The notes under the pieces are model-generated. The model did no database searches and was not told the DNA's origin. It saw only the letters and a list, made by a program, of their open reading frames with translations. From an uncultured Bacteroidales bacterium (lineage in GTDB: Bacteria; Bacteroidota; Bacteroidia; Bacteroidales; VadinHA17): a DNA stretch of 64,000 bases. The position numbers and the translations under genes were made by a program. Positions 1 through 64,000 of the stretch are shown one piece after another (position 1 is the first letter of the stretch; the number at the start of each line of letters is the position of its first letter). Location of the stretch: positions 2,550,053 to 2,614,052 of the forward strand of contig CAWFKI010000005.1 in NCBI GenBank assembly GCA_963816345.1, written 5' to 3'.

Positions 1-474
1 ATTGAAATTCAAACCCCTTTTGGCCCAGAATGAAACCCTGTATCTTGTATTGTTCTCAAGTTTAATTCCCCAGTATCCTCCGTTCGCAACACCCACACTC
101 CCCGATGAAACCGATGTAACCTCCAGGTTCATGCAATGCTTCTGATATCTGTTCAGTAAACCGGTTTCAAAAGGAGTGCGGGGGCTTATTTTTCCCCCTG
201 AGGAACCTGTCTTTACGATGATCCAGTTAGCTATCGGATTATTCCACTCCTCAAAGGAAGGATTGTTAATTAGTTGAGCATACAACCCTCCTTCAAACTG
301 GTGGTTAAATTCCTCTACCTGTTGTCCCCTGCAAATTGGAGCAACAATTACCCCGGGACTTGATACATTAACCATACAGGCAGAATTTAAATTTTGTGCC
401 TGGACCATGGCTGCTCTGATAAAGAAGATGATTGTTATTGTCAGGACCAACCTGTTCCTATTCAGAATGCTCAT
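1..474 (-). CDS. GH51-type alpha-L-arabinofuranosidase, N-terminal part only (gene runs off the left edge)
   Basis: Minus-strand reading from ATG at 474 gives MSILNRNRLVLTITIIFFIRAAMVQAQ...VNVSSPGVIVAPICRGQQVEEFNHQFEGGLYAQLINNPSFEEWN. This is colinear with the N-termini of the 664-aa paralogs at 2646-4640 and 6146-8140. It is absent from the ORF track because it is truncated by the window edge. Confidence 0.6.
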   Translation of the reverse strand, partial: MSILNRNRLVLTITIIFFIRAAMVQAQNLNSACMVNVSSPGVIVAPICRGQQVEEFNHQFEGGLYAQLINNPSFEEWNNPIANWIIVKTGSSGGKISPRTPFETGLLNRYQKHCMNLEVTSVSSGSVGVANGGYWGIKLENNTRYRVSFWAKRGLNFN

Positions 475-564
475 AATTTTAAATATTTTCAAATAATTAA
501 AAATGACAACCGGATGCCATATTCTGCCGAAAAAAATTGCTCTTTAAGAGGTTCCGTCTCCCTT

Positions 565-2561
565 TTATTTTAAAATTCCAACTCTTAGCACAGTAACCGA
601 ATAAGCCGGAACCTGATATTTGAAGCTGGTACCGGCAGTAAATGTACCTGCTACCGGAGCTACTTTGGTCGGATTCGCAATGGAATTTTCATCATCCGGA
701 GTTCCGGTTAATGTTAAAGAATGACCCAACCGATCAATTTTTTCAGCTCCTTTGAGAATAATATTTACTGTTTCTGCAGTGCCTTTATTGTTAGCTACTT
801 TCACGAGTACATCATTTTTACCGGACCCAGTATCAACAGATGCGGACCAGTAGCAATTTGACGCATTTTGAGTGAAAGGCAAAACACGGGTTCCCAGATT
901 ATCCGAGAACAGCATTTTTTGCATATAATAGGAAGGGGATGCAAAGCAGGAAATTGCATCATTCCATACAATGCAGGGGCCAAAATTACTATGATTCAAA
1001 AGTCCGCCATAATTCCCATATCCCGTCCACCAGATTCTTTCGGAATTCTTTTCACATCCAAGCATAAAAACCGCATCGCCGAGAGCATCGCCAAAATTAC
1101 CGATTACATCTCCCCCGTTTCCGTGGATTGAGGAGGCATACTCGGCAACACAGATTTTTTTACAGGCAGGATCAATGGTGTCATATTTGTTGTATAAAAC
1201 TGACAGATCTTTCAAATAAAAATGTTCATCAACGAAATCAACCGGATTTCCAAAAGTATGCGAAATTACATTGTCCTGACGAAATCCATTATACATAATT
1301 TTTATATCCGGATAGTGAGCCAGTATTGAGTCATGGATCATGGCATACCTTGGTTTATACTCTTCGGCTGTCTCCCATCCGTTTTCATTGCCAATTTCAA
1401 TATATTTGAGATTATATGGTGCAGGGTGACCGTTGGCAGCCCGCTTAGCTCCCCACACTGTAGAAACTGATCCGTTGCAATACTCCACTAAATCCAATAT
1501 ATCTCTGATTATCGGCTGCATTTTATTAAGGGGGCAAATACCAAACAAGCGGATTGTGCGGTGTTTCACTGATTCCTGATGAAGTGACATAAACCGCCTC
1601 AGCTCCCAGATCCTCACATAATTGTAAATACTCATCCATTCCAAAATAGAGGTCGTTTTTATAATCCCAGTTATTTCTCGTGGAACCTGGCCTTTCTTCC
1701 AGCGGACCGATCGAATTCTTCCAGTTCCAGCAAGTGTCCATGCTGCATGATTCAGCTGTACATCCGCCCGGGAATTGAATATATTTTAGTTTCAGAGCAT
1801 GCCAGCTTTTCCCCTAAATCAGGCCGAAGACCATTCGGGCGATCCTTCCAGGTTGGAGGCATTACAGTAACTACGTCAAAGAAAACATCACCTGTCGCAG
1901 ATGCATATATTACAAAACGATTGTTCCCGGTAATATCTGATATGCCGCCTGGGATAAGATCACATGTAAAATGCTGCCAGGCTGTGGCTGGTTTAAAATC
2001 TGCCGATTACGCGTAAACCTTACCGTCATTGCTTTCCAGTTTTGCCTTAAGAGTACCATTGAAATTTGAACCTCTCTTAGCCCAGAAAGAAACTTTGTAG
2101 GTGGTATTGTTCTTCAATCCAATCCCCCAATAACCTCCGTTGGCCAGACCTACATCCCCTGAAGCCACAGAGGTTACTTTAAGGTTAATGCAGTGCTTTT
2201 GAAACTTGTTCAGCATGCCTGTCTCTGCAGAAGTCTGAGAGGACAAATTTCCATTTGAGGATCCTGATTTTACCAGAGACCATTCAGCTATCGGGTTTTT
2301 CAGCTCCTCAAATGAAGGATTGTTTATTAATTGAGCGTAGAGGCCACCTTCAAACTGGTGGTTGAATTCCTCTAGCTGCTGACCTCTGCAAATATCAGCA
2401 ACTAAAGCGCCGGGTCTGGAAAGCTCAACAGTAAATGTCGGCCCGGTATTTTGAGCACATGACATTATAGTTGCAACCAAAATTACAATTGTTGCCGGAA
2501 TCAGCAATTGTCTAAAAATAAATCCGTTAACTTGTTTCATTTTCAATGGTTTTAAAATCAT
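565..2561 (-). pseudogene. Decayed GH51-type alpha-L-arabinofuranosidase paralog (one nonsense codon plus two frame changes)
   Basis: Fragments 2561-2007, 1741-1526 and 1644-565 together align end-to-end with the intact paralog at 6146-8140. TAA at 2007-2009 sits where the paralog has CAA (7589-7591; ...VYA*SAD vs ...VYAQSAD). Frame changes lie near 1795-1803 and 1531-1541. Confidence 0.85.
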
Positions 2562-2645
2562 TAATAATATTTTGATTATTGACGGTAAATTCTTAAAATA
2601 AAAGTCAAAATGGCAACTTTAACCATGAATGATAACTGTTGGTTT

Positions 2646-4640
2646 CTACTTTAATAAACTAATTCTCAGGACTGTCATCGAACGAGCCGGAAAGGTGTAG
2701 GTAAAGTCATTACTTGTCCTGAAGGTTCCTTCCTTTGGGAAAACATTTACAGGATTCGTAATTGAATTGACTGCGTCATTTGCAGCGGTAATCATTATAT
2801 AATGTCCGTCAGAATTGACATTAGATTCACCTTTAAGTATTATATGAACAGCTTCTGAACTGTCAGCTTTATTAACCGCTTTAATCAGGATAACATTTTT
2901 ACCGTCAGATTCGTCAACAGAGGTGGATAAGTAAGTTTTTTTTGCATTGGAAGTAAATGGCAATATCCGGGTTCCATGGTTATTCCCGAATAGAGTTGTA
3001 TGCATATAATATCCTGGATTACCATAACAGGATACCGCATCAAACCAGAGTAAATTACAGCCAAAATCACCATGGCCTACAATTGATCCAAAATTACCAT
3101 AGCCTGTCCACGACATCCTTTCAGAATTTTTCTCACAGCCCAGCATGAAGATACCATCGGCTAGCGCATCGCTGAAGTCAGCGTCTACATTTGCTGCCAT
3201 TCCTTTATGCGATGAACAATACTCCTGTATCATAAACCTGCTTATGCCGGGGTCGCAATTGGCGGAATCATAAAAGTTATACCTTCCTGAATTGTCATTG
3301 CTGAGAAAATGGTCATCAACAGCCCAGAAGGATTGCCCCTCCGGATGTGAAACTTCGCCATAAAAATGACCATTAAAAGCTATCTTCATATCAGGATAGT
3401 ACTTTATTATAGTATCATGAATAATCCGGTAACGCTGAGCATACGCAGCTGAATCATTAGCCCTGTGATTATTTTCAGCTCCTATCTGAACATACCGTAG
3501 ATTATATGGAGCCGGATGACCATTTTTTGCACGGACTGCGCCCCATTTGGTAGAGACAGCTCCATTGCAATACTCTAAAAAATCCAGGCAATCATCTGTT
3601 ACTATCGACATTGAATCGAGAGGAGTATAAATTATCGGTAGTTTTGTACAATCATCACTGAATATTCCGGCTGTAAACACATACATTGGCTCAGCACCCA
3701 AATCGGTAGCCAGCTGAAAAAACTCATCCGTACCAAAATAGAGGTCGTTTTTATAACCCCAGCAGTAAGAGGTGGACCCGCCTCTTTCTTCTAAAGGACC
3801 AATAGATTCTTTCCATCTCCTGCAATAATTATAATTTGCCCAATGAGCATCGAATCCGCCGGGGTATGCCAAAAATGCCAGATGCATACTATCAAGCTTT
3901 TTCGCAATATCAATTCTGCATCCGTGATCCTTCCAGGTAGGCGGCATTACAGTGACCACATCAAAATAAACATCACCTGGTGCGGAGGCATAAATCAAGA
4001 ATCTGTTGTTCCCCGAAACAGATTTAATTCCGCTGGTAACAAGATCACATGTATAATTTGCCCAGCCTGACGTTGGAGTAAAGCTTCGGGAAGCATAGGC
4101 AGTACCATCACTGCTTTCAAGTTTTGTAGTAAGGGTACCGGAGAAGTTTGAACCTTTTTTAGCCCAGAAAGAAACTTTATAAGTTGTGTTATTTTCTAAT
4201 TTCATACCCCAGAATCCATCATTTTTTATTCCGACGCTTCCCGAAGCAACCGAAATGACTGATAACTTGATACAATGAACCTGATGACTGTTCAGCATAG
4301 CTGTATTGACTGAAGTTTGTCCCGATATACTACCCGATGAAGAGCCTGGCGTTACAATACCCCAATACTTGTCGGGAAAGGGAGCACCCCATGCATCGAC
4401 TACCTCTTCAAATGAAGGATTGTTAATCATCTGGGCATATAACCCTCCCTCTATTCCATGATTAAATTCTTCCAGTTCCTGACCTCTGCAAATAGGAGCG
4501 ACTGGAGCTCCCGGCTTCGAAACATTAACAAAGCATCTTGATGTAATAGTTCTTTTACATGCCATAAATGTCACAAGACAAATACCGACTAGTATTACCA
4601 AACCCCATGCGGCTCGTAAAATAATTTTTAGAGTTCTCAT
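2646..4640 (-). CDS. GH51-type alpha-L-arabinofuranosidase with N-terminal CBM4/9-like domain, secreted
   Basis: 664-aa ORF with a signal peptide. Motifs: GGLYAQMINNPSFEE, YVQIGAENN (the GNE acid/base position reads AEN here), IQEYCSS (nucleophile context). C-terminal beta-sandwich region shared with the paralogs. Confidence 0.7.
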   Translation of the reverse strand: MRTLKIILRAAWGLVILVGICLVTFMACKRTITSRCFVNVSKPGAPVAPICRGQELEEFNHGIEGGLYAQMINNPSFEEVVDAWGAPFPDKYWGIVTPGSSSGSISGQTSVNTAMLNSHQVHCIKLSVISVASGSVGIKNDGFWGMKLENNTTYKVSFWAKKGSNFSGTLTTKLESSDGTAYASRSFTPTSGWANYTCDLVTSGIKSVSGNNRFLIYASAPGDVYFDVVTVMPPTWKDHGCRIDIAKKLDSMHLAFLAYPGGFDAHWANYNYCRRWKESIGPLEERGGSTSYCWGYKNDLYFGTDEFFQLATDLGAEPMYVFTAGIFSDDCTKLPIIYTPLDSMSIVTDDCLDFLEYCNGAVSTKWGAVRAKNGHPAPYNLRYVQIGAENNHRANDSAAYAQRYRIIHDTIIKYYPDMKIAFNGHFYGEVSHPEGQSFWAVDDHFLSNDNSGRYNFYDSANCDPGISRFMIQEYCSSHKGMAANVDADFSDALADGIFMLGCEKNSERMSWTGYGNFGSIVGHGDFGCNLLWFDAVSCYGNPGYYMHTTLFGNNHGTRILPFTSNAKKTYLSTSVDESDGKNVILIKAVNKADSSEAVHIILKGESNVNSDGHYIMITAANDAVNSITNPVNVFPKEGTFRTSNDFTYTFPARSMTVLRISLLK

Positions 4641-4775
4641 TTGTATGTTATTCTTTTATGAATAATCTACCCTGTCTGTTTGCCTGTGGTTCAGTGTTAA
4701 TATTATCCTTTCTTTCGAATTCATATTTAAACAGGATGCAGGTTACAATATCTTAGTTTTTTTTAAGACCGCCTA

Positions 4776-6116
4776 TCAATTGTGCTTCATAAATATTTTC
4801 TCCAACTCCTCCAGACTTTTTCCTTTTGTTTCGGGAAGTTTAAAGATTACAAACAGAAGCAATAAAACACACATCACATCAAAAATCAGGAAGGCAACAC
4901 CACCGCCAAGCCTGTTTAAGATGACAGGGAAGGTAAGCGTAACCAGAAAATTTGCAGCCCATAAAGCTACAATAGAGACAGACATAGCCTTGCTTCTTAT
5001 TTTGTTGGGAAAGATCTCTGATACCATCACCCATGTCACAGGTCCTATTGATGCTGCAAACGAAGCCATATAGGTTAGAAAAAAGAAAAGGATGAAGTAA
5101 CCCTGAAGCTTGTTCAGGAAATATGCAATGGCTACCATGGTAAGCGATACTGCCATTCCTATGGTTCCCCAAATCATTAGAGGTTTTCGCCCCCAACGGT
5201 CAATCCATCTTATGGCAACAAGTGTGAACAGAAAGAGTACTCCCCCAAGAATAGCCGTCTGGATGAGTGCAGAATCTATACCATTGCCCAGATTCCTGAA
5301 GATCATAGGTGCATAATACATGATAGCGTTGATACCAGTGACCTGCTGAAAAACGGCCAGCAAGATCCCTACCCAGAGTATATATCTCATTCTCTTTGAA
5401 AATACTTCCCTGTAGCTCGTAGGTTCCTCAGAAGCAATGGAGGCTTCAATAGCTGCAAGTTCAGTGGCTGCTGTCCCGGCACCATTGATTCGCTTTAAAA
5501 TTTTAAATGATTCATCCCTCCGGTTATTCTGCATCAGCCATCGTGGGCTTTCAGGAACAAATATCAGTGAAACAAAGAAAATAAAGGCCGGAACTGCCAT
5601 TACGGCAAGCATCCATCTCCAGTTTTGCTCACCGGTACCGGAAAGAAGATAATTGGAAAAGTAGGCAACCAGATCTCCGGTTACAATAGCAAGCTGGTTG
5701 AGCGAAACCAGCGATCCCCGTTTTTCGGCAGGCGCTATTTCGGAAATGTACATGGGTGACAGCATTGAGGCGGCACCAACTGCTATACCTCCAAAAAAGC
5801 GACATGAGATAAATATTCCAAGATGAGTCGATAGTGCTGACCCGATGGCCGAGATAACAAATAGTAATGCTGATGCCAAGAGCATTTTTCTTCGTCCGAA
5901 TATATCCCCTGGTTTGCCGGACAAAATAACACCGATTATACAGCCAATTAAAAGGCTGCTTACGGTCCATCCCAGAGCGATGTCGTTGAGTTGAAAATAA
6001 GGCTGAATGAAGGGAGTTACCCCTGATATTACAGCCTCATCGAAGCCGAAAAGCAATCCTCCAAGTGTTGCCACTATTGTGACCAAAATTAAAAACCGGG
6101 AATCTTTTTCTTTCAT
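4776..6116 (-). CDS. MFS sugar porter (sugar:H+ symporter, XylE/AraE-like)
   Basis: 446 aa with about 12 hydrophobic segments. Sugar-porter signatures GRRKMLL, PESPRWL and PETKGKSLEELE. Confidence 0.85.
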   Translation of the reverse strand: MKEKDSRFLILVTIVATLGGLLFGFDEAVISGVTPFIQPYFQLNDIALGWTVSSLLIGCIIGVILSGKPGDIFGRRKMLLASALLFVISAIGSALSTHLGIFISCRFFGGIAVGAASMLSPMYISEIAPAEKRGSLVSLNQLAIVTGDLVAYFSNYLLSGTGEQNWRWMLAVMAVPAFIFFVSLIFVPESPRWLMQNNRRDESFKILKRINGAGTAATELAAIEASIASEEPTSYREVFSKRMRYILWVGILLAVFQQVTGINAIMYYAPMIFRNLGNGIDSALIQTAILGGVLFLFTLVAIRWIDRWGRKPLMIWGTIGMAVSLTMVAIAYFLNKLQGYFILFFFLTYMASFAASIGPVTWVMVSEIFPNKIRSKAMSVSIVALWAANFLVTLTFPVILNRLGGGVAFLIFDVMCVLLLLFVIFKLPETKGKSLEELEKIFMKHN

Positions 6117-6145
6117 ATTGAGAGAATTGATAAATGGCTTTGTAT

Positions 6146-8140
6146 TTATTTCGGTATTGAAATCCTGATCCTCAGGACGGTAACCGACCAGGCTTGAAAA
6201 TCGTACTTAAATGTTGTTCCTGAAGTAAAGGTACCAGCTACAGGAACTATTTTAGTTGGATTAGCAATGGAATTTTCGTCTTCAGGGACTCCTGTTATGG
6301 TAGTGGAGTGACCGTCAGGATCAACTGCTTCAGCACCTTTCAGAGTAATATCAACAGATTCGGTGGTAGCTGATTTGTTTACAACCTTAAGGAGAATGTC
6401 GTTTTTACCAGAGGCGTCATCAATTGATGCAGACCAGTAACAATTTGTCGTATTCTGTGTGAATGGCAATATACGGGTTCCCTGATTATCCGTGAATAAC
6501 ATCTTTTGCATATAATATGAAGGTGTTGCAAAACATGATACAGCATCATTCCATACAATACAGGGTCCGAAATTGCTATGATTCACATAACCGGCATAAT
6601 TTCCATATCCGGTCCACCAGAGTCGTTCAGAATTCTTTTCACAGCCAAGCATAAAAGCGGCATCTCCGAGTCCATCTCCAAAATTGCCAATCACGTTTCC
6701 ACCGTTTCCTTTAATGGAGGTCGCAAACTCAGCGACACAAATTTTTTTGCAGGACGGATCGATAGTGTCATATTTGCTGTACAAACCTGAAAGATCTTTC
6801 CTGTAGAAGTGTTCATCGGTGAAATCAACCGGATTCCCGGAAGTCCGCGTTCGTTCATTCCCTGAAGTGCCATTATACATGATCCGGATATCAGGATATT
6901 TCGCTTTTATAGCGTTATAAATCAACGGATAACGGGCATTGTACTCAACAGTTGTTCCATAGTTTTCATTGCCAATTTCGACATACTTGAGATTATAGGG
7001 CGCAGGATGTCCGTTTGCTGTCCGCTTAGCTCCCCATTTTGTCGAAGCTGATCCTTTGCAGTACTCAAGCATATCCAAAATATCATCTATAATTGGTTGC
7101 ATTTTATCGAGCGGGCACAGGGCCCACCAGGCGGGATAATTTGGTCTTTCACTGATTCCGGCCGAAGTGACATAAACAGGCTCGGCGTTCAGATCCTCGC
7201 ACAATTGCAAATATTCATCCAGACCAAAATAGAGCTCGTTATTGTACCACCATCGATTCCTTGTGGACCCTGCTCTTTGTTCCAGGGGTCCGACAGAATT
7301 CTTCCAGTTCCAGCACGTATCCATGCTTGCAGACTCAGAAGTACAGCCACCCGGGAATTGGATAAACTTCATTTTCAATGCTGCCAATTTTTCGGCCAGA
7401 TCGGGTCGTAATCCGTTGGGACGATTCTTCCAGGTCGGAGGCATCACTGTGACTACATCAAAATATACATCACCTGTTGAAGAGGCATATATTACAAAAC
7501 GGTTGTTTCCGGTAATACTTGAAACACCTTTTGTTGAGAGGTCACAGGTAAAATGCTGCCAGCTTGTTGTTGGTTTAAAATCAGCTGATTGAGCGTAAAC
7601 TATTCCTTCATTGCTCTCCAGTTTTGCCTTTATTGTACCGCTGTAATTCGAACCTTTCTTAGCCCAGAAAGAGACTTTATATTTTGTGTTGTTTTCAAGT
7701 TTAATACCCCAGTAACCACCATTGGACAGTCCCACGCTGCCTGAAGCCACAGAGGTAACCTTAAGTTTGATACAATGATTTTGATGGTCGTTCAGCATAC
7801 CTGTTTCCCCGGAAGTCTGACCTAATAAGTTGCCCTTTGATGATCCTGGGTTTATCAGAGCCCAATAAGCAGCAGGGGTACTATTAAACTTGGTGTCAAT
7901 CTCTTCAAATGAGGGATTATTAAGAAGCTGGGCATATAGTCCTCCTTCAATCTGGTGGTTAAACTCCTCTATCTGCTGGCCTCTGCAGATATCTGCAACT
8001 GCAGCTCCAGGTTTTGAAATGTCCACAATACAGTTCGTTTGTGCCTGAACTTGAATAACTACTGTACACAAAAAAAATACTGCCGATAAGCACATCCAAA
8101 GTTGTTTTGGTAATCTGCCTGCATTTTCAATTGTTTTCAT
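6146..8140 (-). CDS. GH51-type alpha-L-arabinofuranosidase with N-terminal CBM4/9-like domain, secreted
   Basis: 664-aa ORF with a signal peptide. Motifs: GGLYAQLLNNPSFEE, YVEIGNEN (GNE acid/base motif), CVAEFATS (nucleophile context). It is the closest intact relative of the pseudogene at 565-2561. Confidence 0.75.
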   Translation of the reverse strand: MKTIENAGRLPKQLWMCLSAVFFLCTVVIQVQAQTNCIVDISKPGAAVADICRGQQIEEFNHQIEGGLYAQLLNNPSFEEIDTKFNSTPAAYWALINPGSSKGNLLGQTSGETGMLNDHQNHCIKLKVTSVASGSVGLSNGGYWGIKLENNTKYKVSFWAKKGSNYSGTIKAKLESNEGIVYAQSADFKPTTSWQHFTCDLSTKGVSSITGNNRFVIYASSTGDVYFDVVTVMPPTWKNRPNGLRPDLAEKLAALKMKFIQFPGGCTSESASMDTCWNWKNSVGPLEQRAGSTRNRWWYNNELYFGLDEYLQLCEDLNAEPVYVTSAGISERPNYPAWWALCPLDKMQPIIDDILDMLEYCKGSASTKWGAKRTANGHPAPYNLKYVEIGNENYGTTVEYNARYPLIYNAIKAKYPDIRIMYNGTSGNERTRTSGNPVDFTDEHFYRKDLSGLYSKYDTIDPSCKKICVAEFATSIKGNGGNVIGNFGDGLGDAAFMLGCEKNSERLWWTGYGNYAGYVNHSNFGPCIVWNDAVSCFATPSYYMQKMLFTDNQGTRILPFTQNTTNCYWSASIDDASGKNDILLKVVNKSATTESVDITLKGAEAVDPDGHSTTITGVPEDENSIANPTKIVPVAGTFTSGTTFKYDFQAWSVTVLRIRISIPK

Positions 8141-8222
8141 AACTTAAAAAGTTTATTGTTACATTTTTTACTTCAAAATTCATTAATTCACCAAAGTCTC
8201 CGATCTGACGGGCAACTATGGA

Positions 8223-9239
8223 TTACATCTTTCGAATCTTAATTTCAAAAGCCCTTTGTGGGTTGACGACTAATAGCTGATTAAGTTCATCATTTGAGAA
8301 TTTCTCCTGTCGTAACATTGGAATAAGCTTCTCAAAAAGTACAGAATAACCTCTGTATTCTCCCCCATTAATTTTTTCAGGGTCGTACCATCCGGCATCG
8401 TGTGATAACAGAACTTTGTTTAACAAACTGTTTTCTCTCATATTCTTAATCAACCTGATATAATCCTGAATATTGTTATTGTTTAATCCATCAAAACCTA
8501 TCCATGCACCTAATCGGGCTGCTTTTATATGGTTTGCCGGATTTTTTTCATTTTGGGCATGAACCCAGATAAAAGCTTCAGGAGATACTCCCTCGTTTTG
8601 AAGAATGGCTATCTGCTCAAATGCAGGAATTGCAGGTCCTGTATGGGAGGCAATTACCAATCCGGTCTTTAAATGTGTCATGGCAGCTGCAGTAATCAGC
8701 TTTCTGTGCATTTCCGATAAGCTACCGCTATCGACTCCAATTTTAATGAATCCTGGCTTTATGCCTGTAGCATCTATTCCATTTTCCCATTCAGTTATCC
8801 ATCTACCGGCAAGTTGCTCAGTGGTTTCATGAAAAGCATAGCCGGGAATGAATTTGTTATTATTGGCACCATAATACCCTGTATTGGTAATAATATTCAG
8901 TCCGGAAGAATCAGAAAGAGTTTTAAGAAGAAGTGGATCCCTTCCAAGAAATGCAGGAGTGCAATCGACCAAAGTCTGACTACCTAAATCCTTTATCTTT
9001 TTCAGGTGGGGCAAAGATTTTTCAATGACCTTTAACCGATCCCATCTATTAGCATTTATCAAATCTGCCCCTATGAAATCGACAAGTATATGCTCATGAA
9101 TTAGTGATATTCCCATTTTTTCAACGGGAATAGGTCCATTCACTGTCATAATAATTCCTGCCTCCCGGTCAGTTTCAGATTGACAGGCCACGATGGAAAC
9201 CGGGAAAAATACAAGTAGCAGTTTAATAAAAATTTTCAC
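8223..9239 (-). CDS. Phosphotriesterase-family (PTE/PLL, amidohydrolase superfamily) lipoprotein, possible lactonase
   Basis: 338 aa with a lipobox-like N-terminus (...PVSIVAC). The metal-ligand pattern of the PTE family looks intact: HEHI, FIKIGVD (Lys), SHTG, WVHAQ, SHDAGW. Confidence 0.75.
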   Translation of the reverse strand: MKIFIKLLLVFFPVSIVACQSETDREAGIIMTVNGPIPVEKMGISLIHEHILVDFIGADLINANRWDRLKVIEKSLPHLKKIKDLGSQTLVDCTPAFLGRDPLLLKTLSDSSGLNIITNTGYYGANNNKFIPGYAFHETTEQLAGRWITEWENGIDATGIKPGFIKIGVDSGSLSEMHRKLITAAAMTHLKTGLVIASHTGPAIPAFEQIAILQNEGVSPEAFIWVHAQNEKNPANHIKAARLGAWIGFDGLNNNNIQDYIRLIKNMRENSLLNKVLLSHDAGWYDPEKINGGEYRGYSVLFEKLIPMLRQEKFSNDELNQLLVVNPQRAFEIKIRKM

Positions 9240-9248
9240 AGGCTCGTT

Positions 9249-10124
9249 TTAATTAAAATATGACTTGTAGATCTCAGGTACGTTATTGATCTTCCTTATC
9301 TCAATGTCTTTATAAAAAACCTCAGCAGCTTCACTTTGTAATTGAATTCTTCCTTTTACGAGAGGTTTAAGAGCATTCCCATCCTTATACACTAATTTTG
9401 AAAGAGCCATAACTACATGGCCATTAACAATGTGGATACTCTTATCTCCAAAGCAAATGAGTTCTAAGCTATTCCACTCACCTGGTTTTTCAAAATCCTC
9501 GCTATGCTGTACAAAACCCGTTCTGGTACCGCCAACACCCATTGGTGTATCTATTCCATCTGGATCATAGACCCCCATATCATTTCTGGCATCAGGATCA
9601 TGCATTTTTACGTGAGCACCTGTGGCTGCACAGCACCAATAATCTCCAAATCCTCCCTCCATAACCTGAAATTCCTGTGATTGCATCCATGAATGCCAAT
9701 AATCTACACCACATTTGCCCTGCGAATGATATAGTATTCCTGAATCCATCGGATCATTTCGTCTTGGTTCCCATTTTTTGGTACCCCATTTCACTTTAAG
9801 TTTAAAATGATAATTCTGAAATTCCTGCTTTGTAAAAACACATCCATATATTTCTCCGCTTATCTTTAAAACAGGTTCATTGTCTTCTATGCTCATTGAT
9901 ATAACATTTGCTTCATTTTTATTATATCCTACAGGTTCAATTTTTTCACCTTTATCATTCACAGGGATCGAACCATCATAACCGTCATGAAATCGATAAC
10001 TCAGGTATATCTCCCATTGATTCAGATTTTTATCCAGTAACATTATCCAGTCATATTCATTGGAAAAAGAAGTGAAAAACAAAAGGAATGTACAAAGAAT
10101 AAAAAACACAATTATTTTTTTCAT
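9249..10124 (-). CDS. DUF1080 (3-keto-disaccharide hydrolase family, PF06439-like) secreted protein
   Basis: Start moved to the internal MKKIIVFFILCTFLLFF signal peptide. The C-terminal motif GRIQLQSEAAEVFYKDIEIRKI is typical of DUF1080 lectin-fold proteins. Confidence 0.65.
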   Translation of the reverse strand: MKKIIVFFILCTFLLFFTSFSNEYDWIMLLDKNLNQWEIYLSYRFHDGYDGSIPVNDKGEKIEPVGYNKNEANVISMSIEDNEPVLKISGEIYGCVFTKQEFQNYHFKLKVKWGTKKWEPRRNDPMDSGILYHSQGKCGVDYWHSWMQSQEFQVMEGGFGDYWCCAATGAHVKMHDPDARNDMGVYDPDGIDTPMGVGGTRTGFVQHSEDFEKPGEWNSLELICFGDKSIHIVNGHVVMALSKLVYKDGNALKPLVKGRIQLQSEAAEVFYKDIEIRKINNVPEIYKSYFN

Positions 10125-10211
10125 CTCAATAAAGCTTTTATTTACAAAATTATTTGGTAGAAAGATCGACGGGAACTTCAATATCTCAACAAAAATTAAT
10201 ATCTGTCTTCA

Positions 10212-11636
10212 TTACTTAAAAGCTGAAGAACGAGTGATCCTCATTTTTGTATTATCAGAATATATCAGAGACTTTATCCCTTCTACCTTTTTAAAATGTA
10301 CATTTTTTAGTTTAACACTTTCAACATTTTCAAAACCCATTGCTGGTCGTTCTTCCACACCTTTAAAATCCAGCTTTACATTCTTAAATTCAATATTCTT
10401 TACATTACGGACATAAAAGCCCCAATAGGGAAGAGGTCTGGATTCAGTTCGTGGACGCTCAATGGTTTTAACTTTTAATAGATTCGGATCCGTTATCTGG
10501 TATGATACGCAAAGGTTTTTAAATTTGATATCCTCATATTTGCTGTCTACGGGCCATGCTTCAACAGAACAGGCGTTATGGGAGATCCCGGTAGCAACAA
10601 CATTTTCGACAAGTATTTCTCTGGCTGTGTTACCTTCATTTAATACAAATGTCAAAGCTGTCTGAACATCTTTAATTAATATATTATGTATAAAAATATT
10701 GTCAAGTTTTCCAGGTCCTTTTGCCCAGGCTCCTGGCTGCATTATAATACCTGTGAGGGTCTTTCTTATCCAGGGGTTGTCGATCGGACCGCGGTAATGA
10801 CCAAATACACCCGGCCCGACTATACAACAATTTCTTATCTCCAGGTTTTTAACCGGCAAAACAATTCTGATGCCATTGCAGGCGCTATTAATGGTACAAT
10901 CAGTAATTAGCGCGTCTACCCAATATCCTCCTGCAATTGCATCGTCACGGCAATACAATTTACAATTCTCAAATACTAATTTTTTACCCTTTCGTACATG
11001 AATACCATCATATCCGTCTGTTACCGTCACATTGCTTACTTTATAATCTTCAACATAAAACCCAACGATACTCCAATTTCCTGACCTGGTAACTGTTATA
11101 TCAGAAATGGCTATATTTTTTGACTCAGTTGCCATAATACCGTGTATTTCCCTGTGGGGTTCAGGTACCAACATCATACCATCAATAGTTCCGGTACCGG
11201 TAATAGTTACATTTTCAACTTTTTCAAGGAGTATTATTGCCCGGGTCCAGTAATTCATATCATTGGTACCTATGCCGATAGGCTCGTTCTCATCCTCAGG
11301 TTTTACATCTGCACCTTTAAATTGGCTTTTGTCATCGGTTGCCATAATGGTTGCATTTTTATCAAGAAATAAAGTAATATTGCTTTTAAGCTTAACAGTT
11401 CCTGTTAAAAATCTCCCGGCAGGTATCAGCACGGTTCCGCCTCCTGCCTCGGAACAGGCGTTAATAGCTTTATTTATTGCCTCAGTATTCAACGAGCGGC
11501 CATCGCCCACAGCCCCATAATCTTTAATGTTAAATGCCTTTACATCTTGATTTAGATGATCACTTGAAGCCACAAGAGCAAAGCCCAAAAAGGAATTTGT
11601 CATGAAAAGTAAAAAAAGTATTCCTGAAGGTTTCAT
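10212..11636 (-). CDS. GH28-like polygalacturonase / pectate-lyase-fold (right-handed beta-helix) glycosidase
   Basis: N-terminal FNIKDYGAVGDGRSLNTEAINKAINACSEAGGGTVLIPAGRFLTG is the classic GH28/pectate_lyase_3 opening. Start moved to MKPSGILFLLFM (signal peptide). Confidence 0.75.
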   Translation of the reverse strand: MKPSGILFLLFMTNSFLGFALVASSDHLNQDVKAFNIKDYGAVGDGRSLNTEAINKAINACSEAGGGTVLIPAGRFLTGTVKLKSNITLFLDKNATIMATDDKSQFKGADVKPEDENEPIGIGTNDMNYWTRAIILLEKVENVTITGTGTIDGMMLVPEPHREIHGIMATESKNIAISDITVTRSGNWSIVGFYVEDYKVSNVTVTDGYDGIHVRKGKKLVFENCKLYCRDDAIAGGYWVDALITDCTINSACNGIRIVLPVKNLEIRNCCIVGPGVFGHYRGPIDNPWIRKTLTGIIMQPGAWAKGPGKLDNIFIHNILIKDVQTALTFVLNEGNTAREILVENVVATGISHNACSVEAWPVDSKYEDIKFKNLCVSYQITDPNLLKVKTIERPRTESRPLPYWGFYVRNVKNIEFKNVKLDFKGVEERPAMGFENVESVKLKNVHFKKVEGIKSLIYSDNTKMRITRSSAFK

Positions 11637-11774
11637 AATATCGGTTCCCCTTATCACTACCAATAAGACTTCACAAAAAAGCATGAATATCAGGGGTGCC
11701 TGAAAAGCAAAAATTATTTATCTTTTCTGACACCCCCATGTAATGTTCTGACTGCTCAAAACATTCAAAGTCAA

Positions 11775-13538
11775 TTAATAATCAGGATTCTCTTTCAGGT
11801 TGGGGTTATTATTGATCCTGGTCTCACCTATCGGAAGGTAATAGTATGCCGGTCTAAATACACGATTAAAGGTTTCAGCATTGGAAACTTCATACTGGTA
11901 CTGGTTTGGTGTCGTGTTGAAATGCCAGTACGCGAAAGCAGCAAGCCTGTTGGTATTCAATTCTGCTTCTGCTGTCCTCCAGCGCCTTAAATCATAGAAT
12001 GCATGTTCTTCAAAAGCCAGCTCGATTCTCCGTTCATGGCGAATCTTGTCCAGGGTAATGGTTGTTAATTCTGCGACACCAGCTCTGTCCCTGATTTGAT
12101 TTATTGCATCTAAATTGTCGGCTGCCGCACCATTAAGTTCAAACGAGGCTTCCGCATAGTTAAGTAAAATTTCCGCATACCTGAACGTCAGCCAGTCCTG
12201 GAAGGAAGAGTTTGTAATAGGAAATTTATGTGTCGGGTCAAGGAATTTTTTCAACAGGAACCCCGTTGACGGACGTTGAAATGTCGTTTCATCAAGTCCG
12301 ACAACATCTCTGCCATTATAGGTAGCATATTCTGTAAGCAGTTTTTCTCCTGTTTCAGTATATACACCTTTCCAGAGGGCTACAGTGTCTCTGGTGCCTA
12401 TCCACGGTGTACCGTTATACATTATGGATGCCTCACATCTAGGATCCTTTTTTAATATGACTGGTCTCAGATAGCCTTTCAGATTCGGCCAGTCGATTTT
12501 ACCATCCGATCCATCAAGATTATCATACATGTCTACCATTTGCATGGAGGGAGAAAATGTACAACCCCAGTAAGTATAATTGCAGTTGGGATTTTCAAAA
12601 TCATCCCAGCTATGGCCATAATTAATATCGAAGAATTTTTTTGCCAGGATGACCTCTATGTTATCCTTCTCCAGAAATATCATCTGGTAATTAAATGCTT
12701 TATCGGGATACTTATTAAACAATGCAAATTTGCCACCGTCTATAATTGCTTTTGAGGCATCGAGTGAGGCTTGCCAGTATTTATTAGCATCTGACGCAGG
12801 AATTCCTACGAGTCCATCAAGCTGAACCGTTCCATATTTTGCGATGCTGGCGGCATAAAGCATGGCCCTGCTTTTTAGCGCCAGAGCACCATATCTGGTA
12901 ACTCTTCCGGGAACATCAGTTTCAGGAAGTATAGTTGCAATCGTATCACATTCCTTCCCTATTAAATCATAAACCTCCTGTTCCTTGTTTCTTGTTACAA
13001 ATAAAGTGGCAGAGTCTGCATCAATGGATTGGGGGGTCAGGATAATTGGGACTCCTCCATACCGTTTCACCATTTCAAAATAAACAAAGGCCCGTAAAAA
13101 TCTTGCTTCTGCGTTGTACTGGGTTTTTAATTCTTCAGCATTTTTTCCACTTTTAAGATTAATGAGAAAAATATTAATATCACGAATGATCGCATAATCA
13201 AAATATTCAAGCTCGCCTCCGGAACCATTTAATAAACCCTGGCCTATGAGTGTCAGATTCCATGGTAAATTGGTGCACCCCTCACCTGAAGCGACTATGG
13301 AAGCGAAAACATTGAAGTCATCATAACCTCCAAATATATTAGTCCCGTATAATCCGGCTAAAGGCGTTATGCGGCCGTATAGGTTGCTCAGGTAAGCGCC
13401 TGTCAAAGCAGGATCATCCCAGACCACTGCATCTGAAATTATATTTAATGGCGCTTTATCAAGCAGTTGCTTCTGGCAGCTCTGCGCAAACAGGAGTACC
13501 GCAAGAAACAATATTAGAGTAATAATGGAATTTTTCAT
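11775..13538 (-). CDS. susD: SusD/RagB-family nutrient-binding outer-membrane lipoprotein
   Basis: 587 aa with a lipobox (...LFAQSC). TPR-like SusD motifs are present (RAFVYFEMVKRYGGVPI, RYAEILLNYAEA, IRHERRIELAFEEHAFYDLRRW). It lies directly downstream of SusC. Confidence 0.9.
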   Translation of the reverse strand: MKNSIITLILFLAVLLFAQSCQKQLLDKAPLNIISDAVVWDDPALTGAYLSNLYGRITPLAGLYGTNIFGGYDDFNVFASIVASGEGCTNLPWNLTLIGQGLLNGSGGELEYFDYAIIRDINIFLINLKSGKNAEELKTQYNAEARFLRAFVYFEMVKRYGGVPIILTPQSIDADSATLFVTRNKEQEVYDLIGKECDTIATILPETDVPGRVTRYGALALKSRAMLYAASIAKYGTVQLDGLVGIPASDANKYWQASLDASKAIIDGGKFALFNKYPDKAFNYQMIFLEKDNIEVILAKKFFDINYGHSWDDFENPNCNYTYWGCTFSPSMQMVDMYDNLDGSDGKIDWPNLKGYLRPVILKKDPRCEASIMYNGTPWIGTRDTVALWKGVYTETGEKLLTEYATYNGRDVVGLDETTFQRPSTGFLLKKFLDPTHKFPITNSSFQDWLTFRYAEILLNYAEASFELNGAAADNLDAINQIRDRAGVAELTTITLDKIRHERRIELAFEEHAFYDLRRWRTAEAELNTNRLAAFAYWHFNTTPNQYQYEVSNAETFNRVFRPAYYYLPIGETRINNNPNLKENPDY

Positions 13539-13634
13539 AACTGATTTTTTTACTTATTTATAATGACTTTTATAAAAACTTCACACAACATGACTTAAGG
13601 ATCTTTGCATGGGTAGTTTAAATAAATAGATACG

Positions 13635-16600
13635 TTAAAAATTAAGATCAATACCTGCCTGAAAGTTTTTCATTAGCGGATAATTGTATGCACCATTGTT
13701 GCCAGTGAAGGAAGGACCTCCCCCTGGATTTAACAAATAAATAGTTGCCTCGGGATCTAATGGGTATACATTATCAAATGTAAGTATATTCAATCCCGTT
13801 ATGAAAATGCGGCATGATCTGATTTTCAGCTTATCAGATAAGCTTTTCGGAATTGTGTAACCAAGTGTAATGTTTTTAAGACGGAGATAAGTGGCATTCA
13901 TCATCCAGAATGATGAAAATTTCTTATTATTTTCGGCTTCGCCGCTCACTAACCTTGGATATCTTGCACCGGTATTCTCTGGTGTCCAGTAATCAGTCAT
14001 GTATGTAAAGGGAACAGTCCCGTTTTCAAACGGATTCTGATGTGCATAAGCATTGAACCCTGAAGCCCCCTGGAATAATGCATTGAAATCGAATCCTTTA
14101 TATTCAAGTGTCAGGTTGAATGAAAACATGATGTCGGGAATATAACCCTTTCCGATTTCATGCTCGTCTTTGAAATCAATTACCCCGTCCTTGTTGAAAT
14201 CTTCATATTTTATATCTCCGGGTTTGATAGTTGCGTTCCCCTGTGTGTCCTGATCGGCCCATTCACTAATTTCGGTCTGCGTCTGGAAGAGCCCCAGGGC
14301 TTTATATCCGATAAGCCTGTTTTTCCATTGGCCGGATAACCCAAGACGTTCTCTTGTTGCAGCGTCAGGATACGTGGGTTCATCATAGTGTATCCATTTC
14401 GACCTGGCATAGGTTACCATACCGCTAATTGAATACCTAAGGTCGCCGATATTATTTTCATGTCTCAAAGTAAGTTCAAATCCTCTATCGTCGAAACTGT
14501 TTATTGGTTCCTGAGGCAAACCGGCTCCAAAAGTTAGTGGAATTGATTTGCTCCTCGTGCCGGCTACATTTTCAACTTTTCGGTAAAACAGATCAAATTC
14601 AAAAGAGAATAAATCTTTCCAGAAACCTCCATCCAGACCGAGATTATAGTTGGTCGATATTTGCCAGGTTAAATTTGGATTAGGAATACCGGTCGATATA
14701 ATACCTTTATTAATTGAAGTCCCAAATACATTACCGAGCCCATATACATAGCCGGCTATATACGAATAAGCTGGCACGTCGGCATCACTTCCGGCTTTTC
14801 CCATCGAAGCTCTTAACTTAAGATTACTTATAGCCGAAATATTTTTTATAAATTGCTCTTCAGACAGGCGCCAACCGAGAGATATGCTTGGAAATGTCCC
14901 CCACCTTTTATTAGAGACGTATCTGGATGAGGCATCATAACGAACAGTTAATTCAGCGAGATATTTACCGGCGTAAGCATAATTTATACGACCGGCATAA
15001 CCTATACGGCCATCCTGATACTGAGTACCTGAAGCATCCTTGTCGGCATCTCCCCCGGCAAAAAGTTGCTCGACAGCGGTACTTAGATAATTTTTTCTGA
15101 ATCCATAGAAGGTATTATTCCCGTAATCAATGTACTCCCCTAGAAGAAGGGCATTTATTGAGTGTAATCCTACAGTCTTATCGTAATTCAGCTGGAATTG
15201 TGAAGTCAATTGAGAATATCTGTACATTGTTTCCCTGTCACTATTTTCTGATTGCTGAGCTGGCATAGGATTTGAATATACGTTGGTTGTTGGGTCATAA
15301 TTCCAATAAAAGAATTGCTTCCCAAATTGTTTGGTATATGAGAATGCATTATTGGTTGCGAAGTTAGCTCTGGCAGATAATCCTTTTAAGAAAGGCGCTT
15401 CGTATTTTAAGTTCAGTTCTCCATCGAGGTATTTCGTATCATCATTGGTATATCCTGAGAAGCTCTTGTTCGATCTGCCAACAGGCTGGGTTGAACCATG
15501 CCCTGTAAAGGCTAACTTTGTCGGATCTGGATAATGGCCCGGGAAAGTTGGTTGGGCGAAATTGGCATCCTGCAAAACCAACCAGAAAAGATTATTAATG
15601 TCATTTGATTGAGATTGCGAAGCTGAGGGAGCTGATATTTTTTCCTGTCTTATGCCAATTTTGACAGAAGCTGTAAAACCCCTGGCTACTTTTGCCTCGA
15701 CATTGGACCGAAAATTAATTCGATTATAGTCAAGATCACCGCTTTTCAACATTCCGCCATTATTAAAATAACCTAACGAAAAGAAATAATTCAACTTATC
15801 AGATCCCCCGATTGAACTGAGATTATACTTCGATATGGGTGCAGTTTTGTTAAAAACTTCGCCATACCAGTCTGTATTGGGATAGGCGGGATCAGTACCA
15901 TTTTTAAATTTATCAATTTGATCCTGAGTCCATGTTGTAAGTCCGGCCTCATTAGACATCCTTGCAAATGTACCAGCGTCGACCGGATGTGGCATTCGTG
16001 TTGGTGACTCCATCCCATAGGAAGCGTTAAAATTAAATGTGGGCGTCTCTGATTTTCCGTGTTTGGTTGTAATAAGCAGCACTCCATTGCCTGCCCTTGC
16101 TCCGTAAATCGATGCAGAAGCATCTTTCAAAACAGAAACACTCTCGATGTCCGTCATATCAATCTGGTCCCAGCCAAATGGGTATTCAACGCCATCGACA
16201 ATTATAAGCATGTTGGCAAAACCTCTAATAGATACAGAAGGCGAATTTTGCCCTGGTACTCCACCCGGGCTGACAGCAATTATGCCGGGTAACCTGCCTA
16301 CCAGTGCTGTACCGACATCCTTTACCGGCAATGATTTTATCTCCGAACCTGAAATTGATGCTACTGATCCGGTAACATTTATTTTCTTTTGCGACCCGTA
16401 ACCAACAACGACAACATCCTGCAAAGCTTGTATATCGGAGACGAGTTTAATATCAAGAACTGTCAATCCATTTATTGGTACCTCCTGTGTTGCATAACCG
16501 ATATAAGAAATTTTTAAATTACCACTTAGGTTCGGCACTGAAATGCTGTATTTGCCACTTATGTCAGTAATTACCCCAGTGGTAGTCCCTAAAAGAACAA

Positions 16601-16862
16601 CATTAACACCAACAAGTGCCTCACCAGTGGTAGCGTCGGTAATAGTACCGGCAACTTTCAACTGCTGAGGTTCTGCTGGTAATGTTAAATTGTCCATAAA
16701 AGCATTAGCCGTACTGGCAATACCAACACCTTTCACATCTTCAAAGGCTGCATGGGCAAGCTGGATTCCGCAAATCATAAAGACGATAGCAATACCTACA
16801 ATTGGAAAAGTTTTTTTCAGAGAATGGTAAAACAATTCTCGTGAAGGTTCATCATTTTTCAT
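13635..16862 (-). CDS. susC: SusC/RagA-family TonB-dependent outer-membrane transporter
   Basis: 1075 aa. It has a carboxypeptidase-regulatory-like domain (GTITDATTGEALVGVNVVLLGTTTGVITDISGKY), a plug (VVVGYGSQKK) and a C-terminal beta-barrel ending in ...GIDLNF. Confidence 0.92.
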   Translation of the reverse strand: MKNDEPSRELFYHSLKKTFPIVGIAIVFMICGIQLAHAAFEDVKGVGIASTANAFMDNLTLPAEPQQLKVAGTITDATTGEALVGVNVVLLGTTTGVITDISGKYSISVPNLSGNLKISYIGYATQEVPINGLTVLDIKLVSDIQALQDVVVVGYGSQKKINVTGSVASISGSEIKSLPVKDVGTALVGRLPGIIAVSPGGVPGQNSPSVSIRGFANMLIIVDGVEYPFGWDQIDMTDIESVSVLKDASASIYGARAGNGVLLITTKHGKSETPTFNFNASYGMESPTRMPHPVDAGTFARMSNEAGLTTWTQDQIDKFKNGTDPAYPNTDWYGEVFNKTAPISKYNLSSIGGSDKLNYFFSLGYFNNGGMLKSGDLDYNRINFRSNVEAKVARGFTASVKIGIRQEKISAPSASQSQSNDINNLFWLVLQDANFAQPTFPGHYPDPTKLAFTGHGSTQPVGRSNKSFSGYTNDDTKYLDGELNLKYEAPFLKGLSARANFATNNAFSYTKQFGKQFFYWNYDPTTNVYSNPMPAQQSENSDRETMYRYSQLTSQFQLNYDKTVGLHSINALLLGEYIDYGNNTFYGFRKNYLSTAVEQLFAGGDADKDASGTQYQDGRIGYAGRINYAYAGKYLAELTVRYDASSRYVSNKRWGTFPSISLGWRLSEEQFIKNISAISNLKLRASMGKAGSDADVPAYSYIAGYVYGLGNVFGTSINKGIISTGIPNPNLTWQISTNYNLGLDGGFWKDLFSFEFDLFYRKVENVAGTRSKSIPLTFGAGLPQEPINSFDDRGFELTLRHENNIGDLRYSISGMVTYARSKWIHYDEPTYPDAATRERLGLSGQWKNRLIGYKALGLFQTQTEISEWADQDTQGNATIKPGDIKYEDFNKDGVIDFKDEHEIGKGYIPDIMFSFNLTLEYKGFDFNALFQGASGFNAYAHQNPFENGTVPFTYMTDYWTPENTGARYPRLVSGEAENNKKFSSFWMMNATYLRLKNITLGYTIPKSLSDKLKIRSCRIFITGLNILTFDNVYPLDPEATIYLLNPGGGPSFTGNNGAYNYPLMKNFQAGIDLNF

Positions 16863-16980
16863 AGATCTGTGAGGTTTAGGTTAAAAAAAACTTTTTCATA
16901 TAAGATCTTAAAAATCTTATATCATAAAATTAGATTACAAGAATTGCTTAAAAAACTACTACATTTTCAATTCACAACAC

Positions 16981-16988
16981 TATTTTTG
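16981..16988 (+). promoter_or_regulatory. Bacteroidetes-type -7 promoter box (TAttTTTG) for the AraC regulator
   Basis: Matches the TAnnTTTG consensus, 41-50 nt upstream of the candidate ATG starts at 17029 and 17038. Confidence 0.45.
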
Positions 16989-17037
16989 CATATATTGCTA
17001 GTTTAATTTGGTTTTCGTCACAATTAATATGTTAATC

Positions 17038-17919
17038 ATGCAAGCCAAACTTGAAAAAGTAATTCCCAACCAATCTTCCTCAATTTTCGTAAAAAGAGAA
17101 ATAGTACCTTATATGGATTACCCATGGCATTATCATCCGGAGGCTGAGATCATATTTGTTGAAAAAAGCTATGGCATACGATTTATGGGAAATCATGTAG
17201 GACCTTTCGGTGATGGAGATTTAATGTTTATAAGTCCGAATCTGCCCCACGTATGGAGAAATGATCAGGATTTTTACAAAGGAAATAAAGACCTATTTGT
17301 TGATGTATATGTGATCCAGTTCCGCGAAGATGCTTTGGGTGAAAGTTTTTTTGATTTTTTTGAATTTGCCCATATTAAAAAGCTGTTTCTTCGCGGGCAG
17401 CAGGGTATATTAATAAAAGGGAAAGAGCATAAGGAAATCTCTGAATTGATTAAGCGGGTTTACAATTCTTCCGGCTTTGACAGGATAGTTTTATTCCTGG
17501 AAACACTTAATTCATTTTCCAATGCTAGGGATTACACTTTACTTTCAAGTTTAGGTTACACAAGTCCTGTTAATGTTCCAGACAAGGAAAGAATCAATAA
17601 GGTAATGAGCTTTTTCATGGATAATTACAGGAAGGAATTTAAACTTGAAGAAATAGCTGATCTTGTTAATCTTAATAAAGCCTCTTTTTGCCGGTACTTC
17701 AAAAGCAGAACTCACAAAACCTGTTCTCAATTTATAAATGAAATAAGAATTGCTCATGCATGCAAAATGCTTATAAACAGCGATATGACAATTACTGAAA
17801 TTTGCTATTCAACAGGCTATAACAATATTTCCCATTTTAACAGGCAGTTTAAGCTGATTACCGGATTTACTGCCAGAGAGTATGCAAAAAATTATCTGAG
17901 GAATGGATCTTTAGAATAA
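17038..17919 (+). CDS. AraC-family transcriptional regulator (N-terminal cupin sensor + C-terminal HTH)
   Basis: Cupin-like WHYHPEAEIIFVEKSYG...GDLMFISPNLPHVW followed by an AraC HTH (FCRYFKSRTHKTCSQFINEIRIAHACKMLINSDMTITEICYSTGYNNISHFNRQFK). Alternative starts at 17029 and 17008. Divergent from susC. Confidence 0.88.
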   Translation: MQAKLEKVIPNQSSSIFVKREIVPYMDYPWHYHPEAEIIFVEKSYGIRFMGNHVGPFGDGDLMFISPNLPHVWRNDQDFYKGNKDLFVDVYVIQFREDALGESFFDFFEFAHIKKLFLRGQQGILIKGKEHKEISELIKRVYNSSGFDRIVLFLETLNSFSNARDYTLLSSLGYTSPVNVPDKERINKVMSFFMDNYRKEFKLEEIADLVNLNKASFCRYFKSRTHKTCSQFINEIRIAHACKMLINSDMTITEICYSTGYNNISHFNRQFKLITGFTAREYAKNYLRNGSLE

Positions 17920-17935
17920 GGAACAGGTTTCCTTT

Positions 17936-19543
17936 TTATTTTTTCAGCCATAATGTATCAATAAGCTCCAGGGTCTTTTCCACAAGCTGCTGTCCTCCTT
18001 CCGGACCTATAAAAGCTTCAACCGGATCACTTCCATATGCCCCACCTGCTTCAGAGCGTTTTGTCGGAAGGTACCCGTCATAGCCGTTGGACAGCTGGAC
18101 TATAAATGTCTGAACTGCAGGGCTGCGTGCCTTAATTCGCATGCCATAATCAAGATAGAGTTCAAAAGGATTAGTTGCCATAACTATATCACCTAAACGT
18201 ATAACATGAATCTCAACCGGCAGCACGGGTTCTCTCTTCTGTAATTCATAACGCTCCATCACACTTTGCTGTGACGTTATCATTGCATAACTTTGTGTAA
18301 TCTCAGTGTACCATCCTGGCTTGCTTTTCAATGCCGGATTTTCTCTTATCTCCCGAAAGAGTCGCTCATAGCTTTTTTCCCATTCGTCAGTTTCTTTGCT
18401 TAAATTTTTAACATTCTGACCACTTATAAGTAGCCTTGGAAGATCAATAGTTTCCATCCTGTTGTAAAATACCGGCTTCCAGTCTATATTTGCTTTCGTA
18501 TATTGTAACACAGCGGTTGCCGCATCTGCAATACTGACTGCAATTTGTTTTCGCTGTCCGATATTTGCGCTGCCGGAATTGGTACTGTCGGGCCACATGA
18601 GACGCTCCATCCGTTCTTCTGCTTTTTTTCCAACCATCAAATGAGGGGACTGATCACCGGCTGCGCTGCATTGGGCTAAAATAAAAACATTCCTGCCAAG
18701 CCTTTTTCGGATCTCTGATCGCGTATCATGCCAGTAATCCGCGCTGATAAAATATTCATTTTCGCTTACCTGTGAAGGACAGGGTATATTTATTATCATA
18801 CCTGTCAGCGTGCTCTTATTATCCCATGTATAGAGCAAATTAACAGAATGGTCCTCATATCCCTCCAGATGACTAAACTCCGGAGTGTTGGTATTCCCGT
18901 ACATTTCCGACTTTCCTGACATATATGCTGCCAAACGGTTATGACCCACTACAGCATGACCTAAACCAAAACTTATGCCTCCCTGTTTGCGGCTTTTCCA
19001 GGCCATTACGGCTGCAGAGGCAATACGACGGCATGAAAATTCCAGATAATCTGCCGGTGGCATAACATTGAGCTCTATTCCAACCAGATCTTTTACGGCT
19101 GCATTTGATCCAAGAGGAGCTGTATGTGTATGTGTTGCATTTATAATAATCTGTTCCGGCCGGAGTTCAGGAAGGGATACTTTTAAAAGTTCCCTTACCT
19201 TCTCCATATAATCATTTTTAAATCCGGATGCTTCTGCTATGCAAACCAAATCACAGCTAATCAGTATTGCCTTTTCTGAAGATGCCCCGGTGCCGGATTC
19301 TATGGCAAGGGCCGTCACTGTTATAGAGTCCATGACACCTTCTGAAATTCTTGCCTGCCATTGCCCGATAAGAAGTACAGGTTTATCAGGGGTTATGTTG
19401 GCAGATGCCCATCCTATCTTCATATTTCCCGGGTCAGCTCCTGCAATAATTGATTTATTCTCAGTCCTGTTAACACATGAATTAAAAAAGAAAATTATTG
19501 TAACAGGCAATAAGAATGACCTTAGAAGTATTAATTTTTTCAT
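17936..19543 (-). CDS. Lipoprotein hydrolase of unknown specificity, neutral/alkaline-ceramidase-like N-terminal region
   Basis: 535 aa with a lipobox (...FFFNSC). GWASANITPDKPV and INATHTHTAP resemble the neutral ceramidase family motifs (G.A..DITP, ATHTHS.P). The family call is tentative. Confidence 0.4.
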   Translation of the reverse strand: MKKLILLRSFLLPVTIIFFFNSCVNRTENKSIIAGADPGNMKIGWASANITPDKPVLLIGQWQARISEGVMDSITVTALAIESGTGASSEKAILISCDLVCIAEASGFKNDYMEKVRELLKVSLPELRPEQIIINATHTHTAPLGSNAAVKDLVGIELNVMPPADYLEFSCRRIASAAVMAWKSRKQGGISFGLGHAVVGHNRLAAYMSGKSEMYGNTNTPEFSHLEGYEDHSVNLLYTWDNKSTLTGMIINIPCPSQVSENEYFISADYWHDTRSEIRKRLGRNVFILAQCSAAGDQSPHLMVGKKAEERMERLMWPDSTNSGSANIGQRKQIAVSIADAATAVLQYTKANIDWKPVFYNRMETIDLPRLLISGQNVKNLSKETDEWEKSYERLFREIRENPALKSKPGWYTEITQSYAMITSQQSVMERYELQKREPVLPVEIHVIRLGDIVMATNPFELYLDYGMRIKARSPAVQTFIVQLSNGYDGYLPTKRSEAGGAYGSDPVEAFIGPEGGQQLVEKTLELIDTLWLKK

Positions 19544-19627
19544 CGTAATTAATTAAAAATCAGAAATGAGCCAGCTGGCAGCCCCGGACCTGGCGACAAG
19601 CCGGTTTCATATAAAGAACATATATTA

Positions 19628-20704
19628 TTATTGAGGCAGCTTATACCACTTTATTGCATTTTTACTATAGATCTTTTCCACAACTTCCTTCGGGAGCTGC
19701 AATCCTTCAAATTCTCCCCTGAAGGAGGCTGAAGTCATTCTTTCATTTGTCGTAAAATACTTCCAGTCATCAAGCCATGTCTCATGTATCCCGGCTGCCA
19801 GTTCCTGAACATCCCCTCTTCCCTCGTCCGAGAGATCAGTGCCATATAATAACCTGTCCTGATATTTTATGCAGAAATCCCTGACCTTTTTGCGGTCCCT
19901 GGCTGACTGATACTGGAGATGGCAGATACGGGCCGCCATATCCACTGCCATATTGGGAAATTTGTCAAGTCGTCTGGCAAGCTCATCTACGCTCCACTCA
20001 AGGCTTCCAAGGTGGCAGCCTATAAAAACCAGATCGGGATGCATCTCAAGCATATGATCCCTTGCATTTATCTGATCTTCATATGAGGGATACTCAGGAT
20101 GCAGGAACATGTGATACTGAGGATTCTCGGCAAAATAGCTGCTGTCGCCGGTTACCGTCATCTCATTAAGCGGCAGCCAGCAGTTGCGGGGCTCTCCAAG
20201 ATGCCCTGTAATAGGCAGATGCCTGCTGATTATATAGTCAATTACAGGTTGCAATCCGGGATCGTCCACCATAATGAACCTGCCACTCCTGTCGCGCTCG
20301 GTCATCCCGATATTTTTCCAGAACTTGACCGATACCGCTCCTCCGGATATGGCCTTTTCCAGGTGTGCAATTACCTTTCTGCTCCAGCTCTCAGTTCCCC
20401 AGCCGGCAGTATCAAAGTAAAAGGTGGCTGCATAATAGACCCTTCCCGGGTACTTCTTCATTGCTTTCAGGGCAATCTCAAGCTGCTGCTCCACGGCAGC
20501 TGAATCAGAATGGTCAACATTGGGGGAGATCAGCCTGAAATTATCCTTAACCGCCTGCTCTTCAAAGAAACCTTTATCAGTGTCTATATGGGCATGCGAG
20601 TCAATCTTTAATACAGACTGGAAATCCTTCTGCGTAAAATAGTTGTTTTTACATCCTCCGATTATAAAAAGCAAATAAATGAGATAAACAATCCTGTTCT
20701 TCAT
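19628..20704 (-). CDS. Amidohydrolase-superfamily (amidohydrolase_2-like TIM barrel) lipoprotein
   Basis: 358 aa with a lipobox (...IIGGC). It has an N-terminal IDSHAHID metal motif, HLG/HxxxxP segments and a late LLYGTDL motif. Confidence 0.6.
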   Translation of the reverse strand: MKNRIVYLIYLLFIIGGCKNNYFTQKDFQSVLKIDSHAHIDTDKGFFEEQAVKDNFRLISPNVDHSDSAAVEQQLEIALKAMKKYPGRVYYAATFYFDTAGWGTESWSRKVIAHLEKAISGGAVSVKFWKNIGMTERDRSGRFIMVDDPGLQPVIDYIISRHLPITGHLGEPRNCWLPLNEMTVTGDSSYFAENPQYHMFLHPEYPSYEDQINARDHMLEMHPDLVFIGCHLGSLEWSVDELARRLDKFPNMAVDMAARICHLQYQSARDRKKVRDFCIKYQDRLLYGTDLSDEGRGDVQELAAGIHETWLDDWKYFTTNERMTSASFRGEFEGLQLPKEVVEKIYSKNAIKWYKLPQ

Positions 20705-20815
20705 CTTTCACAATACGTATTTACAGATTAAAAATAAGAAAACAGGGAAGTCCCGATACTGATCTGTCTCTGCAAACTTCCCCGCTAAAGATAATAACTA
20801 TTCAAATATATGCCA

Positions 20816-21691
20816 TTAATTTTTTGGCATTATGACATAAGGTGCATTATTCAGGAAATCAATGCTTTTCTGGCAACTTGTATATTCGTCGAAATTATAC
20901 TCCTCGACTTCAACAATACCGTATTTCATTCCTGATTTTGCAGCATCTGCCCAGATAGCTTTAAAATCCATCATCCCGCTTGCACCAACCTCTGCTTTGT
21001 CTTTTATATGCCATAGTTCAAAACGACCGGGATATTTATTAAAATAATCAACCGGATTTGCTCCTCCCACAACAGTCCAGTAAAGATCCATCTCAAATAT
21101 GACCTTGGAGGGATCAGTGTTTGCAAGCATAAAGTCATAGACTGTCTGTCCGTCGATCTTTGTAGAGAACTCCTTATCGTGATTATGATACCCGAACTGA
21201 ATACCTTTTGCCTTGCACTTTTCACCTATCGCATTGAAATAATCGCAGTAACGTTTCAGCACATCCAGGCTCTGGTAGGCATCTCCGCCCATAAAAGGTT
21301 GTACCAGATATTTGACCCCCACAGCTGAATGAGCAGCTATACAGGCATCCCACCATTCCATTGTAGCAGCCCAGCCTGCGGAATCAGGTAGCGCCTGCCC
21401 GGCATGAGAACTCAATACGGGCATTCCTTTGGATTCACAAAGAGCCTTAAAAGCTTCCGGCGTCATGTCATAAAATTTACCATCCTTATATCCGGCCGGT
21501 TCAACAAACTTATAACCCATTTCGCTTACTTTGGCTATAGCTCCGGGTACATCCCTCATAATCGAATCGCGGATGGAGTATAACTGTAACCCGATATATT
21601 TTCCGGGCGCCTTGCATGAATTAAAAGTTGAACAAATGAGGCCTGTAACGGCAATCAGCATAAAAATCGCAAATAGACTTCTTTTTTTCAT
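20816..21691 (-). CDS. Xylose-isomerase-like TIM-barrel protein (sugar phosphate isomerase/epimerase family), lipoprotein
   Basis: Start moved to MKKRSLFAIFML...NSC. Family-typical motifs: GLQLYSIRD, FGYHNHDKEF, ELWHIKD. Confidence 0.7.
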   Translation of the reverse strand: MKKRSLFAIFMLIAVTGLICSTFNSCKAPGKYIGLQLYSIRDSIMRDVPGAIAKVSEMGYKFVEPAGYKDGKFYDMTPEAFKALCESKGMPVLSSHAGQALPDSAGWAATMEWWDACIAAHSAVGVKYLVQPFMGGDAYQSLDVLKRYCDYFNAIGEKCKAKGIQFGYHNHDKEFSTKIDGQTVYDFMLANTDPSKVIFEMDLYWTVVGGANPVDYFNKYPGRFELWHIKDKAEVGASGMMDFKAIWADAAKSGMKYGIVEVEEYNFDEYTSCQKSIDFLNNAPYVIMPKN

Positions 21692-21822
21692 TTTGATCAG
21701 GTTTTTAAAATTTGGTCTAAGATAATAATTATTTGCCACCGGGGCACCAGGACATAATTTTACTAATCACAGGTAACTGAAAAGCTGTTAAAAAATAAGT
21801 AACCTTTGATCGATCCTGAAAT

Positions 21823-24421
21823 TCACTCACTTATGAATTTGTATTCTGGTATCAGGATTGGCCGGCCTTTTTCGGCATTGCAGATCATTGCATTTTTCTT
21901 ATCGCCTTCAGAGTTGCCAGGGTAATCTGAAGATGCGACATGAACGTATGGATTCATCTTGGTTATGAAGATAAGAGCCCGCTCCCGTGCCTCTTCCGAG
22001 AATTTTGCAAACTGCGGATAAACCAGTCTGATAATTTCACCCAGTTCCGTTTGTTTTGAGTAGATAACTCCTTTTTGTCCCGCACCGCTATTCTCATCCG
22101 GGACTATAACAACAACCCCGCCGGAAGGGATCCAGTTCAGCCAGTTCATCTCTTCCCCTGCATTTTTTTCACTCCCCCGTCTGATAATCAGGTCGGTATA
22201 GTATCTTCTTAAACTTTCCTTAAATAGCGGAGGCAGCTTTGTTTTTTGTATATATCCTGAAATCAGCCGGCAGTTATTATAATGATCAATATTGAAATTA
22301 TAATCTTCAGCTGAAATCCTGCCTCTGTAATTCACCATCTGATTTGAAAAAAGATCAACCAGGACTTTAAATTCAGTGGATAATGTATCCGGCAAATGAT
22401 TATTTTTCAGGATAAAGCTCCTGATGCCCCTTGAATAGCCTTTTTTATCCGATGCTCCCGAAATGAGATTCTCCGATGTCCGGACAATCTCTTCAGGAAC
22501 CGCATCCAGCCTGTCAGGATTAAGTATTATCCCCGTAACCGGTTTCCTGGTTTCATCGTCTAGCTTCGGTTCGGTTATAACTGAACTGCCGGAATGGATC
22601 TCTTCAGCATCGATTTCAATTGAACCCGAAGCCAATCCGCTCGAAAAAACTGTCACTCTGATCCTGCCGGGTTCCCCCGTCGACCTGATAAGGTTTATCG
22701 CCGGGGTCCCAGTATACCATGAATGATAAGCGCTTCTTTCCATATCCATGGCAGGCTCATAGAAGGCCGGTCCTACCAGCCTGGCGGGCCCGGAGACTTT
22801 CCAGCTGAGTATATTGGGTGCCCCGGCTACATTATTTCCTCCTGAATCAAGGATATCGGCCTTTATTATTACAACTGACCCGCGATCGGCTCCTGTTTTC
22901 CCGTGTGATGCGGAGAGGAGTATCCTTGAAGGTTCTCCGTCCTTTGAAGCTACAGGCCCGGAGGTGTGATTTTTATCTCCGAAATTAAAATATTCCAGCG
23001 ATGAATCTGTCTTTACCGGTAAAGTGCTGACAATCCGTGCCGGATCTTCAGACATGGCAAATTTTACATTTGCCGTGTCATCAGGCTCATAACTCACATT
23101 CCATAACACTATGCTGGCGAAATTGCGGTCGCGGCGGATCATTTCCCTGATCTGCATTCTCTGTTCTTCAGGAGAGAAACCCGACTTTGAGACTGCACTG
23201 AAATCTTCGGCGGCTATTATTCCGTATTTATCAGTAAGCTCAAATACAAGTTTATTTTCAGGAAAATTTTCTGTCCTGATGAAGTTAAATTTCATTGCTC
23301 TCTTCAAATCCGCCAGGTCCATTACAGTCATCCAATCAGGTACCGCTGCTCCCAGCCAGGGGTATTGCTGATGCCTGACAGCACCTTTCAGAGCGATTTG
23401 TTTCCCGTTAAGATAGAGCGTATCGCGCATTTTACTCAGACTGAACCATCTGAAACCAAATGTACCTGACAGGGAATCTGCCAGTTCTCTTTTGTCAAAG
23501 ACTTCAGAATGAACCGTATAGAGATAGGGATCCTTATCTGACCAGAGGTGAGGATCCTTTACGGGCCTGGAGGTCTGATCGAACATAAATAATTTTCCTG
23601 GCTCAATGGTAGCTTCTGTTTTCATTACCTGAACAGTCTGACCTTTCCGGTCGGAGAGAGTGGTCTGAAGCAGGCAGTTTTTTGCAAGGGAATTATCATT
23701 CTTCACCCAGGTAATCACCTTTACAATACCCTCTTTTTCCGAAACAACCGGGGTGGTAATGCAGGTACCTCCTTCATGCACTGCCGATCCCTGCATTGGA
23801 ATATGGAGCTTATTCCTGATGGAAATAGTCACATTCCGGAATATCCCGCAGGAAGTATTATAATTCCCCTCGGAAAGAGGATGAATCCTGAACTCATCTT
23901 TTGGAAGGTCAATTACTGCTACTGCCAGCACATTCGTCCATCCCGGGCTTAAGAGAGGCAGTTATATCAAAATCGAAAGAACCGTACCCTCCTTTGTGAT
24001 CACCAAGGTAGATGCCATTAAGCCATACTTTGCAGTATTTCTGAACACCTTCAAATTCAATGAAAACCTTGCTGTCAGTATACTCGCTGACTGTTGAGAA
24101 ATGTTTGCGGTACCAGCCCCACCCTTTCCACCAGTATGTCTCTCCGGTCTCTCCCGGACACCTTGTAAAGGGACGCACCTCGCCGGTTGTCTCAAAGCTG
24201 TTCCAGGTATGAGGCAGGCTTACAGCAAGCCATTTTGAATCACTGTATACCGGTGATTCGTAGCCTTTATCGGCTGTTGGTAACGGAAAATAGTTAAAGG
24301 TCCATTGAGAGTTGATCACCTGTTGAATTCTGCCGGATATGGCAGCATCAACCTGTTTTTTTTGCGCAACCGAAAATGCGGAACTGAAAAATAATGCAAG
24401 AAACAGTGCGATTACTTTCAT
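21823..24421 (-). pseudogene. GH2-like glycosidase with interrupted frame and a roughly 300-aa C-terminal extension of unknown function
   Basis: N-terminal ORF (24421-23909) ends ...FDFDITASLKPG. The C-terminal ORF (23931-21823) resumes with (N)VLAVAVID, the normal GH2 sugar-binding-domain continuation, so a frame change lies in 23909-23931. The catalytic region reads IRTENFP...IVLWNVSYEP. Confidence 0.75.
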
Positions 24422-24656
24422 TGCCAAAATCTTATAAGAGTGTACAAAATAAGAAAATATTATCATAAAGTATGACCTGTCCATGATTATTTCACAATAA
24501 TTTCCTTTATAATCTCTCTGTGTTAAGCTGGATTAATATCTTAAGCGCATTTCCGATGAATAAACGTATCCGTTCAAATTATATATTTATTTAATATTAA
24601 ATTACATATTTATTAATAAAAAAATACTTTTTGCTTCTATTAATGAATTGAATCTA

Positions 24657-24664
24657 TATATTTG
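24657..24664 (+). promoter_or_regulatory. Bacteroidetes-type -7 box (TAtaTTTG) for asnA
   Basis: TAnnTTTG match ending 19 nt upstream of ATG 24683. It overlaps the TTG start proposed in the ORF track, which argues for the ATG. Confidence 0.5.
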
Positions 24665-24682
24665 CTTCAAAAAGTAAAGAAT

Positions 24683-25720
24683 ATGTTACAGGAAGATATT
24701 CAGATGAGGGTCTCAGTTGTTTCGGGCAGATTGGAGACGGAGGAGGCTATTGGCTTTATCAAGGAAAAATTTTCAAAGAGGCTTGCGAGGAAGCTTAATC
24801 TGGTCTCCGTCTCAGCCCCCATTGCCGTTCTGGACGGGACAGGCATCAATGATGATCTGAACGGGATCGAGAAACCAGTTAGCTTCTCCATAAAAGGTAT
24901 GAACGGACATAAGGCGTCAGTTGTTCAATCTCTTGCAAAATGGAAGAGGCTTCGCTTGAAGGAATTTGAAATTGAACCCGGGATGGGCATCCTTACTGAT
25001 ATGCGGGCTTTAAGGCCTGATGAGGAACTGAGCCGGATACACTCGGTATATGTGGATCAGTGGGACTGGGAAAAACGCATCTTCCCCGAACAAAGGGTTC
25101 TGAATTATCTGAAGTCAACCGTTGAGAATATCTATGAAGCGATCAGGGCCACTGAAAGGGATCTCTTTGAAGCATATCCGGCGTTCGCTCCGGAATTGCC
25201 TGATAAGATATACTTTATACATTCCGAAGAACTTTTAAAGCAATTTCCGGATCTTACTGTCAAACAGAGGGAAAATGAAGTCGCACGTATTTTTGGTGCG
25301 GTATTTATTATCGGGATCGGGGCAAATCTCAGCAATGGTGAGCCTCATGATGGAAGGGCACCGGATTATGATGACTGGAGCTCATTAAATGAAGAAGGTT
25401 ATTCCGGACTCAATGGTGATATTATCCTGTGGAATCCGGTTCTGAACTCTGCTTTTGAGATCTCTTCCATGGGAATACGTGTAGACAGCAAGGCAATGGA
25501 AAGACAGCTTGAGATAAGGGGATGTTCCGAAAGACGGAATCTTCTTTTTCACAGTATGCTTCTGAATGAACAGCTCCCTGCCAGTATCGGCGGAGGCATC
25601 GGACAATCAAGGCTTTGCATGTTCTTTCTGAAGAAGCTGCATATTGGAGAAGTACAGTCAAGTATCTGGCCGGACGGGCTTCTTCAGCAACATGACCGGA
25701 ATGAACTTAAATTACTTTAA
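24683..25720 (+). CDS. asnA: Aspartate--ammonia ligase (asparagine synthetase A)
   Basis: Colinear with E. coli AsnA: LAKWKR, ALRPDE...HSVYVDQWDWE, APDYDDWS, GLNGDI.LWNPVL...FE.SSMGIRVD, GGGIGQSRL. Confidence 0.93.
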   Translation: MLQEDIQMRVSVVSGRLETEEAIGFIKEKFSKRLARKLNLVSVSAPIAVLDGTGINDDLNGIEKPVSFSIKGMNGHKASVVQSLAKWKRLRLKEFEIEPGMGILTDMRALRPDEELSRIHSVYVDQWDWEKRIFPEQRVLNYLKSTVENIYEAIRATERDLFEAYPAFAPELPDKIYFIHSEELLKQFPDLTVKQRENEVARIFGAVFIIGIGANLSNGEPHDGRAPDYDDWSSLNEEGYSGLNGDIILWNPVLNSAFEISSMGIRVDSKAMERQLEIRGCSERRNLLFHSMLLNEQLPASIGGGIGQSRLCMFFLKKLHIGEVQSSIWPDGLLQQHDRNELKLL

Positions 25721-25774
25721 AGGGTTTATATATTTAAAAAATCTATCTTTTGCTTGTATTTTATAAAAAAATAT

Positions 25775-25782
25775 TACATTTG
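25775..25782 (+). promoter_or_regulatory. Bacteroidetes-type -7 box (TAcaTTTG) for the ilv-leu operon leader
   Basis: TAnnTTTG match ending 21 nt upstream of the leader ATG at 25803. Confidence 0.55.
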
Positions 25783-25802
25783 CATTCTGATTTAAAGAGA
25801 TT

Positions 25803-25865
25803 ATGCAGAAACATACAATAATATATATTATTATCCTCGTACTCCTCATTGCTCTGCGCAAATGA
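25803..25865 (+). CDS. ilv-leu leader peptide MQKHTIIYIIILVLLIALRK (attenuator sensor ORF)
   Basis: 20-codon ORF in which 11 of 20 codons are Ile (6), Leu (4) or Val (1). It sits between the -7 box and an intrinsic terminator directly upstream of ilvD. Confidence 0.7.
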   Translation: MQKHTIIYIIILVLLIALRK

Positions 25866-25899
25866 ACCGGGAATAATATGTAGTACTATAAACTTACAG

Positions 25900-25929
25900 A
25901 AGCTTTCCGGGAGACCGGGAAGCTTTTTT
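25900..25929 (+). terminator. Intrinsic terminator of the ilv-leu attenuator
   Basis: 11-bp stem AAGCTTTCCGG/CCGGGAAGCTT (one G-U), loop GAGA, T6 run, ending 17 nt before the ilvD ATG. CCGGGAA at 25867-25873 can alternatively pair with TTTCCGG at 25904-25910. Confidence 0.75.
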
Positions 25930-25945
25930 AATATGAATTCATAAT

Positions 25946-27772
25946 ATGAAAAATCAGCTCAGAAGTTCAAAGACCACCACCGGGAGGAATATGGCAGGGG
26001 CAAGAAGTCTCTGGCGTGCCAACGGTATGAAGCAGGAACAATTCGGAAAGCCTGTCATTGCAATTGTCAACTCATTTACTCAGTTTGTGCCGGGCCATGC
26101 CCATCTTCACGAGATCGGTCAGCTGGTAAAAAAAGAGATAGAAAAGGCAGGATTTTTTGCTGCTGAATTTAATACAATCGCAATTGATGACGGGATTGCC
26201 ATGGGACATGAAGGGATGCTTTATTCCCTTCCGTCCAGGGAACTGATAGCCGACAGCATTGAATATATGTGCAATGCTCACCTTGCGGATGCCATGATAT
26301 GCATAAGCAACTGCGATAAGATTACTCCCGGAATGCTTATGGCAGCAATGAGGCTGAACATTCCTGCGGTATTTGTATCCGGAGGTCCTATGGAAGCAGG
26401 GTTCCGCAATAATAAATATATCGACCTGATAGATGCCATGGTAGCAGCCGCCGATAATTCGGTAAGCGAAAATGACCTGAGCGAAATTGAAAAATTAGCC
26501 TGTCCAACCTGCGGTTCATGCTCCGGCATGTTCACGGCAAACTCCATGAACTGCCTTAATGAGGCGCTTGGCCTGGCCCTTCCCGGAAACGGAACAATAG
26601 TGGCCACACACGCGAACAGGATAAAGCTGTTTGAAAAAGCTGCCGCATTAATTGCCGATATGGCTGACAGATATTATAATAAAGGTGATGCCTCTGTTCT
26701 TCCCAGATCGATAGCCACAAGGGAGGCGTTTATGAATGCAATGTCGCTCGACATAGCGATGGGAGGATCGACAAATACCGTTCTGCATCTTCTGGCCATC
26801 GCAAATGAAGCCGGAGTTGACTTTACAATGAAGGATATCGATGAGCTCTCCAGGAAAATTCCTAATATCTGCAAGGTGGCTCCAAGTTCACAATATCATG
26901 TCCAGGATGTCAACCGTGCGGGAGGCATTCTTGGAATAATGGGAGAACTGGAACGGGCAAACCTTATTAACAGCAAAGTAGGACGAGTGGATTATGCCAC
27001 TCTCCGTGAAGCTGTCTCCGACTGGGATATCATGGGAGGAAAAGCTGTTCAGGAAGCAACAGAAGTATTCCGGAGCGCGCCTGCCATGGAGAAAAACCTG
27101 GTCATGGGATCGCAGAATACAAGTTATAAAGAGCTTGATACCGACAGGGAAAAAGGGTGTATCAGGTCCGTAACCCACGCATATAATCAGGACGGAGGTC
27201 TTGCAGTGCTGTATGGGAATATCGCCAAAAAAGGATGCATTGTCAAAACTGCAGGTATAGAAGAATCATTGTTTAAATTCTCAGGTGGTGCGGTGATTTT
27301 TGAATCACAGGAAGATGCTGTTGAGGGAATTCTTAACGGTACCGTAAAAGCCGGGGATGTTGTTGTAATTAAATACGAAGGTCCCAAAGGTGGTCCCGGA
27401 ATGCAGGAAATGCTATACCCTACCTCCTATCTGAAGTCAATGGGTCTTGACAAGAAATGTGCCCTTATAACTGACGGACGCTTTTCAGGCGGTACATCAG
27501 GCCTTTCTATCGGTCACGTCTCCCCGGAAGCTGCCTCGGGAGGAGAGCTTGCACTGATCAGAACAGGCGACAGGATTGAAATAGATATTACGGGAAGAAA
27601 GATAAATGTTATGTTATCTGAGGATGAACTTGATTCCAGAAGGGCTGCTGAATCATCCAAAGGGAACAGGGCATACAAACCTGAAAAACGTAACCGTATT
27701 ATCTCCTCTGCACTTAAAGCTTATGCAAAATATGTAAGTTCAGCAGACCTGGGAGCTATAAGGATGATATAG
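25946..27772 (+). CDS. ilvD: Dihydroxy-acid dehydratase
   Basis: 608 aa with IlvD/Edd family motifs throughout ([37 protein letters not shown]). Confidence 0.95.
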
Positions 27773-27840
27773 CACGGGGCACAGGGCACAGAGCACAGGG
27801 CACAGAGCACAGAGCAAAGAGCACAGACTAGAGCATAGAG
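27772..27840. repeat. Tandem heptanucleotide array (GCACAGR)n
   Basis: GCACGGG GCACAGG GCACAGA GCACAGG GCACAGA GCACAGA GCAAAGA GCACAGA followed by a degenerate tail. It starts on the last base of the ilvD stop codon. Confidence 0.9.
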
Positions 27841-27885
27841 ATTACTAAGGGATAAAAAACAGGATATTAAGACAAAAATCGAAAT

Positions 27886-29626
27886 ATGAAGAGTGTAAAG
27901 GAAAAAGAACAGGCAACAGCACAAATTAACGGACTGGAGTGTATTACAGGTGCAGATGCCATAATAAGATGCCTCATTGAAGAGGGAGTTGATACTATAT
28001 TTGGTTATCCCGGCGGAGCTATCATGCCTGTATATGATAAGCTTCTTGATTATGAAGGTCAGATAAAGCATTATCTTACCCGTCACGAGCAGGGAGCAGC
28101 TCATGCAGCGCAGGCTTATGCCATGGTAAGCGGGAAACCGGGGATCTGCTTTGCAACATCAGGCCCGGGTGCTACAAATCTGGTAACAGGGATAGCAAAT
28201 GCGTTTCTCGACTCGGTTCCGGTTGTTTTTATTACAGCCCAGGTAGTATCGGGCCTCATAGGAACAGATGCTTTTCAGGAGACTGATATTATAGGTGTAT
28301 CGATGCCTGTGACAAAATGGAACTGCCAGATCAAGAAGCCACAGGATATACCTGAGACACTTGCAAAAGCTTTTTACATAGCAAAAACAGGCCGCCCCGG
28401 CCCCGTACTAATCGATATTACAAAAGATGCACAGATTGAGAAACTTGATTTCAGGTACTCCAAATGTGTCTCACTTGAGAAGCTATAATCCGAATATCCC
28501 CCTGCATACCAAGGCGATAGAATCGGCAGCAATAATCATCAACCATGCCGAAAGGCCTCTTATCCTTGCAGGACACGGAGTGCTTCTTTCCGGTGCAGAG
28601 AAGGAGCTTAAGGCATTTGCTGAGAAAACAGGCATACCTGTTGCGCTTACCCTCCTCGGGTTGTCTGCATTTCCATCCGACCACCGCCTCTTCGCCGGGA
28701 TGCTTGGCATGCACGGAAATTACGGCCCGAATCTGCTGACCAATCAGGCTGACCTCATAATAGCAATCGGAATGCGTTTTGATGACCGTGTTACGGGAAA
28801 TCTTAAAAAGTATGCAAATAATGCAACGATAATCCATATCGAGATTGATGAAGCCGAGATAAATAAAAATGTTGTGGTCGATGTTGAAATAAATAATGAT
28901 GCAAAGGAGGCTTTAACATATCTGACACGAATTGTGAAGGAGAACTCCTTTGAGAAATGGATCAGGGAATTCAGGATATGCGATAAAATCGAATACGATA
29001 AAGTTATCAAGCCTGAAACGAAACCAGAATCGGGTGAGATTAAGATGGGTGAGGTAATAAGACTGGTCTCCGAACATACAAAAGGAGATGCCATTATTGT
29101 AACGGATGTCGGACAACATCAGATGTATACTGCCCGTTACTATAAATTTAATAAACCAAACACACTTGTCACCTCGGGTGGAATGGGAACAATGGGTTTC
29201 GGCCTTCCTGCCGGGATAGGAGCAAAGATCGGAAGCCCGGAAAAGACTGTAATAGCATTCATAGGAGACGGTGGTTTCCAGATGACAATGCAGGAACTGG
29301 GAACAATATTGCAGTATGGCATTGCTCTGAAGATCATCATACTCAATAACAATTTCCTTGGAATGGTGCGCCAGTGGCAGGACATGTTTTTCGATAAGCG
29401 CTATGCCTCAACAGAACTGGTAAATCCGGATTTCGTTATGATAGCCAAAGCTTTCAGTATACCTTCAAAAAAAGTTACTCTGAGAGAAGACCTTAAAGAT
29501 TCCCTTATTGAGATGATAGACGCCGAGGGACCCTATCTTCTCGAAATAAAGGTGGAGAAGCAGGGAAATGTATTCCCAATGGTTGAACCGGGAAAATCAG
29601 TCTCGGAAATAAGATTGACTTATTAA
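27886..29626 (+). pseudogene. ilvB: Acetolactate synthase large subunit with an interrupted reading frame (authentic or sequencing artefact)
   Basis: ORF 27886-28488 (TPP-binding N-domain) ends ...[16 protein letters not shown] 28427-29626 in the +1 frame carries ...LRSYNPNIP...[10 protein letters not shown] and the rest of the enzyme. Removing one nt near 28477 would give a continuous ...[16 protein letters not shown]... protein. Confidence 0.85.
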
Positions 29627-29682
29627 CCCGCATTGCTGACAGCATGAGGGCAGAAAATCTTTAATATCAAAATTATATTACG

Positions 29683-30249
29683 ATGAAACAGGAATATACA
29701 ATATCGCTTTTCACTGAGGACCATATCGGTATCCTTGGACAGATAACAATCATACTTACCAGGAGGCAGATAAATATCGACAGCTTCAGCGCCTCCGAAT
29801 CAGCCGTAAAAGGGGTTCATCTTCTCACAATCGTTGTAAAAACAACAAGCGAGATGATCCAGAAAGTTGCAAGGCAGATGGAAAAGCTTGTAGATGTACT
29901 GAAAGTATTTGTGCATACATCCGACCAGATCATCTACCAGGAGATTGCACTGTTCAAGGTGACAACCAAGGGGCTGATGTCGGGAAACATCATTGACAAT
30001 ATAGTCAGGACTCATCATGCACGTATCCTTGAGGTATCACCCGAATACATTGTAATTGAAAAGACCGGTCACAGGACTGAAATTGCCGAATTGCTCAGCC
30101 AGCTCGAGCCGCACGGAGTGCTGCAGTTCGCCAAATCAGGAAGAATAGCGATAACAAAACAGGTTAAAGAGCTTAATTCATACCTTAAAGAGATGGATGC
30201 CGCTACCAGGCTAAAGCCTGAATCGCTGGACCTGCCACACAAAAATTAA
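29683..30249 (+). CDS. ilvN: Acetolactate synthase small (regulatory, ACT-domain) subunit
   Basis: 188 aa with an N-terminal ACT domain (ISLFTEDHIGILGQITIILTRRQINIDSF). Located between ilvB and ilvC. Confidence 0.88.
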   Translation: MKQEYTISLFTEDHIGILGQITIILTRRQINIDSFSASESAVKGVHLLTIVVKTTSEMIQKVARQMEKLVDVLKVFVHTSDQIIYQEIALFKVTTKGLMSGNIIDNIVRTHHARILEVSPEYIVIEKTGHRTEIAELLSQLEPHGVLQFAKSGRIAITKQVKELNSYLKEMDAATRLKPESLDLPHKN

Positions 30250-30326
30250 CTGCCGGGAAAACCAGTGTAAACTAATGACTATAAGAAAAATACCAGTATT
30301 AATCAAATATTTAATATTTAAAGATC

Positions 30327-31376
30327 ATGGCAAAAATTGATTTTGGCGGAGTAGTTGAGAATGTAGTTACAAGAGATGAGTTTCCACTCTCAAAAGCCCG
30401 TGAAGTGCTTAAGAATGAAATAGTAGCTGTAATTGGTTATGGCGTACAGGGACCTGCCCAGTCTCTTAATATGAGAGATAATGGAATAAATGTAATCATA
30501 GGACAGGCTCCGGAGTTTAAGGCCGACTGGGACAAAGCTGTAGCAGATGGTTTTGTACCGGGGAAAACTCTTTTCCCTGTTGAGGAAGCAGTAAAAAAAG
30601 GCACAATCATTCAGTACCTTGTTTCAGACGCAGCTCAGCGTATTCTCTGGCCAAAAGTCAAGGAATGCCTTAAGAAGGGCGATGCACTCTATTTTTCCCA
30701 TGGTTTTTCAATAACTTATAAAGAGCATACAGGGGTTATTCCTCCTCCTTATGTGGATGTTATACTCTGTGCGCCGAAAGGTTCCGGGACCAGTGTCCGC
30801 AGGAATTTCCTGGCAGGTGCAGGAATTAACTCCAGCTTCTCAGTCTTTCAGGATTATACCGGAAGAGCTGAAGAACGCACCATTGCACTTGGTATAGCAA
30901 TTGGTTCAGGTTACCTCTTCCCGACAACTTTTGAACTTGAGGTTTTCAGCGATCTGACGGGTGAACGGGGAGTTCTGATGGGTGCCCTTGCCGGCATTAT
31001 GGATGCACAGTACAAGGTACTTCGCGAGAATGGTCACAGCCCTTCGGAAGCATTTAACGAAACTGTTGAGGAGCTCACCCAGAGCCTGATACGGCTCGTC
31101 GATGAGAACGGCATGGACTGGATGTATTCCAACTGCAGCGCTACTGCCCAGCGTGGAGCCCTCGACTGGCGTCCGAAATTCATGGCTGCAACACTTCCCG
31201 TTTTCAAGGAGCTCTATAGCAGGGTCAAATCCGGTGAGGAATGTGTCAGAGTGCTCAAATCCACCGGCGCTCCCAACTATAAAGAGATGCTCGACGGAGA
31301 ACTCAGGGAACTTGGCGATTCTGAAATGTGGAGAGCCGGAGCTGCTGTCAGGAAACTCAGGCCGCTGAAAAAATAA
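30327..31376 (+). CDS. ilvC: Ketol-acid reductoisomerase (class I)
   Basis: 349 aa with a Rossmann motif VIGYGVQGPAQSLNMRDNG and a C-terminal knotted-domain region. Confidence 0.93.
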   Translation: MAKIDFGGVVENVVTRDEFPLSKAREVLKNEIVAVIGYGVQGPAQSLNMRDNGINVIIGQAPEFKADWDKAVADGFVPGKTLFPVEEAVKKGTIIQYLVSDAAQRILWPKVKECLKKGDALYFSHGFSITYKEHTGVIPPPYVDVILCAPKGSGTSVRRNFLAGAGINSSFSVFQDYTGRAEERTIALGIAIGSGYLFPTTFELEVFSDLTGERGVLMGALAGIMDAQYKVLRENGHSPSEAFNETVEELTQSLIRLVDENGMDWMYSNCSATAQRGALDWRPKFMAATLPVFKELYSRVKSGEECVRVLKSTGAPNYKEMLDGELRELGDSEMWRAGAAVRKLRPLKK

Positions 31377-31398
31377 ACTGTTATAAACAACTGATAAA

Positions 31399-32892
31399 AT
31401 GAATAATAAGATCATAATTTTTGATACTACCCTCAGGGACGGGGAACAGGTGCCGGGATGCCAGTTGAATACAATTGAAAAGATCGAAGTGGCCCAGGCC
31501 CTTGAAGCGCTTGGAGTGGACGTCATCGAGGCAGGTTTTCCCATTTCAAGTCCGGGAGATTTCAAATCAGTGGTTGAAATTTCCAAAGCCATTACGAATC
31601 CTGTGATCTGTGCCCTTACCCGTGCAATTAAAAAAGATATTGAAGTGGCCGCCGAGGCCCTTCAGTATGCAAAAAGGAAAAGGATACATACCGGGATCGG
31701 CACTTCTCCATTCCATATACAATATAAGATAAAAACAACTCCTGAGGAGATATTGAAAAGAGCTGCCGATGCAGTCAAATACGCCAGGAAATTTGTGGAT
31801 GATGTGGAGTTCTATGCAGAGGATGCAGGCAGAAGCGAAAACGAGTATCTCGCAAGGGTTATCGAAGCTGTTATCAAGGCAGGCGCCACTGTTGTAAATA
31901 TTCCCGATACTACCGGCTATTGCCTTCCGGAGGAGTACGGAGCAAAAATAAAGTATCTTAAGGACAATGTGCCCAATATCGACAAGGCAATAATTTCAAC
32001 CCATTGCCATAACGATCTTGGAATGGCTACCGCCAATACAATGATGGGTGTCATAAACGGCGCCAGACAGGTTGAGGTGACAATAAACGGTATAGGAGAG
32101 AGAGCAGGGAACACCTCCCTGGAAGAGATAGCGATGATCATCAAGAGCCATCACAACCTTAATTTAAAGACTGACATCAATACCAAGCTGATCTACAGCA
32201 CCAGCAGGCTTGTATCAACACTGATGAGCATGCCTGTTCAGGCCAATAAAGCCATTGTCGGAAGAAATGCATTTGCGCACTCATCCGGTATTCACCAGGA
32301 CGGCGTACTGAAAAACAGGGAGAACTATGAGATAATTGATCCTGTAGAGGTGGGCGTTAAGGAGTCATCAATCATACTTACAGCACGTAGCGGAAGAGCC
32401 GCTCTTAATCACAGGCTTGAATTGCTCGGTTTCAAATTCGGTAAAGAAGAGATAGACGATATTTATCACCGTTTCCTGCTTCTTGCCGATAAAAAGAAAG
32501 ATATCAACGATGAAGACATGCGGATCCTGGCAGGTGAGGTATTCCAGGGGGAGAACTCCCTGAAGCTCGATCTGCTTCAGGTATCCTGCGGAAAGTCACT
32601 TATCCCTGTGGCCACGGTAGGTGTGAAAATCAACGGGGAACTTCATTTTTCAACTGCTTCCGGCAACGGGCCCATCGATGCGGCATTCACTGCCGTCAGG
32701 CATCTGATAAGCAAGACCGTTCATCTTGAGGAATTCCTCATCCAGGCGATAACAAAGGGAAGCGATGACCTTGGGAAGGTTCATATCCAGGTTGAGCACG
32801 AAGGAAAGACGTACTACGGGTTCTCTGCCAATACCGATATCATTACTGCTTCTGTTGAAGCCTTTATTGATGCACTGGCGAAGATTGGCTGA
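31399..32892 (+). CDS. leuA: 2-isopropylmalate synthase
   Basis: 497 aa. Motifs: [24 protein letters not shown], and a C-terminal LeuA dimerisation/regulatory domain (GNGPIDA). Confidence 0.92.
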
Positions 32893-33020
32893 CCTCAGGA
32901 CATTACGTCATGAGGGCAAAGGAGGCGGGTTTTACCCCCGGGTAAAGAATAATTGGGGGTTGCGCCGGAAGGGGCGATAAGATCAAAGTAATAGAAGAAT
33001 ATGTATTTAAGAAATAATAA

Positions 33021-34436
33021 ATGAAGCCAAAAACACTTTTTGACAAGATCTGGGACGGACATGTGGTACGATCCATAGAAGAGGGTCCGGATGTTCTGTA
33101 TATCGACAGGCATTATATCCATGAGGTAACCAGCCCTCAGGCATTTAATGGATTGAAGGAGAGAGGAGTATCTGTTTTTCGTCCTGAAAAGACACTGGCA
33201 ACGGCAGACCATAACATACCTACAAAAGACCAGCATCTTCAGATCAGGGATGAGTTATCCAGGAACCAGGTTGAAAGGCTGACTGAAAATTGCAGTAAAT
33301 ACGGGATTCAACTCTTCGGACTGAATCATTCCAAAAACGGGATTGTTCATGTCATAGGCCCTGAACTGGGCTATACCCTTCCCGGAATGACAATAGTCTG
33401 CGGGGACAGTCATACCTCAACGCATGGGGCATTCGGAACAATTGCGTTCGGAATAGGAACCAGTGAGGTCGAGATGGTTCTTGCAACCCAGTGCATCCTT
33501 CAGCCGAAACCGAAGAAGATGCGCATCACAATAAACGGAAAACTGAATAAAGGAGTAACATCGAAGGATATAATAATGTATATCATCTCCGAACTATCCA
33601 CCGGAGGCGCTACCGGTTATTTTGTTGAATATGCCGGTTCAGCCATCACGGGACTCTCTATGGAAGCAAGAATGACTGTGTGCAATATGAGTATAGAGAT
33701 GGGAGCCCGGGGAGGATTGATAGCGCCGGATGAGACCACATTCAGCTACATCAGGAAAATTCCTTCAATACCCGGAATTGAAAATATTGAAGCAGCAATA
33801 AAAAACTGGAAGAATCTTAAGAGCGACCCTGATGCCCTCTTCGACAGGGAACTGACATTTGAAGCAGGTGATATAAAGCCCATGATAACATACGGAACAA
33901 ATCCGGGAATGGGAATGGCAATTGACGCCTCAATACCCTCTGCTCCTGAAAATGGCGGAGCTTCTTACCTGAAATCGCTTGATTATATGGGCCTTAAGCC
34001 CGGGATGAAACTCCTTGGACACCCTGTCAACTATGTATTTATCGGGAGCTGTACAAACGGAAGGATTGAAGACTTCAGGGCATTTGCCCGGGTAATAAAG
34101 GGAAGGAAAAAAGCGCCCGGGATTGAAGCCCTTATAGTTCCAGGATCTAAAAGGGTTGAAGCACAGATGATTGAGGAAGGACTTATCGAAATATATAAAA
34201 ATGCCGGCTTCGAGGTGAGACAACCTGGTTGCTCCTCCTGCCTGGCTATGAATGAGGATAAGATCCCTGCAGGGAAATATGCGGTTTCTACATCAAACAG
34301 GAACTTTGAAGGCAGACAGGGCCCCGGAGCCAGGACTCTTCTTGCGAGCCCGTTCACTGCTGCTGCTGCTGCCATAACCGGAGTGATATCCGATCCCCGC
34401 GAATTTATTTCTGAAGAAACCAACGTCAAAATATAA
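33021..34436 (+). CDS. leuC: 3-isopropylmalate dehydratase large subunit
   Basis: 471 aa aconitase-family protein. Motifs: [39 protein letters not shown]. Confidence 0.95.
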
Positions 34437-34440
34437 ACTC

Positions 34441-35043
34441 ATGGCAAAAGTAAAATTTGATATTCTTGAGTCAACCTGTGTACCATTACCATTGGAAAAT
34501 GTTGATACCGATCAGATTATCCCTGCAAGGTTTCTGAGTGCCACATCCAGGGAGGGGTTTGGGAACAATCTGTTCCGCGACTGGCGATATAAGAAGTCAG
34601 GCGAGCCTGAAACGGACTTCGTTCTCAATAACCCGGTTTTCAGCGGAAAGATTCTTGTTACAGGCAAGAATTTCGGAAGCGGTTCGAGTCGTGAGCATGC
34701 CGTATGGGCAATATTTGATTATGGCTTCAGGGCCGTGGTATCGAGCTTTTTCGCTGATATCTTCACAAATAATTCCCTGAATAACGGACTTCTGCCGATA
34801 GTGATACCGGAAGAACTCCTGAAAAAGCTCCATGCACTGATTCAGAAGGAACCAGCAACAAAAGTTAAAATAGATCTTGAAAACCAGACATTTACAATAG
34901 TCTCAACAGGAGATTCCGTCAGGTTCGCTATAAACCCCTATAAGAAAGAATGCCTCCTGAAGGGACTCGATGATATCGACTTCCTGCTTGGAATGAAAGA
35001 GATGATAACCGGTTTTGAAACAAATAAAAGTGTGATGAGATGA
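34441..35043 (+). CDS. leuD: 3-isopropylmalate dehydratase small subunit
   Basis: 200 aa with the aconitase swivel-domain motif GKNFGSGSSREHA. Starts 5 nt after leuC. Confidence 0.93.
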   Translation: MAKVKFDILESTCVPLPLENVDTDQIIPARFLSATSREGFGNNLFRDWRYKKSGEPETDFVLNNPVFSGKILVTGKNFGSGSSREHAVWAIFDYGFRAVVSSFFADIFTNNSLNNGLLPIVIPEELLKKLHALIQKEPATKVKIDLENQTFTIVSTGDSVRFAINPYKKECLLKGLDDIDFLLGMKEMITGFETNKSVMR

Positions 35044-36584
35044 GAGTTGAAATTATGGATACTACCCTAAGGGATGGTGAACAGACTCAGGGTGTGTCAT
35101 ATTCACCGCTCGAAAAACTGCATATAGCCAAGCTTCTTCTCAAGGATCTGAAGGTAGACAGGATTGAAGTAGCTTCGGCCCGAGTATCTACCGGAGAATT
35201 CGAAGCACTCACTAAAATTACCGAATGGGCCCGCCATAATAACCTTCACAGGAATATTGAGGTACTTGGTTTTGTGGACGGCGATATTTCCCTTAACTGG
35301 ATAAATGATGCAGGAGGCAAAGTTGTGAACCTCCTTTGCAAAGGCTCTCTCAGACATCTTGAAAAGCAGCTTAGAAAAACACCTGAACAGCATGTTAACA
35401 ATATCAGGGAAATCATCCGAAGGGCTGAGACTCTTGATATGGAGGTAAATATCTATCTGGAGGACTGGTCGAACGGAATGATCCACTCCGAAGAGTATGT
35501 GTTTTATATGCTTGATTCATTGAAGGATGATAACATTCAAAGATTCATGCTCCCGGATACCCTTGGAATTCTTAACCAGGAACAGACATATGCCTTCTGC
35601 AAAAAGGTAATCGATAAGTATCCTGACCTGCACTTTGATTTTCATGCACATAATGATTATGATCTTGCTGTTGCCAACGTCTTCTCTGCTGTCAGGGCAG
35701 GGATTAAAGGCATTCATACTACAGTTAACGGGCTTGGCGAGAGAGCCGGTAATGCACCGCTCTCAAGCGTAATAGGCATACTCCGCGACCAGCTTTCTGC
35801 TGAGACAGGCATCAACGAATATGAGATAACAAAAGTCAGCAAAATTGTAGAGACATTCAGCGGTATCCGCATCCCGGTCAATAAGCCGGTGATAGGTGAG
35901 AACGTATTCACCCAGACATCGGGCGTACACGCAGACGGTGACAGTAAGGATAATCTTTATTACAATAATCTGATGCCGGAACGTTTCGGCAGGAAAAGAA
36001 AATATGCCCTGGGAAAACAATCAGGCAAAGCCACAGTAAGAAAAAACCTCGAGGAATTCGGACTCTTTCTTAATCAGGAATCGCTTGCCAGGGTAACCCA
36101 GAGAGTTATTGAACTGGGCGATAAAAAGGAAAATGTGACAACCGAGGATCTGCCATTCATAATTGCTGATGTTCTCGGCAGTGAACAGATAAACTATAAA
36201 ATCTTAATTAAAAATTATTCCCTCTCCCTCTCATACGGTCTTAAACCTTCGGCAAATGTCCAGGTGGAGATTGACGGTAACCTTTACCAGGAGGCATCCT
36301 CGGGCGACGGTCAGTATGATGCGTTTATGAAAGCATTGAGGATTATCTATGACAAGCTGGGAAAGAAATACCCGGCGCTGACAGATTACCAGGTATCGAT
36401 ACCTCCGGGCGGAGCCACCGATGCACTGGTGGAAACAGTGATTACCTGGGATTATAATGGAAAGGAATTCAAAACCAAGGGACTGGATGCCGACCAGACT
36501 GAATCGGCAATAAAGGCAACAGAAAGAATGCTCAATATTGTTGAAGGACTGGTTGAGAAAGAGCTGAGATCACCGGGCCTGTAG
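35040..36584 (+). CDS. cimA: Second IPMS-family enzyme, citramalate-synthase-like
   Basis: 514 aa. Motifs: [24 protein letters not shown]-terminal LeuA_dimer-type domain (SGDGQYDAF). ATGA overlap with the leuD stop. Assignment as citramalate synthase rather than IPMS is inferred from paralogy and length. Confidence 0.6.
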   Translation: MRVEIMDTTLRDGEQTQGVSYSPLEKLHIAKLLLKDLKVDRIEVASARVSTGEFEALTKITEWARHNNLHRNIEVLGFVDGDISLNWINDAGGKVVNLLCKGSLRHLEKQLRKTPEQHVNNIREIIRRAETLDMEVNIYLEDWSNGMIHSEEYVFYMLDSLKDDNIQRFMLPDTLGILNQEQTYAFCKKVIDKYPDLHFDFHAHNDYDLAVANVFSAVRAGIKGIHTTVNGLGERAGNAPLSSVIGILRDQLSAETGINEYEITKVSKIVETFSGIRIPVNKPVIGENVFTQTSGVHADGDSKDNLYYNNLMPERFGRKRKYALGKQSGKATVRKNLEEFGLFLNQESLARVTQRVIELGDKKENVTTEDLPFIIADVLGSEQINYKILIKNYSLSLSYGLKPSANVQVEIDGNLYQEASSGDGQYDAFMKALRIIYDKLGKKYPALTDYQVSIPPGGATDALVETVITWDYNGKEFKTKGLDADQTESAIKATERMLNIVEGLVEKELRSPGL

Positions 36585-36643
36585 ATTTAAAATTACGACA
36601 ATCATTATTAATCAAATAACTAAATATAAAACGTTTAAAACTT

Positions 36644-37705
36644 ATGGGGAAATCATACAATATCGCAGTTATTCCCGGTGATGGCACCGGTCCGGAGGTT
36701 GTAAGGGAAGGTAAAAAAGTGCTTAGCGCCGTTGCCTCAAAATTCGGATTTAAACTGAATTATGAAGAGTTCGATTTCGGAGGAAACAGGTACCTCAAGA
36801 CCGGCGAAGTACTTCCTGATTCTGCATCGGAAGAGCTAAAGAAGTTCGATTCAATATTTCTCGGGGCTATCGGACATCCCGATGTCAAGCCAGGCATCCT
36901 CGAAAAGGGGATCCTTCTGAAGCTTCGGTTTGATCTTGACCAGTATATCAACCTGCGCCCTATCAAACTTTACCCGGGGGTGGCAACACCACTCAAGGAT
37001 AAAGGACCCGAGGATATCGACTATGTTGTTGTCAGGGAAAATTCAGGCGATGTCTATACAGGCAGCGGTGGCACCACTATGAAAGGTACTCCCCATGAGG
37101 TTGCAATACAGAATATGATCTATTCCCGCATGCAGGTGGACCGGTGTCTGCGCTATGCATTTGAATATACCAGGAAGAGAAATAAGAGAAAAACCCTGGC
37201 TCTCTGCGGAAAAACAAATGTGCTTACATATGTTTTTGACCTTTGGGAGAGAGCATTCCATGAGATCGGCAAGGCTGAATATCCTGATATTAAGCGGGAA
37301 TACTACCATGTCGATGCAACATGCATGTGGATGGTTAAAAATCCCGAATGGTTCGATGTTATCGTTACAACAAACATGTTCGGGGATATTATAACGGACC
37401 TCGGGGCTATAACGCAGGGAGGCATGGGAATAGCAGCAGGTGGAAATATAAATCCCCAGGGTGTCTCAATGTTTGAGCCTATCGGCGGATCCGCTCCGAA
37501 ATATACCGGCAAAAATGTAATCAATCCTCTGGCTGCAATAGCCTGCGGCGGAATGATGCTTGAACATCTTGGTGAAGAAAAAGCTGCACACGCACTCGAA
37601 GAGGCAATAATGTTTGTCACTGCCAACAAGCTGAAGGATATGGGCGCCGGGAAAATGGGTTACTCAACAACTGAGGTCGGGGATCTTGTAGCAGAACGGG
37701 TATAA
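36644..37705 (+). CDS. leuB: 3-isopropylmalate dehydrogenase
   Basis: 353 aa. Motifs: [31 protein letters not shown]. Confidence 0.92.
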
Positions 37706-37757
37706 CATGCTGATTTGCCAACCGCCTCCGGGGGTGTGGAAAATGATACTTTCTTCA

Positions 37758-37812
37758 CCTTTGTGTTGTCCTTTGTGATCCTTTGTGTTTAACCTTTGTG
37801 TTTAACCTTTGT
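37758..37812. repeat. Tandem CCTTTGTG-core repeats (periods 10-13 nt)
   Basis: CCTTTGTGTTGT CCTTTGTGAT CCTTTGTGTTTAA CCTTTGTGTTTAA CCTTTGTA. A related block occurs at 44394-44440. Confidence 0.85.
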
Positions 37813-37885
37813 AAATACATTTAGCAGGCAGACAGGTTAATTATCAATTTTATAGCTGAAATTGTATTATTTATTAATTTTCTTC

Positions 37886-37893
37886 TATCTTTG
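37886..37893 (+). promoter_or_regulatory. Bacteroidetes-type -7 box (TAtcTTTG) for the his operon leader
   Basis: TAnnTTTG match ending 19 nt upstream of the leader ATG at 37912. Confidence 0.55.
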
Positions 37894-37911
37894 CATTTAC
37901 AAATTAAAGAA

Positions 37912-37971
37912 ATGAACCACATTACATCACATCATCATTTTTCAGATGCTTGCCTTCAGGCGAGGAGATAA
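37912..37971 (+). CDS. his operon leader peptide MNHITSHHHFSDACLQARR
   Basis: 19-codon ORF with 4 His codons, three of them consecutive (37930-37938). It is followed by an intrinsic terminator and then hisG. Confidence 0.6.
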   Translation: MNHITSHHHFSDACLQARR

Positions 37972-37998
37972 TGATATGTGAATATATTAAGATATCAT

Positions 37999-38030
37999 AA
38001 ACCCGTCTGAACAGATCAGGCGGGTTTTTT
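37999..38030 (+). terminator. Intrinsic terminator of the his attenuator
   Basis: 12-bp stem AAACCCGTCTGA/TCAGGCGGGTTT (one G-U), loop ACAGA, T6 run. TCAGGCG at 37955-37961, inside the leader ORF 3' end, duplicates part of the 3' arm and can pair with CGTCTGA at 38004-38010. Confidence 0.75.
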
Positions 38031-38072
38031 AATTTCCTGCCGGGCCTGTTCAGACACAAAAGCTGATGAAAA

Positions 38073-38930
38073 ATGAGTGTACTGAAAATAGCAATCCAGA
38101 AAAAGGGCCGGCTGAGTGAAAACTCAGAGAAACTTCTTGAAGAATGCGGCATAAAATTCTCTAACGGGCTCTCTGTTCTTAAAACAACCGCCCAAAATTT
38201 CCCTGTTGAATTGCTGTTCCTCCGCGATGATGATATTCCGCAGTATGTTGAACAACAGGTAGCCGACATAGGAATTATCGGTGAAAATATGGTCTATGAA
38301 AAAAACAAGGATGTTGAAATAATTGAAAGCCTCGGCTTCGCAAGCTGCCGGCTCAGCCTGGCAATACCAAAGGAGGAGAGCTATACCGGACCAGAATATT
38401 TTATGAATAAGAAGGTAGCTACAAGCTACCCGAAAATACTAACAGACTTCTTCCGGAAACACAATATAAAAGCAGAGATCGAAGAGATCAGCGGCAGCGT
38501 GGAAATAGCACCGGGTATCGGTCTTGCGGATGCCATTTGCGATCTTGTGAGTTCAGGAAGCACCCTGCTTACCAACGGACTGCATGAAGTTGAGACTATC
38601 CTTAAAAGCCAGGCAGTTATAATAGCCAGCAAGGATCTCAGCAAAGCTAAAAAGGAGATCCTGAAAAGGCTGCTGTTCAGGATCCGGTCAGTGATAAATG
38701 CAAAGGAAAATAAATATATCCTGCTGAATGCACCGCTCTCGGCAGTACAGAAGATATGCTCTATCCTGCCCGGAATGAAAAGTCCCTCTATCATTCCTCT
38801 TGTAAATGAAGGCTGGTGCAGCATGCACTCTGTTGTAAAGGAAGATCAGTTCTGGGAAAGAATTGATCAGCTTAAAGAAGCAGGTGCCGAAGGTATACTG
38901 GTAGTTCCAATTGAAAAAATGATCCTGTGA
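38073..38930 (+). CDS. hisG: ATP phosphoribosyltransferase (long form)
   Basis: 285 aa. Motifs: LKIAIQKKGRL, DIGI.GEN, and a C-terminal regulatory domain. Confidence 0.93.
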   Translation: MSVLKIAIQKKGRLSENSEKLLEECGIKFSNGLSVLKTTAQNFPVELLFLRDDDIPQYVEQQVADIGIIGENMVYEKNKDVEIIESLGFASCRLSLAIPKEESYTGPEYFMNKKVATSYPKILTDFFRKHNIKAEIEEISGSVEIAPGIGLADAICDLVSSGSTLLTNGLHEVETILKSQAVIIASKDLSKAKKEILKRLLFRIRSVINAKENKYILLNAPLSAVQKICSILPGMKSPSIIPLVNEGWCSMHSVVKEDQFWERIDQLKEAGAEGILVVPIEKMIL

Positions 38931-40225
38931 TGAACACAATAATCCTTCCCGGTAAAGAGAGCTGGGACTCGCTATGCAGGCGACCTGCTGTCAAAGACGA
39001 TCTTAAAAATATTGTCAGGGAAATAATCAATGCTGTCAGATCAGAAAAAGACAAAGCCCTTTTCAGGTACTCCGAAAAATTTGACGGGGTGCTTCCCCGC
39101 AATTTAAAAGTCACTCCGGAGGAGATTACGGAGGCAGCAGAACTTATCGGAAGTGATCTTAAGAGGGCAATCATCACCGCAAAAAACAACATTGAGAAGT
39201 TCCACCTGGCACAGCTGAAACCAGAGCCTGCCGTTGAGACCTCTCCCGGTATCAGATGCTGGAGAAAGAGCGTGGCAATAGAAAGAGCAGGGCTGTATAT
39301 ACCAGGCGGAAGCGCTCCCCTCTTCTCCACCGTTCTCATGCTCGGGATCCCGGCAAAGCTTGCAGGATGCAGGGAGATTGCAATTTGTACTCCGCCCGGA
39401 AAGGACGGAAAAATACACCCCCTGATACTTTATACCGCCAGCCTCATCGGAATAACCGAGATTTATAAAACCGGAGGTGCCCAGGCTATTGCTGCGATGG
39501 CCTTTGGCACCGAAACTATTCCCGGAGTCTATAAAATCTTCGGTCCGGGGAATCAGTATGTTACAAAAGCCAAGGAGCTGGTGCAGGAAGAAGGTATAGC
39601 AATAGACCTGCCTGCCGGTCCAAGCGAGGTTCTTGTAATTTCAGATGACGGCGCCGATCCAGAATTCATTGCTTCTGACCTGCTTTCCCAGGCGGAACAC
39701 GGCCCTGACAGCCAGGTTGTCTATCTGACCGACAGCCCCGGTATGATAGAAAAGGTGAAGAGCCGGATTGAGGAGCAACTAAAAATCCTGCCAAGGGAAG
39801 AGATTGCCGGACGGGCTCTTGAGCACAGCAAACTTATCCTTCTGCCCTCACTGGATGATTGTATAGATTTCAGCAACAGATATGCACCTGAACATCTTAT
39901 TATAAATACTGCTGAACCGGCAGAGCTCTCGGAAAAAGTAATAAACGCAGGCTCAGTCTTCCTGGGCCCCTACAGCTGTGAAAGCGCCGGTGACTATGCC
40001 TCCGGAACCAACCATACTCTGCCTACAAACGGATTCGCAAGGAATTACAGCGGAGTCTCTACTGAAAGCTTCATGAAAAAAATAACTTTCCAGGAAATAA
40101 ATGAAGAGGGTATCAGAATTCTTGGACCTGTGATTGAGCTTATGGCCGGAGCAGAGTCCCTGAACGGACATAAAAATGCAGTAAGTATCAGATTAAAAAG
40201 TATTCGAAATGGCAGAAGTAAATAA
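38930..40225 (+). CDS. hisD: Histidinol dehydrogenase
   Basis: About 431 aa. Motifs: QAEHGPDSQ, YAPEHL, GDYASGTNHTLPT. ATG at 38930 overlaps the hisG TGA by one nt; a GTG at 38927 is also in frame. Confidence 0.93.
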   Translation: MNTIILPGKESWDSLCRRPAVKDDLKNIVREIINAVRSEKDKALFRYSEKFDGVLPRNLKVTPEEITEAAELIGSDLKRAIITAKNNIEKFHLAQLKPEPAVETSPGIRCWRKSVAIERAGLYIPGGSAPLFSTVLMLGIPAKLAGCREIAICTPPGKDGKIHPLILYTASLIGITEIYKTGGAQAIAAMAFGTETIPGVYKIFGPGNQYVTKAKELVQEEGIAIDLPAGPSEVLVISDDGADPEFIASDLLSQAEHGPDSQVVYLTDSPGMIEKVKSRIEEQLKILPREEIAGRALEHSKLILLPSLDDCIDFSNRYAPEHLIINTAEPAELSEKVINAGSVFLGPYSCESAGDYASGTNHTLPTNGFARNYSGVSTESFMKKITFQEINEEGIRILGPVIELMAGAESLNGHKNAVSIRLKSIRNGRSK

Positions 40226-41240
40226 ACTGGTGAGGGAAAATGTGATGAAGCTTACCCCCTATTCGTGTGCCAGGGATGATTATCAGGGAAGCACAGGCAT
40301 ATTTATGGATGCAAACGAAAATCCGTTCGGCACACTAAACCGCTACCCCGATCCCTATCAGAGGGAACTGAAAAGCCTGATTTCAGCCTTCAGAGGCACG
40401 GCGGAAGAGAAAATATTTCTTGGCAACGGAAGTGACGAGATAATCGACCTTTGCTTCAGGATATTCTGCAACCCGGGTATTGACAAGGCTATGATATTCA
40501 CTCCTACTTACGGGATGTACGAAGTGTCTGCATCAGTAAATGACATTGAGGTGATTAAAGTGCCGCTGAATGAGAATTTTCAGATCGATATCAAAAAAGC
40601 CGAACCATTCTTCGCTGACAAGAGACTGAAGCTGATATTTATCTGCTCTCCGAATAATCCTACAGGCAACGCCATGAATTTCAAGGATGTGGAACATATA
40701 ATCTCTCACTTCAACGGGATAGTTGTAATTGATGAAGCCTATATTGACTTCAGCGATAAGCCCTCCTTTATGAAACTGACTGACAGGTATAATAACCTTA
40801 TCCTTATGCAGACATTCAGCAAGGCACTGGGACTCGCAGCAGCAAGGATCGGAATGGCTTTCTGCAGCCCGGAGATCGTTCACTATTTTAATAAGTTAAA
40901 GCCTCCCTACAATATAAGTACTATAAATCAGAAGGCCGCCCTCAGCAAACTGAGGAGGTCGGGAGATTATCTGAGCCAGGTCAGGAAAATCAGGGAAGAA
41001 AAAGTAAAGCTTGCAGCAGTTCTTGAAAAAATGAAGATAACTGAAAAGATCTATCCTTCAGACGCCAATTTCCTTCTGGTAAAAGTCACCGATGCCGATT
41101 TCATATATAATTACCTGGTGAACAGGAACATAATTGTAAGGAACCGCAGCAGTGTTGTAAATAACTGCCTCAGGATCACAGTCGGCAAACAGTCAGAAAA
41201 CAGGAAGCTTATAAATGCATTAAATTCTATGTCGATATGA
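40209..41240 (+). CDS. hisC: Histidinol-phosphate aminotransferase
   Basis: 343 aa. Motifs: [25 protein letters not shown]-type motif (SPNNPTGN), [14 protein letters not shown] (PLP lysine). Confidence 0.92.
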
Positions 41241-42325
41241 AGAAAGTTCTCTTTATTGACCGGGACGGAACAATTATTAAAGAACCTGAAGATGAACAGG
41301 TGGACAGTTTTGAAAAGCTGGTCTTTCTGCCTTCGGCCATATCATGCCTGTCACGCATTTCAAGGGAGACCGACTACGAACTGGTGATGGTCACTAACCA
41401 GGATGGAATGGGTACGGAATTATTTCCTGAAGAGACCTTCTGGCCTGTACAAAATAAGATGCTGGAGATACTGAAGGGTGAAGGAGTCGTATTCAGGGAG
41501 ATCTTCATTGACAGGTCGATGCCATCGGAAAATGCTCCCACACGTAAACCCGGTACGGCAATGCTTGTAAAATATCTTTCGCAGGGAATTGACCTGGAAT
41601 CCTCCTATGTCATCGGCGACAGGGTCACTGATTTTGAGCTCGCAAAAAATCTCGGATGTAAATCGATCCTTCTGAGAGACGGGAGTTTCCCTGATGCAGA
41701 CCTTTGTACCTCCGACTGGAACGAGATCTGCAGATACCTTAAACAGGCGCCCCGCCGGGCAGTAACGGAAAGGAATACATCCGAGACAAGGATACGGGTC
41801 GAACTAAACCTCGACGGAACAGGTAAGAGCACAATAAGCACAGGGCTGGGCTTTTTCGATCACATGCTTGAACAGATCGCAAAGCACGGAAACATTGATC
41901 TTCTTATAAAAGTTGACGGGGATCTTCATATTGACGAACACCATACCATTGAAGATGTGGCTATTACGTTGGGAGAAGCAATACTCAGGGCATTGGGAGG
42001 CAAAAAAGGCATTGAGAGATACGGATTCCTCCTTCCTATGGATGACTGCCTTGCACAGGTAGCTCTGGATTTCAGCGGCAGGCCCTGGATTGTGTGGGAT
42101 GCTGAATTCCACAGGGAAAAGATCGGGGAAATGCCTTCCGAACTGTTCTTTCACTTTTTTAAATCATTCAGTGACAGCGCCAGATGCAATCTGAATATTA
42201 AAGCTGAAGGTCAGAACGAACATCACAAGATAGAGGCAATCTTCAAGGCTTTTGCGAAAGCTTTAAAAATGGCTGTCAGACAGACAGATAACTTTAATCT
42301 TCCAAGTACAAAAGGCAAATTATGA
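41237..42325 (+). CDS. hisB: Bifunctional histidinol-phosphatase / imidazoleglycerol-phosphate dehydratase
   Basis: 362 aa with an N-terminal HAD motif (FIDRDGT) and C-terminal IGPD motifs (GFFDHML, DEHHT.ED, NEHH..EA.FKA). Confidence 0.93.
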
Positions 42326-42900
42326 TAGCAATTATCAAATACAATGCAGGTAATATCGGGTCGGTTCAGAATGCCCTCACCCGGCTTGGCTGCGAGAGTA
42401 TTATAACAGACGATCCGGAGGAGCTGGCAAAGGCCTCCAGGGTTATTTTTCCCGGAGTGGGAGAAGCAGGCTCGGCAATGAGTTACCTGAAAGAGAAAGG
42501 ACTGGATAAAACAATAATATCCCTTAAGCAGCCGGTTCTGGGGATCTGCCTTGGATTACAGCTTATGTGCCGGTACTCTGAGGAATCAGATACCGGATGC
42601 CTTGGAATTTTCGATTCTGATGTAAGACGGTTCCCTGAGTCTGATAAGGTTCCGCATATGGGCTGGAACAATTTCCTGAGCCTGGCAGGTGATCTCTTCA
42701 AAGGTGTGGCTCAAAGTGACGATGTCTATTATGTGCACAGCTATTACGCTGAGATCTCGGGCTGTACAACAGCAACCTGTGATTATATCATCCCTTTCAG
42801 CGCAGCGATGAACCGGGGTAATTTTTATGCAACGCAGTTTCATCCTGAAAAGTCGGCAGCTGTCGGCGAAAAGATCCTGCGAAATTTTCTGGAACTATGA
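42322..42900 (+). CDS. hisH: Imidazole glycerol phosphate synthase, glutamine amidotransferase subunit
   Basis: 192 aa. Motifs: GICLGLQL (catalytic Cys), FHPEKS. Confidence 0.93.
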
Positions 42901-43610
42901 GAATAATTGTAGCTCTCGATATAATTGACGGAAAATGTGTCAGGCTTACACGCGGTGACTTCAGTACAAAAAAGGTATATAATGAAGACCCGCTGGAAGT
43001 GGCCAGGCAGATCGAGGATAATGGCCTGCAATATCTGCATCTGGTTGATCTGGACGGAGCAAAAAATAAAAAAATTGAGAACATCGCTGTTCTTGAAAAT
43101 ATCTCCTCAAAGACTTCATTGAAAATTGACTTTGGCGGAGGCATCAGAAATGAAACAGAGCTGAGAAGAGCTTTCAATTCGGGTGCAGGGCAGGTAACAG
43201 CCGGAAGCATTGCACTAACAGATCCTGAACTGTTTATAAGCTGGCTCTCGGTGTTCGGCCGGGAAAAGCTTATTCTCGGAGCTGATTATAAAGAGGGAAA
43301 AGTTGCTACGGGTGGCTGGCTTGACAGTTCTGACAAAGATCTGATAACTTTTCTGGAGGAGTACGTAAAAAAAGGTGTGAGATACGCCATCTGCACGGAT
43401 ATTGCCCGCGATGGCATGCTGAAAGGTCCGGCTACAGAGCTCTATTCGGAGATCCTGGAGAAGATTGAAATCGATCTTATTGCCAGCGGCGGAGTAACAT
43501 CCCTGAAAGATATAGAGGATCTGAGAGCCGCCGGATGCGAAGGAGCGATTATAGGCAAAGCTGTTTATGAAGGCAGAATTACATTAAAAGAGCTGGGAAG
43601 GATATGTTAA
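42897..43610 (+). CDS. hisA: ProFAR isomerase
   Basis: 237 aa HisA/HisF-fold protein. Motifs: [29 protein letters not shown]. Confidence 0.92.
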
Positions 43611-44359
43611 AAAGAAGAATTATACCCTGTCTGGATATCAGGGACGGCAGAACTGTAAAGGGAGTGAATTTTATCAATTTAACTGACGCAGGCGATCCGG
43701 TAGAACTGGCAAAGGAATATATCAGGCAGGGAGCCGATGAGCTTGTTTTTCTTGATATCACCGCAACAATTGAGAAGAGAAAGACTCTTGCAGGACTTGC
43801 CGGGAGAATTGCTGCAGAGATAAATATCCCTTTTACGGTCGGAGGCGGAACTGATACTGTTGATGATGTGGCTCTCCTGTTAAAGGCAGGGGCCGACAAA
43901 GTTACTGTCAATTCATCTGCCGTGAGACGGCCCGCACTGATCACAGAGATTGCCCGGCAGTTCGGCAGTCAATGCGTTGTCGTAGCTATCGATACAAAAT
44001 TTGTCGATGGCGAATGGATAGTATTTGTAAATGGAGGACGCACCCCTGTACCTTTGAAAACAGTCAGCTGGGCACGACAGGCCAGGGAACTGGGAGCAGG
44101 AGAGATACTGCTTACCTCAATGAATAACGACGGGACAAAATCAGGTTTTTCTATTGATATCACTGCTGAAGTGAGCAATAGTGTAAACATCCCTGTAATT
44201 GCATCCGGCGGAGCAGGCTCAATGGAGCATTTCCGTGATGTTTTCAGGAACACCGGCTGCAGCGCTGCTCTTGCAGCCAGCATATTTCACTTCGGTGAAA
44301 TTGATATACGGGATCTGAAAAAATATTTATTAAATGAAAATATCAGTGTCAGATTATGA
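43604..44359 (+). CDS. hisF: Imidazole glycerol phosphate synthase, cyclase subunit
   Basis: 251 aa. Motifs: [38 protein letters not shown]. Confidence 0.94.
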
Positions 44360-44393
44360 TTAACAGGGCAACCGTAGCCATTTGCTTAAGATG

Positions 44394-44440
44394 CTCTTTG
44401 AGTTCCTTTGTGATGCCCTTTGTGACCTTCGTGTTTAACT
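44394..44440. repeat. CTTTGTG-core repeat block (same family as 37758-37812)
   Basis: CTCTTTGAGTTCCTTTGTGATGCCCTTTGTGACCTTCGTGTTTAAC. It lies in the 100-nt gap between hisF and hisIE, inside the operon. Confidence 0.8.
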
Positions 44441-44459
44441 TTTTAAATAATGATATAAA

Positions 44460-45053
44460 ATGGAAATTGATTTTAATAAAGGAAACGGACTTGTACCGGT
44501 AGTCATCCAGGACAGCAGCACCCTGCAGGTTCTGATGGTCGGATATATGAATCAGGAGGCTCTTGAAAAGACCACCGTCGAAAACAGGGTGACTTTCTTC
44601 AGCAGGAGTAAGAACCGCTTATGGACCAAGGGAGAGACTTCCGGAAATTTTCTTTATGTTGAGACGATTCAGCCCGATTGCGATAATGACGCTATCCTGA
44701 TCAAAGTAAGACCCACCGGACCGGTTTGTCATACAGGCAGCACTTCCTGTTTTGCGGAGGAGACTGCAAAGGGATTTATATACCAGCTGGAACAGATTAT
44801 CAACCAGCGCATTGAAGATAACGTTGCTGACTCATACACAAATAAGCTCTACAGGAAAGGCATTAACAAGGTAGCTCAGAAAGTCGGTGAAGAGGCAGTC
44901 GAATTAATTATTGAGGCAAAGGATGATAATATTGAGCTCTTCAGAAATGAATCGGCCGACCTTTTATATCACCTGCTTATATTACTGAAATCCAGGGGCA
45001 CAGATCTTAAGAGCATTGAGGAGGTCCTGAAGGAACGGCACAATGCCCGCTAA
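44460..45053 (+). CDS. hisIE: Bifunctional phosphoribosyl-AMP cyclohydrolase / phosphoribosyl-ATP pyrophosphatase
   Basis: 197 aa. HisI motifs (WTKGETSG, DCDNDA, CHTGS.SCF) followed by the HisE helical domain (EEA.E...A..., ADLLYHLL). Confidence 0.93.
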   Translation: MEIDFNKGNGLVPVVIQDSSTLQVLMVGYMNQEALEKTTVENRVTFFSRSKNRLWTKGETSGNFLYVETIQPDCDNDAILIKVRPTGPVCHTGSTSCFAEETAKGFIYQLEQIINQRIEDNVADSYTNKLYRKGINKVAQKVGEEAVELIIEAKDDNIELFRNESADLLYHLLILLKSRGTDLKSIEEVLKERHNAR

Positions 45054-45153
45054 GCGAAGTCTCCGCTAAGCGAAGTCCCGCTAAGCGAAGTCTCCAGACT
45101 TCGCTTTATCTATTTAATCCTGCCCCGCTAAGCGAAGTCTCCAGACTTCGCTT
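45047..45153. repeat. CCGCTAAGCGAAGTCT direct repeats ending in two copies of the palindrome AAGCGAAGTCTCCAGACTTCGCTT
   Basis: Three tandem 15-16-nt units start inside the last hisIE codons; the gene's TAA is the TAA of the first unit. Perfect palindromes lie at 45083-45106 and 45130-45153. They probably also act as the his operon terminator hairpins. Confidence 0.85.
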
Positions 45154-45233
45154 CATATATATCACAGAATTCATAATTTTAACAGGATCATTAGTTTTTA
45201 AACATTTTTGTTTGTTATTTCAAAAGAAATAAA

Positions 45234-45241
45234 TACTTTTG
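45234..45241 (+). promoter_or_regulatory. Bacteroidetes-type -7 box (TActTTTG) for the aromatic operon leader
   Basis: TAnnTTTG match ending 21 nt upstream of the leader ATG at 45262. Confidence 0.55.
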
Positions 45242-45261
45242 TAACCCAATAAGGCAGTCAA

Positions 45262-45327
45262 ATGAATATTGTGTACAAATATTTTATCTCCTTTTTCTAC
45301 TTCTATTTTTACTTTAAAAACAGATAA
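45262..45327 (+). CDS. Aromatic (Phe/Tyr) leader peptide MNIVYKYFISFFYFYFYFKNR
   Basis: 21-codon ORF in which 6 codons are Phe and 5 are Tyr. It is followed by an intrinsic terminator 13 nt before pheA. Confidence 0.7.
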   Translation: MNIVYKYFISFFYFYFYFKNR

Positions 45328-45367
45328 GGGGATTTTTGTATACAGATATAATTAATTTATATGAAAC

Positions 45368-45400
45368 AAGGGTCCCGCAAAGGGGCCCTTATTTGTTTTT
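45368..45400 (+). terminator. Intrinsic terminator of the Phe/Tyr attenuator
   Basis: 9-bp stem AAGGGTCCC/GGGGCCCTT (one G-U), loop GCAAA, followed by ATTTGTTTTT. Confidence 0.7.
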
Positions 45401-45412
45401 AAAACATTTAAG

Positions 45413-46243
45413 ATGAAGGTATCGATACAGGGAGAAGCTGGAAGTTTTCATGAAGTTGCGGCAAGGCAGTACTTCAGCTATGATGAGGTTGAAATTGTTC
45501 CATGCCCGACATTTGATCTCACTCTGAACACACTCAAAGCCGGAGAATCAGATTTTGCCGTTATGGCAATAGAGAATGCCCGCTCGGGAAGCATTCTTTA
45601 TAACTACACACTCATAAGGGAATCAGGGCTGAAGATCCTCGGAGAACACAATCTCAGGATAAAGCAGAACCTTATGGCGCTTCCCGGACAGCTTATCACC
45701 GATATCAGGGAGATAAGGTCCCACCCGATAGCCCTGGCCCAGTGCATGACATTTCTGAATCAGTTTCCCGGCATGACCCTTATTGAAAGCGACGATACGG
45801 CAGGAAGTGCAAAACAGATCAGCGAGAATCAGCTGAAAGGAGTGGCAGCCATAGCATCCGTTGCATCTGCTGAAATATATGGTCTTGATATACTTGCCGA
45901 AGGCATTGAGACATACAAACAAAATTATACCAGGTTTCACATAATCGGAAGTGAAGATAAGGGGAATACGAAAGGGAACAAGGTATCCATCTGTTTTTCA
46001 ACGGGTCATAAGCCCGGATCACTGGCAAAAGTTCTGGTCAAGCTTGCGGAACTGGAGATAAACCTCTCTAAGATTCAATCGGTTCCAAGGCTCAACGGTG
46101 AGTGGGAATATATGTTCTATCTCGACCTGGAGCTGAACAAGAATACAAAATCAGAGGTAATAAAAAGGGTACTGAATAACCACACAAGCAACCTTGAGAT
46201 ACTTGGTGTATATTTTAAAGGAGACATGCTATATGAAAGTTAA
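45413..46243 (+). CDS. pheA: Prephenate dehydratase (PDT + ACT domains)
   Basis: 276 aa. Motifs: IQGEAGSFHE, an ESDDTAGSA variant of the TRF-region, and a C-terminal ACT domain (KVSICFSTGHKPGSLAKVL). Confidence 0.9.
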   Translation: MKVSIQGEAGSFHEVAARQYFSYDEVEIVPCPTFDLTLNTLKAGESDFAVMAIENARSGSILYNYTLIRESGLKILGEHNLRIKQNLMALPGQLITDIREIRSHPIALAQCMTFLNQFPGMTLIESDDTAGSAKQISENQLKGVAAIASVASAEIYGLDILAEGIETYKQNYTRFHIIGSEDKGNTKGNKVSICFSTGHKPGSLAKVLVKLAELEINLSKIQSVPRLNGEWEYMFYLDLELNKNTKSEVIKRVLNNHTSNLEILGVYFKGDMLYES

Positions 46244-47420
46244 ACCGGCTGACCGTACAGGCAATGTACAGGAATACTATTTTTCGCAAAAACTTGCCCA
46301 GATAGACAGGATGCGGAAAGAAGGAGCTGACGTCATTAATCTGGGAATCGGCAGCCCCGACCAGGCTCCATCGGAAAGCACCATCGCGGCCCTGACTGCT
46401 TATGCAGGAAAACCGACATCACATGGCTATCAGAGTTATACAGGAGTATATGCCCTCAGAAAGGCATTTGCTGAGTGGTATAAGAAATACTTTCATGTTG
46501 ATCTTAACCCCGAGAATGAGATACTACCTTTAATGGGCAGTAAGGAGGGAATAATGCATGTCAGCATGGCGTTTGTAAATCCGGGCGATGAGGTGCTGAT
46601 ACCCGATCCCGGATATCCCACCTACTCATCTGTTACAAATCTTGTCGGGGGTATTCCGAGGAAATACGACCTGACGGAGGAGAATGGCTGGCTTCCCGAT
46701 CTCGAAGCCCTTGAAAACAGCGACCTGAGCAGGGTCAAGGTGATGTGGGTAAACTATCCCAACATGCCTACCGGGACCAAAGGATCAGTGCAGCTCTTCG
46801 AAAAGCTTGTATCATTTTCAATGAAACATGGAATACTACTTTGCAATGACAATCCTTACAGCTTCATTTTAAATAAGGATTATCACAGTATTCTTCAGGT
46901 TGATGGCGCCATGGAAACAGCCCTGGAGATGAATTCGCTTAGTAAATCACAGAATATGGCAGGCTGGCGCATAGGAATGGTGGCAGGCCACAGAGAGTAT
47001 ATAAAGGAGGTGCTGAAAGTAAAAAGCAATATGGACTCAGGCATGTTCCTGCCGATGCAGATGGCTGCTGTTGAAGCGCTTAACAACCCTGACTCATGGT
47101 ATGACCAGGTAAATGAAGTATATATTAAACGGAGGAAGAGAGTTGAAGAAATAATGGACCTGCTTAAATGCAGGTATGACAAAAGCCAGGCCGGATTGTT
47201 TGTCTGGGGGCGAATACCGGATAATATCAGGAGCTGCGAGGATTTCACTTCGGAAATACTTGAAAAATCACATGTATTTATCACACCAGGGTTTATCTTT
47301 GGGAAAAATGGCGAAAGATATATCCGCATCTCACTCTGCGCTACAGAGGAAAGACTGACGGAGGCGCGGGAGAGGATTATATCAATAGATTCCCCTCCCT
47401 GGAGGGGGGGTGGGTTCTAG
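46233..47420 (+). CDS. Class I/II PLP-dependent aminotransferase (probable aromatic/prephenate aminotransferase)
   Basis: Start at ATG 46233 (MKVKPADR), overlapping the pheA 3' end. Motifs: NPNNPTG-like region and SLSKSQNMAGWRIG (PLP lysine). The last roughly 9 codons (SPPWRGGGF*) are encoded by a copy of the intergenic repeat. Confidence 0.85.
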   Translation: MKVKPADRTGNVQEYYFSQKLAQIDRMRKEGADVINLGIGSPDQAPSESTIAALTAYAGKPTSHGYQSYTGVYALRKAFAEWYKKYFHVDLNPENEILPLMGSKEGIMHVSMAFVNPGDEVLIPDPGYPTYSSVTNLVGGIPRKYDLTEENGWLPDLEALENSDLSRVKVMWVNYPNMPTGTKGSVQLFEKLVSFSMKHGILLCNDNPYSFILNKDYHSILQVDGAMETALEMNSLSKSQNMAGWRIGMVAGHREYIKEVLKVKSNMDSGMFLPMQMAAVEALNNPDSWYDQVNEVYIKRRKRVEEIMDLLKCRYDKSQAGLFVWGRIPDNIRSCEDFTSEILEKSHVFITPGFIFGKNGERYIRISLCATEERLTEARERIISIDSPPWRGGGF

Positions 47421-47741
47421 GAAGAAGCACAGGGCTCAGGGCACGGGGCTCAGGCATTGCCAGCCGTAGCTTTCTTCGACCTCCGTAGCTTTAGCGGAGG
47501 AGGTAGCGAAGGCTGGGCACAGAGCAGTAAGCAGTACTTCAGCAGGATCCCCTCCTGGGAGGGGGCAGGGGTGGGTTCCAGGAAGGGGCACAGGGCACAG
47601 AGCACAGAGCACAGGCATTGCCAGCTGTAGCTTTCTTCGACCTCCGTAGCTTTAGCGGAGGAGGTAGCGGAGGCTGGGCACAGAGCAGTAAGCAGTACTT
47701 CAGCAGGATCCCCTCCTGGGAGGGGCAGGGGTGGGTTTAAA
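47391..47741. repeat. Tandem duplication of a roughly 160-bp composite unit (partial + 2 full copies)
   Basis: Units at about 47421-47581 and 47582-47741 are near-identical. Each contains (GCACAGG)4, a nested hairpin region CCAGCC...CCTCCG TAGCTTTAG CGGAGG...GGCTGG, GCAGTAAGCAGTACTTCAGC, and CCCCTCCTGGGAGGGG(G)CAGGGGTGGGTT. The terminal motif also occurs at 47391-47420. Confidence 0.9.
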
Positions 47742-47782
47742 GTAAGAAGAATAGTTATTAAATAAGATTACATATAAAAAAC

Positions 47783-48628
47783 ATGACAATTGCAGTTATT
47801 GGAGTAGGGCTCATAGGCGGATCGCTTGTAGTGGATCTCCGCAAGAGGAAATTTGCAGACAGGATTATCGGAGTGGACAGTAATATCCATCACCAGAATA
47901 TTGCTCTACTCTGCGGACTTGTGGATGAGAATGACACCCTGGAAAACGCTGTTGAAAAAAGCGATCTTATCATTCTTTCAACTCCTGTGAATACAAACTC
48001 TGCGATGTTGCCCGGGATACTCGATATGATTGCCGGCACCTCGAAAGTGGTGACTGATATGGGCTCCACAAAAGCAAGCATTGCCAGGGCTTCGGTTAAC
48101 CATCCTGCAAGAGGTCGCTATGTTGCAGTCCACCCTATGGCCGGAACAGAATATTCCGGACCTCTGGCTGCCATTGGAAAACTTTTTGATTATAAGAACG
48201 CCATTATATGTGACCGGGAGCTCAGCGATCCTGATGCCCTTGAACTTGTCGAGAAAATGCTCGATACTCTTAATATGCATAAAGTGTACATGAGCTCAAG
48301 CGACCACGATGTTCATGTGGCCTATATTTCACATATTTCCCACATTACATCTTTCTCACTCGCCCTCTGTGTTCTGGATAAGGAGAATGAAGAAGGGAAT
48401 ATCCTTACACTTGCCGGTGGTGGTTTCGAAAGTACCGTACGGCTTGCAAAGAGCAACGGAGATACCTGGGCGCCTATCTTCGTGGAAAACTCCGAATTCA
48501 TCCTCGAAGTAATGGATACATATATAGATAAAATGAATTCCTTCAGAAAGATGATAACCGATAAGGATGTCAGCGGTTTGAAATCCCTTATGGAAGAGGC
48601 AAATAAGATAAGGAAGATATTGAATTAA
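47783..48628 (+). CDS. tyrA: Prephenate dehydrogenase
   Basis: 281 aa. Rossmann motif IAVIGVGLIGGS plus HPMAG and SHDVHVAYISHISH motifs. Confidence 0.88.
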   Translation: MTIAVIGVGLIGGSLVVDLRKRKFADRIIGVDSNIHHQNIALLCGLVDENDTLENAVEKSDLIILSTPVNTNSAMLPGILDMIAGTSKVVTDMGSTKASIARASVNHPARGRYVAVHPMAGTEYSGPLAAIGKLFDYKNAIICDRELSDPDALELVEKMLDTLNMHKVYMSSSDHDVHVAYISHISHITSFSLALCVLDKENEEGNILTLAGGGFESTVRLAKSNGDTWAPIFVENSEFILEVMDTYIDKMNSFRKMITDKDVSGLKSLMEEANKIRKILN

Positions 48629-48643
48629 TAATAAATATTAATT

Positions 48644-49759
48644 ATGGAAGTCAAACTTGAGAATCCACTCATAAAAGACTGGAGAGGTTATAAAGGGCGG
48701 CCTTTTTTAATTTCAGGTCCGTGCAGTGCAGAAACAGAGGAGCAGGTAATGGAGACCGCCAGGAAACTGGCTGAGATAAAAGAGGTCAGTGTGTTTCGCT
48801 CCGGGATATGGAAACCAAGGACCCGCCCCAACTCCTTCGAAGGTGTCGGAAGCGAGGGACTGAAATGGCTTCGCAGGGTCAAACAGGAAACAGGGTTGCT
48901 CGTCGGAACAGAGGTAGCCAATGAAAAGCATGTGTATGAAGCGCTTAAATATGGTATCGACCTGCTGTGGATCGGCGCCAGGACCTCCGTTAATCCGTTT
49001 ACAGTACAGGAGATCTCCGATGCCCTTCAGGGCGTGGACGTTATGGTACTGGTGAAAAATCCGATCAACCCTGATATCGAATTATGGATAGGCGCCATAG
49101 AGCGTGTTGCCAGGGCAGGGATAACAAGGATAGGAGCTATTCACCGCGGATTCTCCTCTTACGAAAAAACCCTGTACAGGAACCAGCCTAACTGGCAGCT
49201 GCCTATTGAACTCCGCAGGCGTATCCCCGACCTTCCCATAATCTGCGACCCGAGTCATATTGCCGGTGCAAGGCAATATCTTCATGAGATCTCCCAGAAA
49301 GCCATGGATCTTAACTTCGACGGATTAATGCTTGAGTCGCATATAAATCCTGCAAAAGCCCTGAGCGATGCCGCTCAACAGATTACACCAAACGATCTGA
49401 AAGAGCTTCTGAGCAGGCTTATCCTCCGGAGTCCGGACACTTCCGATCCGAAATTACTGGATGTCCTTGGGGAACTGAGGCAGCAGATCGATGTCTATGA
49501 TGATCATCTTCTTGATCTGATGGAAAAAAGAATGAAGGTGGCCGAAACGATCGGACTCTATAAAAAGGAAAATAATATCACTATATTGCAGAGCCTGCGA
49601 TGGGATGAAATTATAAGCAAAGCAATAATCAAAGGCAAGGCAAAAGGCCTCAGTTCTGAACTTATAGATACCATTTTCAAAGCTATACACCAGGAATCAA
49701 TAAACCATCAGATCAGAGTCATGAATAATGGAGTGAAAGATCCTGAAAAGAAAAAATAA
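48644..49759 (+). CDS. Bifunctional type I-beta DAHP synthase / chorismate mutase (type II, C-terminal)
   Basis: 371 aa. The DAHPS/KDSA-family barrel (GPCS.E, KPRT.P.SFEG, DPSH) is followed by an AroQ-type CM domain (LRQQIDVYDDHLLDLMEKRMKVAETIGLYK). Confidence 0.88.
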   Translation: MEVKLENPLIKDWRGYKGRPFLISGPCSAETEEQVMETARKLAEIKEVSVFRSGIWKPRTRPNSFEGVGSEGLKWLRRVKQETGLLVGTEVANEKHVYEALKYGIDLLWIGARTSVNPFTVQEISDALQGVDVMVLVKNPINPDIELWIGAIERVARAGITRIGAIHRGFSSYEKTLYRNQPNWQLPIELRRRIPDLPIICDPSHIAGARQYLHEISQKAMDLNFDGLMLESHINPAKALSDAAQQITPNDLKELLSRLILRSPDTSDPKLLDVLGELRQQIDVYDDHLLDLMEKRMKVAETIGLYKKENNITILQSLRWDEIISKAIIKGKAKGLSSELIDTIFKAIHQESINHQIRVMNNGVKDPEKKK

Positions 49760-49775
49760 ATTAATCAGCGAATCA

Positions 49776-50990
49776 ATGGAAAGATGTGTAGTACCCTCCG
49801 GACTTAAGGGCCGGATTAAAGCCCCGGCATCAAAGAGTATGACACAGCGAGCCATAGCCGCTGCCCTTCTGGCTGAGGGACAAAGCACTATATACAATCC
49901 CTCCTATTGTGACGATTCGCTGGCTGCAATGAGTGTAGCGTGCGGACTTGGTGCAAGAGTTGAGCCAATGCCGGATGAAATGAAAATTTTTGGCTCAGCC
50001 ATTCTTAAGGAGCCAAAACTGAACTGCGGGGAATCCGGCCTGGCGATAAGGATGTTCTCCCCTATTGCAGCCCTCTACCCGGCTGAGATTACAATGGTTG
50101 GAGCTAACTCTCTTAAAAAAAGGCCCATGGATATGATCGGAAAGGCCCTCGTTCAGCTGGGAGTTAAATTCACAAGCAGCGGAGGTTTTCTTCCGCTTAC
50201 AATCCAGGGACCACTTAAAGGCGGATCATGCGAAATTGACGGCTCTGTGAGCAGCCAGCTGCTGACGGGTCTGCTGATGGCATTGCCTCTGGCACAGGAA
50301 GACTCTGAGATAAAGGTTAAGAACCTGAAGAGCAAGCCTTATATAGACATGACCATCCAGCTGCTCAGGTCGTTCGGGATCTCTGTCAACAGTACAGGTT
50401 ACGACCTGTTTAAAATCCCGGGGAATCAGAAATATAAAGCTCAGGAATACACTGTGGAAAGTGACTGGAGCGGCGGAGCATTCCTGCTTATTGCCGGCGC
50501 CATAAACGGACATTTAGATATAACCGGTCTGCGGAGAGACAGCAGACAGAGCGATAGATCAGTATTGAACGCCCTGGAAAAAGCAGGCGCATCAGTAAAT
50601 ATAAGGGAAGATGGCATTGGGATCTCCGTATCTGAATTAAAAGCCTTTGAATTTGATGCGACCGAATCACCTGACCTCTTCCCTCCTCTTGTGGCACTGG
50701 CGGCCTATTGCAGGGGCACCTCGACAATAAAGGGAGTATCAAGGCTTATTTACAAGGAGAGCGACAGGGCAGCATCACTTCGGGAAGAGTTCGCTAAGAT
50801 GAATATCGGAATAGAGGTCGACGGCGATATCATGAAAGTGACAGGCGGTCGGCCCGGAGGAGCACATGTGGAATCGCACGACGACCATCGTATTGCAATG
50901 GCAGTTGCAGTAGCTGCGCTCGGAGCATCAGGCAATGTCTGTATCAGGGATTCTCAATGTGTTGCAAAATCTTATCCCGGGATTTTTTGA
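49776..50990 (+). CDS. aroA: 3-phosphoshikimate 1-carboxyvinyltransferase (EPSP synthase), C-terminus truncated by a frame change in a T6 run
   Basis: 404 aa with EPSPS motifs (KSMTQRA, SSQLLTGLLMA, DHRIAMA). The ORF ends ...KSYPGIF* at the T6 run 50983-50988. The +1 frame continues DDLRSLGATVIE* to 51027, which is the normal EPSPS ending. Confidence 0.9.
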   Translation: MERCVVPSGLKGRIKAPASKSMTQRAIAAALLAEGQSTIYNPSYCDDSLAAMSVACGLGARVEPMPDEMKIFGSAILKEPKLNCGESGLAIRMFSPIAALYPAEITMVGANSLKKRPMDMIGKALVQLGVKFTSSGGFLPLTIQGPLKGGSCEIDGSVSSQLLTGLLMALPLAQEDSEIKVKNLKSKPYIDMTIQLLRSFGISVNSTGYDLFKIPGNQKYKAQEYTVESDWSGGAFLLIAGAINGHLDITGLRRDSRQSDRSVLNALEKAGASVNIREDGIGISVSELKAFEFDATESPDLFPPLVALAAYCRGTSTIKGVSRLIYKESDRAASLREEFAKMNIGIEVDGDIMKVTGGRPGGAHVESHDDHRIAMAVAVAALGASGNVCIRDSQCVAKSYPGIF

Positions 50991-51073
50991 TGATTTGCGA
51001 TCGCTGGGAGCAACAGTAATCGAGTGAAAAAAGTAAAAAAGTTGATTTTGTGATGATAATTTAAAAATTTAAT

Positions 51074-51081
51074 TATTTTTG
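51074..51081 (+). promoter_or_regulatory. Bacteroidetes-type -7 box (TAttTTTG) for the trp leader / trpB2
   Basis: TAnnTTTG match ending 32 nt upstream of the leader ATG at 51113. Confidence 0.5.
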
Positions 51082-51112
51082 TGTAACGGCTGCAATCAGC
51101 AGAGTAATAATT

Positions 51113-51175
51113 ATGAAAGTAAAAATGTTTAATATCTGGTCCTGGCGCAACTTAAGCGATTATGCTGTGAAATAA
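51113..51175 (+). CDS. Trp leader peptide MKVKMFNIWSWRNLSDYAVK
   Basis: 20-codon ORF with two TGG codons two positions apart (51137-51139 and 51143-51145). Its 3' end is complementary to part of the downstream terminator. Confidence 0.65.
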   Translation: MKVKMFNIWSWRNLSDYAVK

Positions 51176-51209
51176 GCCGTTATATAACATTTAAATGATA
51201 TTTATCTAT

Positions 51210-51239
51210 AAAGGCACGCTTTTCACAGCGTGCCTTTTT
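51210..51239 (+). terminator. Intrinsic terminator of the Trp attenuator
   Basis: 11-bp perfect stem AAAGGCACGCT/AGCGTGCCTTT, loop TTTCAC, T run. GCTGTGAAA at 51164-51172 (end of the leader ORF) is a perfect complement of TTTCACAGC at 51221-51229, giving an antiterminator. Confidence 0.8.
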
Positions 51240-51277
51240 AATTTTGCATTTTCAATCAACCATCAAAACTAAATAAA

Positions 51278-52645
51278 ATGGAAAAACTCAGAAAAATCAT
51301 CCTAAGTGAAAAAGAAATGCCAACGCACTGGTATAATATTATGGCAGATATGCCAAACAAGCCATTGCCTCCGTTACATCCCGGAACAAAAAAGCCTGTA
51401 GGTCCTGAGGATCTTGCAGCTGTTTTCCCCATGGAACTGATCAAACAGGAGGTATCAACAGAAAGATATATCGAGATACCTGATGAGGTCCTTTCTCTTT
51501 ATCATACCTATCGTCCGTCACCGCTCTTCAGGGCTCTGGGTCTCGAGAAGGCTATTGGTACAAAAAGCAAAATATACTACAAGTATGAGGGAGGCAACTA
51601 TTCCGGTTCGCATAAAGCCAATACTGCCATTCCCCAGGCCTATTACAACAAGAAGGAGGGAGTACGCAGGATCACCACTGAGACCGGCGCCGGGCAGTGG
51701 GGAAGTGCGATGAGCTTTGCCTGTAACCATTTCGGTCTCGAACTGCTGGTCTTCATGGTAAGGGTCAGCTACGAACAGAAGCCTGGCCGTAAGCTTCTTA
51801 TGAATGCCTATAATGCAAAGGTGGTTCCATCACCCAGCTCAATGACCGAGGCCGGCAGAAAAGTACTTGAAATGTTTCCTGATTCCCCGGGCAGCCTCGG
51901 GATCGCAATCTCTGAAGCGATGGAGGTGGCAGTTCAGGATCCCTATACCAAATACTCACTCGGAAGCGTTCTCAATCATGTTATCCTGCATCAGACCATT
52001 ATCGGACAGGAAGCCCTTATACAGATGGGAAAGACAGATGATTATCCGGATGTGGTAATCGGTTGTTTCGGTGGCGGTTCCAACTTCTCCGGAATAGCAT
52101 TTCCGTTTCTGAGGGAAAATCTGGTCAATGGTAAGAAGACAAGGCTTCTGACAGTTGAACCAGCTTCATGCCCTAAGCTTACAAAAGGAAAATTCATGTA
52201 TGACTTTGGTGATTCTGCAGGAATGACCCCTCTTCTCCCGATGTACACCCTGGGTCATAATTTCATCCCTGCAAAGATCCATGCAGGCGGCCTTCGCTAT
52301 CATGGCGCCGGTGTTCTGGTAAGCCAGCTTCTGAAGGACGGATTCATCGAGGCCAGGGCCAAGATGCAGAGGGAATGTTTTGAAGCCGGAGTGCTTTTTG
52401 CAAGAACCGAAGGGATCCTGCCGGCACCCGAATCTACATACGCTATTGCTGCAGCTCTTGATGAAGCAAGGACAGCCGATCTCGAGGGAGTATCAAAAAC
52501 AATTCTCTTTAACCTGAGCGGACACGGTCATTTTGATATCTCGGCTTATGAGAAATATTTTGAGGGAAATCTGCCCGACCATGAGATGACAACCGCAGAG
52601 GTCGAGGAGGCTATCTCAAAAATAGATCTGCCGGTATTGATGTAA
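51278..52645 (+). CDS. trpB: TrpB2-type (long, stand-alone) tryptophan synthase beta-like PLP enzyme
   Basis: 455 aa. The N-terminal extension EMPTHWYNIMADMPNKPLPPLHP is typical of TrpB2. Motifs: GSHKANTA (PLP lysine), TETGAGQWGSA, GGGSNF. Confidence 0.88.
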   Translation: MEKLRKIILSEKEMPTHWYNIMADMPNKPLPPLHPGTKKPVGPEDLAAVFPMELIKQEVSTERYIEIPDEVLSLYHTYRPSPLFRALGLEKAIGTKSKIYYKYEGGNYSGSHKANTAIPQAYYNKKEGVRRITTETGAGQWGSAMSFACNHFGLELLVFMVRVSYEQKPGRKLLMNAYNAKVVPSPSSMTEAGRKVLEMFPDSPGSLGIAISEAMEVAVQDPYTKYSLGSVLNHVILHQTIIGQEALIQMGKTDDYPDVVIGCFGGGSNFSGIAFPFLRENLVNGKKTRLLTVEPASCPKLTKGKFMYDFGDSAGMTPLLPMYTLGHNFIPAKIHAGGLRYHGAGVLVSQLLKDGFIEARAKMQRECFEAGVLFARTEGILPAPESTYAIAAALDEARTADLEGVSKTILFNLSGHGHFDISAYEKYFEGNLPDHEMTTAEVEEAISKIDLPVLM

Positions 52646-52684
52646 AATTATTTTCTTCTCTTTTAGTTTAAAACCCATCCCCTT

Positions 52685-52940
52685 CCCCTTCCCTTAAGAG
52701 TAAGGGAAGGGGTAAGAGCCTTATCATAAATGACTTAGTTTTTCCCTCCCCTTATTTTTTAAGGGGAGGGTCAGGGAGGGGTTAAAAATAAAATAAAGAG
52801 GGGCCAGGGGTGGGTTTAAGGGAATGGCCAGGGCTCCGGGTTAGCAGAAAAAACGGCGAAGTCTGGAGACTTCGCCGAGCGTGCCACGATAGCTATCGTT
52901 ATGAGAGTAAGTTTAACGGCGAAGTCTGGAGACTTCGCCG
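52685..52940. repeat. Cluster of perfect hairpins/palindromes downstream of trpB2
   Basis: CCCCTTCCCTTA-AGAG-TAAGGGAAGGGG (52685-52712). CCCTCCCCTTA-TTTTT-TAAGGGGAGGG (52744-52770). CAGGGGTGGGTT motif (52805-52817). CGGCGAAGTCTGGAGACTTCGCCG twice (52854-52877, 52917-52940). ACGATAGCTATCGT sits between the last two. Confidence 0.9.
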
Positions 52941-52963
52941 GGCAGTAAGCCGGTAGCTGTCTC

Positions 52964-53770
52964 CTAGAAATCAGAATATGATGTCGGATGAAGCAGGTAA
53001 ATATTTGCTTTGGAGACTGTGTTCTTATATTCATCCAAAGCAGATAATTTCTTCCATTCAGGTGAACTGCCGAATTCCTTCCAGTGCGCATCGTGCGATT
53101 TCATATCCGCAAAGGTGGTCATGTACATCAGGTTTGGCTTCTGGCTGCCGGCAAGAACTTCTCCGTAAAATACAGCATTGAAATTAAGCTTCTTAAACAG
53201 AGCAATTTCGCCTCCCTTGTTGAACATTTCTATCTTTTTGGCAGCCTTTGCCTCAGTGGCACTTTCATAACTGCGTAATTCATAAATCCTTTCCGAAGCA
53301 GGTGTTGAGTAACTGGGAGCCATGAACTGAGGCATATCAAGGAATGCCTTCAGAAGGATGCTCTGATGCCTCTGATATGGAGGATTGTCGATTGGCGCAT
53401 CAAGGAAGGACTTTCCTGCTGCTTCATAAGTCTTATCCTTCTCCAGGGTAGCAGGCAACAGCAAAAACTGATCAAAGGAGTTATATGGAATAAAAACATA
53501 TATCATCTTCCCGAAGGATGCAGTGTCGCTCTCCACAGGCTTGAATACGCCTACCTTTTGAATACCTGCCCGGTGCAGCGCAGGAATAAAGGCATCTTTC
53601 AGAAAAGCATCAACCTTTCCTGACTGAACACTATTTGCGACCTGGTAGATCCGAATCTCGTAATACTGCTGTTTTACAGGAGCTGTGCCATAGCTTGTGA
53701 ATGAACATGCTATAAATAACAACAATGGAAGAGCCATGAGAGGCCGTCTGATAAATTCTGATTTTTTCAT
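52964..53770 (-). CDS. NIPSNAP-family protein (two NIPSNAP domains), secreted
   Basis: 268 aa with a signal peptide. It has two repeats of the YE(I/L)R.Y... ferredoxin-like NIPSNAP pattern (YYEIRIYQV, IYELRSYES...MFNKGGEIALF). Confidence 0.65.
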   Translation of the reverse strand: MKKSEFIRRPLMALPLLLFIACSFTSYGTAPVKQQYYEIRIYQVANSVQSGKVDAFLKDAFIPALHRAGIQKVGVFKPVESDTASFGKMIYVFIPYNSFDQFLLLPATLEKDKTYEAAGKSFLDAPIDNPPYQRHQSILLKAFLDMPQFMAPSYSTPASERIYELRSYESATEAKAAKKIEMFNKGGEIALFKKLNFNAVFYGEVLAGSQKPNLMYMTTFADMKSHDAHWKEFGSSPEWKKLSALDEYKNTVSKANIYLLHPTSYSDF

Positions 53771-53827
53771 AGATGAGGTTATTAATTTTTAACTACATTA
53801 AAGATAGGCATTTTAACCAGGTCAGGC

Positions 53828-55186
53828 TCATTCATTACTGGTATTCTCAATATGCACGAAATTAAGCGGTTTACGAAACCAGTTTGTCCTGTAGGCTCCG
53901 TATAGTACGCCGGCAGAAAGCCAGCACATTCCAACGATCTTGGCATTGAGTCCCAGGCTTAGCCACAGGAAGAAACAGATTGTAAATCCAAGGAATGGAA
54001 TAAGTAGGTTAATGAATGACTTTTTTTCATTATGTAAAAAATAACGGGTGAAAGAGGAGGCATTTACGCCCATAAAAGCAATAAGGGCTCCGAAATTCAA
54101 TAGCTGGGCTCCAATCGGATAGGTAAGCAAAAATGCGCCTCCGAGAGTTAATGCACCAACAAGTATTATATTATTTGATGGTACCCGTGTGCGGGCATTC
54201 ACAACACCAAAGAATTTCTTTGGAATAGCATTATCGCGTCCCATTCCATAGAGAAGCCTGCCGGCTCCGAGCTGTGCCCCGGCACCTGAACCAATAGTTG
54301 CTACAAGCAGGGCAAGGTTTACCGTATGAAAAAGCCACTGGCCGCCTGCTCTGCCGGCAACGAAACAGAAAGCGGTATCCTGATCAGGGAAAGTTGTTGC
54401 CGGCCATACCATCTGGGCGAAATAGACCTGAACCGAAGCAAGGACCCCGGTAATAATGCAGACAAGAACAGAAGCCAGAAGGATATTGCGTCTTGGATTA
54501 TGTACCTCTTCCGACAGCGTCGATATTCCATCAAATCCGATATACGTCAGTACTGCAAGTGATGCACCCGCAGAAACTCCGGAAAATGAAAAAGTTTTCG
54601 GATCATAAAAGGGCCTTGTCCAGTCAGCTGCTCCGGCGGGTGGGTGAATAAGCAGATACCTTACCGCTGCTCCGAGAAACAACACTATCACTACTCCCAG
54701 CCCTGTTGCAATTACTGCATTTGTCCTTGAACTCGATTCGATGCCACGAAGGTTCATTCCTGTAAAAAGTAATGTGAAAACCACGAGGTAAACCCCCAAC
54801 GGTATCTCAGGAATCAGATTGATTGCAGCTTTGCTGACCCATATCACGCATATTATCGGATTCATTACATAATCGAAGATCATGCCCCAGCCGACAAAGT
54901 AACCCAATGCAGGATGGATCTCCCTGCTGACATACGTATAGGCGGAACCGGCGCTGGGATATGCATTGGCCATCTTTCCGTAACTTATTGCCGTAAAAAG
55001 CATTCCGACCATCCCGATCAGGATCGTAGTGACAACATGCCCTTTGGCCAGGCCGACGGCAGCACCGAAAAGCGGCATCGGAGCAGTAGGCTGAATAAGG
55101 ATTATACCGTACAGCACAAGGGCTGACAAACCCAGAACCCGCTTTAAGCCTGGACCGGAACCGGACGATGATTGGGTATTACTCAT
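53828..55186 (-). CDS. APC-superfamily amino acid/polyamine permease
   Basis: 452 aa with about 12 TM segments. The N-terminal LKRVLGLSALVLYGIILIQPTAP pattern resembles PuuP/amino-acid permeases. Confidence 0.8.
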   Translation of the reverse strand: MSNTQSSSGSGPGLKRVLGLSALVLYGIILIQPTAPMPLFGAAVGLAKGHVVTTILIGMVGMLFTAISYGKMANAYPSAGSAYTYVSREIHPALGYFVGWGMIFDYVMNPIICVIWVSKAAINLIPEIPLGVYLVVFTLLFTGMNLRGIESSSRTNAVIATGLGVVIVLFLGAAVRYLLIHPPAGAADWTRPFYDPKTFSFSGVSAGASLAVLTYIGFDGISTLSEEVHNPRRNILLASVLVCIITGVLASVQVYFAQMVWPATTFPDQDTAFCFVAGRAGGQWLFHTVNLALLVATIGSGAGAQLGAGRLLYGMGRDNAIPKKFFGVVNARTRVPSNNIILVGALTLGGAFLLTYPIGAQLLNFGALIAFMGVNASSFTRYFLHNEKKSFINLLIPFLGFTICFFLWLSLGLNAKIVGMCWLSAGVLYGAYRTNWFRKPLNFVHIENTSNE

Positions 55187-55349
55187 AATTTTAAAGGGAT
55201 TTAAAGATACAATGTCATATATGATTATCTATATTTGGAAACATCTTTCCGGGAATTTCAAATATGCAAAATAAAAGGTAAATAATCCGAAATAGATTAA
55301 TTATTTTAGACAAATTTTGAAACTGAACAATTAACATTTAATTCAAATC

Positions 55350-56474
55350 ATGGAAAACCAAAACAACCCTTCTGTAAAAAGATTACAGTCGCTTGATGCA
55401 CTTCGTGGATTCGATATGTTCTGGATCATGGGCGGAGAAGGAATTTTCGTTGGTCTTGCCACCCTCACCGGCTGGCCGGTATTAACCTGGTGGGCAGGAC
55501 AACTTGACCATGTGCCATGGCACGGTTTCCATTTTTATGATATGATCTTTCCCCTGTTTCTCTTCATAGCCGGAATATCATTTCCGTTTTCCCTGGCCAA
55601 GAGAATCAGGAATAATGACAGCAGGCAATCAATATATAAACACGTAATAGGCCGTGGATTGATACTTGTCCTTTTAGGCATTGTCTATAATAACGGGGTA
55701 AATTTCGATTTTGCCAATATGCGCTACGGAAGCGTCCTTGGACGTATCGGTCTGGCATGGATGTTTGCCGCCATTATTTTCATGAATACAAATCTCACCT
55801 GGCGTATAGTCTGGCTCGTCGGAATACTGGTTGTCTACTGGCTGCTGTTCCTGATCTTTCCTGCCCACGATCTTGGCGCTACCGACCCCTTCTCAATGGA
55901 AGGGAACCTGGCCGGACATATTGACCGCCTCCTGTTACCCGGGAGATTTTGCTGCTACAAATTCGGCGATAGTGAAGGTATCATGAGTACAATACCTGCA
56001 ATCTCAACAGCCCTGCTTGGTATGCTTACCGGAGAGTTTGTAAAGTCACAATACCTGGCCGCTAAACCCGTGCGAAAGGTTCTTTATATGATCCTGGCTG
56101 CAATAGGCTTAATTATCCTTGGCAGGATATGGAATCTCGGTTTTCCTATCAATAAATACCTGTGGTCAAGTTCATTCGTCTGTTTTGTTGGCGGATTGAG
56201 CCTGCTCCTCTTCTCAATCTTCTATCTGATAATAGATGTATGGCAATATAATAAATGGATACTCTTCTTTGTGGTAATAGGCATGAACCCTATAACCATT
56301 TACCTAACAGGCAGAATTGTCAATTTCGGTGCGGCATCCAGGTTCTTCTTCGGCGGAATTACTGCCCTTCTGCCCGAATCATGGGCACCTTTCATGGACG
56401 GATTGGGGATAACCACCGTGGCATGGGTATTCCTTTATATTCTGTACAAAAAGAAGATATTTCTGAAAGTATAA
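55350..56474 (+). CDS. DUF5009/DUF1624 membrane protein (heparan-alpha-glucosaminide N-acetyltransferase-like, NagX-like)
   Basis: 374 aa, polytopic. The N-terminal RLQSLDALRGFDMFWIMG signature is typical of this acyltransferase-like family. Confidence 0.65.
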   Translation: MENQNNPSVKRLQSLDALRGFDMFWIMGGEGIFVGLATLTGWPVLTWWAGQLDHVPWHGFHFYDMIFPLFLFIAGISFPFSLAKRIRNNDSRQSIYKHVIGRGLILVLLGIVYNNGVNFDFANMRYGSVLGRIGLAWMFAAIIFMNTNLTWRIVWLVGILVVYWLLFLIFPAHDLGATDPFSMEGNLAGHIDRLLLPGRFCCYKFGDSEGIMSTIPAISTALLGMLTGEFVKSQYLAAKPVRKVLYMILAAIGLIILGRIWNLGFPINKYLWSSSFVCFVGGLSLLLFSIFYLIIDVWQYNKWILFFVVIGMNPITIYLTGRIVNFGAASRFFFGGITALLPESWAPFMDGLGITTVAWVFLYILYKKKIFLKV

Positions 56475-56477
56475 AAA

Positions 56478-56955
56478 AAGCGAAGTCTGGAGACTTCGCT
56501 TAACAACTTCGCTTAGCAACTTCGCTTAGCGACCCGCTGGCGCCGATTTGTAATTGGTGCCATATCGATTTCCGCTGGCGCCGATTTGTAATCGGTGCCA
56601 TAAACAAAATTACATAAATATTAAATAGGCACGGATTGCAAAGCGCTGCCCGCTGGCAGACCCCCAAACCCCCTAAAGGGGGCTTTTTTATCGTGATCTA
56701 CAAGTTTTCAGTATTACGCGAAGTGTCATACCACGACACCGCTGTGTCAGCCAAGCTCAGCGAAGGCTGATTCTGAATACCGGATACCGGGTTGGCACGG
56801 ATTGCAAATCTGCGCCATAATCGGTGTCATAAATGAAAATTATATTGTAAGTGATGCGGATAACTGCACTGATGCTAATTGGCACGGATTGTAAATCCGC
56901 GCCAGCGCAAGGGAGGAGGGGCCTCCGCTGGCGCCGATTTGCAATCGGTGCCATA
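56478..56955. repeat. Dense repeat/hairpin field
   Basis: Palindrome AAGCGAAGTCTGGAGACTTCGCTT at 56478-56501. AACTTCGCTTAGC x2 at 56505-56530. CCGCTGGCGCCGATTTGYAATYGGTGCCATA x3 at 56534-56564, 56572-56602 and 56925-56955. The inverted relative GGCACGGATTGYAAA...GCC x3 at 56628-56650, 56794-56816 and 56881-56907. Confidence 0.9.
56669..56689 (+). terminator. Candidate intrinsic terminator
   Basis: CCCCC-TAAA-GGGGG followed by C and T6. The short 5-bp GC stem makes this only moderately convincing. Confidence 0.4.
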
Positions 56956-56972
56956 GATAAAATATACCATCT

Positions 56973-58048
56973 TTATTTTTTGACAATGAGTACTATTGCA
57001 TCATTTGCATTGATTGTAAATGATTTTCCGGATGGAATTTTACCATATAAATTTTCAGCTATCTTCCAACCCTCCTTCAGTTTCAGGTCTGCAGTACCAT
57101 CTTCATTATTATAATTGATAAGTACTACCACCCGTTCATTATCACTGATACTATGCTCTGTCACACCGATATAAGGATTGTTCTGAGTTAAGACCCTGTC
57201 CTGGATAACATCTTTTGCAACAAGCTTGTATATATTATAGTAAGCCGGCATTCCCATGTCAAAGGCACCGGGGGTATTCGCCAGGTTGCTCTCCAGCGGG
57301 AAGGTAAGCAGGTAACTTTCCCTTGCCATATTGTGAGACCATCAGCGCCGGATCCCCATCAGGCTCTCTCCCCAGCACTTCAAGATCGACAGGAGTTATG
57401 TTGAGCTTTCGTTCAGAGAATGTCTCAAAATTAAGGCTGTCATTCCCGATCCTGGAATTAAAATGCAAAGCTCCGAATACGCCGGATATTAGTCCGGATC
57501 TCTATCCCCATTGGTTCAGTCAGTGTTGGCAGATATACAAAATCAAGGGAAAGATACAGAGTGGCGCCCTGTTTTACTTTGTCAAGTATCCCATACCAGG
57601 AATCTTTAAAAATGGCATACAATCCCTTTACTGAAGGAAGCATATAAACAGCGGCTTCCCTCAGCTCCTTGCCTGATTTCTGGAACTGAATATCAAATCC
57701 GGTGCTTTGCCAGTATAAAGCTGCTGTAAGCCGCTGCCCAGCTGTCCTGTCCTTCCGTCAGAATGCAAACAGCTTCTGTTTTACGTGGAGGAAGTGTTTT
57801 AAAGGGAAGTTTCTCAAGAAAACCGGAGAAATTTTTAAATTCGGCGAGTACCGGCTTGGGAGTTCTGTCTTCTCTTATTAGTCCAGCTGCTGCTCTACTG
57901 CCGAGTAATTATATGGAGGATAATCAAGCTGAGCGATCAAAACCGCACCACCACAACATCCCTTTGCAATCATGTGCCCAGTTTGAAAAAAGTGCCGTCC
58001 GGGCAAAAGCGGCTTTTTCCTTCTCTCCTGCATCATCGGGCCCATCAT
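56973..58048 (-). pseudogene. Degraded glycoside-hydrolase remnant (clan GH-A barrel end + GH42-like middle/C-terminal domains), N-terminal half missing
   Basis: At least six colinear fragments in different frames: ...GMLWWCGFD / QLDYPPYNYSAVEQQ / GLIREDRTPKPVLAEF...AVCILTEGQDSWAAAY / TGFDIQFQKSGKELREAAVYMLPSVKGLY... / 57468-57259 / 57329-56973. The upstream end abuts the repeat module starting about 58049. Confidence 0.6.
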
Positions 58049-58415
58049 CTTTCTTTTTACGCAAAAAGAAAGTACCAAAGAAAATGCGCCGGAAAAGACA
58101 ACCCCACCCTGTTTGTCCGCCTGCTGCACAAGGCCTTAAAGGCGCCACCAAACAGGGTGCGGTTCGCACCTTTTCCGGTTTGCCCTCGCGCCGCTAAAGA
58201 TGATAATTTTGGAAATGCGAATGGACAGGCCACGCCATGGCGTGGCCCTACGACCTCAAACATACAATAATGTAGGGTCATGCCATGGCATGACCCTTTC
58301 AATCGTAATCCAGGCACTTTAAAATCCTTTCCATTTTATGTCATTAGAATCACAATTACGCGAGCACAATTGAAGTTTTCCTCTGCAGGTTGTGTGCTCC
58401 ATGCTTTCCGCTCTC
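58049..58415. repeat. Composite hairpin module, left copy (inverted relative to 61209-61526)
   Basis: The reverse complement of 58181-58300 matches 61279-61398 with about 4 differences in 120 nt. The ends also match (CTTTCTTTTTACGCAAAAAGAAAG; heptamer/GCATGGAG block). The central hairpin differs, and about 75 nt (58303-58375) are extra. Confidence 0.85.
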
Positions 58416-58513
58416 CGCTCTACGCTCAAATCTCAAATCTCCGATTACCGATTACCGATTACCGAATACCTTTTAACCCTGTACTCGGTGCCCTGTGCCC
58501 TGAGCCCTGCGCC
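58404..58513. repeat. Phase-locked mosaic heptanucleotide array (about 15.5 units, four sequence families)
   Basis: On the plus strand: CTTTCCG CTCTCCG CTCTACG CTCAAAT CTCAAAT CTCCGAT TACCGAT TACCGAT TACCGAA TACCTTT TAACCCT GTACTCG GTGCCCT GTGCCCT GAGCCCT GCGCC. The 7-nt register is unbroken, and it starts 3 nt after the dctA stop. Confidence 0.9.
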
Positions 58514-58516
58514 ATA

Positions 58517-59761
58517 TCACCCCATCTCTTTCCTTGCCACGTCCAGATCAATCTCCTTTTCCCATTTTGCAATGACTACCGTTGCAACGGAATTCCCAAT
58601 AAGGTTTGTGATAGCTCTCGCCTCACTCATGAAGCGGTCAATGCCAAGAATTAAAGCAAGCGAGGCAACAGGGATATTTCCAACTGTCGGAAGAAGGGCC
58701 GCAAGAGTTATAAAGCCACTGCCTGTCACCCCGGCAGCGCCCTTGGATACGAGCAGCAGGACAAGCAGCATCGTCACCTGGTGAGTGAGAGTCAAAGGTG
58801 TATTTGTAGCCTGCGCAAGAAATACTGCTGCCATTGTCAGGTAAATTGAAGTGCCGTCGAGATTAAAGGAATATCCTGTGGGAATTACCAGTCCCACAAC
58901 AGATTCCGATACTCCCCCCTTTTGCAGCTTAGCCATCAGACTAGGCAGTGCAGCCTCTGACGACGAAGTGCCAAGCACGATAAGGATCTCTTCCTTTATA
59001 AATCCGAGCACTCTGAAAATATTAAAGCCAGCGTACTTCAGGATACTTCCTAACACAATAAATATGAATAGAATACAAGTTATATAAAACGACAGCATCA
59101 GCTGTCCCAGTGATGCAAGGGAGCCAACTCCGTATTTGCCTATTGTAAATGCCATTGCTCCAAAAGCTCCGACAGGTGCAACTTTCATGATGATATTAAT
59201 TACGGCAAACAGACCGGCTTCAAGAGATTTGATCCCCCTGAGTACAGGCCTGGCTTTTTCGCCTATCCTCGAGAGAGCGATACCGAAGAGAACTGAAAAA
59301 AACAGTATCTGCAGCAGATCGCCATTCGAAAGGGCATTAATAATATTATCAGGTATTATATGAAGCAGGAAGTTCACCACTCCGGTTGTCTTGCTTTGTG
59401 TGACATATGAAGCAACTGCATCGGCATCAAGGGTTGAGGGGTTTACATTCATGCCCGACCCTGGCTTGAGGATATTTATCACCCCAAGGCCGATAATGAG
59501 CGCCAGTGTTGTGATTACTTCAAAATAGATTATTGCTTTGATACCTACCCTTCCAACCTTTTTTATGTCCTGCATACCCGCAATCCCGTTCACTATTGTA
59601 CAGAAAATTACGGGTGCAATCATCATTTTCACAAGCTTGATGAACCCATCGCCCAGCGGCTTCATTTTGACTGCAATTGCCGGCCAGAAGAAACCAATTG
59701 CAATGCCGATCAATATGGCTGTAATAACCTGGGCATATAGACTTTTAAAGATCTTTGGCAT
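58517..59761 (-). CDS. dctA: C4-dicarboxylate/cation symporter (DAACS family)
   Basis: 414 aa, colinear with E. coli DctA: [38 protein letters not shown]. Confidence 0.88.
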
Positions 59762-59870
59762 AATTTGTTCAAGGAATAATATGCTATAATATTAATGAAA
59801 TAAAATTAAACTGTATTTTTTTTTATCAGGAAGACCTGAAGAAACTAACTAAACAGGCGCGGATGTGATG

Positions 59871-59894
59871 AAGCGAAGTCTGGAGACTTCGCTT
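59871..59894. repeat. Palindrome AAGCGAAGTCTGGAGACTTCGCTT (family copy)
   Basis: Perfect 24-nt palindrome in the divergent dctA / URO-D intergenic region. Identical to 56478-56501. Confidence 0.9.
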
Positions 59895-59985
59895 AGCTCG
59901 GGTTAAAAAATATTAATCTGATATTGCCAAATCGTTAATATCTTTAAAACTATCAAAAAATCTGATAAAACGTTAAAAAAGAATC

Positions 59986-61209
59986 ATGAACTCAAGGGAA
60001 AGAATTCTTTCGGCAATAAACCATAAGCAGCCCGACAGGGTACCCATTGACCTCGGCAGTTCAACAGTTACCGGGATATCTGCCATAGCATATAACAAGC
60101 TGAAGCGTCACCTGAACATTGAAAGCAAAACCAGGGTCTTTGATGTGGTGCAACAGCTGGCAAGTATAGATATGGAAATAGTCGGCATGCTGGGTGTTGA
60201 TGCCCTCGATATTAACAGGGTGTCGACTGAAGGCAACGACTGGTATGATGTTGAACTGGCTGACGGAAGCAAAGCACAGTATCCGGCATGGTTCAGACCC
60301 ATTCGGTCAGAAGATGGCTCATGGTATACAAAAGATAATGATGGCCTGGTTCTCTCAAAGATGGCAGCAGGAGCCACATTCTTCGATCAGATGCAATTCC
60401 CCTGGGAAAACGGATATCCTGAGAGTACCTCCACCCTGAAGGAGGATCTGAAGAAGATAAGCTGGGTTGTTCACTCACACGCCTCGAATCTGAACGAGAC
60501 TGAGCTAAGGGAAAAACTTGTGAAACTGAAGAACTCCACCGGCAAGGCCCTTGTAATGTCCGGCGGAGTGAAGCTTCTCGAGCTTGGATTTTTCATCAGG
60601 CGAATGGATAACTTCCTCATGGATCTGATGACGGATGAACCTAAATTATCCGAACTGCTCGATATGCTTGTGGAGATGCACCTGTCAGGACTGGAGAAAA
60701 AATGCCGCAACCTGGGGGATGTCGTTGATGTGATCAGGTTCGGTGACGATCTGGGTATGACATCCGGGCCGTTCATGGACCTGGAAACTTTCCGGAAATT
60801 CCTCAAGCCCAGATACAGGATCCTATGCGATTATGTAAAGAAACACAGCAACATGAAGATCTTCATGCACTCCTGCGGCAGCATAAAACAATTCATCCCC
60901 GACCTGATTGATGTCGGGATTGATATTCTCAACCCGGTGCAGACCAACTGCTACCAGATGGATCCGGTGACCCTCAAGAATGAATTCGGAAAAGATATAA
61001 CCTTCTGGGGAGGAGGAGTTGATACTGCATCAGTTCTGAACAACGGCACTCCTGAAGAGGTACGCGCTGATGTTCTTAAAAGATGCGAGATCCTGTCGGT
61101 TGATGGAGGATTTGTCTTTGCTCCGATTCACAATATCCTTCCTGATGTATCGCCGGAAAATATAATGGCAGCCTATTCTGCCGTGAGGGAGTTCAATGGG
61201 GAGATATGA
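59986..61209 (+). CDS. Uroporphyrinogen-decarboxylase (URO-D/MtaA-CmuA-like) family protein, function unknown
   Basis: 407 aa. The N-terminal MNSRERILSAINHKQPDRVPIDLG and C-terminal FWGGGVD...GGFVFAPIHNI are typical of URO-D-fold proteins. Confidence 0.7.
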   Translation: MNSRERILSAINHKQPDRVPIDLGSSTVTGISAIAYNKLKRHLNIESKTRVFDVVQQLASIDMEIVGMLGVDALDINRVSTEGNDWYDVELADGSKAQYPAWFRPIRSEDGSWYTKDNDGLVLSKMAAGATFFDQMQFPWENGYPESTSTLKEDLKKISWVVHSHASNLNETELREKLVKLKNSTGKALVMSGGVKLLELGFFIRRMDNFLMDLMTDEPKLSELLDMLVEMHLSGLEKKCRNLGDVVDVIRFGDDLGMTSGPFMDLETFRKFLKPRYRILCDYVKKHSNMKIFMHSCGSIKQFIPDLIDVGIDILNPVQTNCYQMDPVTLKNEFGKDITFWGGGVDTASVLNNGTPEEVRADVLKRCEILSVDGGFVFAPIHNILPDVSPENIMAAYSAVREFNGEI

Positions 61210-61526
61210 GCGTAGAGCGTAGAGCGTAGAGCGTAGAGCGAAGAGCATGGAGAGCACAACCTACAGAGGAGAACGGTTAAAGGGGTCATGCCATGGCATG
61301 ACCCTACATAATCGTATGTTTGAGGTCGTAGGGCCACGCCATGGCGTGGCCTGTCCATTCGCATTTCCAAAATTATCATCTTTAGCGGCGCGAGGGCAAA
61401 CCCCAAAAAGGTGTGAAATTAATGGCTTTGGGCCCTGGTTCGGGAGGGCCCGTGGGCAACAAAGCCATTAATTTTTCTTTTTGGGCGCCTTTTCTTTGGT
61501 ACTTTCTTTTTGCGTAAAAAGAAAGT
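61209..61526. repeat. Composite hairpin module, right copy (inverted relative to 58049-58415)
   Basis: Begins with (AGCGTAG)4 AGCGAAG AGCATGG on the stop codon of the URO-D gene. It then has palindromes GGGTCATGCCATGGCATGACCC (61283-61304) and GGCCACGCCATGGCGTGGCC (61332-61351), a 15-bp-arm hairpin AAATTAATGGCTTTG...CAAAGCCATTAATTT, and ACTTTCTTTTTGCGTAAAAAGAAAGT. Confidence 0.85.
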
Positions 61527-61580
61527 ACAATAAAAAAGTCCCCTTTAGGGGATTTAGGGGTGATAAAAGGGTCTCACATC

Positions 61581-62636
61581 TCACACCCGTCTTCGTATCT
61601 CTTTAACTGCCTCAATCATGGCAAGAAATCCATCGACAGGAATATAACCCGGAATTGAGTTACCGGATCCAAGCCCGTATCCGTTTGCCATCCGGCGATA
61701 AGCTGTTCCCTGCTTTAATACAGTCTGAAATACATCCTCAGGTTTACTCAGTATTAAAAGGTTAAGATCAAAACCGCCGAATAGTCCGATCCTGCCGGAA
61801 TATCTCTCAATCCATTCACTGAAAGGAGCAATCTGATCCTCATTTGAATGCTTTGCATCAATCCCGAGAGCAATGAGATCATCCATCAGCGGGAAGATCC
61901 TCCCGCAGCTGTGAAGGAGGAATTTCTTTCCGGAGGAATGGACAAGGTCAATCACACGACTGTACTGAGGGAAAATATGCTGCCTCACTATATCGGGATC
62001 AAGCATTGTGGAGGTCTTATGACCAAGGTCGTCTCCCATCCTGTAAAAGACAAAAAGATCATCATAATTCTCAATAACCCAGCTCCACAATTCCACCCAC
62101 AGGTCCCCGATCCTTACAAACAGATCCCTGAACAGCTCCGGATCAAGGCACTGCATAATGCATAAAGGTTCAAACCCGACAATATCCTGGCTTGCCTCAA
62201 ATATGCCATAGCCGCACCCTCCGTAAGCCTTCATGCCGGCAGGCAGCGTCTTCCTGATCGCCTCAAAATGAGGGGTATAAGTCTGTTTGAAGATTGCAGG
62301 AATTTCATCCCACGGATATTTCTCAAAATCATCCCTGGTCTGGACCGGTCCTTTCATACCTCCCATTATTGCACCATGACCGGGTAATATATCACATATT
62401 GCAGCCTCAAAATCAAACCCGTCGTATGTCATCTCTTTCCAGAAGCCGATGATCTTCCGGTAGTATCCAATTAATTCATCCGCAGTAAGATTCTCCGGAC
62501 TCAGCTCCTCGCCTGCCGCTTTTGATATAAACGGCGCATCTATATGATGCTCATAAAGCGGAAGACGACCGGGCTTCTGGTTTTGCAGCACCCGGAGAAG
62601 GTTGGTGTAATCGGGTTGGAAAGTAGTCTGTTTCAT
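61581..62636 (-). CDS. Uroporphyrinogen-decarboxylase (URO-D) family protein, function unknown
   Basis: 351 aa, a distant paralog of 59986-61209. Motifs: KPGRLPLYEH, HSCGRIFPLMDDLIALGIDA, GLFGGFD. Confidence 0.65.
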   Translation of the reverse strand: MKQTTFQPDYTNLLRVLQNQKPGRLPLYEHHIDAPFISKAAGEELSPENLTADELIGYYRKIIGFWKEMTYDGFDFEAAICDILPGHGAIMGGMKGPVQTRDDFEKYPWDEIPAIFKQTYTPHFEAIRKTLPAGMKAYGGCGYGIFEASQDIVGFEPLCIMQCLDPELFRDLFVRIGDLWVELWSWVIENYDDLFVFYRMGDDLGHKTSTMLDPDIVRQHIFPQYSRVIDLVHSSGKKFLLHSCGRIFPLMDDLIALGIDAKHSNEDQIAPFSEWIERYSGRIGLFGGFDLNLLILSKPEDVFQTVLKQGTAYRRMANGYGLGSGNSIPGYIPVDGFLAMIEAVKEIRRRV

Positions 62637-62656
62637 TCTGAATTATAAATAATATA

Positions 62657-62772
62657 GGCATCAGGCATCAGGCTTCAGGCTTCAGGTTAAGCACAGGGCA
62701 CAGGGCGCAGGCACGGGCGCAGGATTAAAAGGTATTCGGTATTCGGTATTCGGTATTCGGTGTCCGGTCGTC
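62657..62772. repeat. Concatenated heptanucleotide arrays
   Basis: (GGCATCA)2 (GGCTTCA)2 GG TTAA (GCACAGG)2 GCGCAGG CACGGGCGCAGG ATTAAAA (GGTATTC)4 GGTGTCC GGTCGTC. The GCACAGG-TTAAAA-GGTAWTC order is the same as on the opposite strand at 58446-58513. Confidence 0.9.
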
Positions 62773-62845
62773 TTGATTACTCTTATGTAACTTCTTTTTT
62801 CAATAGTTATTCTTATTTAGGGCCATATTAGCTTGTACTGAGGGA

Positions 62846-62922
62846 CTGATTACTGATTACCGATTACCGATTACCGATTACCGATTACCGATTACCGATT
62901 ACTGATTACCGATTACCGCTCT
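62846..62922. repeat. Tandem heptanucleotide array (CYGATTA)10, = (GGTAATC)n in gene sense
   Basis: CTGATTA x2, CCGATTA x6, CTGATTA, CCGATTA, CCGCTCT. The last units encode the final codons (…SGNR) and the TAA stop (62906-62908) of the GH38 gene. Confidence 0.92.
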
Positions 62923-64000
62923 CCGGTGTAATGCCAATCGTCACAATCTCATTCGGCCTGATCTTCACCTGAAGTGTCCTGCCGTTAACAACAGGAGCAG
63001 CTGCCCCGGTAAGAGGCATTTCCAACAGGTTGAGCCTCCGGGCAGAACTCATACTGACAGGTACGGTAAGATTTATAAGAGTCTCCCTGCCTTCAGTCTC
63101 ACAAAGCCTGATTATCAGTTCATTTCCATCCTCAGACTTTTTGATCCCTGTCATTACAACCCCCGGATTATCGATCGCAATAAATGAATTCTCTTCTGGA
63201 CGCGTTGCATGTTCCTTCCCAAAAGCAAGCGAAGGGGGCTCGGCTGCATACACAGGAATATTGAAATCTTCGCCTTCGGCCCATACACCGTTTTTCCAGT
63301 CACCGCTGTGAGGGAATAATGAATAGCTTATAATGTATTTGCCGAGATTCGGATAGATATCCGGATTACCAGCCGCCCTCATAAGAGTAATCCTGAGCTC
63401 ACCATTATGATATGAGTGCCCGTATTTGGTTTTGTTTAAAAGAGCAATACCAACCTTCCCGTCAGTTACATCGACCCATTTCTGTGCCGGAACCTCCTGT
63501 CCGTCATTAGTTTCACCTGATATCCCGTAAGCACCCTGATGCCTCTGATAAGGAGGCGCCTCTTTACCATTCATCATACCGTCGATTGGTCTCTGAACAA
63601 CATTGAAGGGAACCTGGGAGTAAAATCCCGGATTTTCGAGTGAAAGCGGGAAGACCGCCCTCAACATAGGAGAATCCGTTGAATCGCTTCCCGTTTCAAG
63701 CCAGTGCACCTCCATATCATAATCGATACGCGGATAGGAACGGTAGAGATATGTACGTTCAATAAATCTTGATTTACCCCATGTTTTTACTGTCTCCACA
63801 CAGGCCCTGACCGGTCCGTCCTCCACAACTTTCACACCGGCAACATTTGTAACATCTTCCTGCCCTGTATATTTATTAATGACCCACGACTTCATCTCTC
63901 CCTTTTTATCCTCGAGCGAGATCCGCAGGGTATTAAGCCGGCCTCCCTGCCTTACATACTCTTTACTGGTCCGTTTATCAAAGAGGCTGACAATGCCTCC
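62906..64000 (-). CDS. GH38 alpha-mannosidase, C-terminal part (gene continues beyond the right edge)
   Basis: The frame is open from 64000 (GGIVSLFDKRTSKEYV...). WVDVTDGKVGIALLNKTKYGHSYHNGELRITLMRAAGNPD is the typical GH38 C-terminal-domain pattern. Confidence 0.75.
   Translation of the reverse strand, partial: GGIVSLFDKRTSKEYVRQGGRLNTLRISLEDKKGEMKSWVINKYTGQEDVTNVAGVKVVEDGPVRACVETVKTWGKSRFIERTYLYRSYPRIDYDMEVHWLETGSDSTDSPMLRAVFPLSLENPGFYSQVPFNVVQRPIDGMMNGKEAPPYQRHQGAYGISGETNDGQEVPAQKWVDVTDGKVGIALLNKTKYGHSYHNGELRITLMRAAGNPDIYPNLGKYIISYSLFPHSGDWKNGVWAEGEDFNIPVYAAEPPSLAFGKEHATRPEENSFIAIDNPGVVMTGIKKSEDGNELIIRLCETEGRETLINLTVPVSMSSARRLNLLEMPLTGAAAPVVNGRTLQVKIRPNEIVTIGITPESGNR

Follow-up and report, generated by a model that had tools for sequence, protein, structure and literature searches.

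Why should two copies of a non-coding sequence, inverted with respect to one another, enclose a pair of divergently transcribed genes? In the window (the whole 64,000-nucleotide stretch of DNA analysed here), two such modules flank a dctA-like gene and a URO-D-family gene, and an earlier note on this DNA left two readings side by side: a 3' cassette shared by both genes, or the termini of a mobilised or recombined segment. We find that the modules are stacks of dispersed repeats that lie 3' of genes long resident at the locus, and that they do not mark the ends of a mobile pair.

Composition of the modules

The two inverted ~340-bp modules are real, and every feature that had been ascribed to them is found where it was placed. 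Their core match, originally given as 58181-58300 against 61279-61398, proves to be longer, running over 141 nt (58171-58311 against 61268-61408) with 94% complementarity; the shared outer ends align over 53 nt at 92% (58049-58101 with 61473-61525), and the shared inner ends, which hold the heptamers and GCATGGAG..CAGAGGA, at 81% (58375-58441 with 61208-61274). The alignment also displays the claimed difference between the two central hairpins and the extra sequence of the left copy, which amounts to ~70-75 nt where ~75 had been noted. Each module starts at a stop codon, that of a gene in the same orientation, in keeping with the 3' position and common orientation described before. The 64 kb of the window contain two module copies, and a search for the 22-nt palindrome, the inner motif and the 24-nt AT hairpin finds all three at these two places and nowhere else in it (0 expected, 100 shuffles).

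The repeat reaches further outward than first described, to a terminator-like hairpin, CCCCTAAAGGGGRCTTTTTTAT, at 61530-61551(-) and 56670-56691(+); in this window, the outer piece of the left module is split from the remainder by a 1357-bp segment, 56692-58048. Both modules are pieced together from non-coding repeats that each have a distribution of their own, namely heptamer arrays (A), a REP doublet (B), an arm of a structured element (C) and an outer hairpin (D), and this composition is observed directly (Table 1). A 24-mer from the core (TTATCATCTTTAGCGGCGCGAGGG) was searched for in metagenome contigs and gave 0 matches because it spans a B/C junction specific to this locus. Exact-protein look-ups for four proteins of the window gave no match.

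Table 1. Features of the two modules and of the genes that they enclose, in window coordinates.
Feature	Coordinates	Strand	Remarks
D, outer piece of left module	56650..56691	+	Hairpin CCCCCAAACCCCCTAAAGGGGG and T-run; putative terminator of 374-aa gene; matches 61530-61551(-)
Strain-specific 1357-bp segment	56692..58048	-	Splits left module; GH5-like pseudogene 56973-58048 and its 3' flank
C arm, 'left type'	58049..58200	-	Apical loop GGCGCCTTTAAGGCCTTGTGCAGCAGGCG; end is TTTTCTTTGGTA and AT hairpin 58049-58072; nhmmer 128 bits
27-nt linker and B doublet	58201..58300	-	Palindromes 58227-58249 and 58275-58297
Left-only ~75 nt, then inner motif GCATGGAGCACACAACCTGCAGAGGA (58379-58404)	58301..58404	-	Alignment, motif search
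Heptamer arrays GCTCTCC/GCTCTAC, CTCAAAT, CCGATTA, CCCTGTG	58403..58516	-	Reach to 4 nt from dctA stop codon; TRF
dctA-like sodium:dicarboxylate symporter	58517..59761	-	Pfam SDF, 2e-114; by synteny a resident gene, not cargo
URO-D-family gene	59986..61209	+	Pfam URO-D; by synteny a resident gene
Heptamer array GAGCGTA x5.6, then inner motif 61245-61270	61208..61270	+	Array overlaps URO-D stop codon; TRF, motif search
B doublet and 27-nt linker	61279..61379	+	Palindromes 61283-61305 and 61331-61353
C arm, type A	61380..61528	+	Apical GGCCCTGGTTCGGGAGGGCCC; end is TTTTCTTTGGTAC and AT hairpin 61502-61525; nhmmer 128 bits
D, outer hairpin TCCCCTAAAGGGGA and T-run	61529..61565	-	Terminator-like for convergent URO-D paralogue 61581-62636

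The heptamer arrays of both modules begin at the stop codon; many different heptamers are in use, and the heptamer at the same site differs between species. Heptamer tandem repeats are known from Cyanobacteria, Beggiatoaceae and some Bacteroidetes (STRR and TAACTGA repeats), and these, too, form short intergenic arrays with a unit of 7 nt (PMC4679880). However, TAACTGA repeats are found mostly just upstream of start codons, whereas the arrays here start at stop codons, and the variety of heptamers, with its change from species to species at one site, also sets them apart from the STRR and TAACTGA repeats.

Component D fits an intrinsic terminator (a GC-rich hairpin and a U-run) at 61552-61539(-) and 56669-56682(+), in each case for the incoming outer gene, and judging from this pattern it may terminate transcription of that convergent gene. 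A homologous hairpin follows the same 374-aa gene in the sister species L002, and the outer D sequence also stands after an arm at loci L153 and L154. The AT hairpin does not have this form on the arm's own strand, where an A-rich tract follows and there is no U-run. The reading as a shared 3' cassette agrees with these observations: the two modules and a further copy, at the unrelated locus L153, all follow a gene of their own orientation and have heptamers from its stop codon, and the outer hairpin and T-run have the terminator pattern.

Component B, a REP doublet

Component B is a ~72-nt double palindrome, a GTAG-tagged REP doublet with the layout GTAGGGnCATGCCATGGCATGn'CCCTAC, spacer, then GTAGGGnCACGCCATGGCGTGn'CCCTAC, whose consensus, GTAGGGnCAYGCCATGGCRTGn'CCCTAC, has both the GTAG and the palindromic stem of a REP. 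GTA...TAC flanks are present in 86 of 170 B hairpins, with close variants in most others; the window copies are partly degenerate and keep GTAG/CTAC on the inner sides of the two hairpins only. The dispersed copies were counted in other MAGs, the window itself having 2 copies in 64 kb: B occurs at at least 118 loci of uncultured Bacteroidales/Bacteroidota MAGs, several per MAG, with 90 full doublets among the matches listed, and 74 of 88 doublets in related MAGs lie outside ORFs of 150 aa or more. Palindromy is kept by compensatory change (n and n' are complementary in 165 of 170 cases, and CAYG/CRTG are matched in 167 of 170), and across the family B has no gene-orientation bias.

What kind of enzyme might copy such a doublet? 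The link to a RAYT comes from related MAGs, not from the window; at five B loci (L022, L044, L049, L060 and L070), the doublet lies inside a RAYT-like ORF with NHVH...WQ motifs. These ORFs match NCBIfam REP_Tyr_transpos in two stretches at E~1e-13 and 51-53 bits, under the curated cut-off of 80 bits because the match is split. A REP doublet inside a RAYT ORF is a trait of TnpAREP subclass 2.4, of Bacteroidetes and Cyanobacteria (PMC6006769), and GTAG REP dimers are described in PMC3733652. B shares with the REP/REPIN and RAYT system (TnpAREP subclass 2.4, RAYT group 4) the 5' GTAG and palindromic stem, the doublets with a 20-25-nt spacer, the many extragenic copies per genome that often touch stop codons, and the RAYT-like gene with a doublet inside its ORF (PMC3733652, PMC6006769). 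It differs in that the 28-nt palindrome of each REP here is perfect and has a tag at either side (GTAG...CTAC), and in that the two halves differ systematically (CATG vs CACG); moreover, B makes up only about one fifth of each module.

The BIMEs of enterobacteria are extragenic mosaics of REPs and other short motifs, located after genes, between convergent or tandem genes. An influence on mRNA stability and termination has been proposed for them (PMC3733652), and our modules are like them as extragenic, REP-containing mosaics located after genes, although the other components here (heptamer arrays and a 150-nt structured arm) and the host phylum are different.

Component C, an arm of a structured element

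Component C is one arm of a hairpin-ended structured element whose end reads GGCGCC-TTTTCTTT-n4-CTTTCTTTTTGCGYAAAAAGAAAG, and the difference between the central hairpins is that between the two types of arm in the complete element, of which the left module has one and the right module the other. The family is present in 57 metagenome loci and also in Ralstonia, Burkholderia and Caballeronia replicons, Ralstonia solanacearum having 2-6 copies per megaplasmid. At L137, both arm types stand tail-to-tail as one complete element; L137, L177 (80% over 688 nt) and L181 are complete members with inverted arms, and the window copies are solo arms without an internal TIR. Solo arms without B are found at two unrelated loci, L153 and L154, the right arm being 96.7% identical to the former and the left arm ~97-99% identical to the latter (149 of 154 aligned positions; 99.3% by blastn). 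Covariation is directly observed, with compensatory change in 17 of 44 pairs (left type) and 13 of 46 (type A); 93% of cells are paired, as against 46-52% with the partner slid, and the observed score was reached in 0 of 500 shuffles.

Has such an element been seen before? Rfam searches of the region, of related loci and of short sub-regions returned only spurious miRNA-precursor-type hairpins far below the gathering threshold, and literature searches with the module sequence strings yielded nothing relevant. With no Rfam or literature match, family C looks undescribed, unless its Ralstonia copies are the MITE reported in avrA. Beside the copies at the 57 loci we found housekeeping genes only, no transposase or other enzyme for C, and no autonomous IS that could be its parent or mobiliser. 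Filled and empty sites in Ralstonia gave no simple, clean target-site duplication. An IS200/IS605 end or a TnpB/IscB guide RNA was also considered, and no tnpA, tnpB or iscB domains were found beside the GC-rich (Pfam) or Bacteroidota copies; the idea of a TnpB omega-RNA was dropped, there being no TnpB-like ORFs beside the copies.

With MITEs that have long hairpin transcripts (Correia/NEMIS, ERIC and others), C has in common its non-coding nature and a length of 150-720 nt and, in its complete copies, an intergenic location, long inverted arms, several near-identical copies per genome and stable stem-loops (review, PMC10969869). In contrast to MITEs, neither a target-site duplication nor a parent IS was found for C, its arms carry different conserved apical domains and are commonly solo, and it diverges between phyla outside a conserved ~45-nt end motif. 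The most far-reaching proposal would make C a class of its own, undescribed and spread across phyla, of structured, hairpin-ended elements with two different arms. Its invariant end, in which TTTTCTTT and a 4-5-nt linker precede the hairpin CTTTCTTTTT/AAAAAGAAAG, might fold into an intramolecular pyrimidine-motif triplex or serve as a triple binding site, an enzyme would mobilise or process the element, and the arms could act separately and bracket host genes, as in the window; as a whole, we regard this as quite unlikely.

Could C and the stacked hairpins instead be mainly functional RNA, transcribed together with the upstream gene as a structured 3'-UTR or small-RNA module that stabilises or terminates the transcript, and spread by selection rather than as selfish DNA? 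We consider this unlikely. Arm type A folds in a strand-specific way (22 G-U pairs vs 0 A-C), the covarying stems bear conserved loops, and the right module folds far more stably than its shuffled versions (z = -6.4). In all three cases in this species C has the orientation of the gene upstream of it, and it is kept at one orthologous site (START-like gene, C, permease gene) in several species. However, the other arm type has 10 G-U vs 8 A-C, the AT hairpin lacks the U-run already mentioned, and no Rfam family matches. Nor does the co-orientation hold beyond this species; across the family C has no gene-orientation bias, its orientation to genes varies in other species and beside queA it is opposite in L145 vs L156. 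Additionally, genomes carry the complete form, a long palindrome, in several near-identical copies, as is usual for mobile DNA.

Residence of the enclosed genes

Are dctA and the URO-D-family gene the cargo of something mobile? In L123, at ~78-79% nucleotide identity, both lie between the same neighbours without modules; the order and orientation of the pair and of both outer neighbours are as in the window, without any arm, and the identity of the two genes, ~79%, equals that of the flanking genes. The sister species L002 has the URO-D gene in place, without dctA and without either module, and URO-D orthologues occupy the same position in L002, L121, L122 and L123. Judging from this gene order, dctA and the URO-D-family gene are long-term residents of the locus. 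An insertion of dctA with the left module relative to L002 was considered and rejected because L123 shows dctA to be ancestral. One source names a homologue of the URO-D-family gene a 'methyltransferase'.

The suggestion of termini of a mobilised segment is not borne out by these relatives, by the conspecific L001, which differs by the 1357-bp segment only, or by the junctions: there is no target-site duplication at 58049 or 61525, no direct repeat was seen at the extended module ends in L001, and Pfam found no transposase within or near 58049-61525. A composite transposon, two IS copies around cargo, would likewise place inverted repeated sequences around genes, but here there is neither transposase nor target-site duplication, the flanking repeats are non-coding, and the enclosed genes are syntenic in relatives without the repeats.

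A more particular version would make 58049-61525 a single element with the arms as its ends and the two genes captured between them. Its attraction is that one arm of each type is present and both face outward, just as in L137, L177 and L181, which are complete elements, and that the length of arm, B and heptamers together (~340 nt) is near that of the ~330-nt arms of GC-rich complete elements. It is nonetheless highly improbable and already disfavoured by the synteny, given the arm-free arrangement of the gene pair and its outer neighbours in L123, the URO-D gene already in place in L002, L121 and L122, and the absence of a target-site duplication and of a transposase inside or nearby. Solo arms are, moreover, the rule in this species (L153, L154), and the heads-out geometry arises automatically from divergent genes with co-oriented 3' arms. 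An invertible segment that flips the gene pair by recombination between the repeats, which are ~320 nt long, 92-98% identical in inverted orientation and 2.8-3.4 kb apart, can hardly be credited, as the orientation is the same in L001 (the sole independent conspecific assembly), no recombinase gene is nearby, and promoter-gene relations would stay unchanged on inversion because the whole divergent pair would flip.

A strain-level indel at the left junction

The left module does abut a glycosidase gene without its N-terminal half, as had been claimed; what remains is the C-terminal ~370 aa of a ~645-aa protein, at 56973-58048(-). This remnant belongs to a GH5-like beta-mannanase family, its closest homologues being ~645-aa GH5/beta-mannanase proteins at no more than 71% identity, and three-frame translation reveals several frameshifts and stops; Pfam gave no match for it, and its 3' flank holds REP-like GGCRCCGATTDCAAATCGGCGCC units. 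It was also compared with the GH43 gene that follows dctA in L123, and orthology was rejected as there is no tblastx match.

Of the insertion or rearrangement proposed at this junction, the rearrangement is real, but it is an observed strain-level indel: L001 is without the whole 1357-bp segment and has D joined directly to the AT hairpin via TGTA. The breakpoint falls within the AT hairpin stem, and the outermost 3 bp of the stem are missing at the window junction. The AT hairpin may be a fragile site, prone to gain and loss of DNA, and the segment with the GH5 pseudogene would be an instance. A recombination hot spot at TTAT| was considered because the window, L001 and L002 diverge at one same nucleotide; the shared divergence point is largely explained because TTAT is the end of the repeated module D, which also stands alone at L153:1-20.

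Proposed history

How, then, did two such similar stacks arise behind neighbouring genes? The identity of the two modules is itself a mosaic: 71/75 in B, 49/50 in the linker and C base, 41/42 at the C 3' end and 50/93 in the apical region. We interpret the modules as a composite 3' repeat cassette whose mosaic history is best explained by gene conversion; they are probably paralogous copies of a non-coding cassette that accumulated 3' of the resident dctA and URO-D-family genes and were homogenised by conversion. The order of events, the conversion and any RNA-level effect are what we infer. Solo C arms and heptamers would have settled behind two divergently transcribed genes, whence the inverted, heads-out arrangement, and a REP doublet with its flanks would then have entered one copy. 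By analogy, a REP-associated tyrosine (HUH/Y1) transposase copies B-type elements by way of hairpins in single-stranded DNA. Gene conversion between the nearby inverted copies may subsequently have homogenised all but the unalignable apical hairpin. Counting against this history, the arms are of two different types oriented exactly as in a complete element, a coincidence of ~1 in 2 to 1 in 8 for two independent solo arms. Once in place, the stacked hairpins might provide stable 3' mRNA structures and insulation of convergent transcription.

Implications

The modules add an example from environmental Bacteroidales MAGs to the REP/RAYT subclass 2.4 system, and family C is a structured repeat family with an end motif conserved between Bacteroidota and Ralstonia. 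Hairpins of this kind mark points at which strains have gained or lost DNA. Annotation of these Bacteroidales genomes should not treat long inverted repeats around genes as transposon ends; such repeats are REP-like and MITE-like stacks that accumulate behind stop codons.

The two modules and their extent

Three inverted pairs recovered by a repeat finder bear out the earlier note's description of two inverted modules flanking a gene pair: 58171-58311 against 61268-61408 (141 nt, 94% complementary), 58049-58101 against 61473-61525 (53 nt, 92%) and 58375-58441 against 61208-61274 (67 nt, 81%). The enclosed genes are those named in that note, dctA and a URO-D-family gene, and pairwise alignment likewise yielded the ~70-75 extra nt of the left module and showed that the central hairpins of the two copies cannot be aligned. 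A 22-nt palindrome, GGGTCATGCCATGGCATGACCC, a 24-nt hairpin, CTTTCTTTTTACGCAAAAAGAAAG, and an inner motif are each restricted in the 64 kb to the two module sites, with none expected from shuffled sequence. Each module starts at the stop codon of its own gene, and the two are oriented alike with respect to their genes; the reading of a shared 3' cassette was right in substance.

The inverted repeat reaches beyond the limits first described. A terminator-like hairpin (D), CCCCTAAAGGGGRCTTTTTTAT, lies immediately beyond the right module (61530-61551, minus strand), and a second copy lies at 56670-56691, 1357 bp left of the left module. In L001, a conspecific contig from an independent assembly (ENA ERZ25039489; ~98% identical to the window and indel-noisy), the left junction reads ...GGGGGCTTTTTTAT-TGTA-CTTTCTTTTTACGC..., an exact mirror of the window's right end, and the full inverted repeat therefore takes in D. 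With its hairpin and T-run, D fits a terminator serving the incoming convergent gene; it is also found alone, in the sister species L002 and at L153:1-20.

L001 is collinear with the window apart from 56692-58048, which it lacks; in the window, this GH5-like pseudogene segment interrupts the left module. Three-frame translation of the decayed gene (56973-58048, minus strand) allowed ~370 residues to be assembled across several frameshifts and stops. Homologous proteins, GH5-like or 'beta-mannanase', have ~645 aa; the best match is at most 71% identical, its alignment confined to the C-terminal part, and a Pfam search of the remnant returned no domain match. The proposal of a glycosidase missing its N-terminal half at a rearranged junction therefore stands in amended form: the C-terminal remnant is also frameshifted, and the whole segment is missing from L001. 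The breakpoint falls 3 bp inside the AT hairpin stem, and the check for target-site duplications showed no direct duplication at either boundary. The AT hairpin is plausibly a breakpoint for indels. Between a 374-aa gene and the pseudogene, a REP-like palindrome, GGCRCCGATTDCAAATCGGCGCC, is matched seven times, at 56539-56599 and 56794-56952; its copies translate to 'GADLQSVP / APIANRRQ' type peptides found in spurious ORFs there.

Coordinates of genes, arrays and elements in the window and in other loci
Feature	Locus	Coordinates	Strand	Remark
Sodium:dicarboxylate symporter gene (dctA)	window	58517-59761	minus	Pfam SDF 2e-114
URO-D-family protein gene	window	59986-61209	plus	gene call and Pfam URO-D
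Heptamer array	window	27771-27827
Heptamer array	window	47430-47454
Heptamer array	window	58477-58513
Heptamer array (URO-D)	window	61208-61246		GAGCGTA
Heptamer array	window	62848-62918
Heptamer array (URO-D)	L002	6332-6440		GGTTCAA
Heptamer array (URO-D)	L123	9224-9260		GAGATGT
Heptamer array (URO-D)	L121	5236-5275		GGTnCTk
RAYT-like ORF	L070	1602-2294	(-)
RAYT-like ORF	L022	2537-3289	(-)
RAYT-like ORF	L060	26-910	(+)
RAYT-like ORF	L044	1-399	(-)
RAYT-like ORF	L049	2631-3014	(+)
cbiE upstream site, Ralstonia T110	L181	2625-3050		full ~450-nt two-armed element
cbiE upstream site, Ralstonia UW386	L183			single AT hairpin between outer inverted repeats
cbiE upstream site, Ralstonia T11	L184			empty site, 22-nt spacer

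Component repeat families

Heptamer arrays (A) adjoin the stop codons of five window genes (distance -12 to +10 nt). They lie 3' of the URO-D stop codon in four species, with a different heptamer in each; the position of the array persists while its sequence turns over. At the right-module position of the relative L123 (9224-9745) is a 124-aa 23S-rRNA-IVP/bAvd-type four-helix-bundle gene flanked by inverted heptamer arrays, ATGTGAG on one side and the reverse complement of ATATGAG on the other. Additionally, window 47407-47737 holds 2.1 copies of a 161-nt unit in which heptamers surround a palindrome, GCCAGCCGTAGCTTT...GGAGGTAGCGAAGGCTGG; given related intergenic copies in related genomes (L002 4830-4900 and 6440-6500, L153 640-700, L154 1-50), it looks like another dispersed repeat family.

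The REP doublet (B) is already known in kind. A degenerate-pattern search of contigs at one genome per species placed it in at least 118 loci, several to a genome and nearly all from MAGs of uncultured Bacteroidales/Bacteroidota. Among the matches listed, a profile search recovered 90 complete units (GTAGGGnCATGCCATGGCATGn'CCCTAC, 20-25 variable nt, then GTAGGGnCACGCCATGGCGTGn'CCCTAC), the variable position was complementary in 165 of 170 hairpins, and units were mainly intergenic without orientation bias. Five B loci have an ORF bearing NHVH and WQ motifs that matches the NCBIfam 'REP-associated tyrosine transposase' (RAYT) in two stretches at E~1e-13, short of the curated threshold, and gives a weak Pfam Y1_Tnp match; in L070 a second such ORF lies directly upstream (2291-2854). 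The doublet is translated in frame within the RAYT-like ORF, between the HUH and Tyr motifs (GPCHGMAL...VGTRHGVS). A REP inserted within tnpAREP is the hallmark of subclass 2.4, abundant in Bacteroidetes and Cyanobacteria (PMC6006769), and GTAG-tagged REPs and their dimers have been described (PMC3733652); B is therefore a member of this known system.

The structured arm (C) seems to represent a previously undescribed family within a familiar class, the MITE/REP-like structured repeats, with an unusually conserved end, unless it is identical to the MITE reported in Ralstonia avrA. The AT hairpin pattern retrieved 57 metagenome loci, belonging to widely different organisms and all sharing GGCGCC-TTTTCTTT-n4-hairpin-n4'. 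The Bacteroidota type starts with AGCGGCGCGAGGGCAAACC, followed by a long stem of variable sequence whose apex is one of two conserved domains, then GGCGCC-TTTTCTTT and the hairpin. Compensatory changes affect 17/44 and 13/46 pairs, 93% of cells are paired as against 46-52% with the partner slid, and 0/500 shuffles attain the observed score. In L137 both apical types form the two arms of one complete element, tail to tail and 42 nt apart. GC-rich relatives measure 365-720 nt, have long inverted arms and occur in many copies. A ~450-nt version is present in 2-6 copies on Ralstonia solanacearum megaplasmids, and the site upstream of cbiE has three states in three strains; a tandem CCAACACCAAC array adjoins the Ralstonia element. 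No transposase was found beside any copy of C, comparison with Rfam gave no family match, and the C sequence strings are absent from the searchable literature.

Might C be a functional RNA? Arm type A, that of the right module, has 22 G-U against 0 A-C pairs, and C is retained at an orthologous site; however, its orientation varies elsewhere and it has palindromic multi-copy forms, and we consider an RNA function unlikely. The orthologous site, between genes for a 126-aa START-like and a permease-like protein (L132, L137, L139, L142, L157, L173), is occupied by arm type A or by the alternative type depending on the species, with both in L137 and, in L157, a minimal form missing the big hairpin.

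Origin of the arrangement

In L123 the gene order is permease, 374-aa gene, PhyH, GH43, SDF/dctA (minus), URO-D (plus), four-helix-bundle gene, URO-D paralogues and GH38; its URO-D has 84% amino-acid identity to the window's, its dctA has 79% nucleotide identity, equal to that of flanking genes, and its dctA/URO-D locus has no module. In L121 and L122, URO-D and a paralogue are convergent neighbours without the module, and in L002 (90% nucleotide identity) URO-D directly follows the 374-aa gene, with no dctA, neither module and no pseudogene at the locus. Therefore dctA and URO-D did not arrive as a unit, contrary to the suggestion of a mobilised segment: one relative has both genes without modules and another has URO-D alone. 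By this synteny the enclosed genes are residents, not cargo, and the modules are additions made in the window's lineage. A cargo-carrying element bounded by two arms, which the presence of both arm types in the correct orientation might suggest, is contradicted by the same gene orders and is very improbable. An invertible segment is hardly credible, because L001 has the window's orientation.

Genes are being lost from this neighbourhood lineage by lineage.

Several further features were observed nearby. A GH38 ORF (62906-63895) encodes just 329 aa, from the C-terminal part of a protein that measures 954-976 aa in L002 and L123, and may be truncated, frameshifted or cut by the window end. Near GH38, L001 and L002 each have a small gene with a DUF559 (Vsr-like endonuclease) domain, at differing positions (L001 10648-11040, L002 8392-8772). 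The window keeps a 351-aa URO-D paralogue (61581-62636) without the 412-aa one, L002 the reverse, and L121 and L123 both. A 24-nt hairpin, AAGCGAAGTCTGGAGACTTCGCTT, occurs four times (45083-45153, 56478-56501, 59871-59894, 56493-56530); two direct-orientation copies bracket a stretch missing from L002, and tandem ACTTCGCTTAGCA units lie beside the hairpin.

The two modules carry different C arm types. For the left arm, identity to L154 is ~97-99% (149/154 aligned positions; 99.3% by blastn), and for the right arm, identity to L153 is 96.7%. L154 adjoins nuo-like genes; L153 sits behind a 932-aa gene of the same orientation, from which heptamers separate it. Both loci are without B. Between the modules, identity is 71/75 in the B doublet, 49/50 in the linker plus C base, 41/42 at the C 3' end and 54/67 in the heptamer plus inner motif, and 50/93 (with gaps) in the apical region. 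We infer that recombination or gene conversion, acting between neighbouring inverted copies whose unalignable cores differ, best accounts for this mosaic.

On balance, we favor a 3' intergenic repeat cassette built from selfish or structural repeats. B would have been copied by a RAYT via single-stranded hairpins, as established for the family generally, C would have spread as well, and exchange between the inverted copies would have produced the mosaic. The two genes diverge and each arm shares the orientation of one of them, which gives the inverted, heads-out geometry. The stacked hairpins form far better folds than shuffled sequence does (z = -6.4); plausible effects are the stabilisation of 3' ends and the insulation of convergent transcription.
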